Source: an uncultured Clostridia bacterium (GTDB lineage: Bacteria > Bacillota > Clostridia > TANB77 > CAG-465). Taken from it: 64,000 nt of DNA. The position numbers and the translations under genes were made by a program. Where the stretch lies: positions 44,809-108,808 of the forward strand of contig CANRQA010000001.1 in assembly GCA_947632635.1 (NCBI GenBank). The letters run 5' to 3'. The notes below the pieces were generated by a model, which saw nothing but the letters and a program-made list of their open reading frames with translations, ran no database searches and was not told the DNA's origin. Of the stretch, positions 1 to 64,000 are shown piece after piece (position 1 is the first letter of the stretch; every line of letters begins with the position of its first letter).

Positions 1-13
1 CATTTTTGACGTT

Positions 14-247
14 GTGTATAACACAAGAAAGGGAGATTTAATTAAGGAATGTAATATATCTATGTATAAAGAGGAATATATTGGATATAACTGTCTATCA
101 CTTGCTTTAGGAAGAGTTTTTGGATATTTGTCAATGTTAGTTATATCCTTTACAAATGACATAATATATTTTAAAATGCTTTTAGCATTTGTCACATTAT
201 TTGCGCCACTATTTTGTTATTTTATATTTAAGTCGACAAAAGAATAG
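14..247 (+). CDS. partial ORF at window edge; hydrophobic C-terminal part of a membrane protein that may begin upstream
   Basis: ORF open to the window start, hydrophobic segments, no recognisable motif. Confidence 0.2.
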   Translation: MYNTRKGDLIKECNISMYKEEYIGYNCLSLALGRVFGYLSMLVISFTNDIIYFKMLLAFVTLFAPLFCYFIFKSTKE

Positions 248-524
248 ATTTAAAACAAAAATAAAATCTGTTGTATATATTTTATAAAGTTAAATAGTAT
301 GAAAAAATATAAGAAAATGCTTGAAAAAAGATGATGTATATAGTAAAATAAGCTTGTAAGCGTAGATTTAAAATAATATGTAAATGAGAGGAGTGATAAA
401 TATTAGAACATTATATATGCTATGAGCTAAAAAATGCAAAAAATATTAAAAAACCAGTGTTTAGGATTTAGATGATATTCTAATATTGGTATTTTGTGTA
501 CAAAAATGAAAGTAGGGGAAGAAA

Positions 525-1304
525 ATGAAAGAAAATAATAAAAAAGGGATAAGTCGAATAACAGTAATATTAATAATAATGATAATACTTATATGTGTTG
601 CAGTAGGAATATTTGTTTTAAATAAATTTAATCATACTAACTACGATAAAAATGATGTAAACAACAATCCTAATGTTAATGAATCTTCATCTAATGCAAC
701 TTTATGGGATGAATATGAAATTGTTATAGATGGTATTAGCATTAAGCTTCCGATGACATATCAGGAATTTCTTAATAAAGGATTTTATCAAGAAGCAGCT
801 TATAGTACAGAAGTAACTGGAATTGATATTTCATCTTATAAATTAGAACCAGATCTAAGCATGGAGACAGCTTTACCAATGTTGGGATATGCTACATTTA
901 CAAATGGAAAAACAGATAATATATCTATAGTCGTTTATAATCCAACAAATGAACAAAAATTGATAAGTGAGTCTTATGTCGTTGGAATTTCTCTAAAAGT
1001 AGAACCAAGATTTGGTGACATTACTATAGGAGAATTTAAGATAAAAAATAATACTAGAAAAACTGAAATTATAATGAATAAAAGCACAGTAGACCAAATT
1101 AGCGAATTATTTGGTGATAAACATTATATATATCGTAATGAGAATGAATTTACATATCTTCCAGACAAAAATGGAGATGGAATAATAAACACTAAAGATG
1201 TAGATGGTAAAAAAATGCTATATTTATATTGTGATAGTGATACTAATATTTTAATTCCTAATAATTTTTTATATAACAATTTTGGAGATTTACAAAGACA
1301 ATAA
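525..1304 (+). CDS. hypothetical membrane-anchored/secreted protein (single N-terminal TM helix)
   Basis: 259-aa ORF, G-rich RBS (GGGGAAG) 5-6 nt upstream of ATG, N-terminal hydrophobic helix then soluble domain; no family recognised. Confidence 0.5.
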   Translation: MKENNKKGISRITVILIIMIILICVAVGIFVLNKFNHTNYDKNDVNNNPNVNESSSNATLWDEYEIVIDGISIKLPMTYQEFLNKGFYQEAAYSTEVTGIDISSYKLEPDLSMETALPMLGYATFTNGKTDNISIVVYNPTNEQKLISESYVVGISLKVEPRFGDITIGEFKIKNNTRKTEIIMNKSTVDQISELFGDKHYIYRNENEFTYLPDKNGDGIINTKDVDGKKMLYLYCDSDTNILIPNNFLYNNFGDLQRQ

Positions 1305-1500
1305 AATATAAAAACATACAAATAACTATAACTATAAAGATATACAAAATAATAAATAATTGATACAGTAAATGTAAAATTGGTAAGGAATAAATATGTA
1401 AAATAAATAATAAAAGTAATCGTCTAAACTATTATTTTTAATCAAGTTTTGTGCCTATATAGACGTAGAGTTATGGAGGCAAAGAAAGGAATGTAAAAAA

Positions 1501-1977
1501 ATGGATGGAATGGAAATACAACCAATTGCTTTATTAATAAGTTTTTTAATTTGGCTAGATATTGATATAATTGTTTGTAAAAATTTTTACAAAAAAAAAT
1601 ATAAGACAAAAGCAGACAAAATTAGAGATATAGCTAGAGCTAAAGGAAATTATGTAGTTGGAAGAGAAATAAAATCAAAATATTATTCCTCATGGACAGA
1701 TGATAATGGTAGATATAATGAACATAAGTATAAAGTAATTTATGAATATATAGTTGACGGTAAAAAATATACAAAGAAATTATATTATAAAAATAGAGGT
1801 TATCCACATGAACAAAATATTTATTATAAAGCTGGAAATCCTAGGAATTCAATTGCTGAGACTGAATCAAAAAAAGGGTTTATTTATATAATATTACAAC
1901 TATGTCCTTTTCTTTCTGTATTTGTAGGAATACCAATTTTAGCAAGAATAATTACAATTATAATTAATATGTTTTAA
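1501..1977 (+). CDS. hypothetical membrane protein (N- and C-terminal TM helices flanking a beta-rich domain, DUF3592-like architecture)
   Basis: 158-aa ORF with AAGGAA RBS; topology only. Confidence 0.4.
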   Translation: MDGMEIQPIALLISFLIWLDIDIIVCKNFYKKKYKTKADKIRDIARAKGNYVVGREIKSKYYSSWTDDNGRYNEHKYKVIYEYIVDGKKYTKKLYYKNRGYPHEQNIYYKAGNPRNSIAETESKKGFIYIILQLCPFLSVFVGIPILARIITIIINMF

Positions 1978-1995
1978 AGTATAAAAGAGGAAAAT

Positions 1996-3129
1996 ATGAA
2001 AAAAATATTAAATAAAAATAATATAAAATACTATTTAATTTTTTATATAATTGTTGAATTGATATCTAGATTTACTTTGATAAGGGGAATAATAAATTAT
2101 ATATATGCTTTCCTTTATATGTCAATAAAATCTCCAAATTTTGAAACTTTTATCAAAGTTATCGTGGTTTTAATAATAATGTTAATTCTATGGATGTTAT
2201 CATTTATAATTATGACATTACCTGTTACAATTTTTTTATTGGCAAGAAAAACAGCTGATATCAGTCAAGAAATACAAAATAGAAAATATACCTCAAGAGA
2301 GAATGTAATATATTTTAGAGAAAAGCTAAATAATATATCACCAACAACTATGAGTTTAGTGCAAAATTTAAAAATTGAAGAAGAAAAAGATTTGACAGCG
2401 ACTATAATGAAATTGCAATTAAATAAAAATATATCAATAGAAAATGATAATATAAAACTATTGTCTAATGACGTGACAGAGTTAACTTCTAATGAAAGAC
2501 GTTTATTTTATATCTTAACAAGTGAAAAAATTAATAAAAAACAAATTGAAGGTTGGAAAGAGGTCGCATTAGAAGAAGCAAAAAATCAGGGGTATATTGA
2601 GGACAAGAATCCAACTAAAGGCCTCGTAATAAAAAAGATTATTTTATTTTTAGTATTTATTGTCTTTATTTTAGGGCTTAAATATTTTAAAACCAGTGTT
2701 ACAACTTTTGTAGACGAACTTGAGCATATGGGTATAACTGAAGAAATGCAAATAGATGAAATAGCAGGAACTGAAGAATTTGATTTTCTTATTAATGGAT
2801 TACTGCAATCTTTTGCTTGTATTATATGTATTATAGGAATGCTTGGATGGCCAATATTTTATACAGTTTACATAATAAGGCATCAAAACAAAAACAATTC
2901 TTTAAAAAGAACTCCTAAGGGAGAACAACTTACGGATGAAATATTAGGAATGAAAAGATTCATTCATGATTTTAGCATGATGGATAGTGCTGATAAAGAA
3001 TCAATAGTATTATGGGATGACTTTTTAGTATATGCAATTGTGTTAGAAGAAAATAAAAAAATAATAGATGAAATTTTAACTCTAAAAAATATAAAAAATT
3101 ATGATAGTCGATTAATTATCAAAGAATAA
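1996..3129 (+). CDS. hypothetical polytopic membrane protein
   Basis: 377-aa ORF, RBS AAGAGGAAAA, several hydrophobic helices at N- and C-terminus around a soluble central region. Confidence 0.45.
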   Translation: MKKILNKNNIKYYLIFYIIVELISRFTLIRGIINYIYAFLYMSIKSPNFETFIKVIVVLIIMLILWMLSFIIMTLPVTIFLLARKTADISQEIQNRKYTSRENVIYFREKLNNISPTTMSLVQNLKIEEEKDLTATIMKLQLNKNISIENDNIKLLSNDVTELTSNERRLFYILTSEKINKKQIEGWKEVALEEAKNQGYIEDKNPTKGLVIKKIILFLVFIVFILGLKYFKTSVTTFVDELEHMGITEEMQIDEIAGTEEFDFLINGLLQSFACIICIIGMLGWPIFYTVYIIRHQNKNNSLKRTPKGEQLTDEILGMKRFIHDFSMMDSADKESIVLWDDFLVYAIVLEENKKIIDEILTLKNIKNYDSRLIIKE

Positions 3130-3203
3130 TATAATCAAGAATTAGTATGATATGTATTGGTATAATGATATGACTTAGTAATTGAAAAATAATGTTAAAG
3201 ATG

Positions 3204-3240
3204 AAAATAGCACTTTCTAAAATAAAAGTGCTATTTTGCT
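3204..3240. terminator. bidirectional rho-independent terminator between convergent genes
   Basis: inverted repeat AAAATAGCACTTT/AAAGTGCTATTTT with A/T runs on both sides. Confidence 0.5.
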
Positions 3241-3260
3241 ATTCATTTTTCTTAAGCAGA

Positions 3261-3719
3261 TTATTTTAAATATGCAATAGTTACACCATAACTTCCCTCA
3301 TAATAATCACCAAGGCGAAACTCCTTCACAAAAGGAGATTTTTTTAAATAATCATGTACACCATTTCTTAACACGCCACCATGTCTACCATGAATTATTT
3401 TTATCTGTTTGCAGTGATGAGAAATCGCATCATATATATATTTATCAAGATTTATTATTGCTTCTTCTAAATGTTGATGTCTAAGCATAATTTCTGGTAT
3501 AAATTCAGTATTATTCGTTTTAAAGGTTATTTCTATGTTATTTTTGTTACTATTTATATCTTTATCTAGTTTTTTTAGATTTGATATATTAGTATAAATA
3601 GTTTTATCATTTGATTTTACATAACACATATTATTATCACAAATTTTAGTGATATATCCTGTTATATTTAAATTAGATATATGAACATAATCGTTAATAT
3701 TAAACATTTTTGCCTCCAA
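3261..3719 (-). CDS. Smr (small MutS-related) domain protein
   Basis: C-terminal region ...HLEEAI...LDKYIYDA...IKIIHGRHGGVLRNGVHDYLKK matches the Smr domain pattern; N-terminal domain unknown. Confidence 0.55.
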   Translation of the reverse strand: MEAKMFNINDYVHISNLNITGYITKICDNNMCYVKSNDKTIYTNISNLKKLDKDINSNKNNIEITFKTNNTEFIPEIMLRHQHLEEAIINLDKYIYDAISHHCKQIKIIHGRHGGVLRNGVHDYLKKSPFVKEFRLGDYYEGSYGVTIAYLK

Positions 3720-3820
3720 ATTATATATAATTATATCACAAATATTATGTTTTGTCTAATATTGCAAATACACTTAAATTATAGTATAATATTAAAAGAT
3801 TGAGAGGAAAAAAGAAACTT

Positions 3821-5629
3821 ATGAATAAACAAAAAAATATACGAAACTTTAGTATAATAGCACATATTGACCATGGTAAATCAACACTTGCAGATAGGTT
3901 ACTTCAACTTACAGGAAGTGTTGAAAAAAGAGAATTAAAAGAGCAATTACTTGATAATATGGACATCGAAAGGGAAAGAGGAATAACAATAAAATCTCAA
4001 GCAGTTAGAATGAAATATAAAGCAAAAGACGGAGAAGAATATATACTTAATTTAATAGATACACCCGGACACGTTGACTTTAATTATGAAGTATCAAGGT
4101 CACTTGCTGCCTGTGAGGGAGCTATACTTGTTGTTGATGCAGCTCAAGGAGTAGAAGCTCAAACACTTGCAAATGTATATTTAGCATTAGATAATAATTT
4201 AGAAATTTTACCAGTTATAAATAAAATAGACTTACCAAGTGCAAGACCTGATGAAGTAAAAAAAGAAATTGAAGATATAATAGGACTTGATAGTAGTAAT
4301 GCACCATGTATATCTGCAAAAACTGGTTTAAATGTTGAGGAAGTATTAGAAGATATAGTAAAAAATATACCTGCACCACAAGGAGATATTTCAAAGCCTC
4401 TTTCTGCCCTTATATTTGACTCTGTATATGATAATTACAAAGGTGCAGTTGCTTTTGTAAGAATAATGGATGGTAGTATAAAAAAAGGTGATGTTATATT
4501 TACCATGTCAAATAACAAAGAATATGAAGTAGTTGAAGTAGGATATTTTAAACCGGGAGGATATGTAGAAACAGAAGAATTAACCTCTGGTGAAGTAGGA
4601 TATGTATGTGCAAGTATAAAAAAGGTATCAGACATAAGAGTAGGAGATACAATCACATTAAAGAAAAATCCAGTAAGCTCACCTTTAAAAGGATACAAAG
4701 AAGTAAAATCAATGGTTTATGCTGGAATATTTCCAGCAGATGGCTCTGATTATAAAGAACTAAAAGAAGCAATAGAAAAACTTAAATTAAATGACGCCTC
4801 TTTAACTTATGAGCTTGAATCATCAACAGCTTTAGGACACGGCTTTAGATGTGGCTTTTTAGGGTTATTACATATGGAAATAATTGAAGAAAGACTAGAA
4901 AGAGAATATAACTTAAACTTAATTACAACAGCCCCTTCAGTAATATATAAAGTTCATAAAACAAATGGTGAGGTTATATCGCTATATAACCCCTCAGAAC
5001 TACCAATGCCACAAGAAATTGCATTTATCGAAGAACCAATTGCAAGAACACAGATAATAGCACCAAAGGAATATGTAGGAAATATAATGGAATTATGCGA
5101 AAATAGACGTGGTGAATATTTGAATATGAAATATATTGATGAGTCACGTGTAACACTTGAGTATTTTCTACCATTAAATGAAATAATATATGATTTTTTT
5201 AATAGCTTAAAATCACGAACTAAAGGATATGCCTCATTTGATTATGAGATAGAAAAATATCAAAAATCAAATTTAGTAAAACTAGATATTTTATTAAATA
5301 ACGAAGTAGTAGATGCCCTATCTTTTATTGTAAATAGAGAAAATGCTGAAACAAGAGGAAGAAAAATGGCAGAAAAACTTAAAAATATTATTCCAAGACA
5401 GTTATTTGAAGTACCAATTCAAGCAGCAATTGGTGGAAAAATAATAGCAAGGGAAACCGTAAAAGCAATGCGTAAAGATGTACTTGCAAAATGCTATGGT
5501 GGAGATATTACAAGAAAGAAAAAATTACTTGAAAAACAAAAAGAGGGAAAAAAGAAAATGCGAAAGATAGGAACTATAGAATTACCACAAGATGCATTTA
5601 TGAGTGTACTAAAACTTGATGATGATTAG
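3821..5629 (+). CDS. lepA: elongation factor 4 (LepA)
   Basis: N-terminus [23 protein letters not shown], GTPase motifs DTPGHVDF and NKID, typical LepA C-terminus; start chosen at ATG 3821 (the ORF track extends to a TTG at 3800). Confidence 0.95.
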
Positions 5630-5669
5630 AATTATTAAATATATAAAAATTTAAGGAGAGAATAAATAT

Positions 5670-6419
5670 ATGGGATTTGTTTATGGAAAAAATCCAGTTT
5701 TAGAAGTTATAAAATCAAACGACAAAACTATAAATAAAATATATATACAAAGTAAAAACAAGGAACTTATAGAAATAAGAAAACTTGCAAAAGAAAAAAG
5801 AATAGTAGTAGTTGAAGCCGATAAATTAAAACTTGATAAAATGATTACCTTAGAAAACGAAAAATTAAAAAATTCACAAGGTGTTGTTGCAAGTGTTACA
5901 GATTACAAATATTATGAAGTAGATGATATATTAGAATATGCCAAAGAAAAAAATGAGCCTCCATTTATCGTTATATTAGATAAGATAGAAGACCCACACA
6001 ATTTAGGCGCTATAATTCGTACAGCAGAATGTATGGGAGTTCATGGAATTATTATAAAAAATCGCAATGCGTGTCAAGTTACAGATACTGTTGAAAAAGT
6101 TGCAGCAGGTGCTTGTTCATATTTAAGAGTTGCAAGAGTTACAAATATCACAGAAACGATTAAATACTTAAAAGATAAGGGCTTATGGGTATATGGACTT
6201 GATATGGACGGGGAGTCTAATATCTATGATACAAAACTAAATGGCGCAATAGCTTTAGTTATAGGTAATGAGGGAGATGGAATTTCAAGACTTGTTAAAG
6301 AAAATTGTGATGTTATATTAAAAATTCCAATGACTGGTAAAATTAATTCACTTAATGCTTCTGTTAGTAGTGCAATTAGTATTTATGAGGTTATAAGACA
6401 AAAAAATAAAGAGATATAA
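5670..6419 (+). CDS. rlmB: SpoU/TrmH-family RNA 2'-O-methyltransferase, RlmB-like
   Basis: SpoU methylase signatures (LDKIEDPHNLGAIIRTAE, GNEGDGIS, SLNASVSSAI). Confidence 0.75.
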   Translation: MGFVYGKNPVLEVIKSNDKTINKIYIQSKNKELIEIRKLAKEKRIVVVEADKLKLDKMITLENEKLKNSQGVVASVTDYKYYEVDDILEYAKEKNEPPFIVILDKIEDPHNLGAIIRTAECMGVHGIIIKNRNACQVTDTVEKVAAGACSYLRVARVTNITETIKYLKDKGLWVYGLDMDGESNIYDTKLNGAIALVIGNEGDGISRLVKENCDVILKIPMTGKINSLNASVSSAISIYEVIRQKNKEI

Positions 6420-6429
6420 AGGTGATTTA

Positions 6430-8743
6430 ATGGAAAATAAAAATTTTGAGTTACTTGCACCAGCAGGAAACTATGACTCATTTATAGCTTCTTGCAATGC
6501 ACGGAACTGATGCAATATATATGGGAGTAAGTAGCTTTAATGCTCGTATAATGGCAGAAAATTTTGATATAGAAAAATATATTGAGTGTATTGAATATGC
6601 TCATTTAAGAGGAATAAAAGTATATCTTACACTTAATACACTAATTAACACTCAAGATATAAAAGAAGCATTAGATATTGTAATAAAACTTTATTCAAAA
6701 GGGCTTGACGCGGTTATTTTGCAAGATATTGGACTTGCCTCTTTAATTCATGAAATAATGCCAGATTTAAAACTTCATGCTAGTACACAAATGAGTATAT
6801 ATTCACTTGAACAAGTAAAACTTATGGATAAGATAGGTTTTTCACGTGTTGTACTTGCAAGGGAGTTAACATTAGAGGAAATAGAGTATATATGTAAAAA
6901 TACAAATTTAGAAATAGAAGTTTTTGTGCATGGAGCACTATGTGTTTCTATGTCAGGGCAGTGTCTATTAAGTAGTATTATAGGAAAAAGAAGTGCAAAT
7001 AGAGGTAATTGTGCTCAAACTTGCAGAATGAAGTATAGTTTGCATGACAAAAAAGGAAATGCAGTTTGTAAAGATACATATTTATTAAGTAAAAAAGATA
7101 TATATGGCTTAGAGTATTTAGAAAAACTAAAAAAAGCAGGTGTATATTCTTTTAAAATTGAGGGAAGAAATAAAAATGCAGAGTATGTATATGCAGTAAC
7201 TAAAATTTATAACAAGTATTTAAATAAAAAGCAAGATGTTCAAGATAGTGACAAATATGTATTAAAACAAATATTTAATCGTGACGGACAAGATACAGGG
7301 TATTTAAGTGGAGTTAGGTATAAGGAAACTATAACATTAAATTCTCCCAAAAATACGGGTATTTGCATTGGTACGGTTAAAGAAGTATATGGTAAATATG
7401 TTAAATTAAAAGTACAAAATGCAAGTATTGTACTTCACGACGGTATTGAAATATATTCAAAAGGGGACATTGTATCAAATATTGTTACTTGTATAAAAGA
7501 TGAAAATGGAAATATAACAAATAAAGAGGCAAATATAGGTAAATATGTATGGCTTGGAGATATTCCAAAGAAAGTTTTAATTGGAAGTAAAATATACAAA
7601 ACATCAAGTAGTAGCTTAAACTTAGAATTAAAACATAAGTCTATTAAAAACATTAATAGAAGAAAAGTAGATGTTAATATAAATATTTTAGAGAGTAAAA
7701 ATATAACTGTTGATATATTTAAGTATAATATTCATATAGATTTTAGTTATATACCAGAAAAAGCAAAAACTAAAGAGTTAACAGAAGATGAAGTTAAAGT
7801 ACAGTTTAGCAAGACTAATGATACAGCCTTTGAATTTATTACAAATATTAATCTTGATACAAATCTTTTTGTTCCAATATCAAAATTAAATGAATTACGT
7901 AGAGAAGTTATCTTAAAACTTACAGAATATTTTAGGGTAAACCTAAATATTAATGATTATTATTTAAAGTGTAATGATGTATTAAAAAGAAAGGATAATA
8001 TTATTAATAATTTAAAGGTTAAATCTAACAATTTAACAAATACTTACTATATATATTCGTATAAACAAAATATAGATTATATAAACGAATATACTAAAAG
8101 ATATAACGGAAAAGTGCAAGTGTTATATATAAATATAGCAGATTACATAAAATATAAAGAGGACATTATATCAAAATATTTTGGGAAAGTACAAGTATAT
8201 CTATATATACAAAATTATATAGGAAACAATTTAAGCAAAATTATTAATAATAATTTAGAAAGTTATATAAAAGATGGGATAGACGGTATATTACTTGGTA
8301 CAACACAGTTTTTGAAGTTATGTAGTACTTTAAAAAAGGAATATAATATTAAACTTGTTATTGATTATTCATTTAATATAACTAATGACTATTCTGCGTT
8401 ATTTTATTTAAAATACGGTGTAGATGTAATAACGCCGTCTGTTGAACTTGAAGATGAAGATATATTAAAATTATCTAAAAATTTTAATATAGAGTGTGTT
8501 AAAAATATCATAACAGTTATGACTTCTAGGTATTGTATTTTAGGTAGTTTTATTGAGGGAAGAGAGCAAAATAAAGCTTGTAGTAAGCCTTGTATAAAAA
8601 ATTCATATTATATAACGGATAAAAATAACGCTAAATATCAAATTATTTGTGATAACATAGATTGCATAATGAGAATTGTTAAACAAAGAAGAGAAGATAA
8701 ACTATCATATAATATAAAACGTATAAGAAGATGTATAATATAA
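6430..8743 (+). pseudogene. U32-family peptidase (collagenase-like, long C-terminal extension) with an apparent +1 frameshift after about codon 19
   Basis: ATG 6430 with AAAGGTGA RBS encodes MENKNFELLAPAGNYDSFIAS then stops at 6508; the canonical continuation LAMHGTDAIYMGVSSFNARIMAENF... is in the +1 frame from 6491. Cys-rich U32 core (CVSMSGQCLLSS, GNCAQTCR) present downstream. Confidence 0.75.
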
Positions 8744-8750
8744 TATAAAA

Positions 8751-8786
8751 TAGTAGCTAACCTTATTTTTAGCTACTATTTTTTGC
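8751..8786 (+). terminator. rho-independent terminator after U32 peptidase gene
   Basis: TAGTAGCT...AGCTACTA stem followed by TTTTTTG. Confidence 0.6.
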
Positions 8787-9972
8787 ACTTATTATTTCAT
8801 TTTTTAAGATATTTTCAAAAGTTATTGATTAGACTATTCTAATTTAATTAAAATTAGAGATTCAAAATATCCGGCAGCAAGGTCGCGCGAATTGTATGAG
8901 GCACATGAGCGGAAAGTTGAAACCGCAACTAACTATTTAGATGAGTTAGATGCGGTTTGCACTGTACTCAGTATTGCGGATGATATAATCATTTTACCCG
9001 TGAAAGAAATAAAAAAAGCGATTGGAGGTGCGGAATACAGTAGGATAGATTATAAAGGTAAGTTCGTGAAACTATGGCTAGTACAAAAATTTGGACAAAA
9101 AGACCAATGGATATTAAGTATGGCACCACTTAAGGTACTATAATGGAAAAAGGCGTTAGAGTAGTAAAATATTCTGATGCCTTTTTACTTTATTATGGTA
9201 TTTTTAAAATTCTTAATAAATTTACATATATTATTTACTTTTTAAGATGTTTGTAGAATTAATTATTTAAGTAATAGTATTTTTTAACCAATAATGAAAA
9301 CAAAGTAAAGAAGAAAAATACTATATAAGTAATCTAAAATTGTCAGAGAAGAATTTGGGAAAATAACAAGAAAGCATTGGCAAACAGTAAACAACTTACA
9401 CTAGGTATTAGATGTATATTTTAAAGATGGTTTATCTACTGCAAGAAATCGAATGCAATACATAATTTTTTATTATTAAGGAAGATATGTTACAATTTAA
9501 TAAAATTCGATGATTCAGTAAAAAGAAAAGAAATTAATAAAAGAGTGATGTATTACAATAATGATTTGGATAATTAAAAAGGGTTAATATTTGAAATTTA
9601 TCCAAATACTAACCAAATTTAAAAATATACAAGTAGATAAATATAGTTACAGTTCAGTAAGAAAATATTATCGAGTTATTTATTTATATAGCTTAATTTA
9701 ATGGATCTTATAAAATTATATTTTTAAATTAGAAACATAAAATATAAAAATTATAAATTCAGTAAAGCCAATGTTTTAAAGAATTTTTAATATTTATACA
9801 TTTCCTTATAGAATTTTATAAATCACTTTATGTCAATGGTTGTTCTTGCTAAACTGTAACATTTTTATGGTCGCGCTAGATAATGTAAAAAAGTACTTGA
9901 ATAAATTTTTTATTAGTTATATAATATTGCTGTATACTAATTTGAGATAGTATTTTAAGGGAGGTTGTACAT

Positions 9973-10110
9973 ATGAAAAAGATAGAAACTAGAGAAAACG
10001 ATTTAGAGGCACCTAGAGACAGGCTGGAAGCATTGTTAAGGTTGATACTTTATTGCTTGGTAATAGGATTTACAGCTGTCATAGTACTTCTATTAATAGT
10101 ATTGAAATAA
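9973..10110 (+). CDS. small 45-aa ORF encoding a charged N-terminus plus one TM helix (MKKIETRENDLEAPRDRLEALLRLILYCLVIGFTAVIVLLLIVLK)
   Basis: strong RBS AAGGGAGG 8 nt upstream of ATG; upstream TTGAAT-N17-TATAAT promoter (9896-9924); sits in a ~1.9 kb stretch otherwise free of ORFs. Confidence 0.35.
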   Translation: MKKIETRENDLEAPRDRLEALLRLILYCLVIGFTAVIVLLLIVLK

Positions 10111-10791
10111 TTTTAGACCTTTTTATTAAAAGGAAGAAAATAAAAAAGTAAATTCTATTTTTTTAAATTTGCTTTTTTTGTTTATTTATGTTATAATAAA
10201 ATGGATGTGGCGCAGTATTCTAGTCAAAAAACCATATGCAAAGGTGGGCCTAAAAATCCATCACAGGACATATCGTTGAAACTTTGTGTATTTGCTTTTA
10301 TCGCCCAGATGAGGGCTTTTACATGATGAAAGAAATTAAGGTGCAGTTGCAATGGCATGTAGTGTAGTGCCTTTTTTTCGGGAGGCATCATAGTATAATA
10401 TAATATAATATTGTATGATGAAAACCTAATATTAGAGAGTACTAATATTAGTCGTAGTCTGTCGTGAGTGAAAGTAGCGAATAAGACGTTAAGTATATAT
10501 ATTTTTATTTGGCCAAATAATATATATACTTGTTTTTGAAATTACTATTGCAAAAGCGAATAAGCATATGGCAAGATTTGTTTGGGAAAGCCTCTAGACT
10601 GTTGTTAATCAGATGTATTGGGGATTATAGTGTGGACTAAGTGGTAATCAAGTCACTTTAAAGTTATCTATTTTAAAAGGAAACTGCCACAAGGTAACAA
10701 GTGGTAATAGATAGGGAAAACCTACTTGACCTAAGCCGCAAAATTTACTTAATACATTGCCAACATCTACTATATAAAGGAGTAAATAAAA

Positions 10792-11421
10792 TTGGAACAT
10801 AATGGCAGTAATGATTATCACTCGAAAGAGGAAAAAACGGGGATAGAAAAAGTTGAACAAAAAGAAAGAAATGCAAGTAAAAAGCAAAAACAACAAAAGA
10901 AGAACAAATGGGTATATATTATATTCATAATAACATTTATCTTATCGCTTATCTTTGGCATAATATCCAATGTTTTAATTGTAAAGATTAATATATTTAT
11001 TGCAGTTATAATACTTGTAATAATAGTGCTAATAGGTATTTTATTTGATATGATAGGTATGTCAGTAGTAAGTTGCAATGTTGCAACTTTTCATTCAATG
11101 GCCTCAAAAAAAAGGAAGGGAGCAAAAGAAGCTATTAGATTATCTAAATATTCAGACAAAGTATCTAGTGTTTGTAATGATGTAATAGGAGATGTGTGCG
11201 GTGTAATATCTGGTGCGGTTAGCGCGATGCTTGCTACACGATTTGCACAAACTTTCTCACTTAATGCTATTGCCACAAGTTTATTGCTTGGAGCTTTAGT
11301 TGCATCGTTTACTGTGTTTGGTAAGGCAATAGGAAAAACAATATCTGCAAGAAATGCTGATAAAATAATCTATAGTGTTGGGAAAATTATGAATATTTTT
11401 CTACCAGTAAAAAATAAATAA
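10792..11421 (+). CDS. hypothetical membrane protein, weakly resembling a CNNM/DUF21-type transmembrane domain without CBS domains
   Basis: 209-aa ORF, RBS AAAGGAG, Lys-rich N-terminus then hydrophobic helices; family assignment tentative. Confidence 0.4.
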   Translation: MEHNGSNDYHSKEEKTGIEKVEQKERNASKKQKQQKKNKWVYIIFIITFILSLIFGIISNVLIVKINIFIAVIILVIIVLIGILFDMIGMSVVSCNVATFHSMASKKRKGAKEAIRLSKYSDKVSSVCNDVIGDVCGVISGAVSAMLATRFAQTFSLNAIATSLLLGALVASFTVFGKAIGKTISARNADKIIYSVGKIMNIFLPVKNK

Positions 11422-11978
11422 CAATGTATAATAGTAAGTAATATATGAATGTACGTGCGCATAACGCATAAATATATATTGTAACGATAGTTAAATGTAT
11501 TGCACATTAAGTTTATGAGTGGTTATATAATAAAAGGATGATAATTATAAGAGTAAAATGTTGTATATCTTAAAATATGTATATTTTGAATAATGATTTC
11601 ATTTTTAATATTTATAAAAAAATGAAAAAATTAGTATAAAAAAAACAAAAATGCACATTATAATAATAGTATATCATTTATGATATATGATTATGATATA
11701 TGATATATTTTCTATTTTAATTATAGAAAAATATCCGAAAAAGTATGAGTAAAAGTTTATATAATTTACTCATACTTTTATTTGTTTTATTATTATCTTG
11801 CGTAAAAAGCGGCATGGACTCATATAATAAAACACAATAGCTTGTCTGAAATGTAAATGAAAGTGTAAATTTAATTATATAACAATAATGAAAATTAATT
11901 AAATGTACAATATTGACAAGAAAAAAAAATAATAGTAAAATTAATGTATGTATTGAAATAAATATTATGGAGGAACAA

Positions 11979-12734
11979 ATGCTAGAATTAAAAGATATAT
12001 GTTATACAAGAGATAACAAAAAAATATTAAGCCATATAAACTTAAAAATAGATACAAATAGATTTATAGCAATAACAGGGCCAAATGGCTCAGGTAAATC
12101 AACACTTGCAAAAATAATAATGGGAATTAACAAACCAGATACTGGTGTAGTGTTATTTAATGGAAAAGACATTACTAATATGTCAATTGATGAAAGAGCA
12201 AATATTGGAATTGGATTTGCTTTTCAACAACCAGTTAAGTTTAAAGGAATAACTGTGTATGATTTATTAAAAATAGCAACTAAAAAAGATTTGACTAAAA
12301 AAGAAGCATGTGAAGTCTTGTCAAAAGTTGGACTTTGTGCAAACGAATATATAGATAGAGAAATAAATGCATCACTTTCAGGTGGAGAATTAAAAAGAAT
12401 TGAAATAGCAACCGTTGCTTTACGTAAAACAAAATTAACAATATTTGATGAACCAGAAGCAGGTATTGACTTATGGAGTTTTACAAATTTAATTGATATA
12501 TTCGAAAATATAAGAGAAATAGTAAAAGGAACAACACTGGTAATATCACATCAAGAAAGGATACTTGACATAGCAGATAAAATTATATTATTAAAAAATG
12601 GTAAGATAGTACAAGAAGGAAATAGCAGAGAAATATTAAATGCAAATTTTACTTTTAATAAAAAATGCCATAAACTAAAAGAAATAGAAGGTGATAGAAA
12701 AAATGCCAAAAAAATATATAAACAAACTAGATGA
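11979..12734 (+). CDS. sufC: Fe-S cluster assembly ATPase SufC
   Basis: MLELKDICY...ITGPNGSGKSTLAKIIMG Walker A, ABC signature LSGGELKR, Walker B TIFDEPEAGID; start set at ATG 11979 preceded by GGAGG (the track extends to 11913). Confidence 0.85.
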   Translation: MLELKDICYTRDNKKILSHINLKIDTNRFIAITGPNGSGKSTLAKIIMGINKPDTGVVLFNGKDITNMSIDERANIGIGFAFQQPVKFKGITVYDLLKIATKKDLTKKEACEVLSKVGLCANEYIDREINASLSGGELKRIEIATVALRKTKLTIFDEPEAGIDLWSFTNLIDIFENIREIVKGTTLVISHQERILDIADKIILLKNGKIVQEGNSREILNANFTFNKKCHKLKEIEGDRKNAKKIYKQTR

Positions 12735-13635
12735 AGATTTATTAAATAAAATTTCGAATATAGAAAATATACGAATTGGTGCATATAATATTAGGAAAAA
12801 CGGCCAAGGTATAGAAAGAAAAGTAACTGAAAATATAAATATAGTAACAAAAAAAGATAATCCAGGTATTGATATTTATATTAAAGAAAATACGAAAAAT
12901 GAAACGGTCCATATACCAGTTATTTTAACAGATGAGGGACTAAACGATTTAGTATATAATGATTTTTATATAGGAAAAAATGCAAGTGTTACAATAATTG
13001 CAGGTTGTGGCATACATAATGATTATCATATGAATTCACAACATGACGGAATACATAGATTCTTTTTAGAAGAAAATGCACAAGTAAAATATATAGAAAA
13101 GCATTATGGTGAAGGAAATGGTAATGGCAAAAGAATTTTAAATCCAGTTACAGAAGTTTATCTAAAAAAAGGCAGTTTTATGGAGATGGATAGTACTCAA
13201 ATAAAAGGAGTAGATTCAACCATAAGGAAAACTATTGGAACACTTGAAGAAGATACTAATTTTATAATATCAGAAAAAATAATGACATCAGGAAAACAAG
13301 TTGCAAAAACAATATTTGATGTAAAATTAAATGGTAGCAATTCAAAAACTCATGTTGTATCTAGATCTGTTGCAACTGATAATTCAAAACAACATTTTAA
13401 ATCTATTATATATGGTAATTCAAAATGTTATGCAAGAAGTGAATGTGATGCAATTATTAAAGATAATGCAAAAGTTACAGCAATACCTAAAATTACTGCA
13501 AATAATATTGACGCAAATTTAGTACACGAGGCTGCAATTGGTAAGATAGCGGGTGAACAGCTTATAAAACTTATGACCTTAGGCTTAACTGAAAAACAAG
13601 CAGAAGAAGAAATAATAAAGGGATTTTTAAATTAA
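12703..13635 (+). CDS. sufB: SufB/SufD-family Fe-S assembly protein (short form)
   Basis: C-terminal HEAAIGKIAGEQLIKLMTLGLTEKQAEEEIIKGFL is the typical SufB/D C-terminus; overlaps sufC stop, RBS GAAGGTGA before ATG 12703. Confidence 0.8.
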   Translation: MPKKYINKLDEDLLNKISNIENIRIGAYNIRKNGQGIERKVTENINIVTKKDNPGIDIYIKENTKNETVHIPVILTDEGLNDLVYNDFYIGKNASVTIIAGCGIHNDYHMNSQHDGIHRFFLEENAQVKYIEKHYGEGNGNGKRILNPVTEVYLKKGSFMEMDSTQIKGVDSTIRKTIGTLEEDTNFIISEKIMTSGKQVAKTIFDVKLNGSNSKTHVVSRSVATDNSKQHFKSIIYGNSKCYARSECDAIIKDNAKVTAIPKITANNIDANLVHEAAIGKIAGEQLIKLMTLGLTEKQAEEEIIKGFLN

Positions 13636-13875
13636 ACAAAATTATAAAGAAGTGTAGTCTTAGTATATTACACCTCTTATTTTTTTCTGTTAAAATAAAA
13701 ATGTTAGAAAAATTTTATGAAAAATTTTATCTTCTAATGTGTATAAGTACTTGACAATATCAATAGCATTGAAAAATTCGAAAAAATAATGGGGTAAACA
13801 AAAAATTATATAAAACTTGCATTTTGCTAGAAATCTGTTATAATATATTATGTATATAAATTAACCAATATTCAA

Positions 13876-14577
13876 ATGAAAATGGAGGAATTGATTTTGA
13901 AAAGGATCTTAAGCTTGATTTTATCAGCTTCTATGCTTACTTTAGCTATTACACTACTTTTTGAGTGTGTAATTAACCATGAATATTATCCTATCATGAC
14001 CGTTCATGCTGCAAATAGAGTAGATGAACAGGCAAAAGAAATTCGGTGGCTTATCGTTACAAAACCAATAGTTTATGCATATGATAAAACCAAATTAAGT
14101 GATGTAGGCTATGAACTGCATGAAACAGAACTCTATGAAATGACAGATATTGTTAAGTCTGAAGATGGATCACTTTGGTATGAAATTATATATAAAGGTT
14201 CAAAAAAATACATACTTTCTACAGATATTGAATGCTTTTCACAATTTCTAAAAAAAACAAATGAAAGTAAAAATGAAAAATATGAAAATGAAGAGTATAC
14301 TAAAAACATGATACCTTTAGGTCAGTATCGGCTTTCATTTTATGCAGGAGATACTGAAACCGCAACTGGTGCAACTCCAACTGTTGGAAGAACAATTGCT
14401 GTTGATCCAAAAGTTATTCCATTACACTCTCATGTGTATATAAAAGGTATGGGAGAATTTGTAGCAGAAGACACCGGAGGCCTTATAAAAGGAAAGCGAA
14501 TTGATGTTTTTCTATCTTCAGCGGAAGAATGCTTTGAAAGAGGAATAGAATATAGAGATGTTTATTTAATAAAATAA
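13876..14577 (+). CDS. 3D-domain (MltA-like) cell-wall protein, YabE/YuiC-like
   Basis: C-terminal GQYRLSFYAGDTETATGATPTVGRTIAVDPKVIPLHSHVYIKGMGEFVAEDTGGLIKGKRIDVF is a 3D domain with conserved Asp; N-terminal signal/TM. Start uncertain (GGAGG lies inside the first codons, so a TTG at 13893/13899 is possible). Confidence 0.7.
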   Translation: MKMEELILKRILSLILSASMLTLAITLLFECVINHEYYPIMTVHAANRVDEQAKEIRWLIVTKPIVYAYDKTKLSDVGYELHETELYEMTDIVKSEDGSLWYEIIYKGSKKYILSTDIECFSQFLKKTNESKNEKYENEEYTKNMIPLGQYRLSFYAGDTETATGATPTVGRTIAVDPKVIPLHSHVYIKGMGEFVAEDTGGLIKGKRIDVFLSSAEECFERGIEYRDVYLIK

Positions 14578-14668
14578 TTTAAATCAGGGTGGTAAATTTT
14601 ACTACCCTGACTTTTTTCTTGAAAATTATATATTTTTAGTGTATAATTTTATATGTAAAAAGGAATGT

Positions 14669-15466
14669 ATTATGAAAGAATTAATTTTAAATGAAAATGA
14701 AAGATTAGATGATTTAGGAATTAATGATTTAAAACTTATTCAAAATAAAGAATATTTTTGCTTTGGAACAGATAGTGCACTTCTTGCAAATTTTGTTATT
14801 TCAAATAATTCAAAAAATGTAATACTAGACCTATGCAGTGGATCTGGTGTTATACCATTAATAATATCTGCTAAAAAGAAATATAGTAAGATAATAGGAA
14901 TTGAGATACAAAAAGAAATGTATGATTTATTTAAAAGAAACATAGCATACAATAATCTGCAAGATAAAATATATAGTATTTGCGGAGATATTTGTAATAT
15001 AATAGTCTTAAGAGAAGAAATAAAAAAAGAAACAGACAAAGAAGAAGTAGACATAGTAGTATGTAATCCACCATATAAAAATATAGGTAGTGGAATAGTT
15101 AATAGTAACAATGTAAAATATATAGCAAGACATGAAGTAAAATGCACACTTGAGGATGTTTTTAAAACTACATCTAAAATATTAAAAGAAAAAGGCAAGT
15201 TATATTTAGTACATAAACCCCAAAGACTAGTAGACCTATTTTATATCGCAAGAAAATATAACTTTGAAGCCAAAACACTAAGATTTGTAATACCCAAAAT
15301 AGGACTTGCTCCAAGTATAGTTCTAATTGAATATACAAAAAATGGTGGAAATGAATTAAAAGTATTACCACCACTTATTGAATATAACGAGGATAACAGT
15401 TATACAAAAGAATTTTTAGATATTTATGGTATAGACATTGAAAGGAAAGATATAAATGAAAAATAA
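14669..15466 (+). CDS. SAM-dependent methyltransferase, YabB/TrmN6-like (tRNA m6A37 methyltransferase family)
   Basis: motif I ILDLCSGSGVIPL and N6-MTase motif VVCNPPY; conserved position upstream of rsmI as in Bacillus yabB-yazA-yabC. Confidence 0.7.
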   Translation: MMKELILNENERLDDLGINDLKLIQNKEYFCFGTDSALLANFVISNNSKNVILDLCSGSGVIPLIISAKKKYSKIIGIEIQKEMYDLFKRNIAYNNLQDKIYSICGDICNIIVLREEIKKETDKEEVDIVVCNPPYKNIGSGIVNSNNVKYIARHEVKCTLEDVFKTTSKILKEKGKLYLVHKPQRLVDLFYIARKYNFEAKTLRFVIPKIGLAPSIVLIEYTKNGGNELKVLPPLIEYNEDNSYTKEFLDIYGIDIERKDINEK

Positions 15467-16301
15467 CAAGGGGAAACTGTATATAGTTGGTACTCCTATA
15501 GGAAATTTAGCAGATATTACATTAAGAGCTATTGAAACATTAAAAAAAGTAGATGTAATACTTGCAGAAGATACAAGACAAACATTAAAACTTTTGAACT
15601 ATTTTAATATACAAAAACATATGATAAGTTATCATAGACATAATGAAGATGAAAAAATTGAAAAAGTTGTTGAGCTTATTGAAAGCGGTAAAGATTTAGC
15701 ACTAGTTTCAGATGCGGGTATGCCAATAATATCTGACCCAGGTCAAAATTTAATTAAATATTTAGTAACAAATAATTATAACGTTGAAGTAATACCCGGA
15801 GTTACAGCACTTATAACAGGGGTTGTTATGAGTGGACTTGATAGTACAAGATTTACATTTGAGGGCTTTTTATCTGTTAATAAAAAACAAAGAAAAACAA
15901 GACTTGAAGAATTACAAACTGAAAAACGTACAATGATTTTTTATGAGGCACCACATAAACTTCTTGCAACTTTACAAGATTTATATAAATATTTTGGTAA
16001 TAGAAATATATGTATTGCAAGAGAACTTACAAAGATACATGAAGAATATATTTATACTACACTATTAGATGCAATAAAAATGGTAGAAGAAAATGGAATA
16101 AAAGGAGAAATTGTACTTGTAGTTGAGGGAGAAAAAAATAGTTTAAAAGCAAGTGATGAAAATATTTTAAATACTAGTAACAAAGAATTAGTTTTAAACG
16201 AAATAAAAGCTGGTCTTGATAAAAAAGAAGCAATAAAAAAGATTGCAAAACTTAAAGGCTTAACTAAAAATGAAGTTTATCAGGAGTGTATTGATATATA
16301 A
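15456..16301 (+). CDS. rsmI: 16S rRNA (cytidine1402-2'-O)-methyltransferase RsmI
   Basis: GKLYIVGTPIGNLADITLRAIETLKKVDVILAEDTR tetrapyrrole-methylase-type fold typical of RsmI. Confidence 0.9.
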   Translation: MKNNKGKLYIVGTPIGNLADITLRAIETLKKVDVILAEDTRQTLKLLNYFNIQKHMISYHRHNEDEKIEKVVELIESGKDLALVSDAGMPIISDPGQNLIKYLVTNNYNVEVIPGVTALITGVVMSGLDSTRFTFEGFLSVNKKQRKTRLEELQTEKRTMIFYEAPHKLLATLQDLYKYFGNRNICIARELTKIHEEYIYTTLLDAIKMVEENGIKGEIVLVVEGEKNSLKASDENILNTSNKELVLNEIKAGLDKKEAIKKIAKLKGLTKNEVYQECIDI

Positions 16302-16317
16302 TTTGAGGGTGAGTAGT

Positions 16318-16942
16318 ATGCAAGAAAAAGAAATAACAAGACTTGATAATATGCTAAAACATGAAAGAGAGTTATATAAAAAGGGATATATAAATATATG
16401 CGGGGTTGATGAGGCAGGACGTGGTCCACTATGTCGGCCCAGTAGTAGCTGCTGCGGTAATATTACCTAAAAACGCACATATAGAGGGAGTAAATGACTC
16501 AAAAAAATTAAGTGAAAAGAAAAGAGAACTTCTCTATCAGGTTATAACGAAAGAAGCTGTTGCAGTAGGTGTAGGTATAAAAGATGTAGATGTAATAGAA
16601 AGTGTAAATATTTTAAATGCAACAAAACTTGCAATGAAAGAAGCTATTAATAATTTAAAAGTAAAACCTGATTATGTATTAATAGATGGAAATCAAATGA
16701 TAGATATAGATATAAAAGCAGAAACTGTTGTATCTGGAGATGCGGTATCTGAGTCAATTGCTGCAGCTTCAATTATTGCTAAAGTAACGAGGGACAAAAT
16801 GCTATATGAATATGACAAAATGTATCCCCAATATGGCTTTGCAAAAAATAAAGGATATGGTACAAAACAACATATAGAAGCAATAAAAAAATATGGACTT
16901 ACTAAAATACATAGAGAAAGTTTTTGTAAAAAATTTATTTAA
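16318..16942 (+). pseudogene. rnhB: ribonuclease HII with an apparent +1 frameshift inside the catalytic N-terminal motif
   Basis: MQEKEITRL...INICGVDEAGRGPL then the frame breaks (CRPSSSCCGNIT, stop 16470); the canonical continuation VGPVVAAAVILPKN...LIDGNQ is in the +1 frame (track ORF 16406..16942). Confidence 0.8.
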
Positions 16943-16996
16943 AGAAATTTAGAACTAATTAAATTATTAGTTAATTATATGAAATGAGGTAAAAAA

Positions 16997-17770
16997 ATGA
17001 AGTTAGTATCATGGAATGTTAATGGTTTAAGATCATGTATGACAAAAGGACTTGAGGAATTTTTTAAAAATGAAAAACCAGATATATTTGCAGTTCAAGA
17101 AACTAAAATGCAAGAAGAACAATTTGATATAATAATGCAAAATGTATTTAATGGATATTATACGTATTTTAATAGTGCCATAAAAAAAGGATATTCAGGA
17201 ACAGCAGTATTTACAAAGAATAAACCAATAAATGTTACTTATGGAATAGGAATAGATGAGTTTGATACAGAGGGACGCGTTATAACTTTAGAATTTTCTT
17301 CCTTTTATTTTGTAAATTGTTATACTCCAAATGTAAAACGTAGTTTAGAAAGACTTGGATTTAGAATGAAATGGGAAGATAGTTTTAGAAATTATTTATT
17401 AACCTTAAAAGCAAAAAAAGAAGTTATTTTGTGTGGAGATTTAAATGTTGCACATAATGAGATAGATATAAAAAACGCAAAAACTAATGTAGGAAATGCT
17501 GGATTTACAAATGAAGAGCGTGGTAAAATGACAGAGCTTTTAAAATCAGGTTTTGTTGATACTTTTAGGTATAAGTATAAAGATGAAAAAGATAAATATA
17601 CTTGGTGGTCATATATGAGAAATGCAAGAGAAAAAAATATAGGTTGGCGTATTGATTATTTTATAACCACTGAGAATTTAAAAGAAAAAATTGTTGACGC
17701 CGTTATATATGATAATATATATGGTAGTGATCATTGTCCTGTAGGACTCCAAATTGATATAACTAATTAA
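16997..17770 (+). CDS. xth: exodeoxyribonuclease III
   Basis: MKLVSWNVNGLRS, FAVQETK, GDLNVAHNEIDI, SDHCPV motifs of the ExoIII/APE1 family. Confidence 0.9.
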   Translation: MKLVSWNVNGLRSCMTKGLEEFFKNEKPDIFAVQETKMQEEQFDIIMQNVFNGYYTYFNSAIKKGYSGTAVFTKNKPINVTYGIGIDEFDTEGRVITLEFSSFYFVNCYTPNVKRSLERLGFRMKWEDSFRNYLLTLKAKKEVILCGDLNVAHNEIDIKNAKTNVGNAGFTNEERGKMTELLKSGFVDTFRYKYKDEKDKYTWWSYMRNAREKNIGWRIDYFITTENLKEKIVDAVIYDNIYGSDHCPVGLQIDITN

Positions 17771-17838
17771 TTTGAAATCTTTAGTTTGTTTTAGTTGAAA
17801 TATTAAAATATTTATAGTAGAATAATGTAGGTGATAAT

Positions 17839-19290
17839 ATGAGTTTATTAAAGAAAGAAGATATACAAGAAATATTAAGTGAAGAATTAGATAATCTTGA
17901 AAAAGTTTCTGGTACATATGACATACAAAAAACTCCAAGACAAATATGGCAAGAAGAAGATTTTAAGGCAATGCTTAAAAATTATACAAAAAAATATGGT
18001 GTTGATATACAACAAGAGTTAAGAGCATACCTTACACCTGTTGCTATGGAAAAACTTAAGGCTTCACTTGAGGGAAAAGATATAGGTGAAATAAAAAAAG
18101 AAGAACAAAAAGAACTAGTAAAAGAAAAAGCAGAACTTTCAAAAGAAGGAATTGCTTTAGAAAAGCCTGAAGAGAAAAAATTAGAAGAAAAAGTAGAACA
18201 GGAAAAAGAAAAAGGAAATGAAGTAAATATACAAGCAGAGGCTATAAAAGCAATATATAATTCTATTCTTGAAGAGTATTATAATCTAAAAGAAAATTTG
18301 CAAACAGGTGTAAATGGAAAAATACAAACAGGAAGTCTAAGTGTTGGCGATAAAATGGGTACAAAACTTGTAATGTATGAAAGATATTTACAAAAGTTAG
18401 ATACAAGATACCGTGGAATTACTGGACAAAATATTGTAAAAGATGATGATGAAACAAGAGAAAAAGAAACTTTATTTGCAGGTAAAGATGAGCATAACGA
18501 AAGTAGGTCAAATAAAAAATTTGAAAAAAATGTAGATGATATAAATAGGCTTTTAGATGAAAGGGCAGAAATTGAAGAAAAAATGGCTGTAGTTATAAGT
18601 AAGGCACGTATGTTATCACAAGATGATTTTAACTCTCAAATAAATGCTTTACAAGAAGAATATTTAGAGGTAACCGCTAGATTACATTTAATGGAGCCAA
18701 ATATACATGAACTTGAACAAGATATAGCTATGCATGAAAGTGATGAAAAGTTTAGAGATAGAACACTTGGTAATGCTTTTGATAAATATCATAATAGAAA
18801 CTTAAGAGATGATAAAGTTGCAGCAGACTCAAGAAAAAATGATGAAAAGGTTAAAGATATAAAAGAAGATTTTAATAACAAAGTAAGTGATACTTTCGTT
18901 TCAACTCAAGATGTTGCACAAGATACATTAGATGATTATAGAGAGGCTGAAAAAAAAGGCGATACAGAAAGAGCAGAAGAGATTTTACAGACTGCTGAAG
19001 GAATGGCTGGTATTAGTACTGCTGAAAGAAAAGCACCAGAAGAAAATAGCACAGATGTAAAATCTCAAGAAGAATATGGTGAGGCAGCTGATACAATGAG
19101 TGAGGATAAAAAGGCAAGTAATAAAAACTCATTTGATCCACGTCTTAATGCTGTTGCAACAGATGAGGAAACTTTAGAGCAAGAAAATGAAAGAAAAGCA
19201 AAAGAAGAAAGAGAAAAAAGAGCAGAAGTAGCTCAAGAAAAGATAAATAGCAATAATGCTATGGAAAGATCGTTATATAATAGAAAGTAG
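17839..19290 (+). CDS. hypothetical highly charged (Glu/Lys-rich) soluble protein
   Basis: 483-aa ORF, RBS TAGGTGATAA, no TM helix, low-complexity charged segments; no family recognised. Confidence 0.5.
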   Translation: MSLLKKEDIQEILSEELDNLEKVSGTYDIQKTPRQIWQEEDFKAMLKNYTKKYGVDIQQELRAYLTPVAMEKLKASLEGKDIGEIKKEEQKELVKEKAELSKEGIALEKPEEKKLEEKVEQEKEKGNEVNIQAEAIKAIYNSILEEYYNLKENLQTGVNGKIQTGSLSVGDKMGTKLVMYERYLQKLDTRYRGITGQNIVKDDDETREKETLFAGKDEHNESRSNKKFEKNVDDINRLLDERAEIEEKMAVVISKARMLSQDDFNSQINALQEEYLEVTARLHLMEPNIHELEQDIAMHESDEKFRDRTLGNAFDKYHNRNLRDDKVAADSRKNDEKVKDIKEDFNNKVSDTFVSTQDVAQDTLDDYREAEKKGDTERAEEILQTAEGMAGISTAERKAPEENSTDVKSQEEYGEAADTMSEDKKASNKNSFDPRLNAVATDEETLEQENERKAKEEREKRAEVAQEKINSNNAMERSLYNRK

Positions 19291-19301
19291 GAGGTAATAT
19301 T

Positions 19302-20246
19302 ATGGGACTTGTAACAACTAAAAAAATGTTTGAGGATGCATATAAAGGTGGATATGCAATAGGTGCTTTTAATGTAAACAATATGGAAATAATACAAGGA
19401 ATTATGGAGGCTGCAAGTAAAACAAATGCTCCAGTTATTTTGCAAGTATCAGCTGGTGCTAGAAAGTATGCAAATCCAATATATTTAAAAAAACTTGTAG
19501 AGGCTGCAATTGAATGTAATAAACAGTCAGGTAAAGATATACCTGTTGTACTTCATTTAGATCATGGACCTGATTTTGAAACTTGCAAAGACTGCATTGA
19601 TGGTGGCTTTACATCAGTAATGATTGATGGCTCAAAATATAGTTTTGAGGAAAATGTTGCGCTTACAAAAAAGGTAGTAGACTACGCACATAAAAGGGGA
19701 GTTGTAGTTGAGGCTGAACTTGGTAAACTTGCTGGAATAGAAGATGATGTAAATGTATCACAAAGTGATGCAATGTACACTGACCCAAAAGAAGCAGAAG
19801 AATTTGTAAAGCAAACAGGATGTGACTCTCTTGCTATAGCAATTGGTACAAGTCATGGCGCATATAAATTTAAAGGTGAGGCAAAATTAAGATTTGATAT
19901 ATTAGAAGAAGTAGCAAAAAGATTACCTAATTTTCCAATTGTACTTCATGGAGCTTCTTCTGTACCACAAGAATTTGTTGATATGTGTAATAAATATGGT
20001 GGTAGTATCCCAGGAGCAAAAGGTGTACCAGAAGAAATGTTAAGAAAAGCTGCTACTATGGCAGTATGTAAGATAAATATAGATAGTGATATACGTCTTG
20101 CAATGACTGCAAATATTAGAGAGTGTTTTGTTAATGAGCCTGAGGTTTTTGATCCAAGAACTTATTTAGGAAAAGCAAGAAAAGCCGTAGAAGATATGGT
20201 AACACATAAAATTGTAGATGTACTTGGATGTAATGATAAAGCATAA
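19302..20246 (+). CDS. fba: class II fructose-bisphosphate aldolase
   Basis: GGYAIGAFNVNNME, LHLDHG, SVMIDGS, IGTSHGAYKF, VLHGASSVP motifs. Confidence 0.9.
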   Translation: MGLVTTKKMFEDAYKGGYAIGAFNVNNMEIIQGIMEAASKTNAPVILQVSAGARKYANPIYLKKLVEAAIECNKQSGKDIPVVLHLDHGPDFETCKDCIDGGFTSVMIDGSKYSFEENVALTKKVVDYAHKRGVVVEAELGKLAGIEDDVNVSQSDAMYTDPKEAEEFVKQTGCDSLAIAIGTSHGAYKFKGEAKLRFDILEEVAKRLPNFPIVLHGASSVPQEFVDMCNKYGGSIPGAKGVPEEMLRKAATMAVCKINIDSDIRLAMTANIRECFVNEPEVFDPRTYLGKARKAVEDMVTHKIVDVLGCNDKA

Positions 20247-20260
20247 TTTGAGGTGATAAT

Positions 20261-20512
20261 GTGAGATATAGATATGTTCCAACAGGTGTCTGTTCGAAAG
20301 AGTTTTTAATTGATATTGAAGATGATACAATAAAGGAAATAAAAATAGTTGGTGGCTGCCCTGGAAATACAATGGGTATTTCAAAATTACTAGAGGGTAT
20401 GAAAGTTAAAGAGGCAATAAAAAAATTAAAAGGCATACCTTGTGGCTTTAAAAATACGTCTTGTCCAGACCAAGTTGCAAAAGCGTTAGAAGAAATAGAA
20501 AAAAATAAATAA
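20261..20512 (+). CDS. TSCPD-domain small protein
   Basis: CPGNTMG...NTSCPDQ motif; GTG start 4 nt after GAGGTGA. Confidence 0.65.
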   Translation: MRYRYVPTGVCSKEFLIDIEDDTIKEIKIVGGCPGNTMGISKLLEGMKVKEAIKKLKGIPCGFKNTSCPDQVAKALEEIEKNK

Positions 20513-20547
20513 CTTTTTGCGTTACAGTTTTGCAGATAAATTTGAAT

Positions 20548-20596
20548 AGTAACTCTTGTTTACGTATGGTTAGTAAATAAGAGTTATTATTTTTTA
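20548..20596 (+). terminator. rho-independent terminator
   Basis: AGTAACTCTT...AAGAGTTATT stem followed by ATTTTTTAA. Confidence 0.45.
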
Positions 20597-20714
20597 ATTA
20601 TGTAACGTTGTTATAACAAATAACATATTAAATAATTTTAAAATATTGAATTATAAAAATATATAATATAAAATAAATAGTAAATAAGTCGAAATTTGTA
20701 ATAAAGGGGTATAT

Positions 20715-21083
20715 ATGAAAATTAAGATAAAATTGTTAAAGATTATGTCAAAAATAGAAAACTTTTTAGGAAATTGGCCACTTTTTTTATTTATTTTTGC
20801 GATATTTTTAGGAATTACAGCAAGTATATTAAATGAAAAAATTATGAAAATGAACGAATTTACAAGAGATGATATCATTTATATGATAAGTGAAGTAGAA
20901 AGAGAATATGGTAATGGGGAAAAATTTATTCTTTTAGATACTGATATTAATATTATAGAAAAAAATGTGGGATATGATTATGATTTGCATCATGCAGAAA
21001 AAGAATATATAGGTTTAAACTGTGCTTTAATGGGTTATTTTGAAAATCATGAGGACAAGCGGATATTATGTGAATTTTTGTAG
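20715..21083 (+). CDS. hypothetical protein with one TM helix
   Basis: 122-aa ORF, weak RBS; no family recognised. Confidence 0.35.
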   Translation: MKIKIKLLKIMSKIENFLGNWPLFLFIFAIFLGITASILNEKIMKMNEFTRDDIIYMISEVEREYGNGEKFILLDTDINIIEKNVGYDYDLHHAEKEYIGLNCALMGYFENHEDKRILCEFL

Positions 21084-21187
21084 ATATGTTGCCGATTGCC
21101 CATACAAAGAAGGGAATAATGTTATAATAATGAATTATGTAGATGATGATTTTGATATAACACGTTTTTTAGAGGGAGGTGGATGAT

Positions 21188-21379
21188 ATGGTATTATTAA
21201 TTTGTTCAATCGTTATGATAATTTGTGGTCTAGCATTTCTAATTATACCAAAAGATAAATTAGTAAATGAAAGTAAACTAAAACCGGGACAGACTGTAGA
21301 AAGTGCAGCAAAAAACTTTAGAATATATGGTATTGTTTTTATAGTTGCTGGAATTATGTTTTTAATTTTTAATATGTAA
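21188..21379 (+). CDS. small 63-aa two-TM membrane protein
   Basis: GGGAGG RBS 9 nt upstream of ATG 21188 (the track starts at a GTG inside the RBS). Confidence 0.45.
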   Translation: MVLLICSIVMIICGLAFLIIPKDKLVNESKLKPGQTVESAAKNFRIYGIVFIVAGIMFLIFNM

Positions 21380-21519
21380 AGTTATATATAATATGTTAGA
21401 TTAGAAAGTCTATTTTATCTTATGGGCTTTCTTTTTTGTGGTTAAAAAATTTTAGATAGAAATGCTAAAATTTTTAAAAACTATTGACTTTTGTTAATAA
21501 AATAAGTTACAATGAATAT

Positions 21520-21712
21520 AATAATATAGATACTTTAATGTATCTTGTCCAAATCAAATGTTAGCCGCAACCCTGTTTTGCGGGGTATAAATTCACAGGT
21601 GTACAAATGTTACTCGGAGCCCTACTTCCGACAAATAAATGCGTAGGTGGACAAATGTTAATAAAAGTTAAAAGTAAGAAAGTCTATTTTATCTTATAGA
21701 CTTTCTTTTATT
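21520..21712 (+). ncRNA. candidate small RNA (~190 nt) carrying three ACAAATGTTA motifs spaced ~48 nt apart, each followed by a GC-rich hairpin
   Basis: TTGACT-N17-TACAAT promoter at 21485-21513; GC-rich hairpins (CCGCAA..TTGCGG, TCGGAG..TTCCGA) in an AT-rich genome; perfect terminator AGAAAGTCTA..TAGACTTTCT+T-run at 21677-21712; no ORF. Confidence 0.35.
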
Positions 21713-21889
21713 TGCATATTTTTTATACTATTTTTACAGTTTTACTTGAAGAAATAACCTATTTGTAGTATAATATCCATAATAATAAAAGGGGTAATTG
21801 TAGTAATAATTTGTGGGTATATTTAGATTTAGAAATATCTAGAAATTATTATTACAACCTTTTATTTATATACTAAAGGAGGAAAATTT

Positions 21890-24001
21890 ATGTATAAAAA
21901 ATTTGAAATGGAATATGCAGGACGTCCACTTGTTATAGAAACAGGAAAAATGGCAGGTCTTGCAAATGGCTCATGTCTAGTTAGGTATGGTGAAACAGCT
22001 GTACTTGTAAATGTAACAATGTCAAAAGAGCCAAAAGACGGTATAGACTTTTTACCACTTTCAGTTGATTATGAAGAAAGGTTATATTCAGTTGGAAAAA
22101 TACCTGGAGGATATATTAAAAGAGAAGGGAAGCCTTCTAATAAAGCAATACTTGTGTCACGTGTTATAGATAGACCTATAAGACCACTATTTCCAAAAGA
22201 TTATAGAAATGATACATCAATAAATGCGTTAGTACTTGCAGTAGAGCCAGATGTATTACCTGAAGTACCAGCTTCAATTGGAGCTTCAATTGCTTTAAAT
22301 ATATCTGATATACCTTTTGATGCTTTAGTTGGCTCTATAAAAGTTGGAATAGTAGATGATGAAATCATCTTAAACCCTAACTTAGAACAAAGAGAAAAAT
22401 CAACATTAGATTTAAGTGTATCTGCAACACCAGACAAAATATGTATGATAGAAGCAGGTGCAAAAGAAGTACCAGATGAAAAAATGTTAGAAGCAATTAA
22501 AGTAGCACATACTGAAATAAAGAAATTATGTGACTTTATAAAAGAAATAAGAAATGAAGTAGGAAAGAAAAAAGCAGAATATAAATCATTTGCAGTTCCT
22601 GAAGATTTAGTAGAATTTGTAGATAAATTAGCACATGATAAAATGAAAGAAGCAGTTATTGCAAAAGATAAAACAATAAGAGATGACGCTGTAGCTGCAG
22701 TAGATGAATTTGTAAAAGAAAAATACATAGAAGAATATGGACAAGAAAAATACGAAGAAAATAAATCAATGATTTCAGAAGCATTATATAAAGCAGAGAA
22801 AAAAGCAGTTAGAAATTATATTTTAGAAGAATCAAAAAGAGTTGACGGTAGAGGACTTGATGAAATAAGACCATTAAGTGCTGAAGTAGGTCTTTTTGAA
22901 AGAGTACATGGTAGTGCATTATTTACACGTGGACAAACTCAAGTATTATCAATGGTAACTTTAGGCTCTATATCAGATGAACAAGAATTAGATGGACTTG
23001 ATGAAGAAGTATCAAAAAGATATATACATCATTATAACTTTCCACCATATAGTGTAGGAGAGGCAAGAGCTTCACGTGGACCTGGACGTAGAGAAATAGG
23101 ACATGGTGCACTTGCAGAAAGAGCATTAGAGCCAGTAATACCATCACAAGAAGAATTCCCATACACAATTAGAGTAGTATCTGAGGTATTAAGTTCAAAT
23201 GGTTCAACTTCACAAGGTAGTGTTTGTGGCTCTACACTTGCATTAATGGATGCTGGTGTTCCAATAAAAGCTCCAGTTGCAGGTATATCAACAGGACTAT
23301 TTACAAAAGATGGTGATACATCTAACTATATAATGGTAACAGATATACAAGGAATTGAAGATTTCTTTGGAGATATGGATTTCAAAGTTGCAGGAACTAA
23401 AAAAGGAATAACAGCAATTCAAGTTGACATTAAAATTGATGGGCTTACATATGAAATAATAGAAGAAGCCTTTGCAAGAACAAATAAAGCAAGAAAATAT
23501 ATACTTGATGAAGTAATGTTAAAAGCAATAGATAAGCCAAGAGAAAAAATATCAAAATATGCACCAAAAATAGAAACACTAAAAATTAATCCTGATAGAA
23601 TTAGAGATGTAATAGGTAGTGGTGGAAAGACTATAAACAAAATAATTGAAGAAACTGGTGTAAAAATTGATATAGAAGATGATGGAACAGTATTTGTAGC
23701 AGGTATTGACCCTCAAAAAATGGATAAGGCAATAGAAATGATAGAAAACCTAACTAAAGATGTTGAATTAAATGCAGTATATATGGGTAAAGTAACAAAA
23801 ATACTACAATTTGGAGCATTAGTTGAAATATTACCTGGAAAAGAAGGACTTTTACATATTTCACAAATATCTACAAAAAGAATTAAAAAAGTAGAAGATG
23901 TATTAAATGTAGGAGATGACATATTAGTAAAAGTAACTGAAATAGGAAAAGAAGATGGCAAATTTAGTTTAACTGCAAAAGGTTTAATGGAAGAAGTATA
24001 G
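21890..24001 (+). CDS. pnp: polynucleotide phosphorylase
   Basis: two RNase PH domains, FTRGQTQ, KH and S1 domains at the C-terminus; RBS AAAGGAGG. Confidence 0.95.
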   Translation: MYKKFEMEYAGRPLVIETGKMAGLANGSCLVRYGETAVLVNVTMSKEPKDGIDFLPLSVDYEERLYSVGKIPGGYIKREGKPSNKAILVSRVIDRPIRPLFPKDYRNDTSINALVLAVEPDVLPEVPASIGASIALNISDIPFDALVGSIKVGIVDDEIILNPNLEQREKSTLDLSVSATPDKICMIEAGAKEVPDEKMLEAIKVAHTEIKKLCDFIKEIRNEVGKKKAEYKSFAVPEDLVEFVDKLAHDKMKEAVIAKDKTIRDDAVAAVDEFVKEKYIEEYGQEKYEENKSMISEALYKAEKKAVRNYILEESKRVDGRGLDEIRPLSAEVGLFERVHGSALFTRGQTQVLSMVTLGSISDEQELDGLDEEVSKRYIHHYNFPPYSVGEARASRGPGRREIGHGALAERALEPVIPSQEEFPYTIRVVSEVLSSNGSTSQGSVCGSTLALMDAGVPIKAPVAGISTGLFTKDGDTSNYIMVTDIQGIEDFFGDMDFKVAGTKKGITAIQVDIKIDGLTYEIIEEAFARTNKARKYILDEVMLKAIDKPREKISKYAPKIETLKINPDRIRDVIGSGGKTINKIIEETGVKIDIEDDGTVFVAGIDPQKMDKAIEMIENLTKDVELNAVYMGKVTKILQFGALVEILPGKEGLLHISQISTKRIKKVEDVLNVGDDILVKVTEIGKEDGKFSLTAKGLMEEV

Positions 24002-24017
24002 AGGTGTAAATTAAATT

Positions 24018-24842
24018 ATGCAAGTATATGCATTTATAGGTAAAACTGGAACAGGAAAAAGTTTCAATGCACAAAAAGTTGCAAAAACTCATGACATCCA
24101 TTATATAATAGATGATGCAATACTTATAAAAAATACAAAAGTAATTGCAGGAAGGTCAGCAAAAACAGAGAGCAATTTTATTGCCTCTGTTAAAGCTGCG
24201 ATATTCTTAAATAAAGAACGTGCATTAGAAATGAAAAGTGCATTAAAAGCAGAAAATCCTGAAAAACTATTAATACTTGGAACATCTGATGAAATGGTAG
24301 AAAAAATAGTAGAAAATTTAGATTTAGGCAAAATAGATAAAAAAATATATATAGAAGAAATATCATCAGCAGCTCAAATAGAAACTGCAAGAAAATCTAG
24401 GGTTGAGGACGGGAAACACGTTGTTCCTGTACCAACTTTTGAAATAAAAAAACAATTTTCCGGATATTTTTTAGATTCATTAAAAACATTTAATTTCTTT
24501 AATCGAGATGGAAATGAAAATGTAGAAACTGAAAAAACTATTATACGACCAACATACAGTTATTTAGGAAATTTTGTAATTTCAGATAATGTCATAAATT
24601 CAATAATAATGTATACAGTATCTAAAATAGAGGGTGTATCTAAAGTTTTTAGAGTAAGTACACAAAAATATATAGACGGAATGAAACTTGACATAGATAT
24701 AGAAATTGTTTATGGGTATAACATCCCACATTTAAGCTCAATAATTAGAAATGTTGTAATATATGCAGTAGATAATGCAACAGGTATTAATTTATTTGGA
24801 ATTAATATAAATGTAAAATCAATAGCTAAACAAAACAAATAG
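24018..24842 (+). CDS. fusion protein: N-terminal P-loop NTPase/kinase-like domain plus C-terminal Asp23/Gls24 (alkaline shock protein) domain
   Basis: Walker A FIGKTGTGKSF at residues 6-16; C-terminal ISDNVINSIIMYTVSKIEGVSKV...KLDIDIEIVYGYNIPHLSSIIRNVVIYAVDNATGINLFGININVKSI matches Asp23 family. Confidence 0.6.
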   Translation: MQVYAFIGKTGTGKSFNAQKVAKTHDIHYIIDDAILIKNTKVIAGRSAKTESNFIASVKAAIFLNKERALEMKSALKAENPEKLLILGTSDEMVEKIVENLDLGKIDKKIYIEEISSAAQIETARKSRVEDGKHVVPVPTFEIKKQFSGYFLDSLKTFNFFNRDGNENVETEKTIIRPTYSYLGNFVISDNVINSIIMYTVSKIEGVSKVFRVSTQKYIDGMKLDIDIEIVYGYNIPHLSSIIRNVVIYAVDNATGINLFGININVKSIAKQNK

Positions 24843-24891
24843 TTGAAATATATATAGATATATAGTAAAATAAATTGCGAGGGTGATAAAA

Positions 24892-25692
24892 ATGGAAACA
24901 ATGCATTATAGCGAAAAAAAGAAAAGCTCAAAAGGTATAGTAATAGGACTACTAATATTTTTTGTATTAGGTGGCGCTGTATTATACTTTGGAATAAAAA
25001 CTGAAAAAGATCCTGTACTTATAGGTAGAGAAGAAACAGATATTCAAAGACTTGTTGATATAGAACAGGAAAATTCTGTGCAAACAGCAAATGTTAATTC
25101 AGCTATAAATTATGAAGTTGTAGATGTAAAAAAATCAGACACTTCAAATGCTGTTATAAAAGAAGAAATGACTTTACCAAGTATAAAAGTTGATGGTATG
25201 GAACTTGGTGAAATTAATGTAAAAATTGAAAAGGACTATACTGAATTATATGATAAATTAAAAGAACAACTTAAAACTGCTGAAAGCAAATACACATATA
25301 TTGTGTCATATGAAACATATGAAAATATGGTAGATACAAATAAAATAGTTTCAATAGTCATAACTCAAAAAATACGTGATGATGTTGAAAAAGAAAATAC
25401 AATGGAAAAAAAGGAAACATATAATATAGACTTAGCTACAAAAAAGACTATAACTGAAGCTGATGTTGCACAAAAACTTCTTGGAAAAGAATATAAAACA
25501 ATTATACGAAGTGCTGCACGAGAATATGTAGTTGATAAAGGAATGCTAAAAGATTCAGAATTTACATATGCACTTACAGGTCTTGAAAATTTTTATGTTA
25601 AAGATAATGTTTATCATATAATATTTAACGAAGGTGAACTAGTAGACAAAAAATATGGAGTATTAGATGTTGCGGTAGAAAAGGAGGAATAA
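24892..25692 (+). CDS. hypothetical membrane-anchored protein
   Basis: N-terminal TM helix then soluble domain; RBS GAGGGTGA before ATG 24892. Confidence 0.5.
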
Positions 25693-25696
25693 CTTT

Positions 25697-27082
25697 ATGG
25701 TAGATTCAATGGATAAGATAGTAAACCTATGTAAATCAAGAGGTTATATTTATCCAGGTTCAGAAATATATGGAGGACTCGCAAATACATGGGATTATGG
25801 CCCTCTAGGTGTTGAATTAAAAAACAATGTAAAAAAAATTTGGTGGAAAAAATTTATCACAGAAAATATATATAATGTTGGACTTGATACAAGCATTTTA
25901 ATGAACCCAAAAACTTGGGAAGCATCAGGACATATAGGAGGCTTTTCAGACCCTCTAATTGATTGTAAAGAATGTAAATCAAGATTTAGAGCTGATAAAT
26001 TAATTGAAGAATATGATTTTACTAATAAACTTGATATTAAAGTATCAGACGGAATGCCAGATAAAGAACTTATTGATATTATTAAAAAATATAATATTTG
26101 TTGCCCAAAATGTGGTAAGAATAATTATACTGATATTCGTAAATTTAATTTAATGTTTAAGACTTTTCAAGGTGTAACAGAAGATAGTACAGCAACTGTA
26201 TATTTAAGACCAGAAACAGCACAAGGTATATTTGTAAATTTCAAAAATGTAGCAAGAACTACAAGAAAGAAAATACCATTTGGAATAGGACAAATAGGAA
26301 AATCTTTTAGAAATGAAATAACTCCCGGTAATTTTATATTTAGAACAAGAGAATTTGAACAAATGGAACTTGAATTTTTCTGTAAGCCAGGTGAAGATTT
26401 AGAGTGGTTTAAATACTGGAGAGAATATGCTGTAAACTTTTTAAAAGAACTTGGTATGAAACCTGAAAATATAAGGTTAAGAGATCATGATAAAGAAGAA
26501 TTGTCACATTATAGTAAAGCAACAACTGACATAGAATTTAACTTCCCATTTGGCTTTGGTGAACTATGGGGAATAGCTGATAGAACAGACTTTGATTTAT
26601 CACAACATATGAAATTTTCAAATGAGGATATGAACTATATTGATCCTGAAACAAATGAAAGATATATACCATATTGCATTGAGCCATCTGTTGGTTGTGA
26701 TAGACTAGCTTTAGCATTACTTTGTAATGCATATGAGGAAGAAAAGATAACTGATACTGATACAAGAATCGTACTAAGATTACATCCTGTTTTAAGTCCA
26801 GTAAAAATTGCTATACTTCCTTTATCAAAAAAACTGTCAGATAAAGCATATGAAATATATAAAAAACTTATAAAAAAATATAACTGTGATTTTGATGAGG
26901 CTGGAAGTATTGGTAAAAGATATAGAAGACAAGATGAAATTGGTACTCCATATGCTATAACTTATGATTTTGATACTGAAACTGATAACTCTGTAACAAT
27001 TAGAGATAGAGATACAATGAATCAAACAAGAGTTAGCATTGATAAGTTAGACGAATTTTTCAAAGAAAAGTTAGATTTTTAA
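25697..27082 (+). CDS. glyQS: glycine--tRNA ligase (class II, alpha2 form)
   Basis: [28 protein letters not shown]-terminus, zinc-finger insertion CPKCGK, class II motifs ([10 protein letters not shown], anticodon-binding C-terminus); RBS AAGGAGGA. Confidence 0.95.
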
Positions 27083-27100
27083 GTTTCGAGGTGAAGATAA

Positions 27101-27208
27101 ATGAAAAATAAAAAAAATTTTGTTAAATATTTAGTAGTTGGAATATTAGTATTTTCTATGATATTTACTATGTTTGCTGTACTGATATCGGCTGTACAAA
27201 GTGTATAA
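27101..27208 (+). CDS. possible 35-aa single-TM micro-protein (MKNKKNFVKYLVVGILVFSMIFTMFAVLISAVQSV)
   Basis: short ORF with GAGGTGAAGA RBS between glyQS and cdaA; below the ORF-track cutoff. Confidence 0.25.
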   Translation: MKNKKNFVKYLVVGILVFSMIFTMFAVLISAVQSV

Positions 27209-27232
27209 TAAATATTTAAAGAGGTGTCTAGT

Positions 27233-28096
27233 ATGCAAAAAATTTGGTCAAGTTTTGTATCTTTAATGTATGAGATAAGTAAAACACTAGATTTGACAAG
27301 CCCTATAAGATATGTAATTTTAGTAGCAGATATTTTAATAGTTACATTTATAGGATATTATATATTTAAAATTGTAAAGCAAACAAGGGCTGGGCAGATA
27401 TTTAAAGGAATTTTGTTAGTATTATTGCTCTTTGTTATAGCAAAATTATTCAATATGGTAATACTAAACTTTATATTAACTAATTTCCTAACTTATGGTG
27501 TAATTTTACTTATTGTAGTATTTCAACCTGAACTTAGAAACGTATTTGAAAAAATTGGTAGAAGTAAATTAGTAGATGTGTTTGACATGGATGATAATAT
27601 TATGGTTAAACATTCTATTTCTGAAATTGTAAAAGCTGTAGAAATAATGTCTTTAAAGAAAATAGGAGCATTAATTGTACTTGAAAGAAGTACAAGAATA
27701 GAGGAGGTTCTAAAAGAGGGCGTAGCATTATCTGCTAAAGTTTCAAACGAACTAATACAGAATATATTTATGCCAAGGACTCCCTTGCATGACGGTGCAA
27801 TAGTAATAGACAAGTCACAGATACTTGCTGCAAAGTGTATATTACCACTTGCTTCAGAAGTATCAGTACCAAAAAATTTAGGAACAAGACATAGGGCAGC
27901 AGTTGGAATTACAGAAATATCTGATGCTTTAGTTGTAGTAGTTTCTGAAGAAACTGGAATAATATCACTTGTTGAAAATGGTAAATTAAAGAGAAATCTT
28001 ACTGGTGATGAATTAAAGGCTTTGTTACTTGAAAAAATGGATAGAACTAAAAATAGTGTCGCAATTAAGAATTTAATTAAAAATAATGACAAATAA
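27233..28096 (+). CDS. cdaA: diadenylate cyclase CdaA (c-di-AMP synthase)
   Basis: three N-terminal TM helices, DAC domain motifs GALIVLE, HDGAIVI, GTRHRAA; ATG 27233 after AAAGAGGTG. Confidence 0.9.
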   Translation: MQKIWSSFVSLMYEISKTLDLTSPIRYVILVADILIVTFIGYYIFKIVKQTRAGQIFKGILLVLLLFVIAKLFNMVILNFILTNFLTYGVILLIVVFQPELRNVFEKIGRSKLVDVFDMDDNIMVKHSISEIVKAVEIMSLKKIGALIVLERSTRIEEVLKEGVALSAKVSNELIQNIFMPRTPLHDGAIVIDKSQILAAKCILPLASEVSVPKNLGTRHRAAVGITEISDALVVVVSEETGIISLVENGKLKRNLTGDELKALLLEKMDRTKNSVAIKNLIKNNDK

Positions 28097-28159
28097 TTCA
28101 TAAACTAACTTTGAGATTCATATATAGATAAATATAATTAATTATTATAGGTGATATAT

Positions 28160-29068
28160 ATGAATACTCTTTTTATAAATTTATATGAGGATACTATAAA
28201 AAAAGAAGAAGTAAAGAAAAATAAAAATATTATTAAAAAAAATTTAGATAGAACTAAGATCATCTTAAGTAGTTGCTTAAATAAAATAACAGGGTTTAGC
28301 TTTTTAAAAGATGCATTTTCAACATCTAAAAATACAAGTACATATTTTTTAAATATATATAAAGATATATTCTTTGACTCAACAAAAAATCTATTTTTAT
28401 TAAAAAAATTAATAAAATTTAAGATAAATAATGGTCATAAGTTAAATATAGTTTTTAGCAAAAATTTTGATGATAATATAGACTTAAAATTACAAATACA
28501 AGAAACTCTAAATGATGCTTTAAAGGATGTAGAAAAAAATTATATATCTTTAAAAAATAATATGAAAAATTTAGATATGAAATATATAACTCATTATATA
28601 GAAAGTAGAAAAATAGATTTAAGAAAATTTAAAATATTAATTGCTATTGAAAAGTATGAAGATTTAGATGTAAATAAATTAATTGAATATTTAGATAAAT
28701 ATAGATATATTGATATTTTAAAATTTCCTAATATGACAAAATCTGATTATTCAAAAGTAAATAGTATAATAACTAAATTAAATGATGAATATGGCTCTAG
28801 TATGGAAGTTATCCAAAAAAGAAATATAATCGACTATAATTTTTATTTAATATATTCAAAAAATAAAAAAGAATTTTTTACTTCTCATTATGTTATAAAT
28901 AATAATGCAGGTATACTTGATTTAACTTCAAAAGATGATGATATCTTTAGTAATGAATATAAATCATATTTTAAAAATAAATATTATATATCCACAGTTT
29001 TTAATAGAGTAAAATTTGATATTGAAAACTTTAGTAAAAAAGAATTAGGAATTATTTACAAAAATTAA
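28160..29068 (+). CDS. hypothetical Lys/Asn/Ile-rich soluble protein
   Basis: ORF in the position normally held by cdaR but no YbbR-like features and no TM helix; composition extremely AT-biased. Confidence 0.4.
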   Translation: MNTLFINLYEDTIKKEEVKKNKNIIKKNLDRTKIILSSCLNKITGFSFLKDAFSTSKNTSTYFLNIYKDIFFDSTKNLFLLKKLIKFKINNGHKLNIVFSKNFDDNIDLKLQIQETLNDALKDVEKNYISLKNNMKNLDMKYITHYIESRKIDLRKFKILIAIEKYEDLDVNKLIEYLDKYRYIDILKFPNMTKSDYSKVNSIITKLNDEYGSSMEVIQKRNIIDYNFYLIYSKNKKEFFTSHYVINNNAGILDLTSKDDDIFSNEYKSYFKNKYYISTVFNRVKFDIENFSKKELGIIYKN

Positions 29069-29152
29069 AATATTATAATACAGTACTTTTTCATTGTTAT
29101 ACTTGACATATAGTGTATAATAATATAGTACTAACTTTAGGAGGAAACAAAA

Positions 29153-29632
29153 ATGGAAGAAAGAGAAATAATGTTAACAGTTGAAGGTTATAATAAATTA
29201 GAAGAAGAATTAAAACTTTTAAAAGGACCTAGAAAAATGGAAGTTGCAGAAAGAATAAAGGTTGCAAGAGAATTTGGAGATATATCTGAAAATTCTGAAT
29301 ATGATGATGCAAAAAACGAACAAGCATTACTTGAAGCAAGAATTTTAGAAATAGAAAATACTTTAAGACATGCTAAAGTAGTTGATGATGACGATGTTTC
29401 AACTAGAAAAGTTGGAGTTGGCACATTAGTAACATTATATGATTATGAATTTGAAGAAGAAATAAAATATGGTATTGTAGGAGCAAGTGAAGTAAATATA
29501 GAAGAAAATAAAATATCTAACGAATCTCCTGTTGGAAAAGCGCTTATAGGAAGAAAGAAAGGCGAAGAAGTAGATGTAGAAACACCAGGAGGAATCGCAA
29601 AATACAAAATCGTTGATATTAAAAGATTATAA
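29153..29632 (+). CDS. greA: transcription elongation factor GreA
   Basis: LTVEGYNKLEEELKLLKGPRKMEVAERIKVAREFGDISENSEYDDAK; RBS AGGAGG. Confidence 0.9.
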   Translation: MEEREIMLTVEGYNKLEEELKLLKGPRKMEVAERIKVAREFGDISENSEYDDAKNEQALLEARILEIENTLRHAKVVDDDDVSTRKVGVGTLVTLYDYEFEEEIKYGIVGASEVNIEENKISNESPVGKALIGRKKGEEVDVETPGGIAKYKIVDIKRL

Positions 29633-29667
29633 TATAGTATAACAGATATTTAAGGGAGGAATTGCTA

Positions 29668-31182
29668 GTGGCTGACATTTTAGAATTAAAGAAAATACGT
29701 GCAGAAAAAGAGGACAAGCTAAAAGAAGCTGGTATTAATGTAAGACCTGACTCTTTTAAAATCACACATACTTTAAAAGAAGTGCGTGAACTTGGAGAAG
29801 GAGTAGAAAACGTACGTGTTGCAGGTCGTGTTATGTCTAAAAGAAAAATGGGTAAAATTAGTTTTTTAGATTTACGCGATGTTGAGGGAAGAATTCAATT
29901 ATGTATAAAAAAAGATGAAGTTGGAGAAGAATTATATAAACAAATTCATGAAACTTTAGATGTAGGTGACTTTATTGGAGTTTGTGGTGATACTTTTGTT
30001 ACACAAACAGGAGAAAAAACAATAAGAGTTAAAGAATATACTTTTTTAGGTAAAGCCTTAAGACCACTTCCAGAGAAATTTCATGGGGTTACTAATCAAG
30101 AAACATTATATAGGGAAAGACATTTGGACCTTATAATGAATGATGAAACTAAAAAGAGATTTTTACTTCGTTCAAGATTTATAAAACTTATGAGAGATTT
30201 TCTAGATAGCAAAGGCTTTATCGAGGTTGAAACACCAGTTTTACAAAATACTGCATCAGGAGCTACTGCAAGACCATTTATTACACATCACAATACTTAT
30301 GATACAGATGTGTATTTAAGAATATCTCCAGAACTTACTTTAAAGAAACTTATAATAGGAGGATTTACTAATATATTTGAAATTGCTAGAGATTTTAGAA
30401 ATGAGGGTATAAGTGTAAATCATTTACAAGACTTTACTATGGTAGAGGGATATAGTGCATATTATAATTATAAAGATAATATGAAACTAATGGAAGAAAT
30501 GGTTAAATATATTATCTCAAACTTATTTGATGGCAATTTAAAGGTAATGATTGGCGAAAAAGAAATTGACTTTGGTGGTAGTTGGAATGTAGTAAGTTTT
30601 AAAGAGCTTATTTTAAATGATTGTGGTATTGATATAGATAAATTTGATAGCGCAAGTAGTCTATTAGAAGAAATAAAAAGAAATAAGATTGAACTTGAAG
30701 CTGAGAATTTAGAAAATTTAGGAAGAGGAAATTTAATAGACCAGTTATATAAAAAGGTTAGTAGGCCAAAAATAATTAATCCTACATTTCTTGTAAATCA
30801 TCCTATCGATTTATCTCCACTTGCAAGGGCAAATGATGAAAACCCAGCCCTTACTGATAGATTTCAATTAATAGTAAATGGACAAGAAATTATAAATGGT
30901 TATTCAGAACTTGTTGATTCTGTAGAACAAAGAAATAGATTTATTGAACAGAGCAAACTTAAAGAAAATGGTGATGAGGAAGCAATGAGCTTTGACCATG
31001 AATATATTAAGGCTATGGAATATGGAATGCCACCTATTTCTGGTTGGGGACTTGGTGTAGATAGATTTTTGCAATTTTTAACTAATAGTTATAACATTCG
31101 TGATGTTGTTCTTTATCCATTACTTAAACCAAGAGAAAATGTTGAGGAAGACGATGAGGAAGATGAGGAAGTAAAAGAATAA
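29668..31182 (+). CDS. lysS: lysine--tRNA ligase (class II)
   Basis: class II motifs (FLEVETP-like IEVETPVLQ, GGFTNIFEIARDFRNEG, GWGLGVDR); conserved greA-lysS arrangement; GTG 29668 7 nt after GGGAGG. Confidence 0.95.
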   Translation: MADILELKKIRAEKEDKLKEAGINVRPDSFKITHTLKEVRELGEGVENVRVAGRVMSKRKMGKISFLDLRDVEGRIQLCIKKDEVGEELYKQIHETLDVGDFIGVCGDTFVTQTGEKTIRVKEYTFLGKALRPLPEKFHGVTNQETLYRERHLDLIMNDETKKRFLLRSRFIKLMRDFLDSKGFIEVETPVLQNTASGATARPFITHHNTYDTDVYLRISPELTLKKLIIGGFTNIFEIARDFRNEGISVNHLQDFTMVEGYSAYYNYKDNMKLMEEMVKYIISNLFDGNLKVMIGEKEIDFGGSWNVVSFKELILNDCGIDIDKFDSASSLLEEIKRNKIELEAENLENLGRGNLIDQLYKKVSRPKIINPTFLVNHPIDLSPLARANDENPALTDRFQLIVNGQEIINGYSELVDSVEQRNRFIEQSKLKENGDEEAMSFDHEYIKAMEYGMPPISGWGLGVDRFLQFLTNSYNIRDVVLYPLLKPRENVEEDDEEDEEVKE

Positions 31183-31343
31183 TATAATAAAAAAGATAAT
31201 AGCTTAAGTTTTTAAGTTATTATTTTTTTTGTTACTTTTTCAAACTACTTTAGTAAAATAAATTGACATAATGTAAAAAATAATGTATAATATTATTTAG
31301 CAAAAAAATAACAACATAAATAATTTTGTTTTGGAGGTAATTT

Positions 31344-31685
31344 ATGCTAATTAGTGTATCTTCATGTTTAGGAATTGCAATAGGTCTTTTATTTAAAATA
31401 AATGAACCTTTCTTTTTACATGTTATTTCTATACTTAATCTTTTAATGATTATTTTAAGTTTCCTTGCACTTTTTAATAGTAAAAATAAAGTTTTTTATT
31501 TTATTTTAGTAATAATTGCATCATTGATTTTTGGAGTAGGTATTACTATATGCGATTTATGTATAATAGGGAGTATGCCAAAAGATGTATATATGTGTGA
31601 TGGTATAATTTGGAGTTTTGTGGGCTTTCTAAATTCATCAATATATTATTCAATACTTAATAGGCTTGAAAGTGTAAAAGAATAA
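31344..31685 (+). CDS. small membrane protein (3-4 TM)
   Basis: 113-aa ORF, RBS GGAGGT. Confidence 0.4.
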   Translation: MLISVSSCLGIAIGLLFKINEPFFLHVISILNLLMIILSFLALFNSKNKVFYFILVIIASLIFGVGITICDLCIIGSMPKDVYMCDGIIWSFVGFLNSSIYYSILNRLESVKE

Positions 31686-31709
31686 TGGGGTAAAGGAGAG
31701 TAGAAAATA

Positions 31710-31919
31710 ATGGGATTTTTTGCAAACTGGTTATGGGTAGTTATAATGGTACTTATTATAACTGTTATAGTTAACGTTATTTTTAAGATATTAAACCTTT
31801 TAAATGTAATTAGTTATAAACGGTATAAGAGGCTTCTTAAATTATCTACTAAACTACTTGTACTTGTTTTAATATTTTTTGCTTTTTACATATATATAGT
31901 ATCATTAAAAAATATATAA
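31710..31919 (+). CDS. small two-TM membrane protein
   Basis: 69-aa ORF, RBS AAAGGAGAG. Confidence 0.35.
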   Translation: MGFFANWLWVVIMVLIITVIVNVIFKILNLLNVISYKRYKRLLKLSTKLLVLVLIFFAFYIYIVSLKNI

Positions 31920-32070
31920 TTAAATTTTAGTATTTTAACTTTAAATAATGAGGTATTTTTTTATAAAAATTATCTCATTATTTTTTTATTTAAAAATATA
32001 ATAACCTTTTTTGTTTTTAAACATAAAATATGTAATATATAACAAAAAAATAATTTAGGAGGAAAAGAAA

Positions 32071-32721
32071 ATGATTAGAAAAAATAGAAGAAATAGAAAT
32101 ATGAAGTGGATGATGAATAATGGCGGATATAATTATAACATGCAAAATATGAAAAGCGATATGAAACTAAAACCTGGGGATAGTTCTGAAGACGTAAGAT
32201 TATTACAAGAGATACTAGTAGATGTAACTGAGATTTATCCTACAATTCCTGAAATAACAGTTGACGGAATATATGGCGAAAAAACAAGAGCTGCGGTTAA
32301 AAGATTTCAAGAGCTAATGGGAATTTATGACACTGGAATAGTTGATAATATTACTTGGAATAAATTATTACTAATATATAGCAAGAAAAAAGCAATGAAC
32401 GATAATATAAGAGAGGCAAAAGAGGAAGACGGCTTAGACCTTTCAAGTAATGTTATAAAGCTAGGAAGTAAAGGAAGATATGTAATAGAACTTCAAGAGT
32501 ACATAAATAAAGTAGCAAATTTATATCCTGCAATTCCAAAACTTTCAATTGACGGCGTTTTTGGCGATAAGACACATGATGCAGTAGTTAAGTTTCAAAC
32601 ATTGTTTAATTTAGAGCCAGACGGAATTGTTGGAAATATAACTTGGAACACATTGTATAACGCCTCTTTAGGTAAACTAACACCAGGTAATTTTATTGAT
32701 ATGACAGATGATTTTAATTAA
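32071..32721 (+). CDS. protein with two putative peptidoglycan-binding (PG_binding_1-like) domains
   Basis: two internal repeats ...G(D/S)..EDV..LQ..L......P.I..DG.(Y/F)G.KT..AV..FQ...(L/G)..DG(I)V...TW..L; RBS TAGGAGGAAAAG. Confidence 0.55.
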   Translation: MIRKNRRNRNMKWMMNNGGYNYNMQNMKSDMKLKPGDSSEDVRLLQEILVDVTEIYPTIPEITVDGIYGEKTRAAVKRFQELMGIYDTGIVDNITWNKLLLIYSKKKAMNDNIREAKEEDGLDLSSNVIKLGSKGRYVIELQEYINKVANLYPAIPKLSIDGVFGDKTHDAVVKFQTLFNLEPDGIVGNITWNTLYNASLGKLTPGNFIDMTDDFN

Positions 32722-32818
32722 ATCTTTAAGGCATACTTAAAAATAGTATGTCTTTTTATATTTGACATATAAAATATATAATGGTATAATTATATCGAAT
32801 TTTAGGGGGTAATCTATT

Positions 32819-33325
32819 ATGGATAGAAGGGATAAGATAAACTATTATTTAGACATGGCAGATACTGTATTAAAGCGTGGTACTTGCCTTAGAAGAAATT
32901 ATGGAGCAGTTATTGTAAAAAATGATGAGATAATTTCAACAGGTTATACAGGTGCGCCAAGAGGAAGAATTAATTGCAGTGATTATGGCTCATGTGCAAG
33001 ACAAGTTTTAGGTATAAAAAGTGGTGAAAAATATGAATTATGCCGTTCTGTACACGCAGAGCAAAATGCAATAATAAGTGCAGCTAGAAAAGATACAATT
33101 GGTGCAACATTATATCTTGTTGGTAGAGATGCAAATACAGGTGAGTATGTAACTAATACTGATAGTTGCAGTATGTGCAAACGTGTAATTATAAATGCGG
33201 GAATAGATAAAGTTATAGCAAGAATTGATGATACAAATTATAACGTAATAGATGTAAATAAATGGATAGATTATGATGAGGTTTTAGAAGAAAAAGTAAA
33301 ACCTATAGTAGATAATAAAGGATAG
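32819..33325 (+). CDS. comEB: dCMP deaminase (ComEB-like)
   Basis: zinc ligands HAEQNAI and CSMCKRVI (PCxxC). Confidence 0.85.
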   Translation: MDRRDKINYYLDMADTVLKRGTCLRRNYGAVIVKNDEIISTGYTGAPRGRINCSDYGSCARQVLGIKSGEKYELCRSVHAEQNAIISAARKDTIGATLYLVGRDANTGEYVTNTDSCSMCKRVIINAGIDKVIARIDDTNYNVIDVNKWIDYDEVLEEKVKPIVDNKG

Positions 33326-33334
33326 GAGAAATAG

Positions 33335-33826
33335 ATGTCAATTAATATAGTATTAGTAGAGCCAGAGATACCACAAAATACAGGAAATATTGCAAGAACT
33401 TGCGCTGCAATTGGTGCAACTTTGCATTTAGTAGAGCCTTTAGGGTTTGATATAACAGAAAAGGCAGTTAGAAGAGCTGGACTTGATTATTGGGATAAAC
33501 TTAATATTATTACATATGAAAATTTAGATGAGTTTAAAGAGAAAATCAAAACTGATGATTTATATTTACTTTCTACTAAAGCTAAAAAAGTATATTCAGA
33601 TGTAAAATATACAGATAACTCATATATAGTATTTGGACCTGAAACTAGAGGACTACCTGAAAGTTATATACTAGAGCATTTTGATAATGCGGTAAGAATT
33701 CCAATGAGAGAGGGCATTCGTTCGTTAAATTTATCAAATAGTGTTGCACTTGTTGCATATGAAATAGAAAGACAAATTAATTTTAAAAACTTACAAGAGT
33801 TAAGCACATATTTTGATGATAAATAA
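33335..33826 (+). CDS. trmL: tRNA (cytidine/uridine34-2'-O)-methyltransferase TrmL (SpoU family)
   Basis: MSINIVLVEPEIPQNTGNIARTCAAIGATLHLVEPLGF; ~160 aa SpoU-only architecture. Confidence 0.85.
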   Translation: MSINIVLVEPEIPQNTGNIARTCAAIGATLHLVEPLGFDITEKAVRRAGLDYWDKLNIITYENLDEFKEKIKTDDLYLLSTKAKKVYSDVKYTDNSYIVFGPETRGLPESYILEHFDNAVRIPMREGIRSLNLSNSVALVAYEIERQINFKNLQELSTYFDDK

Positions 33827-33889
33827 ATTTAATGTGTAAATTTAATAAATATCACATATAATATTTTTGAGCATATTAGTAAAAAATTA

Positions 33890-33918
33890 TTGACTTTATA
33901 CAATTTCTATTGTATAAT
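33890..33918 (+). promoter_or_regulatory. sigma-A type promoter for tRNA-Met
   Basis: TTGACT-N17-TATAAT, about 14 nt upstream of tRNA 5' end. Confidence 0.55.
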
Positions 33919-33932
33919 TAAGATGTTCATAT

Positions 33933-34009
33933 GGCGGCATAGCTTAGTTGGCTAGAGCGTACGGTTCATACCCGTGAGGTCATTGGTTCAACTCCAATTG
34001 CCGCTACCA
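33933..34009 (+). tRNA. elongator tRNA-Met (anticodon CAT), CCA encoded
   Basis: cloverleaf with acceptor GGCGGCA/TGCCGCT, anticodon loop TTCATAC; G1-base-paired acceptor end and near-identity of D-arm and anticodon arm to Bacillus elongator tRNA-Met argue against initiator or tRNA-Ile2. Confidence 0.9.
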
Positions 34010-34013
34010 AAAA

Positions 34014-34046
34014 ATACATAGGTAGATATCTCCTATGTTTTTTTTA
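34014..34046 (+). terminator. rho-independent terminator after tRNA-Met
   Basis: ACATAGG...CCTATGT stem plus TTTTTTTT. Confidence 0.65.
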
Positions 34047-34120
34047 TTTTTCTTTTCTCCTTTATATTATGAATATTTAATATATCAGTGAATAAAATGA
34101 ATAAAAAGGAGGAATTTGCT

Positions 34121-34753
34121 ATGGAACAAAAGTATCCGTTTAAACTACCTAACTTACCATATCCATATGAGGCATTAGAACCATATATAGATAAAGAAAC
34201 AATGATGTTACATCACGATAAGCATTTAAAGACATATATTGATAACCTAAATAATATTTTAAAAGATTATCCTATGTTTTGGGATTGGACATTAGAAGAA
34301 TTAATAAAAAATATTGCCTCTTTACCTAATGAAATTCAAGAAGAAGTTAGGAATAATGCAGGTGGGGTATATAATCATTTCATGTATTTTGATGTTATTA
34401 GCCCTATAGAAAATAACAAAGAAACACCACTGTTAAAGCAAAAACTTATTGAAGATTTTGGAAGTTTAGAAAACTTTTTTAATTTATTTAAAGAGGCTGC
34501 AAAAAAACAATTTGGTTCAGGATACGCATTTTTAGTTATTGATAAAAATGGCAATTTAAAAATTGTAAATAAAGAAAATCAAGATAACCCACTAGAGGAT
34601 AATTTATATCCAATACTTTTAATTGATGTATGGGAACACGCATATTATTTAAAATACAATAATAGAAGGGGAGAATATATAGATAGCTTTATGAAATTAA
34701 TAAACTGGAGAAACGTAGAAGAAAACTATATGAACAACAAAAAAGGGCAATAA
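34121..34753 (+). CDS. sodA: Fe/Mn superoxide dismutase
   Basis: LPYPYEALEPYIDKETMMLHHDKHLKTY and DVWEHAYYL metal-ligand motifs; ATG 34121 after AGGAGG (track begins at 34088). Confidence 0.9.
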   Translation: MEQKYPFKLPNLPYPYEALEPYIDKETMMLHHDKHLKTYIDNLNNILKDYPMFWDWTLEELIKNIASLPNEIQEEVRNNAGGVYNHFMYFDVISPIENNKETPLLKQKLIEDFGSLENFFNLFKEAAKKQFGSGYAFLVIDKNGNLKIVNKENQDNPLEDNLYPILLIDVWEHAYYLKYNNRRGEYIDSFMKLINWRNVEENYMNNKKGQ

Positions 34754-34799
34754 AAGCCCTTTTTAATTATGAATATTTTTAGATGTAAAATAACTATAT

Positions 34800-35345
34800 T
34801 CATAGTTTCTTTAAATAAAATTTTTCTATCATATCTCCTGGATAATCATATAATGCTAAAGTGTCAAAAGATATATAAAAAGGGGTAAAGTTTTCCTTTA
34901 ATTTATTTTGTAATTTCAATATCTTTTCATAGTTATTATCGATATGTAAGGTCATATGAAAAGTAAAATTATCTGGGTTATATTTTTCTTTTGGAAACAC
35001 ATTATAAAATATTCTTTGAAGATTTTTTAGTTTTTCAGAGTTCTCTACTTGTAAATATAAACAGTAACTATCATATTTTGCTTTCATTATTTTTATATCA
35101 TCAATTTTAACTTCTATTTTATCAATATTTATTTTTTTTGCAATTTCAATTATTTGATTTTGGTTTTGCTTATCCGTTGCAAAAATAGTAAAATGATATG
35201 GTAGAGTATCTAATTCATATCTTTTCTTATCATTAATTCCAAAAGGCATTTTACAAGTTTTTTCTTTAGATTCGTTCATTAATTTGTTAATTTTATCTAT
35301 TTCATATTGATTTATAAGACTAATTAGAGTTATTCTTTTGTTCAT
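34800..35345 (-). CDS. 2H phosphoesterase superfamily protein (LigT/ThpR-like RNA 2',3'-cyclic phosphodiesterase)
   Basis: two H-x-T-x motifs (HFTIF and HMTLH) with appropriate spacing. Confidence 0.55.
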   Translation of the reverse strand: MNKRITLISLINQYEIDKINKLMNESKEKTCKMPFGINDKKRYELDTLPYHFTIFATDKQNQNQIIEIAKKINIDKIEVKIDDIKIMKAKYDSYCLYLQVENSEKLKNLQRIFYNVFPKEKYNPDNFTFHMTLHIDNNYEKILKLQNKLKENFTPFYISFDTLALYDYPGDMIEKFYLKKL

Positions 35346-36517
35346 TGTACTTTTTTCCTCCTTAAATATATTAAATAGTAGCTAAGTCCAATTTGAAAAA
35401 TCATAAAAAAAGCAGATAGTCCAAACATATATCTTAAACCAATTTCATACATTATACCACATAGAAATACACCAATAGCTTCACCTAGATATTTAATAGT
35501 ATATTTAAAATTAGTAAATGATAATTGATATTTATTTTCAACATCATTTATATAGTATCCCTCAGAAACATTTTCATATGCAGTTGATATTAATATAGAC
35601 CAAGTTATCGCAATTAAGGTAATAATTAAATTATTTGATAAGAAGGCAATTAGATAAGCTGTAAATCGTATACCAAATTTTATGGTTATAGTAATATAAT
35701 CATTTTTTGGTGTAAAATATTTTAAAGCTAAAATACCAATTAAATCAGCAAATAATCCCACTACCAATAAATAGTTAGTTGCCTGATTATCTGTAAAATG
35801 AAAATAGTTTGTTAAGGTTAGCATTTTTAAGCCTAATGCTGTTTGCATAGCTATAGCACCTATAAAACTGTATAGTATATATATAATTTGCAATTTATTA
35901 TGTAGTATATATTTAATTATAGGTTTTCTTTCATTTTCTTGGTTATCTATATTTTTACAAGCTGTCATATTTAGCATAATTATTATAGAGAATAGTAAAA
36001 ATATTGAGGATATTAATAGACAAAAATTATAGTCTATTAAAATTCCTATATTTTTACCTATTAATAGCCCTCCAAATAAAATACCTATATCTTTAAAAAG
36101 ATATTCTGTTAATTTTCTTTTACTATATATTGTATTATTTTTAATAATTGTAGTTATTAGAGGGTATATGCTAGTTGTAATTAAATAACTTGTTAATACA
36201 TCTATTATTATAGAAAATTTTATAAAATTATAACTATTAGAATGATTTAGAGTTAATAAAAACATTAAATTTACAAATTTAATAATTAGAGAAAAACTTA
36301 TAAAGTTTTTTAATTTATTTAACTTAATATACTTACCAACAAAAAATATTCCAAATACACTTATTAAAGTTCCTAAACTGATTATATTACCTATATTAAT
36401 TGGAGAAAAATTATTGTCTTGTAGCCATAGTTGCCTAAAGTTTTCCCACAATCCTATAGAAATGCTAAAAAAAGCTAACATTACTAAAATTTGATTTTCA
36501 CTTTTTATATTTTTCAT
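35342..36517 (-). CDS. MFS-type transporter (about 12 TM helices)
   Basis: 391-aa polytopic membrane protein with the two-halves MFS-like layout; overlaps downstream gene by 4 nt. Confidence 0.55.
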   Translation of the reverse strand: MKNIKSENQILVMLAFFSISIGLWENFRQLWLQDNNFSPINIGNIISLGTLISVFGIFFVGKYIKLNKLKNFISFSLIIKFVNLMFLLTLNHSNSYNFIKFSIIIDVLTSYLITTSIYPLITTIIKNNTIYSKRKLTEYLFKDIGILFGGLLIGKNIGILIDYNFCLLISSIFLLFSIIIMLNMTACKNIDNQENERKPIIKYILHNKLQIIYILYSFIGAIAMQTALGLKMLTLTNYFHFTDNQATNYLLVVGLFADLIGILALKYFTPKNDYITITIKFGIRFTAYLIAFLSNNLIITLIAITWSILISTAYENVSEGYYINDVENKYQLSFTNFKYTIKYLGEAIGVFLCGIMYEIGLRYMFGLSAFFMIFQIGLSYYLIYLRRKKVQ

Positions 36518-36591
36518 TTATTGCTCCATTTCACTATAAAATTATATTTTCTTATTAATATATCGTATATTACAATTATAAATTATAAATT

Positions 36592-37449
36592 TTAAAAAAT
36601 AAATCCAATTAATAGTCCTGCAATACTTCCAATTAAATATACACTTGCAAGAATTTTTAAATTCTCTTTAAAATTTTTATTTACTTTAAAAAGCACTGCA
36701 AGTCCAACTCCAGCACCTGTTGAAAGTCCTGCTATTATTGAGGCAAATGAAAGATTTCCTGCTATATATAACTCTGTTAAAATAACAGAAGATGCACAGT
36801 TTGGTATAAGCCCTATAATTCCTGCAATAAATGGTTGAAAAATATTACCATTCATTAAAACTTTAGATAAATTTTCTTCACCAATAAAATAAATTGAAGT
36901 ATTTAAAACAAATGCAACAATTAAAATAAATATCAAAGTATTTAAAGTATGTCTTAGAGCAGCTTTAATAATTCCATGTTCATGTTCACAGTCACAATTT
37001 GAACACATCTCATGCATATGTTCATGCGCAATATCAATATCACTATTTAGATTATGTTTTTTCCTAAAAATTAAATCAATAATTGTACCAGCAACTATTG
37101 CAATTATTAGTTTAACAATTAAAATCTTTACTATATCAAAATAATTTTCGGGATGAGAAAGTAACACAGGAATTGCTTCATCAGAAGTAGCTATAAAAAC
37201 AGAAATAAGTGTTCCTATAGTTATAACACGACTAGCATATAAATTAGAAGCAGTAACTGAAAAACCACATTGGGGTACAAGCCCTAAAGCGCCTCCTATT
37301 GTTGGTCCAAATTTACCAGACTTTTTCAAAATTTTCCCTAAATCTTTTGAAGATTTATGTTCAATATATTCAATTAATAGATATGAAAGAAAAAGAAATG
37401 GGATAAGTTTAATTGAATCTATTAATGTATCAATTATAACATCTAGCAT
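36592..37449 (-). CDS. two-repeat permease (DUF318/YraQ-ArsP-like) with a His/Cys-rich cytoplasmic loop
   Basis: repeated P(Q/N)C(G/A)xS motifs in two membrane halves and central loop HEHMHEMCSNCDCEHEHG suggesting metal handling. Confidence 0.5.
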   Translation of the reverse strand: MLDVIIDTLIDSIKLIPFLFLSYLLIEYIEHKSSKDLGKILKKSGKFGPTIGGALGLVPQCGFSVTASNLYASRVITIGTLISVFIATSDEAIPVLLSHPENYFDIVKILIVKLIIAIVAGTIIDLIFRKKHNLNSDIDIAHEHMHEMCSNCDCEHEHGIIKAALRHTLNTLIFILIVAFVLNTSIYFIGEENLSKVLMNGNIFQPFIAGIIGLIPNCASSVILTELYIAGNLSFASIIAGLSTGAGVGLAVLFKVNKNFKENLKILASVYLIGSIAGLLIGFIF

Positions 37450-37470
37450 ATATCCTCCTATAAATAATTA

Positions 37471-37505
37471 AAGAAAAATACTGAAAACACAGAATTTTCA
37501 GTATT
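37471..37505 (-). terminator. rho-independent terminator after tRNA-fMet (minus strand)
   Basis: AATACTGAAAA...TTTTCAGTATT inverted repeat followed on the minus strand by a T-run. Confidence 0.6.
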
Positions 37506-37511
37506 ATTGTG

Positions 37512-37587
<76 letters not shown>

Positions 37588-37603
37588 ATATGCTTATGTT
37601 ATA

Positions 37604-37632
37604 AGTATAATATATTAAAAATAAAAAGTCAA
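37604..37632 (-). promoter_or_regulatory. promoter for tRNA-fMet (minus strand)
   Basis: minus-strand TTGACT-N17-TATACT. Confidence 0.5.
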
Positions 37633-37793
37633 GTAGTTATGCAAAAAATGTTTACTTTTTAGTAAAAATAATTATCATATAGAAATATTTTATGCAAAAA
37701 AATTTGAAAAATGCAAAAATATGTATATAAATATTAATATTCATACTATATTTTTTTAGTTATATGTTATATAATATTTAATAGGTAATTTAT

Positions 37794-38483
37794 ATGAATA
37801 AAAGTTTAGTATTAAAAATAATAAAAGTTATATTAATGATGATTACAATAGGGATTTTAATATATTTAACAATAAAATTTATACCATTATTTAAAAAACT
37901 TGCAACTGTGGAAGGGCAAGAGGCATTCAAATCAAAAGTAGAAGAACTTGGAATATTTGGCCCTTTACTTGTAGTAGGTCTTGTTATTTTACAAGTGCTT
38001 GTTGCTTTTTTACCGGGTGAGCCAGTTGAGATACTTGCGGGAATGTGCCTTGGAACATTTGGTGGTCTTATTGCAACATTAATTGGTGCATCTATAAGTT
38101 CAAGTATAGTATTTTTCTTTGTTAGAAAATTTGGTATTGATTTTATATCAATATTTTTTGGAAAAGAAAATATAGTAAAATTTCAAAACAGTAAACTACT
38201 TAAAGATAAGAAAAAAATAGAAGTTTTTATGGCGATTATGTTTTTTATACCGGGAACTCCAAAGGATTTATTTACATATCTTGCAGGACTACTTGATATA
38301 AAAATGATTAGATTTGTATTAATATCAACAATTGCAAGAATTCCATCTGTTATTACTTCTACAATTGTTGGGGCAAATCTAGTAAATGGAAATATAGCAA
38401 TAAGTATAATAACTTTTGTAATTACTTTATTTATTTCAATTATAGGTGTATTAATTGGAAGAAAAATTCACAAAAAAATATAG
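37794..38483 (+). CDS. DedA/TVP38-family membrane protein
   Basis: VILQVLVAFLPGEPVEILAGMCLGTFGG and downstream FIPGTPKDLFTYLAG motif typical of the family. Confidence 0.75.
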   Translation: MNKSLVLKIIKVILMMITIGILIYLTIKFIPLFKKLATVEGQEAFKSKVEELGIFGPLLVVGLVILQVLVAFLPGEPVEILAGMCLGTFGGLIATLIGASISSSIVFFFVRKFGIDFISIFFGKENIVKFQNSKLLKDKKKIEVFMAIMFFIPGTPKDLFTYLAGLLDIKMIRFVLISTIARIPSVITSTIVGANLVNGNIAISIITFVITLFISIIGVLIGRKIHKKI

Positions 38484-38568
38484 ATATTTTAACAGAATTA
38501 TGTTATACTATATATGAAAAATTATAATATATATGGGGTAAGCTGAATATAATGTATAAGGTGATTGT

Positions 38569-39192
38569 ATGAGTAAACCCTCATTGTTATTTGTTATAGT
38601 TTCTTTAGTTGTATTAATGTTTTATGTTGCATTTGAAATATATTTGCTTATGGTAAATGATGTAAAAGAAAATACTGATATAAACGCAGTAAATAATACT
38701 CAAGAAGAAAGTATTAATAGTGAAATTAATTCATATATAGATAAAATAGATAATGTAATACTATGTATATATGAAAAAGATATTACAGGAAGATATTTAA
38801 CACTTGAACAAAAAGAATATATAACTAAAATGTATATAAACTATTACAAAGGAACATATATAGGTGATATAGTTTCAAATAATTTAGGTGAAGAATATAT
38901 TAGTTTAGATGCGTATAAAAAAGCATATGAAGTAGTTTTTAATCCTGTTGATATAGAAAAAGAAATATATAGTGATAATGTGTTACTACCTACATTTAAT
39001 ATTGGAAAAGTATATTTAGATAATTATAAAATTTTATCTTATAATCTAACAGATAATCTTCATACTGTAGAAGTTGAATATACAAGTAATTTAGGTAATT
39101 ATAACTTTAATTTTAAAGTTAGTTATTATATAGTAGAATATGATAAAAATAAATTTAATTTAGAGGGATTTATTATAGAAGGTGAAAATTAA
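38569..39192 (+). CDS. hypothetical membrane-anchored protein
   Basis: 207-aa ORF, N-terminal TM helix, Tyr/Asn-rich soluble domain. Confidence 0.45.
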   Translation: MSKPSLLFVIVSLVVLMFYVAFEIYLLMVNDVKENTDINAVNNTQEESINSEINSYIDKIDNVILCIYEKDITGRYLTLEQKEYITKMYINYYKGTYIGDIVSNNLGEEYISLDAYKKAYEVVFNPVDIEKEIYSDNVLLPTFNIGKVYLDNYKILSYNLTDNLHTVEVEYTSNLGNYNFNFKVSYYIVEYDKNKFNLEGFIIEGEN

Positions 39193-39194
39193 TA

Positions 39195-40886
39195 ATGGAT
39201 AAACAAGAAAGGAAAAATGGTAAAAGGAAAAGGACAAGCTCTAATGAAGCACAAGTTAGAAAAAATTTGCCAGTAAAAACTAAAAATAAAACAAGAAAAA
39301 TAGGTAAAATAGAAACTCTTGCTATTATTTTTTCATTTATTATTCTTTTACTAATAGTAATGTTTGCTACACTTTATCTTACACTTAATATTTATCTATA
39401 TGTAAATGCTAAAGCTAATAATAATGAAATAACATTTACAAGTTATTTTAGGTATTTATTAATTGATAAAATAGTAGTAGATGAACTAAAAGAAAAAGAA
39501 AAAAGCGTAAATATAATATATAACAATTCAACATATACTATTCCAGTATTACAAAAAGTATTAGATATTGAATTAAATATTAATGAACACGCTAAATTTG
39601 AAAATGAAATAATAAAAGATATTGAATGCTTGTATATTAGAAATGGTCATTATAACTTAGTTAAATTAAAACTTCCAGATTATCTTGCGTGTAAAAATAA
39701 ACTGGATATATATACTTTAAATAATGATGATACTATAACAGAATATAAAAAAGGGGCAATTGTAAATCAAGATGGAACAATTAATATAGAGAAAAAAGAG
39801 GAGTCAAAAGGTTATATAGTTATATATGTTCCATTACTTGATGTTATAGTAAATGACTCAGTTGATGTTATTGGACTTAGTAAAGGCGAAGAAACTAAAT
39901 TAAATTTAAAATTTGTACCAAGTAATGCAACAAACACAGAAATAAGATATATAGCTTATGAGAATTCAAAAATAAATGTTAATGATTTAGTTTTAACAGG
40001 TAACGAAATAGGAGATGAGAAACTAACACTTGAAAGTATCTATGATAATGTAAAGTTTGATATAAATTTTCATATTGCAAATTATGTAAAAGATATTCAG
40101 TTTAATGTGGAAACTTTAAATCTAATAGTTGGAAATAGCTATACTTTAAAATATACTATAATTCCAGAGGATGCTGAAAATCCTAATTTAAGTTTTTCTA
40201 CAAATGATGAAAACATTGCAACAATTAATGATTTAGTAATTAGGGGAATAAATCCGGGTAGTTGTACAGTAACGGCATCTACTACTGAGGGAGCTTTATT
40301 TTCAAAAAGTATTACTGTAAATGTAAAAGAAAAACCAACAGTAACAACTGAAAATGGTGGAGGAGCAAGTGGGCTTACATATATACAGGGAATTTTAATA
40401 GCAAATAAAACTTACGCACTTCCTGCAGATTATAACCCGGGAGTAAATGCAGAGGCTATGGCAGCATTTAACAAGATGAAAGCTGCAGCACAAAACGAGG
40501 GAATAGCTTTGTGGATTGCGTCTGGTTTTAGGTCTTATGCTACTCAACAAGGACTATATGCAAGATATGTAAGCACTTACGGTAAAGAGGCAGCAGATAC
40601 TTTTTCTGCTAGGGCTGGACATTCTGAACATCAAACAGGTTTAGCATTTGATTTAAACTACATTGAAGATTGGTTTGGAGATACAAAAGAGGGAAAATGG
40701 CTTGCTGCTAATTCATATAAATATGGGTTTATAATACGTTATCCAAAAAGCAAAGAACAAATAACTGGTTATAAATATGAGCCTTGGCATGTAAGATATT
40801 TAGGTGAGTCGGTAGCAACTGCTGTATATAATAGTGGTTTATGTTTAGAGGAATATTTAGGGATAAATTCTGTTTATTCATATTAG
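39195..40886 (+). CDS. membrane-anchored D-alanyl-D-alanine carboxypeptidase (VanY / peptidase M15B) with Big_2-like Ig domains
   Basis: C-terminal SGFRSYATQ, GHSEHQTGLAFDL and EPWH zinc-binding motifs; central region with bacterial Ig-like repeats; N-terminal TM helix. Confidence 0.75.
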   Translation: MDKQERKNGKRKRTSSNEAQVRKNLPVKTKNKTRKIGKIETLAIIFSFIILLLIVMFATLYLTLNIYLYVNAKANNNEITFTSYFRYLLIDKIVVDELKEKEKSVNIIYNNSTYTIPVLQKVLDIELNINEHAKFENEIIKDIECLYIRNGHYNLVKLKLPDYLACKNKLDIYTLNNDDTITEYKKGAIVNQDGTINIEKKEESKGYIVIYVPLLDVIVNDSVDVIGLSKGEETKLNLKFVPSNATNTEIRYIAYENSKINVNDLVLTGNEIGDEKLTLESIYDNVKFDINFHIANYVKDIQFNVETLNLIVGNSYTLKYTIIPEDAENPNLSFSTNDENIATINDLVIRGINPGSCTVTASTTEGALFSKSITVNVKEKPTVTTENGGGASGLTYIQGILIANKTYALPADYNPGVNAEAMAAFNKMKAAAQNEGIALWIASGFRSYATQQGLYARYVSTYGKEAADTFSARAGHSEHQTGLAFDLNYIEDWFGDTKEGKWLAANSYKYGFIIRYPKSKEQITGYKYEPWHVRYLGESVATAVYNSGLCLEEYLGINSVYSY

Positions 40887-40916
40887 TATATAAAATTTGA
40901 AAGGAGAGATTAACTT

Positions 40917-41594
40917 ATGAATAGATTTTCAAATATATTATGGGGTGTCCTTTTTATAGCACTTGCAGTTATATTAGGACTTAATGGTTTAGGATATTTT
41001 AAAATAAATATATTTTTTAAAGGTTGGTGGACTTTATTAATTATTATTCCTTGTTTTATAGATTTATTTGGGGATCATGATAAACTTGGGGATTTAATAG
41101 GCATACTTGTAGGAATAATATTGCTATTAATAGTAAGAGATATATTAGACTTTGATATGATCAAGAAACTAATAATACCAGTAATATTATTTATCATTGG
41201 TGTTTACCTTATATTTAAAGACGCTATAAATAAAGAAGTAAGTGGAAAGATACGAACTTTAAATAAAGATGATTTAGATAACTATTCTGCAACTTTTACA
41301 GAAAAGAAAGTTAATATAAATAACGGAGAGTTTAAAGGTGCAAATCTAAATACTATATTTGGCTCTATCAACTTTGATTTTGTAAATACTAAACTTGCTC
41401 AAGATAAAGTTATAAACGCAAGTAGTGTATTTGGTGGTATTGTTATAAACCCACCTAAAAATATAAATATTCGTGTAAAATCAACTGCTTTATTTGGTGG
41501 AGTTACAAATAAACTTGGTGAGGGGTTTGATGAAAACTTAAAGACAGTATATATAAATGCTTTTTCTTTGTTTGGCGGAATTGAAATAAAATAA
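40917..41594 (+). CDS. LiaF-like membrane protein (cell-envelope stress module, DUF2154-like C-terminal domain)
   Basis: four N-terminal TM helices, C-terminal beta-rich region with repeated FGG(I/V) motifs (SSVFGGIVIN, ALFGGVTN, SLFGGIEI). Confidence 0.5.
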   Translation: MNRFSNILWGVLFIALAVILGLNGLGYFKINIFFKGWWTLLIIIPCFIDLFGDHDKLGDLIGILVGIILLLIVRDILDFDMIKKLIIPVILFIIGVYLIFKDAINKEVSGKIRTLNKDDLDNYSATFTEKKVNINNGEFKGANLNTIFGSINFDFVNTKLAQDKVINASSVFGGIVINPPKNINIRVKSTALFGGVTNKLGEGFDENLKTVYINAFSLFGGIEIK

Positions 41595-41630
41595 TTTTAA
41601 TATAAAAATAAATTGAAGGAGTGATTTAAG

Positions 41631-44000
41631 TTGGAATATGATGTATTTATAAGTTATCATACAAAGTCATCATTAAATGTAACTAAATCAATTTGTAATG
41701 AATTAGAAAATAGAAAAATAAAATGTTGGTATGCACCACGTGACACTCTTGATGAGTATGCAAATAATATAATAAATGTAATAGAAAGATGTAAAGTTTT
41801 TTTACTTATTTTAAACGAGGAATCATCAAATTCATTTGATGTATTAAATGAAATAAATATTGTATGTGAAAGACTTAGAAAAAAGGAAGCAGTACATGTA
41901 ATTCCATTTCAAATCTCAGAGGGTGAAATAAGTAAAGATGCAAAATACTATTTAGGAAGGTTTCACTGGATAGATGCAATAACACCTCCACTTGAAAAAA
42001 GGATAAAAGAACTTGCTGACCGTATAGAATATGTATTAAATAATAATGTAAGCGCCTCACAAAGTGAGTATAAATATGATAATTATTTAACAGCATTAAA
42101 AAGTACAGCAATTTGCAATTTTACAGGCTTTATCGGTAGAAAAAGAGAATTAAAAGAAATTGAGGAAAATATTAAAAATTATGGTAAAGTATTTTTGTAT
42201 GGAATGGGTGGAATTGGAAAAAGTGAACTTGCTAAAAAATACGCAAAATTAAATGAAACAAAATATGATACGATTATTTTTTCAGTATATGAGAATAGTC
42301 TAAAAGATATGATTTTAAATGATAAGTTTTTCTATATTGAAAATTTCAAGAAAAAAGTATGTGAAGATGGCTCTTTAGAAAGTAATGATGAATTTTTTAT
42401 AAGAAAGTTAAATGAAATAAAACGCCTTTCAAATGAAAAAACTTTAATTATTATAGATAATTTTAATACAGATAATAAAGAGGAATTAAAGTTATTAATT
42501 GACGGAAATTATCATTTAATATTTACAACACGAAATGATTTTTCATATTCAAGACTTCCTGTTATAACTATAAATCAAATGGAAGATAAAGCTGATCTTA
42601 TTTCATTATTTGAAGAAAATTATATTATAAAATTAAAAGAAGAGGATAAAGAAATAGTATATGAGATTATAAATGAAATAAAAGGGCATACATTAGTAAT
42701 AACTCTTATTGCAAGTTTAATGAGGTTAACACGTATATCACCTAAAAAAATGTTAGAAAAATTAAAAGAGGGAATTACACCTGATATAAAAGGGGAAGTA
42801 GAATATAATTTTAAAGATTATGACTGTATATATAATTGTATTAAAACAGTATTTGATACTTCTAATTTAACAGAAAATGAAAAAGATATATTAATGAAAA
42901 TGTATTTTACTCAAACTTCAGGTATAGCTTTTGAAGAGTTTATGGAACTTGCTGATATAGAAGACGGTGAAGATATAAATAAATTAATAAATAAATCAAT
43001 GATTTTGTATAATTATGTATCTGACATTATATCTCTACATCCATTAATTTCAAGTGTTATAAAAAATGAGCTAAATCCTAACTTTGAAACTGCAAAGACT
43101 ATAATTTCAAATATAGCGAGTAGATACTCTTGGGACCTTGAACTTAAAGAAAAAGAAAAATATATACCATTAATTTTATCTATATATAGTAAGTTACCTG
43201 ATTTTACAATAAATGAGGCAACTGATTATGCAAAATTAAGTTTTTATTTACGTGATGTAAATGAATTTAAATTGTCAGAAGAAATAATTTTTAAAGTATT
43301 AGCTATATCAAAAACAACAAATGTTACAGAAAAGGAAATGGGTAATTTATATAAAGAAATTGAATATTTATATTATGTTCAAAATGACTTAGAAAAAGCA
43401 AAAGAGTACACTTTTAAAATGATGGAATGTGGTAAAGCGATAGGAACTCCAAGTTATTTACTTGTAGAAGCACTTAATAAACTTGCTTCAATTTATGTTG
43501 ATGAAGAAAATGCGGATATGGCAAAAAAATATAATGATGAATGTTGTGAAATAATGAAAGATGTACCTGATTTGCCAGCTACTCAATATGCTTTTTGCGA
43601 TTTATGTTATTGTAAAATTTACTATTTATTAGAAGATTATGATAAAGCTTTAGAATATGCAATCTCTTGTCATAAGAAATTTTCTGATATAAATAAATAT
43701 CATAACGTAAGCAGTGCTTTAAAAATGATTGGTGAAATATATTTAAAAAAACATGATATTCCTAATGCAATTAAAAATTTAGAAGAGTGTGTCCTTATAC
43801 GAGAAAAATATTGTAAATTTGATAATATCGCATTATTAAAATGCAAAGTGATACTTGCTAGTGTATATATAGAAGCTAAAGAATTTAAAAAAGCATATGA
43901 AATACTTGATAGTGTAAATAATATTCTAACTAATGGATCTTTTAATTGTAGTAATTTGCAAAATCAGGTTAGTGAAAAACTTAAATTATGTAATATTTGA
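41631..44000 (+). CDS. TIR domain - NB-ARC/STAND P-loop NTPase - TPR repeat protein (Avs/NLR-like candidate antiphage sensor)
   Basis: N-terminal EYDVFISYHTKSS...KIKCWYAPRD...VFLLILNEESSNSFDVLNEINIV (TIR); GFIGRKRELKEI...VFLYGMGGIGKSELAKKYA Walker A, LIIIDNFN Walker B, TTR motif (NB-ARC); C-terminal ~350 aa of TPR-like helical repeats; TTG start 6 nt after GAAGGAGTGA. Confidence 0.8.
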   Translation: MEYDVFISYHTKSSLNVTKSICNELENRKIKCWYAPRDTLDEYANNIINVIERCKVFLLILNEESSNSFDVLNEINIVCERLRKKEAVHVIPFQISEGEISKDAKYYLGRFHWIDAITPPLEKRIKELADRIEYVLNNNVSASQSEYKYDNYLTALKSTAICNFTGFIGRKRELKEIEENIKNYGKVFLYGMGGIGKSELAKKYAKLNETKYDTIIFSVYENSLKDMILNDKFFYIENFKKKVCEDGSLESNDEFFIRKLNEIKRLSNEKTLIIIDNFNTDNKEELKLLIDGNYHLIFTTRNDFSYSRLPVITINQMEDKADLISLFEENYIIKLKEEDKEIVYEIINEIKGHTLVITLIASLMRLTRISPKKMLEKLKEGITPDIKGEVEYNFKDYDCIYNCIKTVFDTSNLTENEKDILMKMYFTQTSGIAFEEFMELADIEDGEDINKLINKSMILYNYVSDIISLHPLISSVIKNELNPNFETAKTIISNIASRYSWDLELKEKEKYIPLILSIYSKLPDFTINEATDYAKLSFYLRDVNEFKLSEEIIFKVLAISKTTNVTEKEMGNLYKEIEYLYYVQNDLEKAKEYTFKMMECGKAIGTPSYLLVEALNKLASIYVDEENADMAKKYNDECCEIMKDVPDLPATQYAFCDLCYCKIYYLLEDYDKALEYAISCHKKFSDINKYHNVSSALKMIGEIYLKKHDIPNAIKNLEECVLIREKYCKFDNIALLKCKVILASVYIEAKEFKKAYEILDSVNNILTNGSFNCSNLQNQVSEKLKLCNI

Positions 44001-44125
44001 TTTGTTATAATTTGTTATAATTTGATGATATTTGACATAAAACTTGACATCCTTTTAAAAATTTGTTACAATATATTTATAACTAATTTTAATGTAAAAT
44101 AACTATTTTAGAGGGGGAAAGTTTA

Positions 44126-44329
44126 ATGAATATTATTCTTATAATTGCAGTAGTATTGTTGTTTTTAATTTATAGATTTATAGATATGTGTTTTCGGAGA
44201 TCATATTGCTATTATATTCAGCGCGGGCTTTATATTGATGTAAGAAATTTTGTAATTTCTATAAAGAAAATTATAATATTATTAATTTTTACATTACTTG
44301 TAATATTGCTCTTTAGATTACTTGTATAG
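44126..44329 (+). CDS. small 67-aa two-TM membrane protein with its own strong promoter and RBS
   Basis: TTGACA-N17-TACAAT (44058-44086), RBS GAGGGGGAAAG, terminator at 44333-44378. Confidence 0.45.
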   Translation: MNIILIIAVVLLFLIYRFIDMCFRRSYCYYIQRGLYIDVRNFVISIKKIIILLIFTLLVILLFRLLV

Positions 44330-44332
44330 TTT

Positions 44333-44378
44333 AAAAAATCGTTGATTTTACGAATGTAATTTCAACGATTTTTTTATT
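44333..44378. terminator. bidirectional rho-independent terminator
   Basis: AAAAATCGTTGA...TCAACGATTTTT perfect 12-bp stem, T-runs both sides. Confidence 0.65.
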
Positions 44379-45640
44379 TAACAGCAATTATCTCCACATA
44401 ATGGTTCACGACCAACACATACATTATCTACTTTTCTATCTCTTAGGCATTCAACAGGATTTGGAGCAACCTCAAATCTATAATCACAGCCATTACATTT
44501 AATGTATTTATCTATAACAATATGACTAGGTACTTCGCATACATCAGAATTTACTATATTTTGATATTTAAAGAAATCAAAATCTTTAGGTGCGTCACAT
44601 ACAGGTATATAATCTTCACGCATTTGAGTATAACTTGCTGTATTTTTTAAAATGTTACGAACATACTCAATATTTGGACCTAAGCACAATAATTTTGGAA
44701 AAGTACCATTAGGTATAACTTGCTGCCATTCCTTGCCCTCATATTTTTGCAAAAGTGAAGCAGCAAAGTGAAGTTGGGCAACTTCTTGCTCAAAGAACTG
44801 TTCCCATATACATTTTACATATTTATCGGTTTCATCATTTAAGCAGGAATAATATAGGTAACACTCAGTATATTCATGCATTAATAGATTTTCAAGCCAA
44901 GTTTGATTTGGATCAATTAAACTTCCATATTGTGTAACGTGTTCTTCTTCTACAAGTCCTATTTCTTGATATAATTTTCTACCTATATCAGAGGTATAAA
45001 ATCCAGTTACATTCATGTAATAGTTCATAGTCTGTTGTTCTGCAGCAGTTATAATATTTACGTGTAATTTTGTTAAAGGATCAGCAGTTTTGTTATTTAT
45101 ATAGTAATTAATAGTATCAGCTGGAGCTCTATGATGTGAAATTGTTGGTCTTCCTGGCATTATTTCAGTATATCTACCAACTAGATTTTCTGCTTGTATT
45201 CCATATTCCATATCAAGTAAATCAGAATATCTGTATAAATGGTCAAAATCTTCAAGTAAAGCAAAATCTAAAGCGTTTTTTACATTTTGGTCTGGCTCAT
45301 CTTGTGCCATTCTTGCAGTTAAATCAACTGCTAATTGTTCATATGATATAGTAGTTTCTAAGATATTTTCGTTAATAGGTTTTAAATTTGCGAGTTTCAT
45401 TTGTTGTTGCTTTTCAACACGTCTACTTAATGCAATACATCTTCTTAAATCGTTATTATTGCAATTCCTAGAAAATTGATGTGAAAACCAATTAGCTTCA
45501 AATTCAGTACCATTCATAAGTATAATACGTGTTTTTGTATATGGATTTACTTCATACTTATTATATGGCTTTGGATAAATTTCTTTCCAGTTCATAAGAG
45601 TTTTTTCAACGCTTACCGGCTTTAGTTCAAATGGATTCAT
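44378..45640 (-). CDS. hypothetical protein with ferritin-like diiron-type motifs and a Cys-rich C-terminus
   Basis: candidate carboxylate/His ligand motifs LEDFDHLY, EEEHVTQYG, LMHEYTE; C-terminal CNGCDY...CLRDRKVDNVCVGREPLCGDNCC; family not assigned. Confidence 0.45.
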   Translation of the reverse strand: MNPFELKPVSVEKTLMNWKEIYPKPYNKYEVNPYTKTRIILMNGTEFEANWFSHQFSRNCNNNDLRRCIALSRRVEKQQQMKLANLKPINENILETTISYEQLAVDLTARMAQDEPDQNVKNALDFALLEDFDHLYRYSDLLDMEYGIQAENLVGRYTEIMPGRPTISHHRAPADTINYYINNKTADPLTKLHVNIITAAEQQTMNYYMNVTGFYTSDIGRKLYQEIGLVEEEHVTQYGSLIDPNQTWLENLLMHEYTECYLYYSCLNDETDKYVKCIWEQFFEQEVAQLHFAASLLQKYEGKEWQQVIPNGTFPKLLCLGPNIEYVRNILKNTASYTQMREDYIPVCDAPKDFDFFKYQNIVNSDVCEVPSHIVIDKYIKCNGCDYRFEVAPNPVECLRDRKVDNVCVGREPLCGDNCC

Positions 45641-45695
45641 TTACTTATCACACTCCTTACCAAATTATATTCTTTTATATGTTATTTATGACAGA

Positions 45696-47211
45696 TTATA
45701 TTTTAAAATCATTTTTAGAAATAATGGAGGCAAAAGCTAAATATGAAAGATATACAAAAATAAATATTGATATATTTATAACAAGTGAAAACATAGCATT
45801 TTCTAAATTAATTCCTATAAATTTAATTACATATCTTGAAAGGAAAATTCCAGATAGTGGAATAATTCCCCAAAGTAAATAATTAATTTTTATTTTTGAT
45901 ACTTTAATAAGCTGAATTACGCTAATTGTGGTATTTAATATCTCACTTACATATAGCACAACTATATAACCATTTATACCCATTATTGGAAGTAATATAT
46001 ATAACAGAAAAGTGCTTAAAAACAAATCTAAAATATTACATTTCATAACTGCCACTTGCTCATTTAGTCCTTTTAAAATGCCGTCTACAATTGTATCTAT
46101 ATACATTAGAATTATTAAAGGTGCAAGTAATTTAATAAAATGAACTACATTTGTATCGTTATAAATGATATTTGAAAGTGCGTCTGGAAAAGTAAAGAAA
46201 ACACCAAATACTAGTATTGCAAATATAAATGTAATCTTAAGAATTCTATTACTTATTCTTTTTATTTGTTTATTATCGCCTTTTGCATAAAAGGTAGAAA
46301 ATTCCGGTATTAAAAGCCCACTAATTGTTGTAATAATTACACTTGGAAAAAGTAGAAGGGGTAGAGCCATACCGACTTACTATTCCATAATCTGCAAGTG
46401 CTTTTTCACAAGACATACCAGATTTTTCAAGACGTAAAGGGATAATTAATTGTTTTAAAGTTGAAAGCCCTGAACGTATATATGAGGTAAGAGCTATTGG
46501 TGCTGCTATTTTTATTATTTCTTTTTTGTAGTTTGTGGTATCAGTAAAGTTATTATTACTTTCTTTTAAATATTTATTCTTATCATGTTTATATAATATG
46601 TAAATATAACTAAAAGAGGCAAGCTCAGAAATAACATCCCCTATAACTAGGCTAAGACAAGCATATTCAAGGCCTTTTGGTAAGAATATAGAAAGTATAT
46701 ATGAGGTTGCTATTATTTTTACAAATTGTTCTAATATTTGTGAAGATGCCGTTTTTATAACTCTCCTTACAGCACTAAAATACCCATTAATTGCAGCAGA
46801 CATTGCAATAAATGGTAGACCAATTGCAATAGCATAAAGTGGCTTTTTTGAAATTTTTCCATGCAAACATATATTAGTTATAAAATTAGAAAAGAGAAGA
46901 ATAACAAGCCCTGATATAATTCCAAGTATAAGACTATATAAAATACATTTCTTCATAACGCTTTTTGCTGATGCTTCTTCATTTTTTGCTAAAGTTTCAG
47001 TTACAAGCCTTGTTGCAGCAATACTAATTCCAGATGTTGCAAGAGTTATTGCAAAAAGATATACAGACATAATAAGCTGAAAAAGTCCAATTCCTTCTGC
47101 ACCTACTTTATTTGAAACATATACATTAAAAGACATACCTACACTTCGTATTATAAAAGAGGTAATAGTAAGTATTACACTATTAATTACAAATAATTTT
47201 GCCTTTCGCAT
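45696..47211 (-). pseudogene. spoVB: SpoVB/MOP-superfamily flippase (stage V sporulation protein B-like) split by an apparent +1 frameshift
   Basis: N-terminal ORF (47211..46321) MRKAKLFVINSVILTITSFIIRSVGMSFNVYVSNKVGAEGIGLFQLIMSVYLFAITLATSGISIAATRLVTE matches SpoVB; it ends in ...DYGIVSRYGSTPSTFSKCNYYNN* while the continuation MALPLLLFPSVIITTISGLLIPEFS (46370..45696) is in the +1 frame. Confidence 0.7.
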
Positions 47212-47415
47212 GTTATCACCTTTGAAGATAAATAATATTATTAAAATATATGTTAAAATATCGATATTCATTCTATTAAGATTTTAAAAATACAAAACAT
47301 AAAAATGAAATATAAATGAAAAAAAAGTGAAATATTTGTGTAAAAATATGTCTAAATTTGTTGACATGTAAATATAAAAGTAGTATAATAAGATGTAGAC
47401 ATAAGGAGTGAAAAG

Positions 47416-48510
47416 ATGTCAAAAAAAAATAAGGAAAATAAAAAAGAAATTGAAAATAATGAAAGTAAAATTAAAAGATTATTTACAAAGAAAAAAATAA
47501 TATTATATATAGCTATACTTTTAATTATTTGTTTAATAGTTTTAGCAACATTACTCTTAATTAATAGAATATCAGGAAAAAGTGAAGTCATATCAGTAAA
47601 TGGTATCTCTTATACCAAGGATGACTATATGATGTATTTAAGACTTTCAAAAACTTCACTATTTGATGAAAATACAACGAGGTTACCAAGAGCAACTTTA
47701 AATACTATAGTCGACGTTGAAAATAATATAAACGCTGAAACTTATTTAAGAAATAAAACAGAAGAAAACTTAAAAATTGCTGGAGCAATAGAAAAAATTG
47801 CTGCAGATAATGGCATTGCATTAGATGATAAGGCATATGCAGAGCTTGAGGCAGATAAACTTGCATATATCGAAAAACTAGGTGGCAAATTTGAGTTTTA
47901 CAAATTTTTATATGATAATAGAACAAGTGAAGAAGCATATGATAAGATAGCTAGAGTAGATAAATTATATAAATTAGTTTATGATACGTTGTATGCTGAG
48001 GGTAAATCTAAGGATATTACACAAAAGGATAAAGAAAGAGTAAAAAGCACTTACCAAAACCAATATAAAAAGGCAAGACAAATCTTCCTTATAACTGTAG
48101 ATACTGAAACAAAAAAGGAAATTTCACCGACAATAACAGAGCAAAAGAAACGTCTTGCAGAGGCTCTGCGTGCAGAACTTAATGAAGAATCTGATTTTAA
48201 CGAATATATAAAAAAATATAGTGATGATGCTGCAGGAAAGGAACCACCTTATGATATGTATTTTAAGAGTGGTCAATTACTTAAAATTTTAGAGGAAACT
48301 ATTGATGATTTAAAAGAAAATGAAATTAGTCAAGTTGTAAAATCTGAATATGGATATCACATTATAAGAAGAGATCCATTAGACGATGAGTATCTTGAAG
48401 AAATGTATGAAAGTGAGAGAGAAAATAACTTTTTAACTGCCATATCTAATGAAATCAAGGACTCAAAAATAATAATTCAAGATAGTTTTACTACTCTTAG
48501 AGTAGATTAA
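47416..48510 (+). CDS. prsA: PrsA-like foldase / parvulin-type peptidyl-prolyl isomerase, membrane anchored
   Basis: N-terminal TM helix, C-terminal PpiC/parvulin signature ENEISQVVKSEYGYHII. Confidence 0.65.
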   Translation: MSKKNKENKKEIENNESKIKRLFTKKKIILYIAILLIICLIVLATLLLINRISGKSEVISVNGISYTKDDYMMYLRLSKTSLFDENTTRLPRATLNTIVDVENNINAETYLRNKTEENLKIAGAIEKIAADNGIALDDKAYAELEADKLAYIEKLGGKFEFYKFLYDNRTSEEAYDKIARVDKLYKLVYDTLYAEGKSKDITQKDKERVKSTYQNQYKKARQIFLITVDTETKKEISPTITEQKKRLAEALRAELNEESDFNEYIKKYSDDAAGKEPPYDMYFKSGQLLKILEETIDDLKENEISQVVKSEYGYHIIRRDPLDDEYLEEMYESERENNFLTAISNEIKDSKIIIQDSFTTLRVD

Positions 48511-48543
48511 CTATAAATAAATATAATAAAGGGGGAGCTTTAA

Positions 48544-50412
48544 ATGACAACAAATACGTCATCAAACAAAACAAAGATTATCTTTGGTGTTGTTCTTGCA
48601 TGTATTACAGTATTACTTATCGTTTTACTTATATTACATTCAATTAACACAAATAGACTTGATAATCTTGTTGGAAATGTAGCAAAAGATGAAGAAGTAC
48701 AAAGCTTAAAAGAAATTACTGATGAAACTAGTGAGAAAGTTAATGAACTTACTGAATTAGATACAAAAGTATCTGATTTAAGAGCAGATATTTTAGATGC
48801 TCAAACAAGTATCACTGCAACACAAAAAGCAACATCTGATACAATTCAAGAAAAAATCGTTGATCTTGTAGATAATTACAACGATTTGAATAAAAAAGTA
48901 GATGGAGTTGTTGCAAAAGAAGAAACACTAAAGACAAAAGCAGAAGAAGAAACAGTTGTAGAACTTGCTAATTCTTTATATGCTAAAATAGAAGAAACTA
49001 GACAATCTTTAGAAGATATGATTGTAGAGGCTCAAATTGATATTAAACTTTATACTTCTCAAGTAGTTGAAAATGCAACAAATGAAGTAAACACAAACAC
49101 AAACCAAACAGTAAACGCAGCTAAAAATGAAATAAATACTAATACAAACCAAACAGTAAACGCAGCTAAAGAAGAAGTAAATACAAATACAAACCAAACA
49201 GTAAACGCTGCTAAAGAAGAAGTAAATACAAATACAAACCAAACAGTGAACGCTGCTAAAAATGAAATTAATACAAATACAAACAAAGAAGTAAACGCTG
49301 CTAAAGAAGAAGTAAACACAAATACAAACCAAACAGTAAACGCTGCTAAAAATGAAATAAATACTAATACAGACCAAACAGTAAACGCTGCTAAAAATGA
49401 AATAAATACTAATACAAACAAAGAAGTAAATGCAGCTAAAAATGAGATAAATACAAACACAGACCAAACAGTAAATGCAGCTAAAAATGAAATTAATACA
49501 AACACAAACCAAACAGTAAATGCTGCTAAAGAAGAAATTAATACAAATATTCTAAATGCACAAACATTTTTATCAACTAGAATTATTGAAGCAAGAGATA
49601 TTATAGATAAAAACATAATATCAGCAAGAGATAATATTAATAAAAATACAATATCAGCAAGAGATAATATTAACAAAAATATAATATCAGCAAGAGATAT
49701 TATAGGCAAAAATATAGTATCAGCAAGAGATATTGTAGATAAAAACATAGTATCAGCAAGAGATAATATTAACAAAAACATAATATCTGCAAGGGATATT
49801 ATAGGCAAAAATATAGTATCAGCAAGAGATATTGTAGATAAAAATATAATATCAGCAAGAGATATTATAGATAAAAACATAGTATCAGCAAGAGATAACA
49901 TTAATAAAAATCTTGCAGCTGGATTTAATGATTTAAAAGAAGAGCATTCAAAAATTACTGAAAGTATTACTAATTTAACAACTACTATTACTGGCTTGAG
50001 TACTAGAGTTGATGAATATAATACAGGTTTAAAGGCTAATACTGAAACTATAGATAAATTAATTGGTACTGGTAAAGAAGTTAATTTAACTAATATTAAT
50101 ACTAAAGTTGAAAATATAACTTCATTAATAGGTGTTAAAGAAGATACAGCTGGTAATGATACAGTATTTGGTAGATTTGCAAAAATATCTAGTGAAATAT
50201 CTGGTCTTGATAATAAGATTGATATTATAGACGGAAATGTTGATGCAATTCTTGATAGAGTTAATGGTGCATATAAATTAGATGCTGCACAAAGAAATTC
50301 TTTGATTTTATTAATTAAACAAGGACTTGACGCTAAATGGAATGAGTATACATTCAATTGGTACATAGTTGAATGGTTAAAATCATCTTTAAATGTTGCA
50401 GTAGTAGAGTAA
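48544..50412 (+). CDS. membrane-anchored coiled-coil/tandem-repeat surface protein
   Basis: N-terminal TM helix, coiled-coil segment, then 10 x 15-aa repeats (NE(V/I)NTNTNQTVNAAK) and ~10 x 10-aa repeats (ARD(I/N)I(D/N/G)KNI(I/V)S); RBS GGGGGAG. Confidence 0.6.
   Translation: MTTNTSSNKTKIIFGVVLACITVLLIVLLILHSINTNRLDNLVGNVAKDEEVQSLKEITDETSEKVNELTELDTKVSDLRADILDAQTSITATQKATSDTIQEKIVDLVDNYNDLNKKVDGVVAKEETLKTKAEEETVVELANSLYAKIEETRQSLEDMIVEAQIDIKLYTSQVVENATNEVNTNTNQTVNAAKNEINTNTNQTVNAAKEEVNTNTNQTVNAAKEEVNTNTNQTVNAAKNEINTNTNKEVNAAKEEVNTNTNQTVNAAKNEINTNTDQTVNAAKNEINTNTNKEVNAAKNEINTNTDQTVNAAKNEINTNTNQTVNAAKEEINTNILNAQTFLSTRIIEARDIIDKNIISARDNINKNTISARDNINKNIISARDIIGKNIVSARDIVDKNIVSARDNINKNIISARDIIGKNIVSARDIVDKNIISARDIIDKNIVSARDNINKNLAAGFNDLKEEHSKITESITNLTTTITGLSTRVDEYNTGLKANTETIDKLIGTGKEVNLTNINTKVENITSLIGVKEDTAGNDTVFGRFAKISSEISGLDNKIDIIDGNVDAILDRVNGAYKLDAAQRNSLILLIKQGLDAKWNEYTFNWYIVEWLKSSLNVAVVE
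49081..49530 (+). repeat. in-frame tandem repeat array, 45-nt unit x 10 (plus partial 11th)
   Basis: direct reading of near-identical 45-nt units starting aatgaa(g/a)t(a/t)aa(c/t)ac...gtaaa(c/t)gc(a/t)gctaaa. Confidence 0.9.
49588..49917 (+). repeat. in-frame tandem repeat array, 30-nt unit x ~10-11
   Basis: units tcagcaagagat(a/at)t(t/a)...aaaaa(c/t)ata(a/g)ta repeated head-to-tail. Confidence 0.85.
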
Positions 50413-50561
50413 ATACAAAAAGGTACTAACTAAACTTAGTGCCTTTTTCCTTACATAAAACACAAACATAATTTTGTAAAGAAAATTTAATCATAAATTG
50501 TCGAAATTTTATTGCATATTTAGGATATGTATAATATAATTTGAACGTAGAAATTATGTAA

Positions 50562-52184
<1,623 letters not shown>

Positions 52185-52189
52185 CATGA

Positions 52190-52226
52190 AAAGAGCCAGA
52201 CTTTGAATTGTCTGACTCTTTTAAAA
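52190..52226. terminator. bidirectional terminator between convergent pyrG and downstream minus-strand gene
   Basis: AAGAGCCAGAC...GTCTGACTCTT stem (one mismatch) with T-runs. Confidence 0.55.
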
Positions 52227-52233
52227 TTAATTG

Positions 52234-54048
52234 TTAATCACCAATTTTTCCGATAAGCTTTGCCTTTTCTTCATCCGAAAGAGAGTTCCATACATTTTCA
52301 CTTTCTTCAGGGTTAACTGCAGTTACATTATTGTTTTCCTCATTAATGATGTTATATTTTTCCATTTCTTCGTTTATTTTTTCTTGTGCCGCGCTTATTT
52401 CTTGAGAAAAAGCAATATTATCGAAAGAAACTATATTTATAACACCATTTGATTCATCAATATATGAAACTTCAACAGTATCACCCGCACGTGTAATTGG
52501 AAGCTCATTAGATACCGTGTAAGGTGCAAGGTAGAGTTTACTTGGGTCATCATTTAGTATGATATAATAATATGTGTTACCGTCCTCAACGTTTTGAGTA
52601 ATTCTTGTTACAGTGCCTCTTTCAGTATATGCATAAGCCTCTTGCCCTAAATCTATGGAAATATTTTTAGTATTCATCGCATTAAGATATGCTCTTTTCG
52701 TTGCTTGAATAGTTTTACCATTACCAACAACATCGTAGTTTTCAATATTTACCATAGCATATGATTTTATAAGGCCCTCTTGATCCTTAAGAGGCATAAA
52801 GTAGGTAGGAATACCAGAAACGTTAAGAGGAATAGGAACACTTGGAGTATATTTCATATCTTGAACTCCACCAGTCGAACTTCCCATTGCGGCTTGTTCT
52901 GTTGCACCTATCATACGATAGAATATAGCCTCTTTTGTACGTGTATCAATCATGAAAAATCCAACAGTACCCTCGTCTTTACCAACAGAGCTCATACCAG
53001 TAAAATAATAACACTTACCTTCATTATATACTGTGGTAATATGTTCTGTTACAGACAGCATATTTTTCTTAGAGAAGTTTATAAACCCTTCTACATACCT
53101 ACCATAGTTTTCAAGCTGTTTTTTTACAAAACTTTCAGGTTGAACAATGTCTATCCAGCTAGGAGCTTCATCAACTGAATACCAGTTACACTTGCCATTT
53201 ATAGCATTACAGGTAATGACACCAGTAGTTTCAGGACTTCCCCAAAGAGTAACATTTTTAAATGTAGGAACTATCCAATACGGTGTGCCTTCATCGTCGA
53301 TCTCAAATACATAGTCAGTATCAGCAAGTCCTATAGTTCTGTAACCTGAGGCTCGAATATGACGCTTTAAATCACTACCAAAATATGCAGAGGGCAAATA
53401 CTTAAGATACAACTTTTCACCATTTAGTTCTTTTACGAAAGTAACATCATTAGTGTTAGTTGCACTAACCATTAAGTATCCTGCTGTACCTGCTTTGTTT
53501 GAAAACCATTTAGTAAGTCCACGATGCTCAAGCGGTGCAACATAAAGAAGTTTTCCATTTACACTTTGCTTGTTTGTAAAATTACCAACTTCCTGTTGTG
53601 AGCCAAGAGCAACTTCTTCACCCATTTTTTTATCTGCAAGTTTATTTGCAAGCTCTGTATCAACGATAGGTATTTGAGAGTTATCAATTTGAAGCATATC
53701 TTCTACAAAAGACTTTTCTTCAACTTCTCCAATTTGGTTATATCTAGTATTTGCATTAAATATTGGAGAGCCGATAAAGCTAATTATTACATAAAGTATG
53801 AATAAAATTGCAGATGCGACTCCTGAAATAATGGAAAGCAACCCAAGTAACTCTTCATCATCAGAAGTAATGGGATTTGGAATCCACATAAATAGGATAA
53901 TTGCAAGTATAGCAGCTCCTATTCCAAAAAATAGTGCTCCAGTTACATATGCAATTGAAAGAGGTGGAAGCCATAATTCATAAATTACCCAATATTCAAA
54001 GATGAGTAAAAGTGTAAGAATTCCTTTGGTGAGTTTTGATACATACAT
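52234..54048 (-). CDS. hypothetical membrane protein: three N-terminal TM helices plus large extracytoplasmic domain
   Basis: 604-aa ORF, RBS AGGAGG; no recognisable motif. Confidence 0.5.
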   Translation of the reverse strand: MYVSKLTKGILTLLLIFEYWVIYELWLPPLSIAYVTGALFFGIGAAILAIILFMWIPNPITSDDEELLGLLSIISGVASAILFILYVIISFIGSPIFNANTRYNQIGEVEEKSFVEDMLQIDNSQIPIVDTELANKLADKKMGEEVALGSQQEVGNFTNKQSVNGKLLYVAPLEHRGLTKWFSNKAGTAGYLMVSATNTNDVTFVKELNGEKLYLKYLPSAYFGSDLKRHIRASGYRTIGLADTDYVFEIDDEGTPYWIVPTFKNVTLWGSPETTGVITCNAINGKCNWYSVDEAPSWIDIVQPESFVKKQLENYGRYVEGFINFSKKNMLSVTEHITTVYNEGKCYYFTGMSSVGKDEGTVGFFMIDTRTKEAIFYRMIGATEQAAMGSSTGGVQDMKYTPSVPIPLNVSGIPTYFMPLKDQEGLIKSYAMVNIENYDVVGNGKTIQATKRAYLNAMNTKNISIDLGQEAYAYTERGTVTRITQNVEDGNTYYYIILNDDPSKLYLAPYTVSNELPITRAGDTVEVSYIDESNGVINIVSFDNIAFSQEISAAQEKINEEMEKYNIINEENNNVTAVNPEESENVWNSLSDEEKAKLIGKIGD

Positions 54049-54247
54049 AAAAAAGTCCTCCTTAAATTTAATTTTTTTGAGTGTGAGAAAGAACTATCCT
54101 CCTTATAAAAAATTTTTTATGGATTAAATATCAAATACAAATACATTATATCATATTTACATAAAAAAGTAAAGACCTGGTAAAAATAATAGATAATAAA
54201 CGTATTAATTCATAGCAAAGTAATATATATAAATTAGGTGGTTATAA

Positions 54248-54862
54248 TTGAATAATTACATCTTAGAATTAATAAGTAAATTTGGATATTTTGGAATGTT
54301 TATTGCAATGATTTTAGAGGCAATAATTATAATAATACCAAGTGAGTTAATACTTGCAACAGGTGGTATACTTGCGTCAAATAAAATATTTTCGTTTTTA
54401 GGTGCATTTATAGTTGGACTTTTAGGTAGTGTATTTTGCGCTATTTTAATATATTTTATGGGATATATAGGTGGAATAGAATTTATAAAAAAGTATGGTA
54501 AGTATTTTTTTATGAAAGAAAAAGATATAGAAAAATCAGAAAAATGGTTTAAAAAATATGGTATGAAAGCTGCAATGTTTGGAAGATGTTTTCCAATTAT
54601 TAGGACATTTATTTCACTTCCAATTGGAATAGCAAGGTTAAACTTTTTTAAATTTGTTATATATACAACTATTGGAAGTATCCCATGGACGTTTATATTT
54701 GTCTTTGCAGGTTATTATTTAGGTGATAATTGGGTGGTTATCTTAAAATATGTTGATATATTAAAAGTACCAATTATTATATTAATTGTATTATTTATAG
54801 TAATAAAAATATTAAAAAATACAAAAATAAAAGAAAGGTTAATATTTATTAAATTAAAATAG
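54248..54862 (+). CDS. DedA-family membrane protein
   Basis: FGYFGMFIAMILEAIIIIIPSELIL and GRCFPIIRTFISLPIGIARLNFFKF motifs. Confidence 0.75.
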   Translation: MNNYILELISKFGYFGMFIAMILEAIIIIIPSELILATGGILASNKIFSFLGAFIVGLLGSVFCAILIYFMGYIGGIEFIKKYGKYFFMKEKDIEKSEKWFKKYGMKAAMFGRCFPIIRTFISLPIGIARLNFFKFVIYTTIGSIPWTFIFVFAGYYLGDNWVVILKYVDILKVPIIILIVLFIVIKILKNTKIKERLIFIKLK

Positions 54863-54888
54863 AGGTGTAAAATACACCCCTATTTAAT

Positions 54889-57555
54889 TTATGCTGTTTT
54901 TGTATATATATTATATACTCTTTTTCCAAATAAGTTTTCATGTAATTTCTTCTTTATTTCAATTATAACAATTGGAAGTATTGAAATAATAATTGTATAT
55001 AACCATTGTGTTTTATCAAGTGCAACTACGTCAAAGATATTTGCAATAGGTTTAATTAAAACAACACTAGCTTGAAGAATAAAGCCAAGTAAAAAAGCGC
55101 CAACTAGATATTTATTTTTAAATACACCTATTTCAAATAATGATGTATCATCACTTCTAATGTTAAAGCTATGTATAAGTTCTAAAGTGCTAAGAGAAAC
55201 AAAAGCCATTGTTCTTCCAACCTCTAATGAATATTTTGTTGTTCCAATATAAAATGCAAATAGTGTAAGTAGTCCAATCATTATGCCCTCACCAAAAATC
55301 TTTTTCCATAGGCCGTCAGCAAATAGTCCTTTACGTGGATTCTTTGGTCTTTTATGCATTATATGTTTATCAGCCTGTTCAAGCCCTAAAGCTATTGCAG
55401 GGAAAGAATCAGTAACAAGATTTATCCAAAGTAAATGAATAGCAAGTAGAGGAGTGTCAAGACCAAGTAATAGCCCTATAAATATTGTAACAATCTCGCC
55501 AATATTTGTAGCAAGTAAAAAATGAACTGCTTTTTTTATGTTTTCATATATATGTCGTCCTTCTTTTACTGCTTCAACAATAGTTACAAAATTATCATCA
55601 GTAAGTATCATATCTGATGCATTTTTTGCTACATCTGTGCCATTTTTACCCATAGCAATACCTATATCCGCATTTTTTAAAGCAGGTGCATCATTAACGC
55701 CGTCACCTGTCATTGCAACCACTGCGCCAGTTGAGCGAAATGCTTTTACAATTTTTACTTTGTGTTCAGGAGATACTCTTGCAAAAACAGAATATTTCAT
55801 TATATTTTTTTGAAATAATGTTGGATTCATACTATCAAGTTCTGCACCTGTAATAGCTAAATCAGAAGGACCTAAAATCCCTAATTCTGTTGCGATTGCT
55901 TTTGCAGTTAAGATATGGTCGCCAGTAATCATAACAGTTTTTATACCAGCTTTCCTGCAAGTCATAACTGCCTCTTTAACACCCTCTCTTGGAGGATCAA
56001 TCATACCTATAAGGCCTACAAAGGTAAGGTTTATTTCTACATTTTGACTATCAATTTTACTTGGTAAATTATTTGTATCATAATAGGCAACAGCAAGAAC
56101 TCTTAACGCATTTTTTGCCATTTTTTCGTTAATTTTATAAATTTCAGCCTCTTTACTTGAATTCATTAAATATGCTGAGCCATTATTGTAATAATTTAAA
56201 CACCTTTTAATTAGTGTATCAGGTGCACCTTTTGTAATTATTCTATATTTACCATTTTCAAGTTTATGTATTGTAGTCATAAGTTTCCTAGAGGAGTCAA
56301 ATGGTATTTCATTAATACGTTTCATTTTATCATATAAACTTTTTTTATTAATATTTTGTTTTATTGCTGCATTGACAATAGCAGCCTCTGTGGGCTCTCC
56401 ATTTACTATTTTTTTGTATCCGTCATAATATAGTTCAGTATCATTACACATTGTACCAAGTTCTAAAATAAAATTATAAGTTTTAGAAGAGGGGGAAAGC
56501 TCACCATTAATATCAACAAGTTTTACTACTTCCATTTTGTTTTGCGTAAGTGTACCAGTTTTGTCTGAACATATAACTGAGCTACTTCCAAGAGTTTCTA
56601 CAGCAGGAAGTTTCCTAATAATTGCATTTTTTCTTGCCATTTTAGTAACACCAATTGAAAGCATTATAGTAACAATAGCAGGAAGTCCCTCTGGTATTGC
56701 AGCAACAGCAAGCCCAACAGATGTCATAAACATTTCTGTAAATGATATCTTTTTTATAATTCCAATAATAAATATTAAAAAGCAAATAAAGAGGCAAACA
56801 ATACCAAGTTTTTTACCTACATCAGCTAATTTTTTTTGTAGAGGTGTTTCAGGAGACTTATCTTGAATAATCATTTTAGCAATTTTTCCAACTTTTGTAT
56901 TCATCCCTATATCTGTAACTATTGCCTCTGCATGACCATTTGTAACAATAGTTGTTGCAAAAACCATATTTACCATATCACCAACAGGAATATTTTCTTT
57001 TAAAATAGCATTTGCATCTTTAATTACAGGGACAGTTTCACCAGTTAGTGCCGATTCTTCTAATTTTAAATTATATGCATTAATTAATCTTGCATCTGCT
57101 GGGACTAAATTACCACTTTCAAGAATTAAGATATCTCCCGGTACTATATCAATACTACTTATCTCTAAAACTTTACCATCTCTTTTTACTTTTGCTGTAG
57201 GAGATGAAAGTTTTTTTAAGGCTTCTAGTGATTTTTCAGCTTTACTTTCTTGAACAAGTCCCATAATTGCATTAAAAACTACTATTGCAATTATAATTAT
57301 AGAGTCCATATATTCATTTGTATGTTCAACATATGACATAACAGCAGAAATTAAAGCTGCAATTAGTAATATAATAATCATAAAATCTTTAAACTGGTCT
57401 ATAAATCTTAAAAATAAACTTTTCTTTTTTGCTTCATCAAGTTTATTTTTTCCATAAGTTATACTTCTTTTTTCAGCCTCTTTATTTGTTAAACCATTTT
57501 GTATATTAGTGTGTAATTTTTTCTCACATTCAGTTATAGAATTTGTGTACCACAT
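54889..57555 (-). CDS. P-type Ca2+-transporting ATPase (PMCA/SERCA-like, YloB-type)
   Basis: phosphorylation motif ICSDKTGTLTQN, TGDGVNDAPALK hinge, ~10 TM helices, 888 aa. Confidence 0.9.
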   Translation of the reverse strand: MWYTNSITECEKKLHTNIQNGLTNKEAEKRSITYGKNKLDEAKKKSLFLRFIDQFKDFMIIILLIAALISAVMSYVEHTNEYMDSIIIIAIVVFNAIMGLVQESKAEKSLEALKKLSSPTAKVKRDGKVLEISSIDIVPGDILILESGNLVPADARLINAYNLKLEESALTGETVPVIKDANAILKENIPVGDMVNMVFATTIVTNGHAEAIVTDIGMNTKVGKIAKMIIQDKSPETPLQKKLADVGKKLGIVCLFICFLIFIIGIIKKISFTEMFMTSVGLAVAAIPEGLPAIVTIMLSIGVTKMARKNAIIRKLPAVETLGSSSVICSDKTGTLTQNKMEVVKLVDINGELSPSSKTYNFILELGTMCNDTELYYDGYKKIVNGEPTEAAIVNAAIKQNINKKSLYDKMKRINEIPFDSSRKLMTTIHKLENGKYRIITKGAPDTLIKRCLNYYNNGSAYLMNSSKEAEIYKINEKMAKNALRVLAVAYYDTNNLPSKIDSQNVEINLTFVGLIGMIDPPREGVKEAVMTCRKAGIKTVMITGDHILTAKAIATELGILGPSDLAITGAELDSMNPTLFQKNIMKYSVFARVSPEHKVKIVKAFRSTGAVVAMTGDGVNDAPALKNADIGIAMGKNGTDVAKNASDMILTDDNFVTIVEAVKEGRHIYENIKKAVHFLLATNIGEIVTIFIGLLLGLDTPLLAIHLLWINLVTDSFPAIALGLEQADKHIMHKRPKNPRKGLFADGLWKKIFGEGIMIGLLTLFAFYIGTTKYSLEVGRTMAFVSLSTLELIHSFNIRSDDTSLFEIGVFKNKYLVGAFLLGFILQASVVLIKPIANIFDVVALDKTQWLYTIIISILPIVIIEIKKKLHENLFGKRVYNIYTKTA

Positions 57556-57705
57556 ATTATCACTCCTTTGTACAAGTTATATTTAAAGTATATGTTTCAT
57601 TTTTTATATTATTACAGTTAAGATTACAAGTATTGTATTTTTAAGTTTAATATGAGTATAATAAACTCTAAATTAAAAAAAGTTACATAAATTTTTTAAA
57701 AAGTG

Positions 57706-57734
57706 TTGACATAACATTGATAATGTGCTATAAT
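57706..57734 (+). promoter_or_regulatory. perfect-consensus sigma-A promoter (TTGACA-N17-TATAAT)
   Basis: TTGACA at 57706-57711, 17-nt spacer, TATAAT at 57729-57734; GGAGG RBS at 57779-57783, ATG at 57792. Confidence 0.7.
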
Positions 57735-57791
57735 AAATATTAGGTAATATCAATATATTTATTAAAATTTTAATATTTGGAGGTTAGTATT

Positions 57792-58679
57792 ATGAGCAAA
57801 AAGATGACAGAGGAAATGGCATGCAACATTACGGAGGCCCTTGGAAAGCTGCAAGTGTATAAGGAAGGATACGCTGCAGAACTCATCAAGCGGCTGGTAG
57901 TGACACCGGTAAATGCACTTCAACATTATCTTGGTCTTGGACCTGAGTATTTGCCCTATGTGGACATTATTCGCTCTAAGATCGAAGAGAAGTATAAGCA
58001 AACCGCAGGGCATGACCTGCTAAGTAACGTCGACGTAAACGCGTACCCCGAGGGGTTGCGTACGGCAGTAAACGACGATCCTGTGCTTTTGAAGCACATT
58101 GGCGATACGTTTAAATTCTTTATTGAACATAACAATAAGGAGATTATAACACGTGTTGCCGGCCTTATGTCCAGAACGGACAAAGAAAACATTTTCTGCG
58201 GAGGACTTAACGAGGCCGGATTCCACCATGCAGAGTGGAACTATCTTAAGAAGTTCCCTAAGGAACTCTATGAGTTCTTTACGGAAATGAACCAGAACAC
58301 AGCTGAAGAACAGCCGGAGCTGCCGATGACCGTAGACAAAGTCGAGCTTGTCAAGCGCTTTTACGAGCTTACGACTGCAAAAGATGCTTTTGACAAGGAA
58401 TCAACTGATGTCTATGCACGTCTTGAAAAAGACGGAGTTAGACCTGAAGAAATCCTTGCAAATCGCCATGCTATCGAAACCGCAAATCGCGTCGCCAAGA
58501 TGCGTATTATCCGCTCTGTCGAGATGTTCTTTGAACTTACTGACAGGGTACAGGCCACCTATAAAGAGCTTGAAAAGGTTACCGGCCAGCTTAAAGAAAG
58601 CGGTCTTGATCCGGAAAAGCTCCTTGAAGAGCGTGCATCACTGGAAACGGCAATGTCGCTTCTTGCACCGGCCTGCTGA
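57792..58679 (+). CDS. hypothetical acidic, probably all-helical 295-aa protein encoded by a GC-rich (about 46% GC) gene of apparent foreign origin
   Basis: codon usage (CTG, GCC, CCG, CGC frequent) unlike every neighbouring gene; consensus promoter plus GGAGG RBS 8 nt upstream; strong terminator downstream; no TM helix, no known motif recognised. Confidence 0.7.
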   Translation: MSKKMTEEMACNITEALGKLQVYKEGYAAELIKRLVVTPVNALQHYLGLGPEYLPYVDIIRSKIEEKYKQTAGHDLLSNVDVNAYPEGLRTAVNDDPVLLKHIGDTFKFFIEHNNKEIITRVAGLMSRTDKENIFCGGLNEAGFHHAEWNYLKKFPKELYEFFTEMNQNTAEEQPELPMTVDKVELVKRFYELTTAKDAFDKESTDVYARLEKDGVRPEEILANRHAIETANRVAKMRIIRSVEMFFELTDRVQATYKELEKVTGQLKESGLDPEKLLEERASLETAMSLLAPAC

Positions 58680-58693
58680 TTATTACATCAGCA

Positions 58694-58728
58694 AACAACA
58701 CCGAGAATTTTCTTGGTGTTGTTTTTTG
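58694..58728 (+). terminator. rho-independent terminator of the GC-rich gene
   Basis: AACAACACC...GGTGTTGTT stem followed by TTTTTT. Confidence 0.75.
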
Positions 58729-58838
58729 ATTTTTAATTTTTTTCTTTTGATTTTCATTTTTGTTTTTCTTTCTTTATTTTGTTCTTGAAAAATATCCCTA
58801 ACTATAATATAATATAATAAAAGAAAAGTGAGGAAAAC

Positions 58839-61025
58839 ATGAAGATTGAGGGTAAAGTTTCTACTATTATTTTTAAAAATGAATCAAATTCTTGGACTGT
58901 AATTTTACTAAAAGTAGGTAAAGAATATATAACAGCTGTAGGAATAACAGATGAGCTTGAAGTAGATGATGAGATTGAACTTGAGGGCGAGGAAGATATC
59001 CATAAAATATATGGAAAGCAGTTTAAATTTACTACATATAAAAAAGTGCTACCAAAAACAAACACAGCACTTATTGATTATATTGCAAATAATATAAAAG
59101 GAGTAGGTAAAAAAACTGCTAGAAATATTGTAGATAAATTTCAGGATAATACTGTAAATGTTATAAGATATGAACCACGAAAATTAGAAGGATTAAAAGG
59201 TCTAAATGAAGAAAAGATAGATGCTTTAAATGTATTTTTTTGTGAAGAATATGATAAATGGAATGCAATTGAATATTTAAGTAGTTTTAATGTATCGGTA
59301 CTTGTTGCAACAAATATATATAAACAATTAAAATCAGATACTATTGAAATTGTATCTAAAAATCCATATAGCCTATTAAATTTTGTTAAAAGTTTAGAAT
59401 TTAAATTTGTAGATGAAATTGGTAAAAAACTTGGTATTGATTTAAATAATGAAGATAGGATTGATTCAGGTATTATTTATGCTAGTAATAAAATAACAGA
59501 ATTTGGGCATACCTGCATTGAACTTGAAAATTTAATTAATTATGCTGCAAATTTATTAGAAGTAGCAGAAGATACTATATCAAATGGAATAGAAAGACTA
59601 GTATTAAGTAATAAAATGTATATACAAATGATAAATAATACAGAATTTGTATTTAGGAAAAGTTATTATCTTGCAGAAGAAAATATTGCAGAAAATGTAG
59701 TAAATAGAACAACTAGAGAAATAAATGTAACAAACTATGATAAGATAATCGAAAAAGTTAGTAAAAAAAATAACATTGTACTTTCTGATGAACAATTTAA
59801 ATCAATATCTACTTGTTTAAATAGCAATATATCGGTAATAACAGGAGGACCTGGTACAGGTAAAACTACAATAATTAAATGTATAATTGATATACTCGAG
59901 GACTTAAATATTGAATATGTTTTATGTGCTCCAACAGGAAGAGCAGCAAAAAGAATAAAAGAAACTACAAAAAAAGAGGCAAAAACTTTACATAGATTAC
60001 TAGAAATAGCAAAAGTTGATGATAGAGATTTAGACGCATTTTTTAATGTTGATGTAAAGCAAATTGAAGCAGATGTAGTAATAGTTGATGAGGCTTCAAT
60101 GATTGACTCAATAATGATGAATAACCTATTTAAAGCAATGAAGCAAAATACAAAAATAATTCTTGTAGGTGATGTAGACCAACTACCAAGTGTAGGACCT
60201 GGAGATGTTTTAAAGGATATTATAACCTCAAATGCAGTAAATGTTGTAGAACTTAAAAAAATTTATAGACAAAGTTCAATGAGCGATATAATTTTAAATG
60301 CACATAGAGTAAATAATGGAATATTACCTGAATTTAAAAATAAAGATACAGATATGTTTTTTGTAAAATCAACAAGTGTAGAAAATACTTTAGAAAAAAT
60401 ATCAGAGCTTATTTCATATAGATTATTAAATTATGCAAAATTTGATGTACTAAAAGATTTGCAAATATTAACACCTATGAAAAAAACTCAACTTGGTACA
60501 ATTCAGTTAAATAGTTTCTTGCAGGAAATTTTAAACCCAAAAGCTAAAGAGAAAAAGGAAAAAGAAATAAATGGAAAGATATTTCGTGAGGGCGATAAGG
60601 TTATGCAAATAATTAATAACTATGATAAAAAGTTTTCTCTTAATGGTGAGTTTTTTGATGGAATATATAACGGCGATATAGGATATATAAAAGAAATAGA
60701 TAATCAAAATCAAACTATGACTGTAATATTTGATGAAGAAAAAGAAGTTATATATGAGTTTGAAGAACTCGATGAATTAGAACTTGCTTATGCTATAACT
60801 GTACATAAAAGTCAAGGAAGTGAATTTGATTATTGCATTTTACCAATTTATACAGGATATGAAAAATTATTTACCAGAAATCTACTTTATACTGCAATGA
60901 CTAGAGCTAAAAAAATGCTTGTTATAGTGGGAAATAAAAATACTATTAATTTTATGGTTAATAATATTGAGTCAAAAAAAAGAAAAACTGGTTTAAAATA
61001 TAAAATATTAGAGAAACTATCATAA
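58839..61025 (+). CDS. recD2: ATP-dependent RecD-like DNA helicase RecD2
   Basis: N-terminal MKIEGKVSTIIFKNESNSWTVILLK OB-fold/HhH region, Walker A ITGGPGTGKTT, Walker B VIVDEASMI, C-terminal SH3/2B domain with TVHKSQGSE. Confidence 0.9.
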   Translation: MKIEGKVSTIIFKNESNSWTVILLKVGKEYITAVGITDELEVDDEIELEGEEDIHKIYGKQFKFTTYKKVLPKTNTALIDYIANNIKGVGKKTARNIVDKFQDNTVNVIRYEPRKLEGLKGLNEEKIDALNVFFCEEYDKWNAIEYLSSFNVSVLVATNIYKQLKSDTIEIVSKNPYSLLNFVKSLEFKFVDEIGKKLGIDLNNEDRIDSGIIYASNKITEFGHTCIELENLINYAANLLEVAEDTISNGIERLVLSNKMYIQMINNTEFVFRKSYYLAEENIAENVVNRTTREINVTNYDKIIEKVSKKNNIVLSDEQFKSISTCLNSNISVITGGPGTGKTTIIKCIIDILEDLNIEYVLCAPTGRAAKRIKETTKKEAKTLHRLLEIAKVDDRDLDAFFNVDVKQIEADVVIVDEASMIDSIMMNNLFKAMKQNTKIILVGDVDQLPSVGPGDVLKDIITSNAVNVVELKKIYRQSSMSDIILNAHRVNNGILPEFKNKDTDMFFVKSTSVENTLEKISELISYRLLNYAKFDVLKDLQILTPMKKTQLGTIQLNSFLQEILNPKAKEKKEKEINGKIFREGDKVMQIINNYDKKFSLNGEFFDGIYNGDIGYIKEIDNQNQTMTVIFDEEKEVIYEFEELDELELAYAITVHKSQGSEFDYCILPIYTGYEKLFTRNLLYTAMTRAKKMLVIVGNKNTINFMVNNIESKKRKTGLKYKILEKLS

Positions 61026-61111
61026 TATAATAAATGTGATAAAAAATACGTTGAAAAATGTCTTTTTATATGATAGAATTTAGGAGTAATAATTTTTAGA
61101 GGTGAAAATAT

Positions 61112-63115
61112 ATGGAAGAATTAATAGAAAGTATATGTGATTATGTAAGAAAACCATATACTGATTACGCTATTATGTTAAATGGTGAATGGGGAAGCGG
61201 AAAAACATATTTTTGGAATAATAAACTAAGAAGTAGGCTTGAGTCAATAAAAGTAAATGGCAAAAATTACAAAACTATATATATGTCATTATATGGTATA
61301 AATAGTTTAGAAGAAATAAGTAAGAAAATATTTATAGAAACTAACCCTACTATTAGCAAAACTTTAAAAAAATTTGTAGATACAAGACAAGGAAATTTAA
61401 TACCTGAATATGTTAAAACAGGTCTTGATATGGCAAACCTTTTTGGTAGTATTAACTTAAATCAAGAAAAAGTTGATTTTTCAAAATCTTTTGCTATAGA
61501 TGATAAAATTTTATGTTTTGATGACCTTGAAAGAGCGAATGTTGATGTAATAGATATTTTAGGATATATAAATAATTTTGTTGAACATGATGGTATAAAA
61601 ACTATACTTATTTGTAATGAAAAAGAACTTGCTACAAAATTTAAAAATAGCAATATGGAAATAAAGACTTTAATTGCTACATATATTTTAGATAAAGAGG
61701 GAAATTTAGTAGTAAAAGATAAAAAGCCAGATAAATTTCTTGGTGAAAAAGATAATAAAGAAGAAGTAAATAAACCTCTTGCTGACCTTATCGAAGATAA
61801 AATTACAGATATATTTGATAGAGCAAATGCTTATGAACGTATAAAAGAAAAATTAATTGGTGAAACTTTTGAATATGTTCCTGAATATCCATATATTTTA
61901 AATGGTATGGTTATGAAATATTCATATAATGAAGCATTAATTGACTTTTATAAAAGAAACTCATATATTATAATTGCAGCATTTAAAAAATCAGGAACTG
62001 GAAATTTAAGAATATTAAAACACGCATTAAATGATTTTGAAAAAATATTTACATATACTTTAAGAGATTATCCAAATATAAATTATGATATATTAAAAAC
62101 AATGCTAACATTTACTATTGCAATGTCATTTGAAATAAAAGCAGGAAATAAAGTAAAAGAAAAACTAAGACTTATAAAAGATAATGATGACTATAATTCA
62201 ATTATATTTACATCACAAATTTTAAATGATAATAATCAATTTTACTTAAGAGAGTTTGATAATAAATATTTCCTAAATGATAATTCTAAATATAAATTCT
62301 TTAAGTTTATAGAATTTTACGTTAGAACAAGAGTATTTGATGAAAAACTATTTAAAGAAGATATGGATAATGCAACAGCTTCATTTAAAGATGAAAAAGA
62401 AGTTAAAAGTAAAAATTACATAAAATTATTAAATGGTGATTATTGGAAACTATCTGATTTTGAATTTGATAGCTTATGGCAACAAGTATTAGAAGAAGTA
62501 AGAGTTGGTAAAGTAGAATTTGTTGAATATGTTAAATTGTTTGTTGTATTCAAATATTTAATAAATATTGGACTTGTTAAAGTATCTGTGAATGATTTAA
62601 AAATGTCTTTTCAATTTGGTATGCAGATTGCCGCATCTCAAAGCATGGAGAGCATAGCAGTTATTTCTCCTGATTATGATATGAATGTAGATTATGATAC
62701 TGAGGATAAAGATATTCAGGAAATAAAAGACAAATATGTTGAAATAAAACAAAAAGCAATTGCTGAGGCTGCTGCAAATAAGGCTGTTGAATTATTTAAA
62801 TTACTTCCAAGTAATATTGATGAATTCTATAAACAAATGATGAACGATTATGCTGATTTACCTGTATTTTCTAAATATGACATGGATGATTTATATGATA
62901 AACTTGAACTTACACAAAATTATGAGTTGTATAATCTAATAAATCTACTTAAAGTTAGATATAAAGATAAAGATGAGTTATTAATGGAGGATATTAGAAA
63001 TTTAAGAAAATTAGTAGATATTATAAAGAAAAATAAAGCACAAAAGGAAAGGACAATAAAACAAGCTCTATTTGATAATTTGGCAAAAGTAATTGAAAAT
63101 TTGGATAAGAAATAA
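61112..63115 (+). CDS. KAP-family P-loop NTPase
   Basis: Walker A with the KAP-typical Trp (LNGEWGSGKTYFW), Walker B ILCFDDLER, long helical C-terminal region; own promoter TTGAAA-N17-TAGAAT (61054-61082), RBS AGAGGTGAAAA. Confidence 0.7.
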   Translation: MEELIESICDYVRKPYTDYAIMLNGEWGSGKTYFWNNKLRSRLESIKVNGKNYKTIYMSLYGINSLEEISKKIFIETNPTISKTLKKFVDTRQGNLIPEYVKTGLDMANLFGSINLNQEKVDFSKSFAIDDKILCFDDLERANVDVIDILGYINNFVEHDGIKTILICNEKELATKFKNSNMEIKTLIATYILDKEGNLVVKDKKPDKFLGEKDNKEEVNKPLADLIEDKITDIFDRANAYERIKEKLIGETFEYVPEYPYILNGMVMKYSYNEALIDFYKRNSYIIIAAFKKSGTGNLRILKHALNDFEKIFTYTLRDYPNINYDILKTMLTFTIAMSFEIKAGNKVKEKLRLIKDNDDYNSIIFTSQILNDNNQFYLREFDNKYFLNDNSKYKFFKFIEFYVRTRVFDEKLFKEDMDNATASFKDEKEVKSKNYIKLLNGDYWKLSDFEFDSLWQQVLEEVRVGKVEFVEYVKLFVVFKYLINIGLVKVSVNDLKMSFQFGMQIAASQSMESIAVISPDYDMNVDYDTEDKDIQEIKDKYVEIKQKAIAEAAANKAVELFKLLPSNIDEFYKQMMNDYADLPVFSKYDMDDLYDKLELTQNYELYNLINLLKVRYKDKDELLMEDIRNLRKLVDIIKKNKAQKERTIKQALFDNLAKVIENLDKK

Positions 63116-63350
63116 ATTACATTTAGTAGTCATAATACTAGAAAAAATAACATGATATGTGTTAAAATATATGCATATCATGTTGTTTTTTTTTTTAAAC
63201 TGGATATTTTTAGAAATTATGGAAAAAATTTCCTATGACAAATTTACTTTTTTGCGATAAACTATTAATGAAAAAATAAAAACTTTAAAATTTAAGTATA
63301 AATTTAATTTAATAACAAATAATATTATTAAATTAAGCTAGGAGGTAAAA

Positions 63351-63896
63351 ATGAAAGCAACAGGAATCGTAAGAAAAATTGATGATTTAGGAAGGGTAGT
63401 AATCCCAAAAGAGATTAGGAAAAATTTGCATATTCGTGAAGGAGACCCATTAGAAATTTTTATTGAAAGAAATGGAGAAATTGTACTTAAAAAATTTACA
63501 GCAATGACAGATATGTTAGATGTTGTTAATCATTATGCTGAAACATTATACAAAACTACTGGATTTTCAGTTTGTATTGCAGACCATGAAACAATACTTG
63601 CAGTTGCAGGAGCATCTAAAAATGAATTTTTAGCAAAAGAAATTAGTGAGCATATTGCTTATGTTATGGATGAAAGAGCAATTTGGTCTACTTTAAAAGA
63701 AGCTCCAAAACCTATTATACTTGGTGAAAAAGCAAAAAAATATACTGAACAAATTGTTGCGCCAATAATTTCAGAAGCAGATGCAGTAGGTGCTGTGATT
63801 TTATTTACTACTGATAGTTCAAAAAAAATTACAAATGTTGAGTATAAACTTGCAGAATCTGCAGCAACTTTTCTTGCTAAACAAATGTCATCATAG
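63351..63896 (+). CDS. spoVT: stage V sporulation protein T (AbrB-type N-domain plus GAF-like C-domain)
   Basis: N-terminus MKATGIVRKIDDLGRVVIPKEIRKNLHIREGDPLEIF (SpoVT/AbrB swapped-hairpin) and ~125-aa C-terminal domain; length 181 aa typical for SpoVT; RBS TAGGAGGTAAA. Confidence 0.9.
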   Translation: MKATGIVRKIDDLGRVVIPKEIRKNLHIREGDPLEIFIERNGEIVLKKFTAMTDMLDVVNHYAETLYKTTGFSVCIADHETILAVAGASKNEFLAKEISEHIAYVMDERAIWSTLKEAPKPIILGEKAKKYTEQIVAPIISEADAVGAVILFTTDSSKKITNVEYKLAESAATFLAKQMSS

Positions 63897-64000
63897 GTTA
63901 TAATTTTCCAAATATAACTAATATAATATTTTCATCTTTTACACATAATATTTATATGTGAGGTGAAAATATTTTGTTTTTTTATACCCCAAAAAAGTCA

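What the first reader, a model, noticed from the sequence alone, without database searches (positions are those of the whole stretch)
21404..21712. Promoter-to-terminator element with three phased ACAAATGTTA motifs upstream of pnp, flanked by duplicated terminator hairpins
Two near-identical ~35-nt terminator hairpins (21404-21438 and 21677-21712; AGAAAGTCTATTTTATCTTAT(GGG/AGA)CTTTCTTTT) bracket about 240 bp. That segment contains a TTGACT-N17-TACAAT promoter and then about 150 nt with GC-rich hairpins (CCGCAA/TTGCGG; TCGGAG/TTCCGA). It has three copies of ACAAATGTTA at 21555, 21604 and 21652, spaced 48-49 nt apart, plus a degenerate ACAAATAAAT. There is no ORF. This looks like a discrete sRNA gene or an array of protein-binding sites, and the duplicated terminator suggests insertion or duplication. 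pnp here is not preceded by rpsO.
Basis: seen in the sequence. Interest (0 to 1): 0.55.

Follow-up and report, generated by a model that had tools for sequence, protein, structure and literature searches.

The report
Orphan type III antitoxin RNA gene
The element is a small RNA gene made of two pseudoknot repeats, of the kind that normally neutralises an adjacent RNA-cutting toxin (CptN), but here it sits alone without its toxin as a 274-bp insertion upstream of pnp; it is a stray member of a known toxin-antitoxin family, not a new kind of regulator.

Summary
Window 21468-21667 is a cptI cassette, the RNA antitoxin of a CptIN type III toxin-antitoxin system. It has a sigma-70-type promoter, a 5' hairpin, two 48-49-nt H-type pseudoknot repeats and a 14-nt partial third repeat.

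A profile built only from toxin-linked arrays hits this block at E 3e-61. A DNA pattern taken from the repeats found 95 loci, 94 of them confirmed as family members, almost all in uncultured gut Clostridia MAGs. In about half of the arrays, the repeats are followed by a terminator and a ~155-aa gene. That gene matches NCBIfam 'CptIN family toxin' (E 8e-50) and the CptN structure 4RMO (E 3e-18).

Covariation supports both pseudoknot stems. The long loop carries the AUAUAAAUG-type motif of E. rectale CptI.

The window has no cptN. The family terminator and toxin are replaced by a second copy of the local terminator. Another assembly of the same species has the empty site, exactly 274 bp shorter. 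About a third of arrays in the family are likewise toxin-less.

Verdict: a solitary member of a known RNA class. It is more likely a relic than a selected trans-acting antitoxin, but this is unresolved.

The parts
21403..21435 (+). T1: the host intrinsic terminator of the 63-aa gene, and the left copy of the 33-bp direct repeat (its T-run continues to about 21440).
   Evidence: Repeat family D1 and terminator scan. The same species' empty-site allele L237 has a single such terminator.
21436..21676 (+). 241 bp of inserted DNA lying between the two terminator copies. The insert plus one terminator copy equals the 274-bp indel.
   Evidence: Alignment of the window with L233-L239. L237 is exactly 274 bp shorter.
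21468..21667 (+). Block homologous to the cptI cassettes of complete cptIN loci, running from the promoter through the partial third repeat.
   Evidence: nhmmer with a profile of 36 toxin-linked arrays gives E 3.2e-61 and 201.7 bits, the only hit in the window. blastn shows 94% identity to L217 and L179. Alignment.
21484..21513 (+). Sigma-70-type promoter TTGACT-18 nt-TACAAT. Family members and the strain alleles L236 and L238 have TATAAT.
21528..21545 (+). 5' hairpin AGATAC-TTTAAT-GTATCT, conserved at the start of promoter-bearing arrays. A role as a 5'-end stabiliser is inferred.
   Evidence: Fold. Conserved in homologous loci.
21556..21604 (+). Repeat A, 49 nt, an H-type pseudoknot. S1 is 21565-21570 paired with 21578-21583. 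S2 is 21572-21575 plus 21577, paired with 21595-21599. L1 is C21571. The long loop is 21584-21594 (GGUAUAAAUUC).
   Evidence: nhmmer, covariation, 11 of 11 pairs formed.
21605..21652 (+). Repeat B, 48 nt, an H-type pseudoknot. S1 is 21614-21619 paired with 21626-21631. S2 is 21621-21625 paired with 21643-21647. L1 is C21620. The long loop is 21632-21642 (CAAAUAAAUGC).
21653..21666 (+). Partial third repeat AAATGTTAATAAAA. It carries only the 5'-tail sequence. Its role in supplying the 3' processing junction for repeat B is inferred. It is the last segment shared with the family.
   Evidence: Alignment with complete loci. Homology ends at 21666/21667.
21677..21709 (+). T2: the right copy of the 33-bp host-terminator repeat. 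It has a perfect 12-bp stem (21676-21707) followed by TTTTATTT and stands where the family's own terminator and cptN would be.
   Evidence: Absent from all family loci.

Best explanation
The element is a solitary ('orphan') cptI gene. CptI is the RNA antitoxin of a CptIN type III toxin-antitoxin system.

In complete loci of this family, the steps are as follows:
1. A constitutive promoter drives a precursor consisting of a 5' hairpin, repeat A, repeat B and a partial third repeat.
2. A leaky terminator follows, and then the gene for the endoribonuclease toxin CptN.
3. CptN cuts the precursor in the A-rich junctions (ACA/AAUGUUA). This step is inferred by analogy.
4. Each 48-49-nt H-type pseudoknot uses its single-stranded tails to bind CptN into a closed, inactive RNA-protein ring. 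This is also inferred, from E. rectale CptIN (PDB 4RMO).

In this window only the antitoxin half is present. About 200 bp of cassette is embedded in 241 bp of foreign DNA between two copies of the host terminator, and the second copy now ends the transcript. No cptN lies within 64 kb.

The RNA's molecular capability, binding CptN, is therefore assigned with high confidence. Its present role is not settled. I estimate roughly 55% that it is a harmless leftover or stray of a cptIN module, 35% that it neutralises a cognate CptN supplied in trans (from elsewhere in the genome or from incoming elements), and the rest other.

Shown here: homology to toxin-linked arrays, the identity of the toxin in sister loci, pseudoknot covariation, absence of the toxin in the window, and the indel polymorphism. 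Inferred: transcription, processing site, toxin binding and present role.
For: 1. Family membership by sequence. A pattern taken from the repeats found 95 genome loci, almost all in uncultured gut Clostridia. Later profile searches confirmed 94 of these as family members. A profile built only from 36 toxin-linked arrays hits window 21468-21667 at E 3.2e-61. The closest loci, L217 and L179, are 94% identical and are complete cptIN loci.

2. The partner gene in sister loci is CptN. NCBIfam NF047359 'CptIN family toxin' matches at E 7.7e-50 with 168.6 bits against a cut-off of 90. phmmer against PDB 4rmo_A 'CptN Toxin' gives E 3.2e-18. Of 101 arrays, 47 have a full cptN and 7 more have a cptN cut by the end of the fetched locus.

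3. Layout matches the published cptIN family. That family has repeats of 40-48 nt in 1.9-3.4 copies, then a terminator, then the toxin (PMC3401426, Table 2). Here there are 48- and 49-nt repeats, two full copies plus a 14-nt partial one.

4. Structure. On 55 distinct units, 97.4% of cells are paired and 7 of 11 pairs show double compensatory changes. None of 500 shuffles reached this, and slid controls gave 27-50% paired. The topology matches the published CptI_Er pseudoknot: tail, S1, a 1-nt L1, S2, and a long A-rich loop containing AUAUAAAUG (PMC4627078).

5. Insertion. Three assemblies of the same species are identical to the window across the element. One assembly (L237) has a single terminator and is 274 bp shorter.

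6. Two sister species (L001, L125) carry a complete cptIN in the same island between the TSCPD gene and pnp.
Against: - No cptN is in the window; the best of 50 CptN queries by tblastn reached only E 0.05. The defining partner is therefore missing, and the rest of the genome could not be searched.
- The family terminator is replaced.
- In the window lineage the -10 box is TACAAT, whereas the family and strains L236 and L238 have TATAAT.
- Between strains, the insert is no better conserved (209/217) than its flanks (1927/1972).
- One strain, L238, has a pair-breaking change.
- There are no expression, processing or binding data; the organism is an uncultured MAG.
- CptI antitoxins are highly toxin-specific (PMC4627078), so trans-protection would need a closely matching CptN.
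Confidence: 0.88

Rival explanations
1. A base-pairing regulatory sRNA in the RsaE/LhrC style. Its C-rich hairpin loops (CCCU) or its three CAAAUGUUA motifs would pair with mRNAs, independently of any toxin.
For: It has a stand-alone promoter and terminator. CCCU sits in both hairpin loops and three identical 9-mers lie in unpaired stretches. No toxin is nearby.
Against: The CCCU loops pair within the molecule with the AGG segments, and the neighbouring pairs covary. The same RNA at 94% identity is the upstream partner of cptN in complete loci. The element is present or absent within one species.
Confidence: 0.05
2. Tandem pseudoknot riboswitches or translational operators that hide a Shine-Dalgarno sequence (AGGUG) in front of short ORFs (30 and 14 aa), or a leader-peptide attenuator.
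For: Each repeat is a compact H-type pseudoknot with an A-rich loop, as in preQ1-I or SAM-II aptamers. AGGTG-N5-ATG lies at both junctions, and the 30-aa ORF ends inside the terminator (read by eye).
Against: No Rfam family matches, even at E up to 10. Compensatory stem changes alter the codons of the putative ORF. In homologues the sequence after AATAAAA differs completely, so the ORF is not conserved. The downstream gene in the family is a toxin with its own ribosome-binding site after a terminator.
Confidence: 0.03
3. Part of an rpsO-less pnp leader: a cis-regulatory element controlling PNPase expression.
For: It lies 180 bp upstream of pnp on the same strand.
Against: pnp has its own promoter and a 28-pair leader hairpin. 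These are conserved in five relatives and in the empty-site allele, all without the element at that position. A strong terminator separates the element from pnp.
Confidence: 0.02
4. A DNA-level feature: a MITE-like mobile repeat, or phased binding sites for a DNA-binding protein.
For: Direct repeats flank the insert and the motif recurs every 48-49 bp.
Against: Only two terminator copies and one cassette occur in 64 kb. The terminator is absent from all family loci. Variation between units is compensatory in two interleaved helices, which points to selection on RNA structure rather than on a duplex-DNA site.
Confidence: 0.02

Closest known systems
CptI antitoxin of the CptIN type III toxin-antitoxin system, Eubacterium rectale (PDB 4RMO; Rao et al. 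2015, PMC4627078)
   Same: Both are tandem repeats behind one promoter. The unit is an H-type pseudoknot with single-stranded 5' and 3' tails, a 1-nt L1, and a long A-rich loop (Er AUAUAAAUG; here GGUAUAAAUUC and CAAAUAAAUGC, with AAUAUAAAUGC as the family consensus). The junction sequences are similar (Er GA/AAGUUUA, here CA/AAUGUUA). The sister-locus toxin is a CptN homologue.
   Different: The unit is 48-49 nt rather than 45 nt. Stems and tails differ in sequence, so there is no detectable primary homology to the Er repeat. The two repeats of one array are not identical, and they are conserved as distinct A and B types. In the window no toxin follows, and the terminator comes from the host.
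ToxI of ToxIN, Pectobacterium atrosepticum (the original type III system)
   Same: The locus logic is the same: promoter, tandem pseudoknot repeats, terminator, endoribonuclease toxin. The toxin processes its own inhibitor (PMC3401426, PMC4627078).
   Different: ToxI has 36-nt repeats in 5.5 copies, a triplex-containing pseudoknot and a heterohexameric complex. It belongs to a different toxin family.
Pseudo-ToxI of phage phiTE, an antitoxin mimic carried without a toxin (reviewed in PMC5086642, section 6.1)
   Same: It is an antitoxin-type repeat array that exists apart from a toxin gene and can act in trans on a toxin encoded elsewhere.
   Different: It is phage-borne and selected as an escape from abortive infection. 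The window's copy is chromosomal, in a non-phage context, and the family pattern has no exact match in viral contigs. No trans activity has been shown here.
tenpIN loci with non-identical antitoxin repeats (PMC12283969)
   Same: The repeats within one array differ from each other.
   Different: It is a different toxin family. The paper states that cptIN repeats are 'usually nearly identical', whereas here the A and B repeats differ by compensatory stem changes.

Membership tests
CptI, the antitoxin RNA of cptIN type III TA systems | Tandem direct repeats of about 40-48 nt, in 1.9-3.4 copies (PMC3401426, Table 2). | tested here: met
   The repeats are 49 and 48 nt, with two full copies plus a 14-nt partial one. 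At 49 nt, one repeat is 1 nt over the published range.
CptI, the antitoxin RNA of cptIN type III TA systems | A CptN-family toxin gene immediately downstream of the repeats and terminator. | tested here: not met
   tblastn with 50 CptN homologues found nothing in the window (best E 0.05); pnp follows instead. The feature is met in sister loci: 47 full toxin genes plus 7 cut by the locus end, out of 101 arrays, with NF047359 at E 7.7e-50 and 4rmo_A at E 3.2e-18.
CptI, the antitoxin RNA of cptIN type III TA systems | Sequence homology of the array to arrays that are linked to a CptN gene. | tested here: met
   A profile of 36 toxin-linked arrays, which excludes the window, hits 21468-21667 at E 3.2e-61. 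Identity to L217 and L179 is 94%.
CptI, the antitoxin RNA of cptIN type III TA systems | An H-type pseudoknot with a 1-nt L1 and a long A-rich loop that forms an A-minor twist. | tested here: met
   S1 and S2 are supported by covariation: 97.4% of cells paired, 7 of 11 pairs with double changes, and 0 of 500 shuffles reaching this. L1 is an invariant C, and ATAAAT in the loop is invariant by construction of the search pattern. The tertiary A-minor twist itself cannot be tested here.
CptI, the antitoxin RNA of cptIN type III TA systems | Own promoter upstream and a Rho-independent terminator after the repeats. | tested here: met
   The promoter and T2 were found by consensus scan. However, T2 is a copy of the host terminator and not the family's terminator.
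CptI, the antitoxin RNA of cptIN type III TA systems | Processing by the cognate toxin at the repeat junctions, and neutralisation of that toxin. | not testable with these tools
   This needs kill/rescue and cleavage-mapping experiments.
Any Rfam family, including riboswitch pseudoknots and pnp or S15 leaders | A covariance-model match. | tested here: not met
   There is no hit at gathering score in the window region and none at E up to 10 in 21300-21950 other than noise.
MITE-like or repeated mobile element | Multiple dispersed copies of the terminator-flanked unit. | tested here: not met
   There are two terminator copies and one cassette in the 64 kb. The terminator is absent from the 95 related loci, and the JGI metagenome scan returned only an unrelated hit.
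pnp 5' leader | Conserved together with pnp in related genomes. | tested here: not met
   It is absent at this position in L001-L003, L124, L125 and the same-species allele L237, all of which keep the pnp promoter and leader hairpin.

The most novel reading that the evidence does not exclude
Solitary CptI arrays are not just debris. They would be kept by selection as trans-acting immunity against CptN toxins, either buffering a chromosomal cptIN or disarming incoming cptIN-bearing elements ('anti-addiction').

Support in this clade:
- About a third of arrays lack a toxin.
- One set sits in the 3' UTR of a conserved 66-aa gene. It is much better conserved than the flanking coding DNA and still shows compensatory changes.
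- Some of these arrays add a third, heterologous E. rectale-type CptI unit, which would give one transcript more than one specificity.
- Orphan arrays co-occur with complete loci in the same genome (L163, L165/L192, L168/L199).

The window's intact, separately terminated copy would be one such immunity gene.
Probability: 0.3. Interest if true: 0.6.

Novelty: new member of a known kind. Interest (0 to 1): 0.4.

Why it matters
- It explains an unannotated, strikingly regular intergenic element with a known mechanism. It also removes any suggestion of a new pnp regulator.
- Type III antitoxin RNAs of the CptI kind gave no Rfam match here, so such arrays probably go unannotated. The roughly 100 arrays collected here, together with a covariation-supported pseudoknot, would be enough to build a model.
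- Three observations extend what the papers I read report for cptIN: many arrays have lost their toxin; decay stages are visible in sister loci; and the two repeats of an array are conserved as non-identical types. The question they raise about gut Clostridia is testable: are solitary antitoxin RNAs relics, or immunity genes?

Tried and rejected
Searches that gave nothing useful:
- Rfam at gathering score and at permissive E-values gave nothing in the region.
- The first collection scan (CAAATGTTA, gap, CAAATGTTA in viral contigs) returned only unrelated coding repeats, mostly from one common phage gene.
- The junction pattern in viral contigs gave 11 hits, none matching the family profiles. 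The family pattern in viral contigs gave no hits.
- The JGI metagenome scan for the terminator gave one unrelated coding hit.
- Exact look-ups of the window's PNPase and of the 100%-identical P0001 failed, so the rest of the source genome could not be reached.
- Pfam, PADLOC and NCBIfam gave nothing significant for the neighbouring 122-aa, 63-aa and 75-aa ORFs. Pfam and PADLOC also failed to recognise the sister-locus toxin; only PDB phmmer and NCBIfam did.
- A literature search for orphan type III antitoxins gave nothing specific.

A correction to my own work:
- An exact-pattern search of the fetched loci led me to think at first that all close relatives lack the element. Profile search later showed that L001 and L125 hold a complete cptIN in the same island.

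Ideas considered and dropped:
- A riboswitch or Shine-Dalgarno-sequestering pseudoknot, a small-ORF or type I toxin, a CRISPR-like mini-array, and an S15-type operator. All were dropped once the toxin-linked homologues were found.
- Whether the 10-nt filler GTTAAAAGTA before T2 is a remnant of the cptN 3' end (L217 ends ..CTAAAGTAA). It is too short to decide.
- The direction of the 274-bp indel, insertion versus precise deletion between the repeats. It cannot be settled, because T1 in L236 and L238 has the same variable bases as the single terminator of L237.

Full report
**Observation.** Two near-identical terminator hairpins lie at 21403-21440 and 21677-21714; they are 89% identical over 38 nt, and no other copy exists in the 64 kb, where chance predicts none. 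Between them lie a TTGACT-18 nt-TACAAT promoter, a short 5' hairpin, two GC-rich hairpins, and the word CAAATGTTA at 21555, 21604 and 21652. Two details need correcting: the promoter spacer is 18 nt, not 17, and the first motif copy reads TCAAATGTTA. No Rfam family matches, even at permissive thresholds.

**Anatomy.** The motif marks the start of a 48-49-nt tandem unit. Each full unit has four parts:
- a conserved single-stranded head, AAAUGUUA;
- a 6-bp stem, S1;
- one C, followed by five loop bases that can pair with a downstream (A/G)(C/U)AGG segment, forming S2;
- between S1 and S2, an 11-nt A-rich loop containing AUAAAU.

Units A and B differ at several stem positions, and every difference keeps the pair. 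That pattern pointed to a structured RNA, an H-type pseudoknot, rather than a DNA site or a coding sequence.

**Relatives.** A pattern made only of the unpaired conserved pieces (AAATGTTA-N7-CCCT-N10-13-ATAAAT-N4-AGG) found 95 loci in one-genome-per-species GTDB contigs. Later profile searches confirmed 94 of these as family members, and nearly all come from uncultured gut Clostridia MAGs.

The commonest layout is: promoter, 5' hairpin, unit A, unit B, CAAATGTTAATAAAA, a terminator (ATCTACC...GGTAGATTTTTT), a ribosome-binding site, and an ORF of about 155 aa beginning MKVENGKFYFIKD. That protein is a CptN toxin. It matches NCBIfam NF047359 'type III toxin-antitoxin system CptIN family toxin' at E 7.7e-50 with 168.6 bits, against a cut-off of 90 and over the full profile length. 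It also matches the CptN chain of PDB 4RMO at E 3.2e-18. Pfam and PADLOC did not recognise it.

[quoted passage not shown] The published cptIN family has repeats of 40-48 nt in 1.9-3.4 copies (PMC3401426).

**Structure.** I aligned 55 distinct units. On that alignment, the proposed pseudoknot is paired in 97.4% of cells, and 7 of 11 pairs show compensatory double changes. None of 500 column shuffles reached this, and sliding the partners by 1-3 columns dropped pairing to 27-50%.

Three S2 pairs were fixed by the search pattern and so carry no information. The two free S2 pairs switch between A-U/G-C and U-A/C-G. Arrays not caught by the pattern show further compensation at the 'fixed' pairs, for example UCUAC/GUAGA.

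The published CptI of E. rectale is a 45-nt H-type pseudoknot. It has single-stranded tails, a one-base L1, and a 9-nt loop AUAUAAAUG that forms an A-minor twist essential for antitoxicity (PMC4627078; sequence recovered from the primer table). The units here have the same order of parts and similar lengths. Their loop motif is the same kind (family consensus AAUAUAAAUGC), and the junction is similar (Er GA/AAGUUUA, here CA/AAUGUUA).

**The window copy is an orphan.** A profile built only from 36 toxin-linked arrays hits window 21468-21667 at E 3.2e-61, and nothing else in the window. Identity to the complete loci L217 and L179 is 94%. Homology stops exactly after CAAATGTTAATAAAA. In place of the family terminator and cptN there is GTTAAAAGTA followed by the second copy of the local terminator, which occurs in none of the family loci. 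tblastn with 50 CptN homologues finds nothing in the 64 kb.

Both units keep 11 of 11 pairs. Changes specific to the window are a -10 box of TACAAT instead of TATAAT, one loop base in unit A, one tail position, and a G-C to G-U change in unit B.

**Insertion.** The 63-aa gene just upstream occurs on eight contigs from other assemblies of the same species.
- Three assemblies (L233-L235) match the window at all but one of their aligned bases and are identical across the element, so the junctions are not an assembly artefact.
- One assembly (L237) has a single terminator followed directly by the pnp promoter, and is exactly 274 bp shorter.
- A strain about 2.3% diverged (L236) carries the insert at 96.3% identity, so the insert has been carried for some time.

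The element is therefore 241 bp of foreign DNA plus a 33-bp duplication of the host terminator, and it is polymorphic in the species. Whether L237 is ancestral or a precise deletion between the repeats cannot be decided. The mechanism that produced a 33-bp duplication is unknown.

Among sister species, L002, L003 and L124 have no array near pnp. L001 and L125 carry a complete cptIN in the same island between the TSCPD gene and pnp, with a toxin 69% identical to that of L217. That island therefore hosts these modules repeatedly.

**Orphans in the family.** Of 101 arrays:
- 47 have a full cptN;
- 7 have a cptN cut by the end of the fetched locus;
- 7 have a frameshifted or partly deleted cptN;
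- 33, including the window, have none within 600 nt or more;
- 7 cannot be judged.

Orphan units are slightly more degenerate, at about 10.3 of 11 pairs against 10.8. This gradient fits the expected decay path of a toxin-antitoxin module: the toxin can be lost, whereas the antitoxin cannot be lost while the toxin remains. One orphan set, however, lies in the 3' UTR of a conserved 66-aa gene and is much better conserved than the flanking coding DNA. Some genomes also hold both orphan and complete loci. A selected trans-acting role for some orphans is therefore open.

**Mechanism and rivals.** The best-supported reading is a CptI antitoxin RNA gene that has lost, or never had, its cis toxin at this site. 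Processing and toxin binding are inferred from the E. rectale and Pectobacterium systems and were not tested.

I put its present role at roughly 55% relic and 35% trans-acting antitoxin or anti-addiction gene. The evidence pulls both ways:
- For a relic: a weakened -10 box, no excess conservation between strains, and a presence/absence polymorphism.
- For a retained function: both pseudoknots are intact, and the new terminator is strong.

The rival identities each conflict with the toxin-linked homologues, the intramolecular covariation, or the empty-site allele. These rivals are a base-pairing sRNA, a riboswitch or small-ORF operator, a pnp leader, and a DNA-level repeat.

**Novelty.** The RNA belongs to a known class, and the toxins of its sister loci are recognised by an NCBI equivalog model. 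Three points go beyond the papers I read (PMC3401426, PMC4627078, PMC5086642, PMC12283969):
- the solitary state of this and many other arrays;
- the conserved non-identity of repeats A and B, whereas cptIN repeats are described as nearly identical;
- composite arrays that include an E. rectale-type unit.

My literature search was limited, so these points may have been noted elsewhere.

Noticed in passing
window 10191-10779 (+): A full-length OLE RNA (Rfam RF01071, 333 bits). Two tRNA genes lie at 33933-34006 (+) and 37515-37587 (-).
   Followed up: no
window 21746-21863 (+): The pnp gene has its own promoter (TTGAAG-17-TATAAT, 21746-21774) and a long 5'-UTR hairpin of 28 predicted pairs (about 21788-21863). 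Both are conserved in five related genomes, with one G-C to A-U compensatory pair. There is no Rfam match. This is probably a pnp autoregulatory leader. No rpsO lies anywhere in the window.
   Followed up: partly
window 20513-21889; L001 1174-2500; L002, L003, L124, L125: The interval between the TSCPD-domain gene and pnp is a variable island with different small genes in each relative. In L001 and L125 it holds a complete cptIN locus: an array at L001 1202-1389 and a 159-aa CptN at 1448-1927.
   Followed up: partly
L137 5556-5652, L189 797-893, L139, L144, L151, L194, L205, L216, L220 and others: A set of toxin-less arrays with no promoter of their own starts 2-7 nt after the stop codon of a conserved 66-aa gene (MAVTVRELEKIRREGLKALK...), which itself lies downstream of a PIN-like gene. 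They are followed by a spoIIID-like gene or by a large serine recombinase gene. The array is much better conserved than the flanking coding DNA and still shows compensatory changes.
   Followed up: partly
L137 about 5653-5725; also L194, L200, L169 and L203: In some of those arrays, units A and B are followed by a third unit that resembles the published E. rectale CptI repeat (ACCACTGACCGATATGT.GTATATAAATGGT.GG...GAAGTTTA). One transcript would then combine heterologous CptI types.
   Followed up: no
L185 2441-3187, L210 1449-2197, L126 1-595, L197 3620-4195: Some loci have a second array directly after the toxin gene (array, cptN, array). In L197, an array of this family follows an E. rectale-like CptN gene.
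   Followed up: no
L183, minus strand, 382-aa ORF: A CptN homologue is fused in frame to a C-terminal extension of about 225 aa of unknown nature.
   Followed up: no
all arrays of the family: Every array has exactly two full units. These are conserved as two different types: A has S2 CCURU/AYAGG, and B has S2 CCUAC/GUAGG, with different loops and tails. Published cptIN repeats are described as nearly identical. This might mean that the 2:2 CptN-RNA ring contains one of each type.
   Followed up: partly
L133, L160, L193, L202, L204, L149, L156: These are intact arrays followed by frameshifted, truncated or mostly deleted cptN genes. They look like intermediate stages between complete loci and orphan arrays.
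   Followed up: partly

What the first reader, a model, noticed from the sequence alone, without database searches (positions are those of the whole stretch)
41631..44000. TIR-NB-ARC(STAND)-TPR protein: candidate single-gene antiphage (Avs/NLR-like) system
The 789-aa protein has an N-terminal TIR domain (DVFISYHTKSS...CWYAPRD...LILNEESSNSFDVLNEINIV), a central STAND/NB-ARC NTPase (GMGGIGKSELAKKYA Walker A, LIIIDNFN Walker B) and a C-terminal TPR-like sensor array. TIR-STAND and Avs proteins are established phage sensors whose TIR effector degrades NAD+ on activation. Its neighbours are cell-envelope genes rather than a defence island, and an independently transcribed 67-aa membrane protein lies immediately downstream.
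Basis: partly seen in the sequence, partly recalled or inferred. Interest (0 to 1): 0.7.

Follow-up and report, generated by a model that had tools for sequence, protein, structure and literature searches.

The report
Lone bacterial TIR-NLR immune sensor gene
This gene encodes an intact bacterial relative of plant TIR-NLR immune receptors, an already known kind of probable anti-phage sensor; the unexpected part is that many of its relatives in other gut bacteria sit next to channel-like membrane proteins carrying a ryanodine-receptor-type domain, a partner that this copy lacks.

Summary
ORF 41631-44000 (+, TTG start, 789 aa) encodes TIR, NB-ARC and TPR modules, each above Pfam's own cut-off. 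The TIR catalytic Glu (E74) is invariant in the family. A confident model (pLDDT 89.8) matches the plant TIR-NLRs RPP1 and Roq1, Apaf-1/CED-4 and Avs3/4/5.

It belongs to a family of several hundred proteins in gut Clostridia, with a conserved TIR and a hypervariable TPR end. It is an accessory gene in a variable slot of core chromosome, with no defence island nearby, and it matches no PADLOC Avs or NLR model. The 67-aa ORF has its own expression signals but is not conserved with the family.

Best reading: a single-protein NLR-like sensor whose TIR cleaves NAD+ after activation. This makes it a new member of a known kind.

One lead deserves follow-up. In 25 of 80 related loci, including 8 of the 12 closest relatives, the gene lies beside an unannotated membrane protein with 4 TM helices, a tandem-RCK gating ring and an RyR-like domain, often with a standalone RyR gene as well. 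2026 preprints show that phage RyR domains bind TIR-made cADPR signals. The window has no such partner within its 64 kb.

The window protein also uniquely lacks two near-invariant Asp residues after Walker B.

The parts
41615..41621 (+). Ribosome-binding site GAAGGAG, 9 nt upstream of the TTG start
   Evidence: Read from the sequence.
41631..44000 (+). TIR-NB-ARC-TPR (NLR-like STAND) gene, 789 aa, TTG start
   Evidence: ORF list. Pfam TIR_2, NB-ARC and TPR_12 all above cut-off. AlphaFold model with pLDDT 89.8. Foldseek matches to RPP1, Apaf-1, CED-4 and Avs3/4/5.
41631..42050 (+). TIR domain (aa 1-140), flavodoxin-like fold running from beta-A to alpha-E
   Evidence: Pfam TIR_2 at aa 5-117. 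DSSP of the model. PDB profile hits to TIR-STING, Cat1, TIR-1/SARM1 and plant TIR domains. It is the most conserved module, at 58% mean identity to the window protein.
41850..41852 (+). Codon of E74, the predicted catalytic glutamate of the TIR NADase site (motif SFDVLNEI)
   Evidence: Invariant in 40 of 40 relatives. Aligned to the catalytic-Glu position of known TIR enzymes. Coordinates verified.
42051..42125 (+). Poorly conserved linker between the TIR and NB-ARC modules (aa 141-165); only aa 140-152 are modelled as disordered
   Evidence: pLDDT below 50 at aa 140-152. 18% mean identity to the window protein.
42126..43070 (+). NB-ARC / STAND NTPase module (aa 166-480): nucleotide-binding domain plus ARC/winged-helix region
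   Evidence: Pfam NB-ARC at aa 183-407. A single-stretch profile alignment to the plant TNL Roq1 over aa 2-473, E = 5.5e-13. Invariant R301 (TTR motif), H353 (GHTL, equivalent to GLPL) and H470-P471 (LHP, equivalent to MHD).
42201..42224 (+). Walker A / P-loop, GMGGIGKS
   Evidence: G191, G193, G194, G196 and K197 are invariant.
42444..42467 (+). Walker B, LIIIDNFN. D276 is intact, but the window has N279, and also K283 just downstream, where the family has Asp
   Evidence: D279 is found in 38 of 40 sequences and D283 in 39 of 40. The window is the only sequence lacking both.
43035..43043 (+). LHP motif, the counterpart of the NB-ARC MHD motif
   Evidence: H470 and P471 are invariant. Aligned to the Roq1 'MHD' motif. 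Coordinates verified.
43071..44000 (+). C-terminal TPR-like array (aa 481-789; 16 helices, about 8 repeats), the presumed sensor
   Evidence: Pfam TPR_12. DSSP of the model. It is the least conserved module, at 22% mean identity to the window protein.
44044..44072 (+). Best sigma-70-like promoter match of the region (TTGACA-17-TACAAT, extended TG), in front of ORF67
   Evidence: Note that the total number of promoter-like sites is no higher than in shuffled sequence.
44126..44329 (+). 67-aa ORF with two hydrophobic segments; doubtful as part of the system and not conserved with the family
   Evidence: No homologue in any family locus or syntenic locus, and only 1 of 61 loci has any comparable small ORF. 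Not called by the gene caller on identical contigs. No Pfam or PADLOC hit.
44333..44374 (.). Hairpin flanked by an A-run and a U-run: a probable bidirectional intrinsic terminator closing the TIR-STAND/ORF67 unit and the convergent 420-aa gene
   Evidence: RNA fold of -17.7 kcal/mol, z = -5.5, with 0 of 200 shuffles folding as well.

Best explanation
The gene encodes an accessory, single-protein NLR-like immune receptor of a gut Clostridium.

Proposed mechanism:
1. In the resting state the NB-ARC switch holds the protein as an inactive monomer.
2. The fast-evolving C-terminal TPR array binds an invader protein, most likely from a phage.
3. This lets the NB-ARC module exchange or hold ATP and oligomerise.
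4. Oligomerisation brings the N-terminal TIR domains together into composite active sites around E74.
5. The TIR domains cleave NAD+, and the cell stops supporting phage growth (abortive infection).

What is shown: the domain architecture, intact catalytic and switch motifs, the fold, family-wide sensor diversification, and the gene's accessory status.

What is inferred: the trigger, oligomerisation, NADase activity and the antiphage outcome. These come from characterised TIR-STAND/Avs, TIR-NLR, TIR-II and plant TNL proteins.

Whether the lethal step is NAD+ depletion itself or a cADPR-type signal read by a separate effector is left open. See the first rival explanation.
For: - Domains pass the curated cut-offs.
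- E74 is invariant and aligns with catalytic Glu residues.
- Walker A, D276, R301 (TTR), GHTL and LHP (MHD-like) are invariant.
- The model has pLDDT 89.8.
- Fold matches are to STAND-TPR PH0952, the plant TIR-NLR RPP1, Apaf-1, CED-4, Avs3, Avs4 and Avs5.
- The best PDB profile hit is the plant TNL Roq1, aligned over TIR plus NB-ARC in one stretch.
- There is a conservation gradient: TIR 58%, NBD 47%, ARC 39%, TPR 22%.
- The family has several hundred members (319 protein clusters; at least 357 loci in species-representative genomes). Five genomes hold several loci and three loci have tandem duplicates.
- The gene is absent from the same slot in three related genomes compared; the SpoVB-like, CTP-synthase side is conserved in all three and the VTT/ArsP side in two.
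- Single-gene TIR-NLR and TIR-TPR(-ATPase) proteins are experimentally validated anti-phage systems that depend on the TIR active site (PMC9122126; PMC11350192).
- Under the effector-domain criterion of PMC13581612, a STAND clade in which at least 50% of members carry a recognised effector domain counts as defence-associated. This family would plausibly qualify, since TIR is an established defence effector.
Against: - No defence genes lie within about 7 kb on either side, and the 64-kb window is core chromosome.
- No PADLOC Avs, NLR or TIR-NLR model matches. The only hit is a faint ThsB TIR match at E = 0.007.
- No full-length relatives occur on phages, plasmids or viral contigs.
- The window protein uniquely lacks two near-invariant Asp residues after Walker B (D279N, D283K), so its NTPase switch may behave atypically or be impaired.
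- The gene may be co-transcribed with cell-wall genes: VanY and the LiaF-like gene lie upstream on the same strand with gaps of 30 and 36 nt.
- There are no experimental data for any member of this family.
Confidence: 0.6

Rival explanations
1. The protein is the sensor-synthase arm of a two-part, Thoeris-like signalling system. On activation the TIR domain makes a cADPR-type nucleotide. That nucleotide is read by the RyR-like domain of a separate membrane protein (4 TM helices, a tandem-RCK gating ring and an RyR-like domain), which collapses ion homeostasis. Small standalone RyR proteins buffer or hydrolyse the signal. In the window's genome the effector would be encoded elsewhere, acting in trans.
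For: - RyR-domain ORFs occur in 25 of 80 family loci. They make up 21 of 140 genes at position +/-1 versus 4 of 651 genes three or more positions away (odds ratio 28.5, P = 3e-13).
- 8 of the window protein's 12 closest relatives have the partner, with gaps of -11 to +41 nt in seven of them and one intervening gene in L012.
- RyR and TIR_2 are the only recurrent Pfam families among 135 immediate neighbours.
- The same partner family also sits next to TIR-MORN, TIR-STING and TIR-WD40 genes.
- The partner keeps the H-x2-W, H and D ligand-binding residues.
- Phage RyR domains bind or cleave 2'/3'cADPR (PMC13232231; 10.64898/2026.06.04.730250).
- There is a precedent for a trans arrangement. MAG CANRKM01 carries a partner-less TIR-STAND (L015) on one contig and an RyR-TM gene on another.
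- An RyR-TM plus RyR pair with no adjacent TIR (L099) occurs in the same ENA sample as the window's own contig L009, with similar coverage and composition.
Against: - No RyR-like ORF exists anywhere in the 64-kb window.
- The window protein and its two closest relatives (L010, L011) all lack the partner.
- Assigning L099 to the window's genome is unproven, because related Clostridia have equally similar composition.
- One RyR-TM member (L100) has no TIR gene in the 7.4 kb of flank held.
- No biochemical evidence shows that host RyR domains bind TIR products, or that this TIR makes a cyclic product.
- Single-gene TIR-STAND proteins are sufficient for defence in other systems.
Confidence: 0.25
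2. The protein has a non-immune regulatory or developmental role. It would be a STAND switch tied to the neighbouring cell-envelope genes (VanY, LiaF-like), for example triggering NAD+-dependent growth arrest or programmed death during envelope stress or sporulation.
For: - The gene is on the same strand as VanY and the LiaF-like gene, with gaps of 30 and 36 nt and no terminator-like site between them.
- There is no defence island.
- Defence and non-defence STAND clades are interspersed in the STAND phylogeny (PMC13581612).
Against: - The VanY/LiaF linkage is not conserved. None of the 80 family loci has a LiaF-like match, and only two have a VanY-like match within 5 kb.
- In the syntenic locus L097 the LiaF-like gene is present without any TIR-STAND.
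- The protein has no DNA-binding or other regulatory output domain, only TIR.
- A hypervariable sensor and multiple paralogues per genome are typical of immune receptors.
Confidence: 0.08
3. The gene is a decaying or functionally altered orphan. It has lost its RyR partner, and its NTPase switch is compromised by the D279N and D283K changes, so it is inactive or only weakly active.
For: - The window protein is the only one of 40 sequences lacking both near-invariant Asp residues after Walker B.
- It has no partner, although 8 of its 12 closest relatives do.
Against: - The 789-codon frame is fully open.
- All other invariant residues of TIR and NB-ARC are retained.
- An identical protein was recovered from four independent assemblies.
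- The model is confident throughout.
- From my own knowledge, Walker-B acidic substitutions in plant NLRs more often give hyperactive than dead receptors.
Confidence: 0.07

Closest known systems
Plant TIR-NLR receptors (Roq1, RPP1)
   Same: Same N-to-C order of TIR and NB-ARC. The profile aligns to Roq1 in one stretch across the catalytic Glu, Walker A, Walker B, TTR and MHD-like motifs (E = 5.5e-13). Foldseek matches RPP1 at E = 1.4e-13.
   Different: The sensor is a short TPR array of about 305 aa rather than LRR plus a C-terminal jelly-roll domain. Sequence identity is only 12-17%. The host is a bacterium. The Walker B motif is DNFN/DNFD rather than DDV.
Bacterial Avs (antiviral STAND) proteins, e.g. 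Avs3, Avs4 and Avs5
   Same: Three-part logic of effector, STAND NTPase and alpha-helical repeat sensor, all in a single gene. Fold similarity is E = 1.5e-9 to 4.4e-8.
   Different: No PADLOC Avs model matches. The NTPase belongs to the NB-ARC/AP-ATPase type. The protein is far smaller: 789 aa against roughly 1500-2000 aa for the solved Avs3 and Avs4 chains. Its sensor is shorter than the 400-aa minimum used for sensor clustering in PMC13581612. The trigger is unknown.
E. coli P4-satellite 'TIR-NLR' system (Rousset et al. 2022) and the 'TIR-II' TIR-TPR(-ATPase) systems (PMC11350192)
   Same: Single proteins combining TIR with an NLR-like ATPase and/or TPR. They are shown to block phages, and TIR-II needs the TIR active site.
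   Different: They come from Proteobacteria and sit on satellites or defence hotspots. No sequence-model match to the window protein was found. The window gene sits in core chromosome of a low-GC Clostridium.
Thoeris (ThsB TIR plus ThsA effector)
   Same: A TIR enzyme whose cADPR-type product could activate a separate effector. This is the logic suggested by the family's RyR-domain partners. There is a faint ThsB model hit (E = 0.007).
   Different: Here the TIR is fused to its own STAND-TPR sensor. No ThsA model was among the 25 of 30 PADLOC families listed for the window, and no PADLOC model at all matched the ten nearest ORFs. The candidate effector in relatives is a 4-TM, tandem-RCK, RyR-like protein, which is not a known Thoeris effector.
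Phage RyR-domain proteins RyDEP and RyR Tad (2026 preprints)
   Same: The family's neighbours carry the same PF02026 domain. In the standalone 94-aa form the ligand-binding residues have the same spacing: H-x2-W, then H 22 residues on, then D 17 residues on.
   Different: Those are phage anti-defence sponges or glycosidases. The proteins here are host-encoded and operonic with TIR sensors, and many are fused to a membrane and RCK module. None is present in the window.

Membership tests
TIR-domain NADase (PF13676 / PF01582) | Sequence match to the TIR profile above the curated threshold | tested here: met
   TIR_2 scores 43.2 bits against a cut-off of 28, over aa 5-117. PF01582 scores 20.7 bits, just under its cut-off of 21.3.
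TIR-domain NADase (PF13676 / PF01582) | Conserved catalytic glutamate in alpha-C | tested here: met
   E74 is invariant in 40 of 40 and 32 of 32 sequences. It aligns to the Glu of TIR-STING, Cat1, TIR-1/SARM1, SPARTA TIR-APAZ and Roq1. It lies in helix 69-83 of the model.
TIR-domain NADase (PF13676 / PF01582) | NAD+ cleavage or cyclase activity | not testable with these tools
   This needs a biochemical assay.
NB-ARC / AP-ATPase clade of STAND NTPases | Profile match above threshold, plus the Walker A, Walker B hhhhD, TTR (sensor 1), GLPL-like and MHD-like motifs | tested here: met
   NB-ARC scores 32.2 bits against a cut-off of 23.5. The motifs are GMGGIGKS, LIIID276, TTR301, GH353TL and LH470P. 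The alignment to Roq1 runs through all of them. One deviation: the second acidic residue is missing, since the family has DNFD and the window has DNFN.
NB-ARC / AP-ATPase clade of STAND NTPases | NBD-HD-WHD fold | tested here: met
   Foldseek matches to Apaf-1, CED-4, RPP1, plant CNL resistosomes and PH0952, with E from 1e-8 to 7e-15.
Avs (antiviral STAND) families as curated in PADLOC | Match to an Avs, NLR or TIR-NLR defence HMM | tested here: not met
   PADLOC v2.0.0 returns only a ThsB TIR-like hit at E = 0.007.
Avs (antiviral STAND) families as curated in PADLOC | Effector, STAND and repeat-sensor architecture in one polypeptide | tested here: met
Avs (antiviral STAND) families as curated in PADLOC | Recognition of a phage protein and protection from phage | not testable with these tools
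   This needs phage challenge or co-expression screens.
Defence-island resident | Known defence genes within about 5 kb | tested here: not met
   None of the 10 nearest ORFs hits a PADLOC model. The window encodes core housekeeping genes. Across the family, the immediate neighbours are mostly housekeeping genes, apart from RyR and TIR genes.
Thoeris | A ThsB-type TIR gene adjacent to a ThsA effector (SIR2-SLOG or Macro-TM) | tested here: not met
   No PADLOC model matches the nearest ORFs. The TIR domain is fused to a STAND-TPR module.
Candidate TIR plus RyR-TM two-gene module (seen in relatives; not a described family) | An RyR-domain (PF02026-like) gene adjacent to the TIR gene | tested here: not met
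   No RyR-like ORF occurs in the 64-kb window by tblastn or by an iterated HMM. It is present in 25 of 80 related loci.

The most novel reading that the evidence does not exclude
The window gene belongs to a clade whose normal state is an undescribed Thoeris-like module of gut Clostridia. A TIR sensor (STAND-TPR, STING, MORN or WD40 type) would make a cADPR-type signal. A host RyR-domain, tandem-RCK, 4-TM channel-like protein would read it, and small RyR proteins would act as buffers or hydrolases. This would be a bacterial counterpart of the debated cADPR-ryanodine-receptor axis of animals. On this reading the window copy is a sensor that signals in trans to an RyR-TM/RyR pair elsewhere in the genome, with L099 from the same sample as the candidate.
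Probability: 0.25. Interest if true: 0.8.

Novelty: new member of a known kind. Interest (0 to 1): 0.45.

Why it matters
On its own the gene adds one more uncharacterised member to the well-charted class of bacterial NLR-like TIR-STAND sensors. It is of some note as a compact, plant-TNL-like example from poorly studied gut Clostridia.

The wider value lies in its family context. There is a statistically strong and modular genetic link between several types of TIR sensor and an unannotated, large family of channel-like proteins carrying an RyR-like domain (1,687 cluster representatives at E <= 1e-30).

RyR domains were shown only in 2026 to bind TIR-made cADPR signals, and then only in phage proteins. 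These loci therefore offer a direct way to test two questions: whether host RyR domains act as receptors for TIR signals, and whether cADPR-RyR signalling has a prokaryotic immune origin.

Tried and rejected
- **Sequence searches against PDB.** Searches with the single protein or its TIR domain gave nothing significant. The full-length profile was swamped by generic TPR hits. Only the TIR-only and TIR+NOD profiles were informative.
- **PDB entry 9m0n/9umd.** This 824-aa TIR-TPR protein looked like a possible solved homologue. It aligns only over the TIR and a degenerate P-loop (GLIGVGRRS), and no paper describing it is in the held library.
- **ORF67 as a conserved partner.** Rejected.
- **The LiaF-like or VanY genes as conserved partners.** Rejected.
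- **Phage, plasmid or viral carriage of the family.** Not found.
- **Window-wide PADLOC hits.** The RecD-like, PDC-S49/S68, mad and other hits come from unidentified ORFs elsewhere in the window. None is among the ten ORFs nearest the gene.
- **Assigning the RyR-TM contig L099 to the window's genome by composition.** Not discriminating, because related species score equally.
- **A first tree-building script** timed out. It was replaced by UPGMA on identities.
Full report
**1.
The + strand ORF 41631-44000 encodes 789 aa. It starts at TTG, 9 nt after a GAAGGAG ribosome-binding site. The N-terminus matches the family consensus MxxDVFISYH.

Pfam places three domains above their curated cut-offs:
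- TIR_2, aa 5-117, 43.2 bits (cut-off 28)
- NB-ARC, aa 183-407, 32.2 bits (cut-off 23.5)
- TPR_12, 35.2 bits (cut-off 30.1)

**2. Catalytic and switch residues are intact.**
In an alignment of 40 family members, the following residues are invariant:
- E74 in the TIR domain
- the Walker A residues G191, G193, G194, G196 and K197
- Walker B D276
- the sensor-1 Arg of the TTR motif (R301)
- H353 (GHTL, the GLPL equivalent)
- H470-P471 (LHP, the MHD equivalent)

A profile of the TIR domain hits solved TIR enzymes, and E74 falls on their catalytic Glu column. These include TIR-STING, Cat1, C. elegans TIR-1/SARM1 and SPARTA TIR-APAZ. A TIR+NOD profile aligns in one stretch (aa 2-473, E = 5.5e-13) to the plant TIR-NLR Roq1, running through all of these motifs.

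**3. Structure.**
AlphaFold2 with the family alignment gives mean pLDDT 89.8. The model shows a canonical TIR fold, a disordered linker (aa 140-152), an NBD/ARC module and 16 C-terminal helices, or about 8 TPR-like repeats. Foldseek against PDB returns the following:
- the archaeal STAND-TPR protein PH0952 (E = 7e-15)
- the plant TIR-NLR RPP1 (E = 1.4e-13)
- Apaf-1 and CED-4
- plant CNL resistosomes
- Avs3, Avs4 and Avs5

**4. The family.**
The word-indexed search finds 319 relatives with the same architecture and length (about 790-830 aa). The nearest non-identical one is only 52% identical. Almost all come from metagenomes, and one is named 'TIR domain-containing protein [Lachnospiraceae]'.

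A scan of species-representative genomes finds at least 357 loci, nearly all in gut Clostridia: Lachnospiraceae, Oscillospiraceae, Acutalibacteraceae and unnamed Clostridia. Cultured examples are Faecalicatena contorta, Dorea amylophila and Ruminococcus turbiniformis. Five genomes carry two or three loci, and three loci have tandem duplicates.

Mean identity to the window protein falls along the protein: TIR 58%, NBD 47%, ARC 39%, TPR 22%. This is the signature of a conserved effector and switch with a diversifying sensor.

No full-length relatives occur in phage, plasmid or IMG/VR collections.

**5. The locus in the window.**
The window is core chromosome, encoding CTP synthase, aldolase, LysRS, LepA, GreA, SpoVT and RNase HII among others. 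The ten nearest ORFs have no PADLOC hit.

Upstream, on the same strand, VanY-Big_2 and a LiaF-like gene are separated by gaps of 30 and 36 nt, with no terminator-like site between them.

In three related genomes the conserved 420-aa downstream neighbour is 82-83% identical. All three keep the SpoVB-like, CTP-synthase and VTT genes on that side, and two (L096, L098) also keep VTT and ArsP_2 beyond the slot. The slot itself holds other cell-envelope genes and no TIR-STAND: LytR in two genomes, and GH25-LysM, DUF4097 and LiaF in the third. The gene is therefore an accessory occupant of a variable slot, without recognisable mobile-element genes beside it.

**6. The 67-aa ORF.**
It has the following features:
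- the best promoter-like site of the region
- a strong ribosome-binding site
- two hydrophobic segments
- a strong bidirectional terminator hairpin after it (-17.7 kcal/mol, z = -5.5)

No terminator separates it from the TIR-STAND gene.

Against its being a partner:
- It has no Pfam or PADLOC hit.
- It was not called on identical contigs.
- It has no homologue in any of the roughly 100 loci held.
- Only 1 of 61 evaluable family loci has any comparable small ORF downstream.

It may be a real small gene, but it is not part of a conserved system.

**7. What actually recurs next to the family.**
Clustering the neighbours of the 80 genome loci, followed by an iterated HMM, shows RyR-domain ORFs in 25 loci. 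There are three forms:
- a membrane protein of about 590-700 aa
- a membrane protein of about 470-520 aa
- a standalone protein of about 94 aa that scores 120 bits on PF02026

The association is strongly positional. RyR-domain ORFs are 21 of 140 genes at +/-1 against 4 of 651 genes three or more positions away (odds ratio 28.5, P = 3e-13).

RyR and extra TIR proteins are the only recurrent Pfam families among 135 immediate neighbours, with 11 members each.

In the window's own clade (at least 47% identity over aa 1-480), 8 of 12 relatives have the partner. Seven have it directly adjacent, with gaps of -11 to +41 nt, and in L012 one gene intervenes. The window and its two closest relatives, L010 and L011, do not have it. 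L010 instead has a second TIR protein directly upstream. L015 and L070 also lack it, but their upstream flanks are short.

**8. The partner protein.**
The 613-aa form has 35 word-indexed relatives, all 'hypothetical'. An exhaustive profile search finds 1,687 cluster representatives at E <= 1e-30.

Other members of this partner family sit beside different TIR sensors or other genes:

| Locus | Neighbour of the RyR-TM gene |
|---|---|
| L090 | TIR-MORN |
| L092, L093 | TIR-STING |
| L094 | TIR-WD40, plus a standalone RyR gene |
| L100 | Abi_2 protein; no TIR gene in the 7.4 kb of flank held |
| L099 | Only a standalone RyR gene |

[quoted passage not shown] In what I read and searched of the first, and in the RyR passages of the second, I found no description of host RyR-domain proteins linked to TIR genes. 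My literature searches found no other such report.

**9. Relevance to the window.**
No RyR-like ORF exists in the 64 kb. Two observations keep a trans arrangement open:
- MAG CANRKM01 has a partner-less TIR-STAND (L015) on one contig and an RyR-TM gene on another.
- L099, an RyR-TM plus RyR pair without an adjacent TIR, comes from ENA sample ERZ27249546. The same sample holds contig L009, which carries the window's own genes. Coverage is similar (5.2x versus 4.0x), GC is 24.7% and the tetranucleotide correlation with the window is r = 0.990.

Composition does not discriminate between related species, so this remains a lead and not a result.

**10. An unexplained deviation.**
The family's Walker B region reads hhhhD-N-F-D-x3-D. 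The window alone has N279 and K283 in place of the two Asp residues, which are found in 38 and 39 of the 40 sequences respectively. Every other key residue is intact. This could alter NTP hydrolysis and hence the switch kinetics. From my own knowledge, such changes in plant NLRs often give autoactive receptors. It could also mark drift in a partner-less copy.

**11. Comparison with known systems and verdict.**
The kind is known:
- STAND NTPases with effector and TPR-like sensor domains are charted at scale. There are 589 clades, of which 198 are defence-associated, and carrying a recognised effector domain is itself a criterion (PMC13581612).
- Single-gene TIR-NLR and TIR-TPR(-ATPase) proteins have been shown to defend E. 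coli.

The window protein is not a member of any curated Avs or NLR defence model. By profile alignment it is closest to plant TNLs.

I rate it a new member of a known kind. The most likely mechanism is trigger-dependent oligomerisation followed by TIR NAD+ cleavage (confidence about 0.6). The main open alternative is that the TIR product signals to an RyR-domain channel-like effector, as the family context suggests (about 0.25).

Interest in the gene itself is moderate. The family-level link between TIR and RyR-domain proteins is the part worth pursuing.

Noticed in passing
[not shown]
   Followed up: partly
L012:4759-5043; L016:7801-8085; L017:5399-5677; L059:9697-9999; L099:3414-3701: Standalone RyR-domain proteins of about 94 aa (PF02026, up to 120 bits) lie in the same TIR / RyR-TM clusters. 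In the L012 copy read here, the H-x2-W, +22 H and +17 D residues are spaced exactly as the cADPR-binding and catalytic residues of phage RyDEP and RyR Tad. The L099 copy has Thr in place of the second His.
   Followed up: partly
L099 (ENA ERZ27249546, NODE_3838): An RyR-TM plus RyR pair with no adjacent TIR gene occurs in the same metagenome sample as the window's own contig L009. Coverage (5.2x versus 4.0x), GC content and tetranucleotide usage are similar. It may be the missing partner of the window gene, encoded elsewhere in the same genome.
   Followed up: partly
window 42463-42479 (aa 279 and 283): The window protein alone among 40 relatives has N279 and K283 in place of two near-invariant Asp residues just after Walker B.
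   Followed up: partly
window 44001-44075: Directly after the TIR-STAND stop codon there is a tandem 10-bp repeat (TTTGTTATAA twice, then TTTGAT) and two TTGACA hexamers 9 nt apart, in front of ORF67. This could be an operator or promoter region.
   Followed up: no
window 45696-47271 (- strand): The SpoVB-like MATE/Polysacc_synt flippase appears split into two overlapping ORFs of 316 and 224 aa. Orthologous loci L096 and L098 have a single 445-aa gene. This is a possible frameshift or pseudogene, or a sequencing error.
   Followed up: no
window 48544-50412 (+ strand): A 622-aa protein has long, near-perfect tandem repeats: 'NTNQTVNAAKxEINT' units followed by 'IISARDxIxKN' units. The opposite strand carries long spurious ORFs. 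It is probably a repetitive surface or coiled-coil protein.
   Followed up: no
L092:6880-7989 and L093:5792-6901: A TIR-STING protein (CAP12-PCTIR_TIR plus prok_STING), normally a CBASS effector, sits 12 nt upstream of an RyR-TM gene. No cyclase gene is evident among the neighbouring genes.
   Followed up: no
L002:4157-4699 (also L003, L004): The closest non-identical relative (P0003, 52% identity) is divergently adjacent to a NUDIX hydrolase gene, a family that can act on ADP-ribose. This could be coincidence.
   Followed up: no
PDB 9m0n / 9umd: This solved 824-aa 'tetratricopeptide repeat protein' has an N-terminal TIR and a degenerate P-loop (GLIGVGRRS). No paper in the held library describes it. 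It may be a structure of a TIR-II-type defence protein.
   Followed up: partly

What the first reader, a model, noticed from the sequence alone, without database searches (positions are those of the whole stretch)
57700..58730. Single GC-rich foreign ORF with a textbook promoter, RBS and terminator inserted between the Ca-ATPase gene and recD2
The 888-bp ORF at 57792-58679 is about 46% GC with GC-ending codons, whereas every flanking gene is 25-30% GC, and the compositional boundary is sharp at both ends. It has a perfect TTGACA-N17-TATAAT promoter, a GGAGG RBS with 8-nt spacing and a strong intrinsic terminator, so it is a self-contained, probably highly expressed unit. The protein is acidic, predicted helical, has no TM segment and matches no family I recognise. 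One conserved-looking patch is GGLNEAGFHHAEWNYLKKF. Such a compositionally alien, self-contained single gene is how recently acquired anti-defence, toxin or regulatory genes often appear. It sits directly upstream of recD2 and the KAP NTPase. No flanking direct repeats or recombinase are visible, so the acquisition mechanism is unclear.
Basis: seen in the sequence. Interest (0 to 1): 0.8.

Follow-up and report, generated by a model that had tools for sequence, protein, structure and literature searches.

The report
GC-rich orphan gene kept by selection
The GC-rich gene is real and stands alone, but it belongs to a small, fast-evolving, uncharacterised protein family of very AT-rich gut Clostridia whose members are all GC-rich, so its odd composition is an inherited, maintained trait, not a sign of recent foreign origin.

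Summary
ORF 57792-58679 (295 aa) has GC 0.466 and GC3 0.50, against a mean GC3 of 0.136 (max 0.23) in 49 window genes (z = 10.7). It has a 12/12 extended -10 promoter, a GGAGG RBS 8 nt upstream and a 14-bp terminator.

The "recently acquired foreign gene" reading is not supported. No homologue was found in phages, plasmids, viral contigs or any GC-richer genome. The only relatives are about 10 B-type genes and 22+ clusters of a paralogue "A" that shares the N-terminal domain. All 16 A or B genes whose DNA I examined lie in 25-32% GC Clostridia contigs and are GC3-enriched (0.26-0.54, neighbours 0.08-0.27).

In one clade the locus Peptidase_M14 > A > B > < thrS is positionally conserved. The flanks are 80-97% identical and A/B only 31-68%. 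B has dS 0.90 against 0.09 for thrS, with dN/dS about 0.24. Neutral decay should have erased the GC3 excess, so something maintains it.

The mRNAs fold more stably than shuffled versions (moderate evidence). The AF2 model (pLDDT 84.5) is an all-alpha two-domain protein with no informative fold or family match. The cellular function is unknown. My best guess is a very stable, abundantly expressed mRNA encoding a rapidly evolving cytoplasmic scaffold protein.

The parts
57706..57734 (+). Sigma-A type promoter: -35 TTGACA (57706-57711), 17-nt spacer, TG extension, -10 TATAAT (57729-57734). The 'TTGACATAA' form is shared by the family.
   Evidence: 12/12 matches, TG present. The same TTGACATAA-N14-TATAAT form precedes the homologues in L008, L009, L011, L019, L020 and L021. 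It is also a generic strong promoter in these genomes: it occurs at window 31263, and before an unrelated permease in L002.
57741..57791 (+). Inferred AT-rich 5' leader of about 50 nt. The transcription start is inferred from the position of the -10 box and was not measured.
   Evidence: Sequence. Leaders of about 40-65 nt are seen in the homologues.
57779..57783 (+). Shine-Dalgarno GGAGG, 8 nt before the ATG
   Evidence: An AGGAGG or GGAGG-like sequence sits at the same place in six of the seven other homologue loci whose upstream region is informative; L019 has the weaker AAGGAGT.
57792..58679 (+). Protein-coding sequence, 295 aa, GC 0.466, GC3 0.50. It is a B-type member of a new all-alpha protein family.
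   Evidence: Coding status is supported by the GC1 > GC3 > GC2 pattern, by full-length protein homology to P0002 (E = 3e-23), and by dN/dS of 0.18-0.31 in five of six orthologue comparisons, the sixth being a near-identical pair with too few changes.
57792..58307 (+). N-terminal helical domain (residues 1-172, ten helices), shared with the 'A' paralogue subfamily
   Evidence: AF2 model with pLDDT mostly 77-94. A-versus-B hhalign gives 95.3% probability and E = 2.4e-8 over 160 columns. Alignment A4.
58185..58256 (+). Most conserved family motif, ENIFCGGLNEAGFHHAEWNYLKKF (residues 132-155). It contains the invariant G138 and F144.
58308..58337 (+). Acidic, disordered linker (residues 173-182). 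It is long and variable in the other subfamily.
   Evidence: pLDDT below 50 for residues 172-180. Alignments.
58338..58676 (+). C-terminal domain: two copies of a roughly 49-aa helix-turn-helix hairpin unit (...LEKDGVRPEEILANRHAIETA / ...LKESGLDPEKLLEERASLETA)
58693..58734 (+). Intrinsic terminator: 14-bp stem, 4-nt loop, T run
   Evidence: I3. Homologues have equally strong terminators, and those of the thrS-linked subfamily differ by changes on both sides of the stem (GAGG..CCTC, GCGG..CCGC, GATGG..CCATC).

Best explanation
The ORF is a genuine, autonomously transcribed protein-coding gene. It belongs to a previously undescribed, rapidly diverging family of cytoplasmic, mildly acidic, all-alpha two-domain proteins (B type, with a paralogous A type). 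The family has been found only in very low-GC gut Clostridia.

Its GC-rich coding sequence is not a footprint of recent import. It is a family trait that persists inside 25-32% GC genomes against their strong AT mutation pressure, so it must be actively maintained at synonymous sites.

The mechanism I think most likely is inferred, not shown. A consensus extended -10 promoter, a strong SD, a GC-rich and highly base-paired coding region and a strong 3' hairpin would together make an unusually long-lived, RNase-resistant, abundant mRNA. That mRNA would yield a large amount of a helical scaffold or binding protein, whose rapid and mosaic sequence turnover suggests involvement in some antagonistic or partner-coevolving interaction.

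Layered confidence:
- Real coding gene of a new family: about 0.9.
- Composition is a maintained family trait, not a recent HGT signature: about 0.75.
- Maintenance acts through mRNA stability or structure: about 0.35.
- Any specific cellular role: below 0.15.
For: Shown:
1. GC3 of 0.50 is confined to the CDS.
2. The only homologues among 5.8 billion clusters and 1.84 billion representatives are P0002-P0008, further B genes in L012, L022 and L024, and 22 clusters of A paralogues.
3. All 16 A or B genes whose DNA I examined are GC3-enriched (0.26-0.54) in contigs whose other genes have GC3 of 0.08-0.27.
4. The enrichment spans the whole CDS.
5. The codon shift is the same in all members: away from A-ending codons, e.g. 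TTA 53% to 0-9%, ATA 54% to 7-12%, AAA 87% to 32-54%.
6. The locus Peptidase_M14 > A > B > < thrS is conserved: all four genes are seen together in L022 and L023, and parts of it in L008, L009, L012, L020, L021 and L024. Flanks are 72-97% identical (80-97% for the longer comparisons) and A/B 31-68%.
7. B has dN/dS of 0.18-0.31, so it is under purifying selection. Its dS is 0.90 where adjacent thrS has 0.09, and 2.4 where thrS has 0.81.
8. A two-rate amelioration model predicts GC3 falling from 0.5 to about 0.18 at a per-lineage dS of 0.4. The observed values are 0.28-0.54.
9. Promoter, leader, SD and terminator are conserved family-wide, with terminator changes on both sides of the stem.
10. 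Family CDSs fold about twice as stably per nucleotide as host genes (-0.25 to -0.32 against about -0.16 to -0.21 kcal/mol/nt).
11. They also fold more stably than synonymous-codon shuffles: mean z = -4.55 for n = 8, against -0.66 for 34 window genes (Mann-Whitney p = 2.5e-5).
12. The AF2 model has pLDDT 84.5 and is all-alpha.
Against: - With shuffles that preserve regional composition (25-codon blocks), the structure excess shrinks. The mean z is -2.7 for B and -2.6 for A, against -1.5 for eight controls drawn mostly from the most structured genes. L021 B is only -0.4. Part of the signal is therefore GC patchiness.
- GC-rich codons are rare in these hosts, which would slow translation and argues against simple optimisation for yield.
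- No expression data exist.
- For the window gene itself there is no positional orthologue. Its nearest relative is 28% identical, so a recent relocation within the clade cannot be dated.
- The mosaic divergence shows recombination at the locus, which also fits a GC-biased gene-conversion explanation.
- Function is not constrained by any fold or family match.
Confidence: 0.5

Rival explanations
1. Recent horizontal acquisition. The cassette came from a mid-GC (about 42-50%) Clostridia-like donor or its mobile element and has not yet ameliorated. It would be an anti-defence, toxin or regulatory moron-like gene.
For: - Sharp composition change.
- The codon usage resembles that of mid-GC Clostridia (CTT, AAG, CCG, GGA, GCA). 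The resemblance itself rests on my own knowledge of such genomes.
- It has its own promoter and terminator.
- It is absent upstream of recD2 in seven relatives.
- B-type genes sit at four different chromosomal positions in different lineages.
Against: - No homologue in any GC-richer context, phage, plasmid or viral contig, despite exhaustive searches.
- Every relative is in a low-GC host and equally anomalous.
- Positional orthologues retain high GC3 beyond the expected amelioration time.
- No repeats, integrase or att-like ends.
- Allele exchange at the thrS locus needs flank homology, which only related low-GC genomes have (inference).
Confidence: 0.13
2. Recombination hot spot with GC-biased gene conversion. 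The locus is under diversifying selection, divergent alleles are repeatedly imported from related lineages, and biased repair of heteroduplex raises GC3 as a by-product. Under this view mRNA structure is incidental.
For: - Divergence is mosaic. Between L008 and L023 the A gene and the first ~245 codons of B are 40-85% nt-identical, while the last third of B, the terminator and thrS are 88-100% identical.
- dS is ten times that of the neighbouring gene.
- A link between recombination and GC3 in bacteria has been reported (Lassalle et al. 2015, PMC4450053, listed; I did not read it in detail).
Against: - The size of the effect (GC3 0.13 to 0.3-0.54) is far larger than I would expect from bacterial gBGC (own knowledge).
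- GC3 is also high (0.34-0.37) in the recently homogenised, conserved 3' third.
- The enrichment stops exactly at the start and stop codons, whereas conversion tracts should spill into the promoter and terminator.
- Promoters are more conserved (83-93%) than the CDS.
- The family shows excess folding over codon shuffles.
Confidence: 0.2
3. Rare-codon gating. The GC-ending codons, rare in the host, throttle or time translation through the availability of particular tRNAs, as TTA and bldA do in Streptomyces. A strongly transcribed message would then be translated only in a particular state such as sporulation or stress.
For: Strong use of codons that make up 1-5% of their families in host genes: CCG 45%, ACG 37%, CGC 36%, CTG 16%, GTC 32%. 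The hosts are spore-formers (spoVT in the window; SpoVA in L021).
Against: - The shift is global across all codon families and not concentrated in one codon.
- No dedicated tRNA gene lies nearby: the window holds only two tRNA-Met genes.
- The idea does not explain the excess folding.
- There is no direct evidence.
Confidence: 0.07
4. The transcript is primarily a large structured or dual-function RNA (GC-rich islands in AT-rich genomes are often ncRNAs, like the OLE RNA in this same window), and the ORF is secondary.
For: - The full transcript folds at z = -9.8 against dinucleotide shuffles, and the CDS alone at z = -4.9.
- It is the strongest GC island in the 64-kb window.
- It has a strong promoter and terminator, as stable RNAs do.
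Against: - No Rfam match even at E <= 1.
- An ORF of 271-354 codons is preserved in all homologues, with significant protein-level similarity, dN/dS of about 0.2 and a strong SD.
- The structure excess is modest under the block-wise control.
- The nucleotide sequence is not conserved where the protein diverges.
Confidence: 0.05

Closest known systems
Phage 'morons' and single-gene genomic islets (autonomous promoter-gene-terminator units with atypical composition; Hendrix/Juhala concept, cited from my own knowledge)
   Same: A monocistronic cassette with its own strong promoter and terminator. Its composition differs sharply from the flanks. It sits between unrelated genes, and different lineages carry it at different loci.
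   Different: It is not in a prophage or any mobile element, and no donor is known. The anomaly is shared by all family members and retained by positional orthologues, so it is not a transfer scar.
Hypervariable chromosomal loci with atypical GC flanked by conserved genes, such as O-antigen or capsule loci (own knowledge)
   Same: Conserved flanks (Peptidase_M14 and thrS at 80-97% identity) bracket genes that are 31-68% identical. Divergence is mosaic, indicating allele exchange, and the composition is persistently atypical.
   Different: These are one or two cytoplasmic helical proteins, not surface-polysaccharide enzymes. The composition deviates upward in GC and only within the CDS.
Long-lived, abundantly expressed Firmicute mRNAs stabilised by 5' and 3' elements, such as Bacillus thuringiensis cry genes with STAB-SD and a 3' retroregulator hairpin (own knowledge)
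   Same: A strong promoter, a leader with a strong SD and a large 3' hairpin. The predicted folding is very stable.
   Different: Here stabilisation would come from the coding region's composition and structure. No half-life or abundance data exist, and the protein is unrelated.
GC-rich structured ncRNA islands of AT-rich Firmicutes, such as the OLE RNA present at 10191-10779 in this window
   Same: A GC peak within an AT-rich genome, an independent transcription unit and strong predicted structure.
   Different: It is clearly protein-coding and has no Rfam match.
Armadillo/HEAT-like alpha-solenoid scaffolds
   Same: The N-domain is all-alpha. It gives a weak profile hit to designed armadillo repeat proteins over the LLSS-x-EN..GG region (E = 0.013-0.019).

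Membership tests
Recently acquired horizontal-transfer islet / moron | Own promoter and terminator | tested here: met
   12/12 promoter at 57706-57734 and terminator at 58693-58724.
Recently acquired horizontal-transfer islet / moron | Composition deviates from the host | tested here: met
   GC3 of 0.50 against 0.136 +/- 0.034, z = 10.7.
Recently acquired horizontal-transfer islet / moron | Homologues in a donor lineage or mobile element of matching composition | tested here: not met
   None in phage or plasmid records, viral contigs, metagenome contigs or 1.84 billion representatives. All relatives lie in 25-32% GC contigs.
Recently acquired horizontal-transfer islet / moron | The anomaly is transient: orthologues long resident in the host have ameliorated | tested here: not met
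   thrS-linked positional orthologues keep GC3 of 0.28-0.54 at thrS dS of up to 0.8. The model predicts about 0.18.
Recently acquired horizontal-transfer islet / moron | Presence/absence polymorphism at the same site among close relatives, or integration scars | tested here: inconclusive
   It is absent near recD2 in L001-L007, but these are distant (RecD2 52-65% identical) and the synteny upstream of recD2 is not conserved. No flanking repeats or recombinase.
Structured non-coding RNA (Rfam families; OLE-like large RNAs) | Match to a covariance model, or no conserved reading frame | tested here: not met
   No Rfam hit at E <= 1. The ORF is conserved with dN/dS of about 0.2 and protein-level homology at E = 3e-23.
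Structured non-coding RNA (Rfam families; OLE-like large RNAs) | Folding energy well beyond the composition-matched expectation | tested here: inconclusive
   z = -4.9 with global shuffles and -3.4 with block-wise shuffles for the window ORF. The family mean is -4.55, or -2.7 block-wise, against controls at -0.66 and -1.5.
Translationally optimised highly expressed host gene | Codon usage matches that of the host's highly expressed genes | tested here: not met
   All other window genes have GC3 of 0.07-0.23, including a 703-aa ORF at 21890-24001 that I take to be an EF-G-like translation factor on size and position alone (not checked against a family library; GC3 0.09). The ORF uses codons that are 1-5% of their families in the host.
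Diversity-generating retroelement target | Nearby reverse transcriptase and a template repeat matching a variable region | tested here: not met
   No repeat of any part of the ORF elsewhere in the window. No RT-like ORF among the neighbours.
Known anti-phage defence, anti-defence or toxin families | Significant match to PADLOC, Pfam, NCBIfam or PHROG models | tested here: not met
   Only sub-threshold noise, e.g. Ppl at 16.8 bits against a cut-off of 1000.
New B/A helical protein family defined here | N-terminal ~170-aa helical domain with the EN-x-F-x-GG-[LI]-x-x-L-G-F ... YLK motif and Y68, L89, F144 | tested here: met
   Alignments A1, A2 and A4. phmmer gives E = 3e-23 to P0002. A-versus-B hhalign gives 95.3% probability.
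New B/A helical protein family defined here | CDS-limited GC3 enrichment in a low-GC host, with a consensus promoter, strong SD and hairpin terminator | tested here: met

The most novel reading that the evidence does not exclude
A clade-specific pair of hyper-evolving cytoplasmic proteins (A and B) whose coding sequences are kept GC-rich and highly base-paired by selection on the mRNA itself. One possibility is that the message survives when AU-rich host transcripts are being degraded, for example by an AU-directed endoribonuclease during phage attack, toxin activation or sporulation. The protein would then be made exactly when the rest of the transcriptome is shut off. This would be a natural case of composition-encoded mRNA privilege. 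It would also be a clear counter-example to the rule that atypical GC content means horizontal transfer.
Probability: 0.15. Interest if true: 0.8.

Novelty: new variant of a known kind. Interest (0 to 1): 0.55.

Why it matters
Atypical base composition is routinely taken as proof of horizontal transfer. Here a gene family keeps GC3 of 0.3-0.5 inside genomes whose other genes sit near 0.13, at a conserved chromosomal position, while its protein sequence turns over several times faster than its neighbours.

If the composition is maintained by selection on the mRNA, this is a compact natural system for measuring how coding-region GC content and structure set mRNA lifetime and yield in an extremely AT-rich bacterium. 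If it is maintained by biased gene conversion, it is an unusually strong bacterial example of that process.

Either way, it defines an uncharacterised protein family without a recognisable fold that is probably abundant in a poorly studied group of human and animal gut Clostridia. It also cautions against island-calling by composition alone.

Tried and rejected
- **Family and fold searches on the ORF and all family members.** Pfam, NCBIfam, PHROGs and PADLOC gave nothing above threshold.
- **PDB sequence-profile searches.** Only weak hits, to RPB5 and to designed armadillo repeats.
- **Nucleotide and protein searches of phage and plasmid collections.** No match.
- **Collection scans.** Alignment A2 was too divergent to scan with. 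The single-protein and subfamily scans of viral and metagenome contigs gave one extra locus, L012.
- **Exact-sequence look-up of the window protein.** No contig on record.
- **Flanking repeats, att sites and a template repeat.** None found.
- **Rfam at permissive threshold.** Nothing.
- **The conserved TTGACATAA promoter as a family-specific regulatory signature.** Rejected, because the same form precedes unrelated genes.
- **Assembly chimera or engineered insert.** Rejected, because independent assemblies show the same CDS-limited pattern in divergent homologues.
- **Transcription-associated mutational bias.** Unlikely, because the third-position bases are strand-symmetric (G .26, C .24, A .23, T .27).
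- **tRNA genes near the locus, as a hint of codon gating.** Only two tRNA-Met genes.
- **Literature searches for a described phenomenon of this kind.** Nothing specific.
Full report
**1. Checking the observation**

The ORF runs from ATG 57792 to TGA 58679 and encodes 295 aa. Its GC is 0.466 and its GC3 is 0.497. The 49 other genes of the window have mean GC3 of 0.136 (sd 0.034, max 0.226), which puts the ORF at z = 10.7.

The shift begins at the first codons and ends at the stop codon. The upstream intergenic stretch is 16.9% GC and the downstream one 22.0%. The expression signals are as described:
- TTGACA-17-TATAAT with a TG extension at 57706-57734
- GGAGG 8 nt before the ATG
- a 14-bp terminator at 58693-58724

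recD2 has its own promoter-like site downstream of that terminator (58785-58813).

The protein has pI 5.3, no hydrophobic segment and an all-helical prediction. The neighbours are a P-type cation ATPase, RecD2/YrrC, a KAP NTPase and SpoVT.

**2. Is it coding, and does it have relatives?**

No match reached a curated cut-off in Pfam or NCBIfam, and PHROGs, PADLOC and Rfam gave nothing significant. In the 5.8-billion-cluster database the protein matches only itself. An exhaustive phmmer scan of 1.84 billion representatives found five distant relatives. The best is P0002, which has the same length, 28% identity over the full length and E = 3e-23.

Profile searches and context look-ups added P0007, P0008 and further genes in L012, L022 and L024.

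A second subfamily, "A" (about 366 aa, 22 or more clusters, all unnamed and without Pfam domains), shares the N-terminal domain. The hhalign comparison gives 95.3% probability and E = 2.4e-8.

Orthologue comparisons give dN/dS of 0.18-0.31 in five of six pairs. The sixth, the near-identical pair L009/L012, gives 0.49 from very few changes. Together with the GC1 > GC3 > GC2 pattern, this shows a real protein-coding gene under purifying selection.

**3. The composition anomaly is a family trait**

All 16 A or B genes whose DNA I examined lie in contigs of 25-32% GC and form the GC peak of their contig.

| Genes | GC3 |
|---|---|
| Window ORF | 0.50 |
| L013 | 0.52 |
| L024 | 0.54 |
| L021 | 0.45 |
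| L020 | 0.44 |
| L008 | 0.39 |
| L011 | 0.39 |
| L009 | 0.37 |
| L012 | 0.36 |
| L023 | 0.36 |
| L019 | 0.30 |
| L022 | 0.28 |
| A-type genes | 0.26-0.39 |
| Neighbouring genes | 0.08-0.27 |

The codon shift has the same direction in every member. It is a general move away from A-ending codons, not merely a preference for C in NNY codons. The enrichment covers the whole CDS.

**4. It is not explained by recent transfer**

No homologue occurs in phage or plasmid records, at either DNA or protein level. None occurs in viral contigs.

In one host clade the order Peptidase_M14 > A > B > < thrS is conserved. All four genes are seen together in L022 and L023, and parts of the order in L008, L009, L012, L020, L021 and L024. 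There are local variations: a transposase sits where the peptidase gene lies in L008, and a glycoamylase gene is inserted between A and B in L009 and L023.

The flanking proteins are 72-97% identical (80-97% for the longer comparisons), while A and B are 31-68% identical. Between L008 and L009, thrS has dS of 0.09, whereas B has dS of 0.90 and dN of 0.22. Between L008 and L021, thrS has dS of 0.81 and B about 2.4.

With an equilibrium GC3 of 0.12, a simple two-rate model predicts that GC3 would fall from 0.5 to about 0.18 after a per-lineage dS of 0.4. The observed values remain at 0.28-0.54.

Allele exchange at this locus needs homology in the flanks, which only related low-GC genomes provide (inference). 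The GC-rich state is therefore carried and maintained within the low-GC clade.

For the window gene itself no positional orthologue is available. recD2-KAP-spoVT is conserved in five of the seven relatives (RecD2 52-65% identical) and recD2-KAP in a sixth, L004. The region upstream of recD2 is not syntenic, and none of the seven carries a homologue within the flanks examined. B-type genes occupy at least four different positions in different lineages. The cassette does relocate over evolutionary time, but no mobility signature is visible.

**5. The transcription unit**

Most homologues have the following:
- a TTGACATAA-N14-TATAAT or near-identical promoter, weaker in L013
- a 40-65-nt AT-rich leader
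- an AGGAGG-type SD
- a strong hairpin terminator, except the first cassette of L011

The terminators of the thrS-linked subfamily differ by changes on both sides of the stem. L011 carries two tandem cassettes, each with its own promoter. The promoter form itself is not family-specific, because it also precedes unrelated genes.

**6. mRNA structure**

The full transcript folds at -318.5 kcal/mol, which is z = -9.8 against dinucleotide shuffles. That shuffle mixes the AT-rich leader with the GC-rich CDS and includes the terminator.

| Test | Family | Controls |
|---|---|---|
| Window CDS alone, dinucleotide or synonymous-codon shuffles | z = -4.9 | — |
| Eight B-type CDSs, synonymous-codon shuffles | mean z = -4.55 | 34 window genes: mean -0.66, one at -4.0 |
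| 25-codon block shuffles (regional composition preserved) | B -2.7 (n = 10), A -2.6 (n = 4) | -1.5 (n = 8, mostly the most structured genes) |

The first two rows come, where the Mann-Whitney test gives p = 2.5e-5. I therefore treat selection for extra structure as moderately supported.

What is certain is that the GC enrichment roughly doubles the predicted folding stability per nucleotide compared with host mRNAs.

**7. Divergence pattern**

The L008 and L023 alignments are mosaic:
- The A gene and the first ~245 codons of B are 40-85% nt-identical.
- The last third of B, the terminator and thrS are 88-100% identical.
- The promoters are 83-93% identical.

This shows recombination within the locus and CDS-focused turnover. 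It fits long-lived divergent alleles under diversifying selection, and it is the main support for the rival explanation of GC-biased gene conversion. Two things argue against that rival. The enrichment is limited to the CDS, and GC3 is still high (0.34-0.37) in the conserved 3' part.

**8. The protein**

With the eight-sequence alignment, AF2 gives pLDDT 84.5. The model has:
- a ten-helix N-domain (residues 1-172)
- a short acidic disordered linker
- two helical hairpins in the C-domain, which are an internal duplication of about 49 aa

**9. Interpretation**

My best-supported account is as follows. This is a resident, rapidly evolving orphan gene family of very low-GC gut Clostridia. Each member is an autonomous unit that is probably highly expressed. 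Its coding sequence is held GC-rich against mutation pressure, most plausibly for mRNA stability or structure.

The rivals are gBGC at a recombination hot spot, recent HGT, rare-codon gating and a dual-function RNA. Each is listed with its evidence and what would refute it.

The inference of recent foreign origin is not supported.

**10. Novelty and score**

The protein family has no detectable relation to described families. The maintained, CDS-limited GC enrichment at a conserved locus is unusual and instructive. However, function and mechanism are unproven, and orphan cassettes as such are common. I rate it a new variant of a known kind (an autonomous, compositionally atypical single-gene cassette or orphan family), with interest 0.55.

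Noticed in passing
window 10191-11421: A full-length OLE (ornate large extremophilic) RNA at 10191-10779 (+), 333 bits. A CNNM/DUF21-domain membrane protein gene follows immediately at 10792-11421, the position expected for oapA (the oapA identification is from my own knowledge).
   Followed up: partly
window 61112-63115; L001-L006: A 667-aa KAP-family P-loop NTPase lies between recD2 and spoVT. It follows recD2 in six related MAGs (53-70% identity), five of which also show spoVT after it, so it behaves as a clade core gene and not as a variable defence islet.
   Followed up: partly
window 52234-54048 (-): A 604-aa protein with N-terminal membrane segments and an acidic tail. It has no Pfam match and the highest GC of the ordinary genes (0.346, GC3 0.22).
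   Followed up: no
window 28151-29068 (+): The opposite compositional outlier: a 305-aa ORF with only 16.7% GC (GC1 0.23, GC2 0.18, GC3 0.10).
   Followed up: no
L011 1454-1626: A second tandem paralogue cassette with its own TTGACATAA promoter and SD, directly after the closest homologue of the window ORF. Its product begins MAKTMNEAMAVKVKGALSSVRFYAAS. The contig ends before the gene does.
   Followed up: partly
L008 56-1528; L009 438-1691; L023 1854-3098: Local rearrangements of the A-B-thrS locus. A UPF0236-family transposase sits in L008 where Peptidase_M14 lies in other lineages. A glycoamylase gene is inserted in antisense between A and B in L009 and L023.
   Followed up: partly
L020 188-298: The database start of P0006 is too far upstream. 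The annotated N-terminal 37 residues overlap the promoter (L020 231-259), and the real start is the MTTMNTQNN methionine at 299.
   Followed up: yes
L004 5353-5540: An extra fragment similar to the RecD2 C-terminus (residues 635-720) lies between recD2 and the KAP NTPase gene in one relative.
   Followed up: no
window 31263-31919: The only other perfect TTGACATAA-N14-TATAAT promoter in the window precedes two small hydrophobic ORFs of 113 and 69 aa with unknown function.
   Followed up: no
L021 923-1384: A 153-aa predicted membrane/coiled-coil protein just upstream of the A gene is also GC3-enriched (0.39). The compositional trait may therefore extend beyond the A/B family in some genomes.
   Followed up: no
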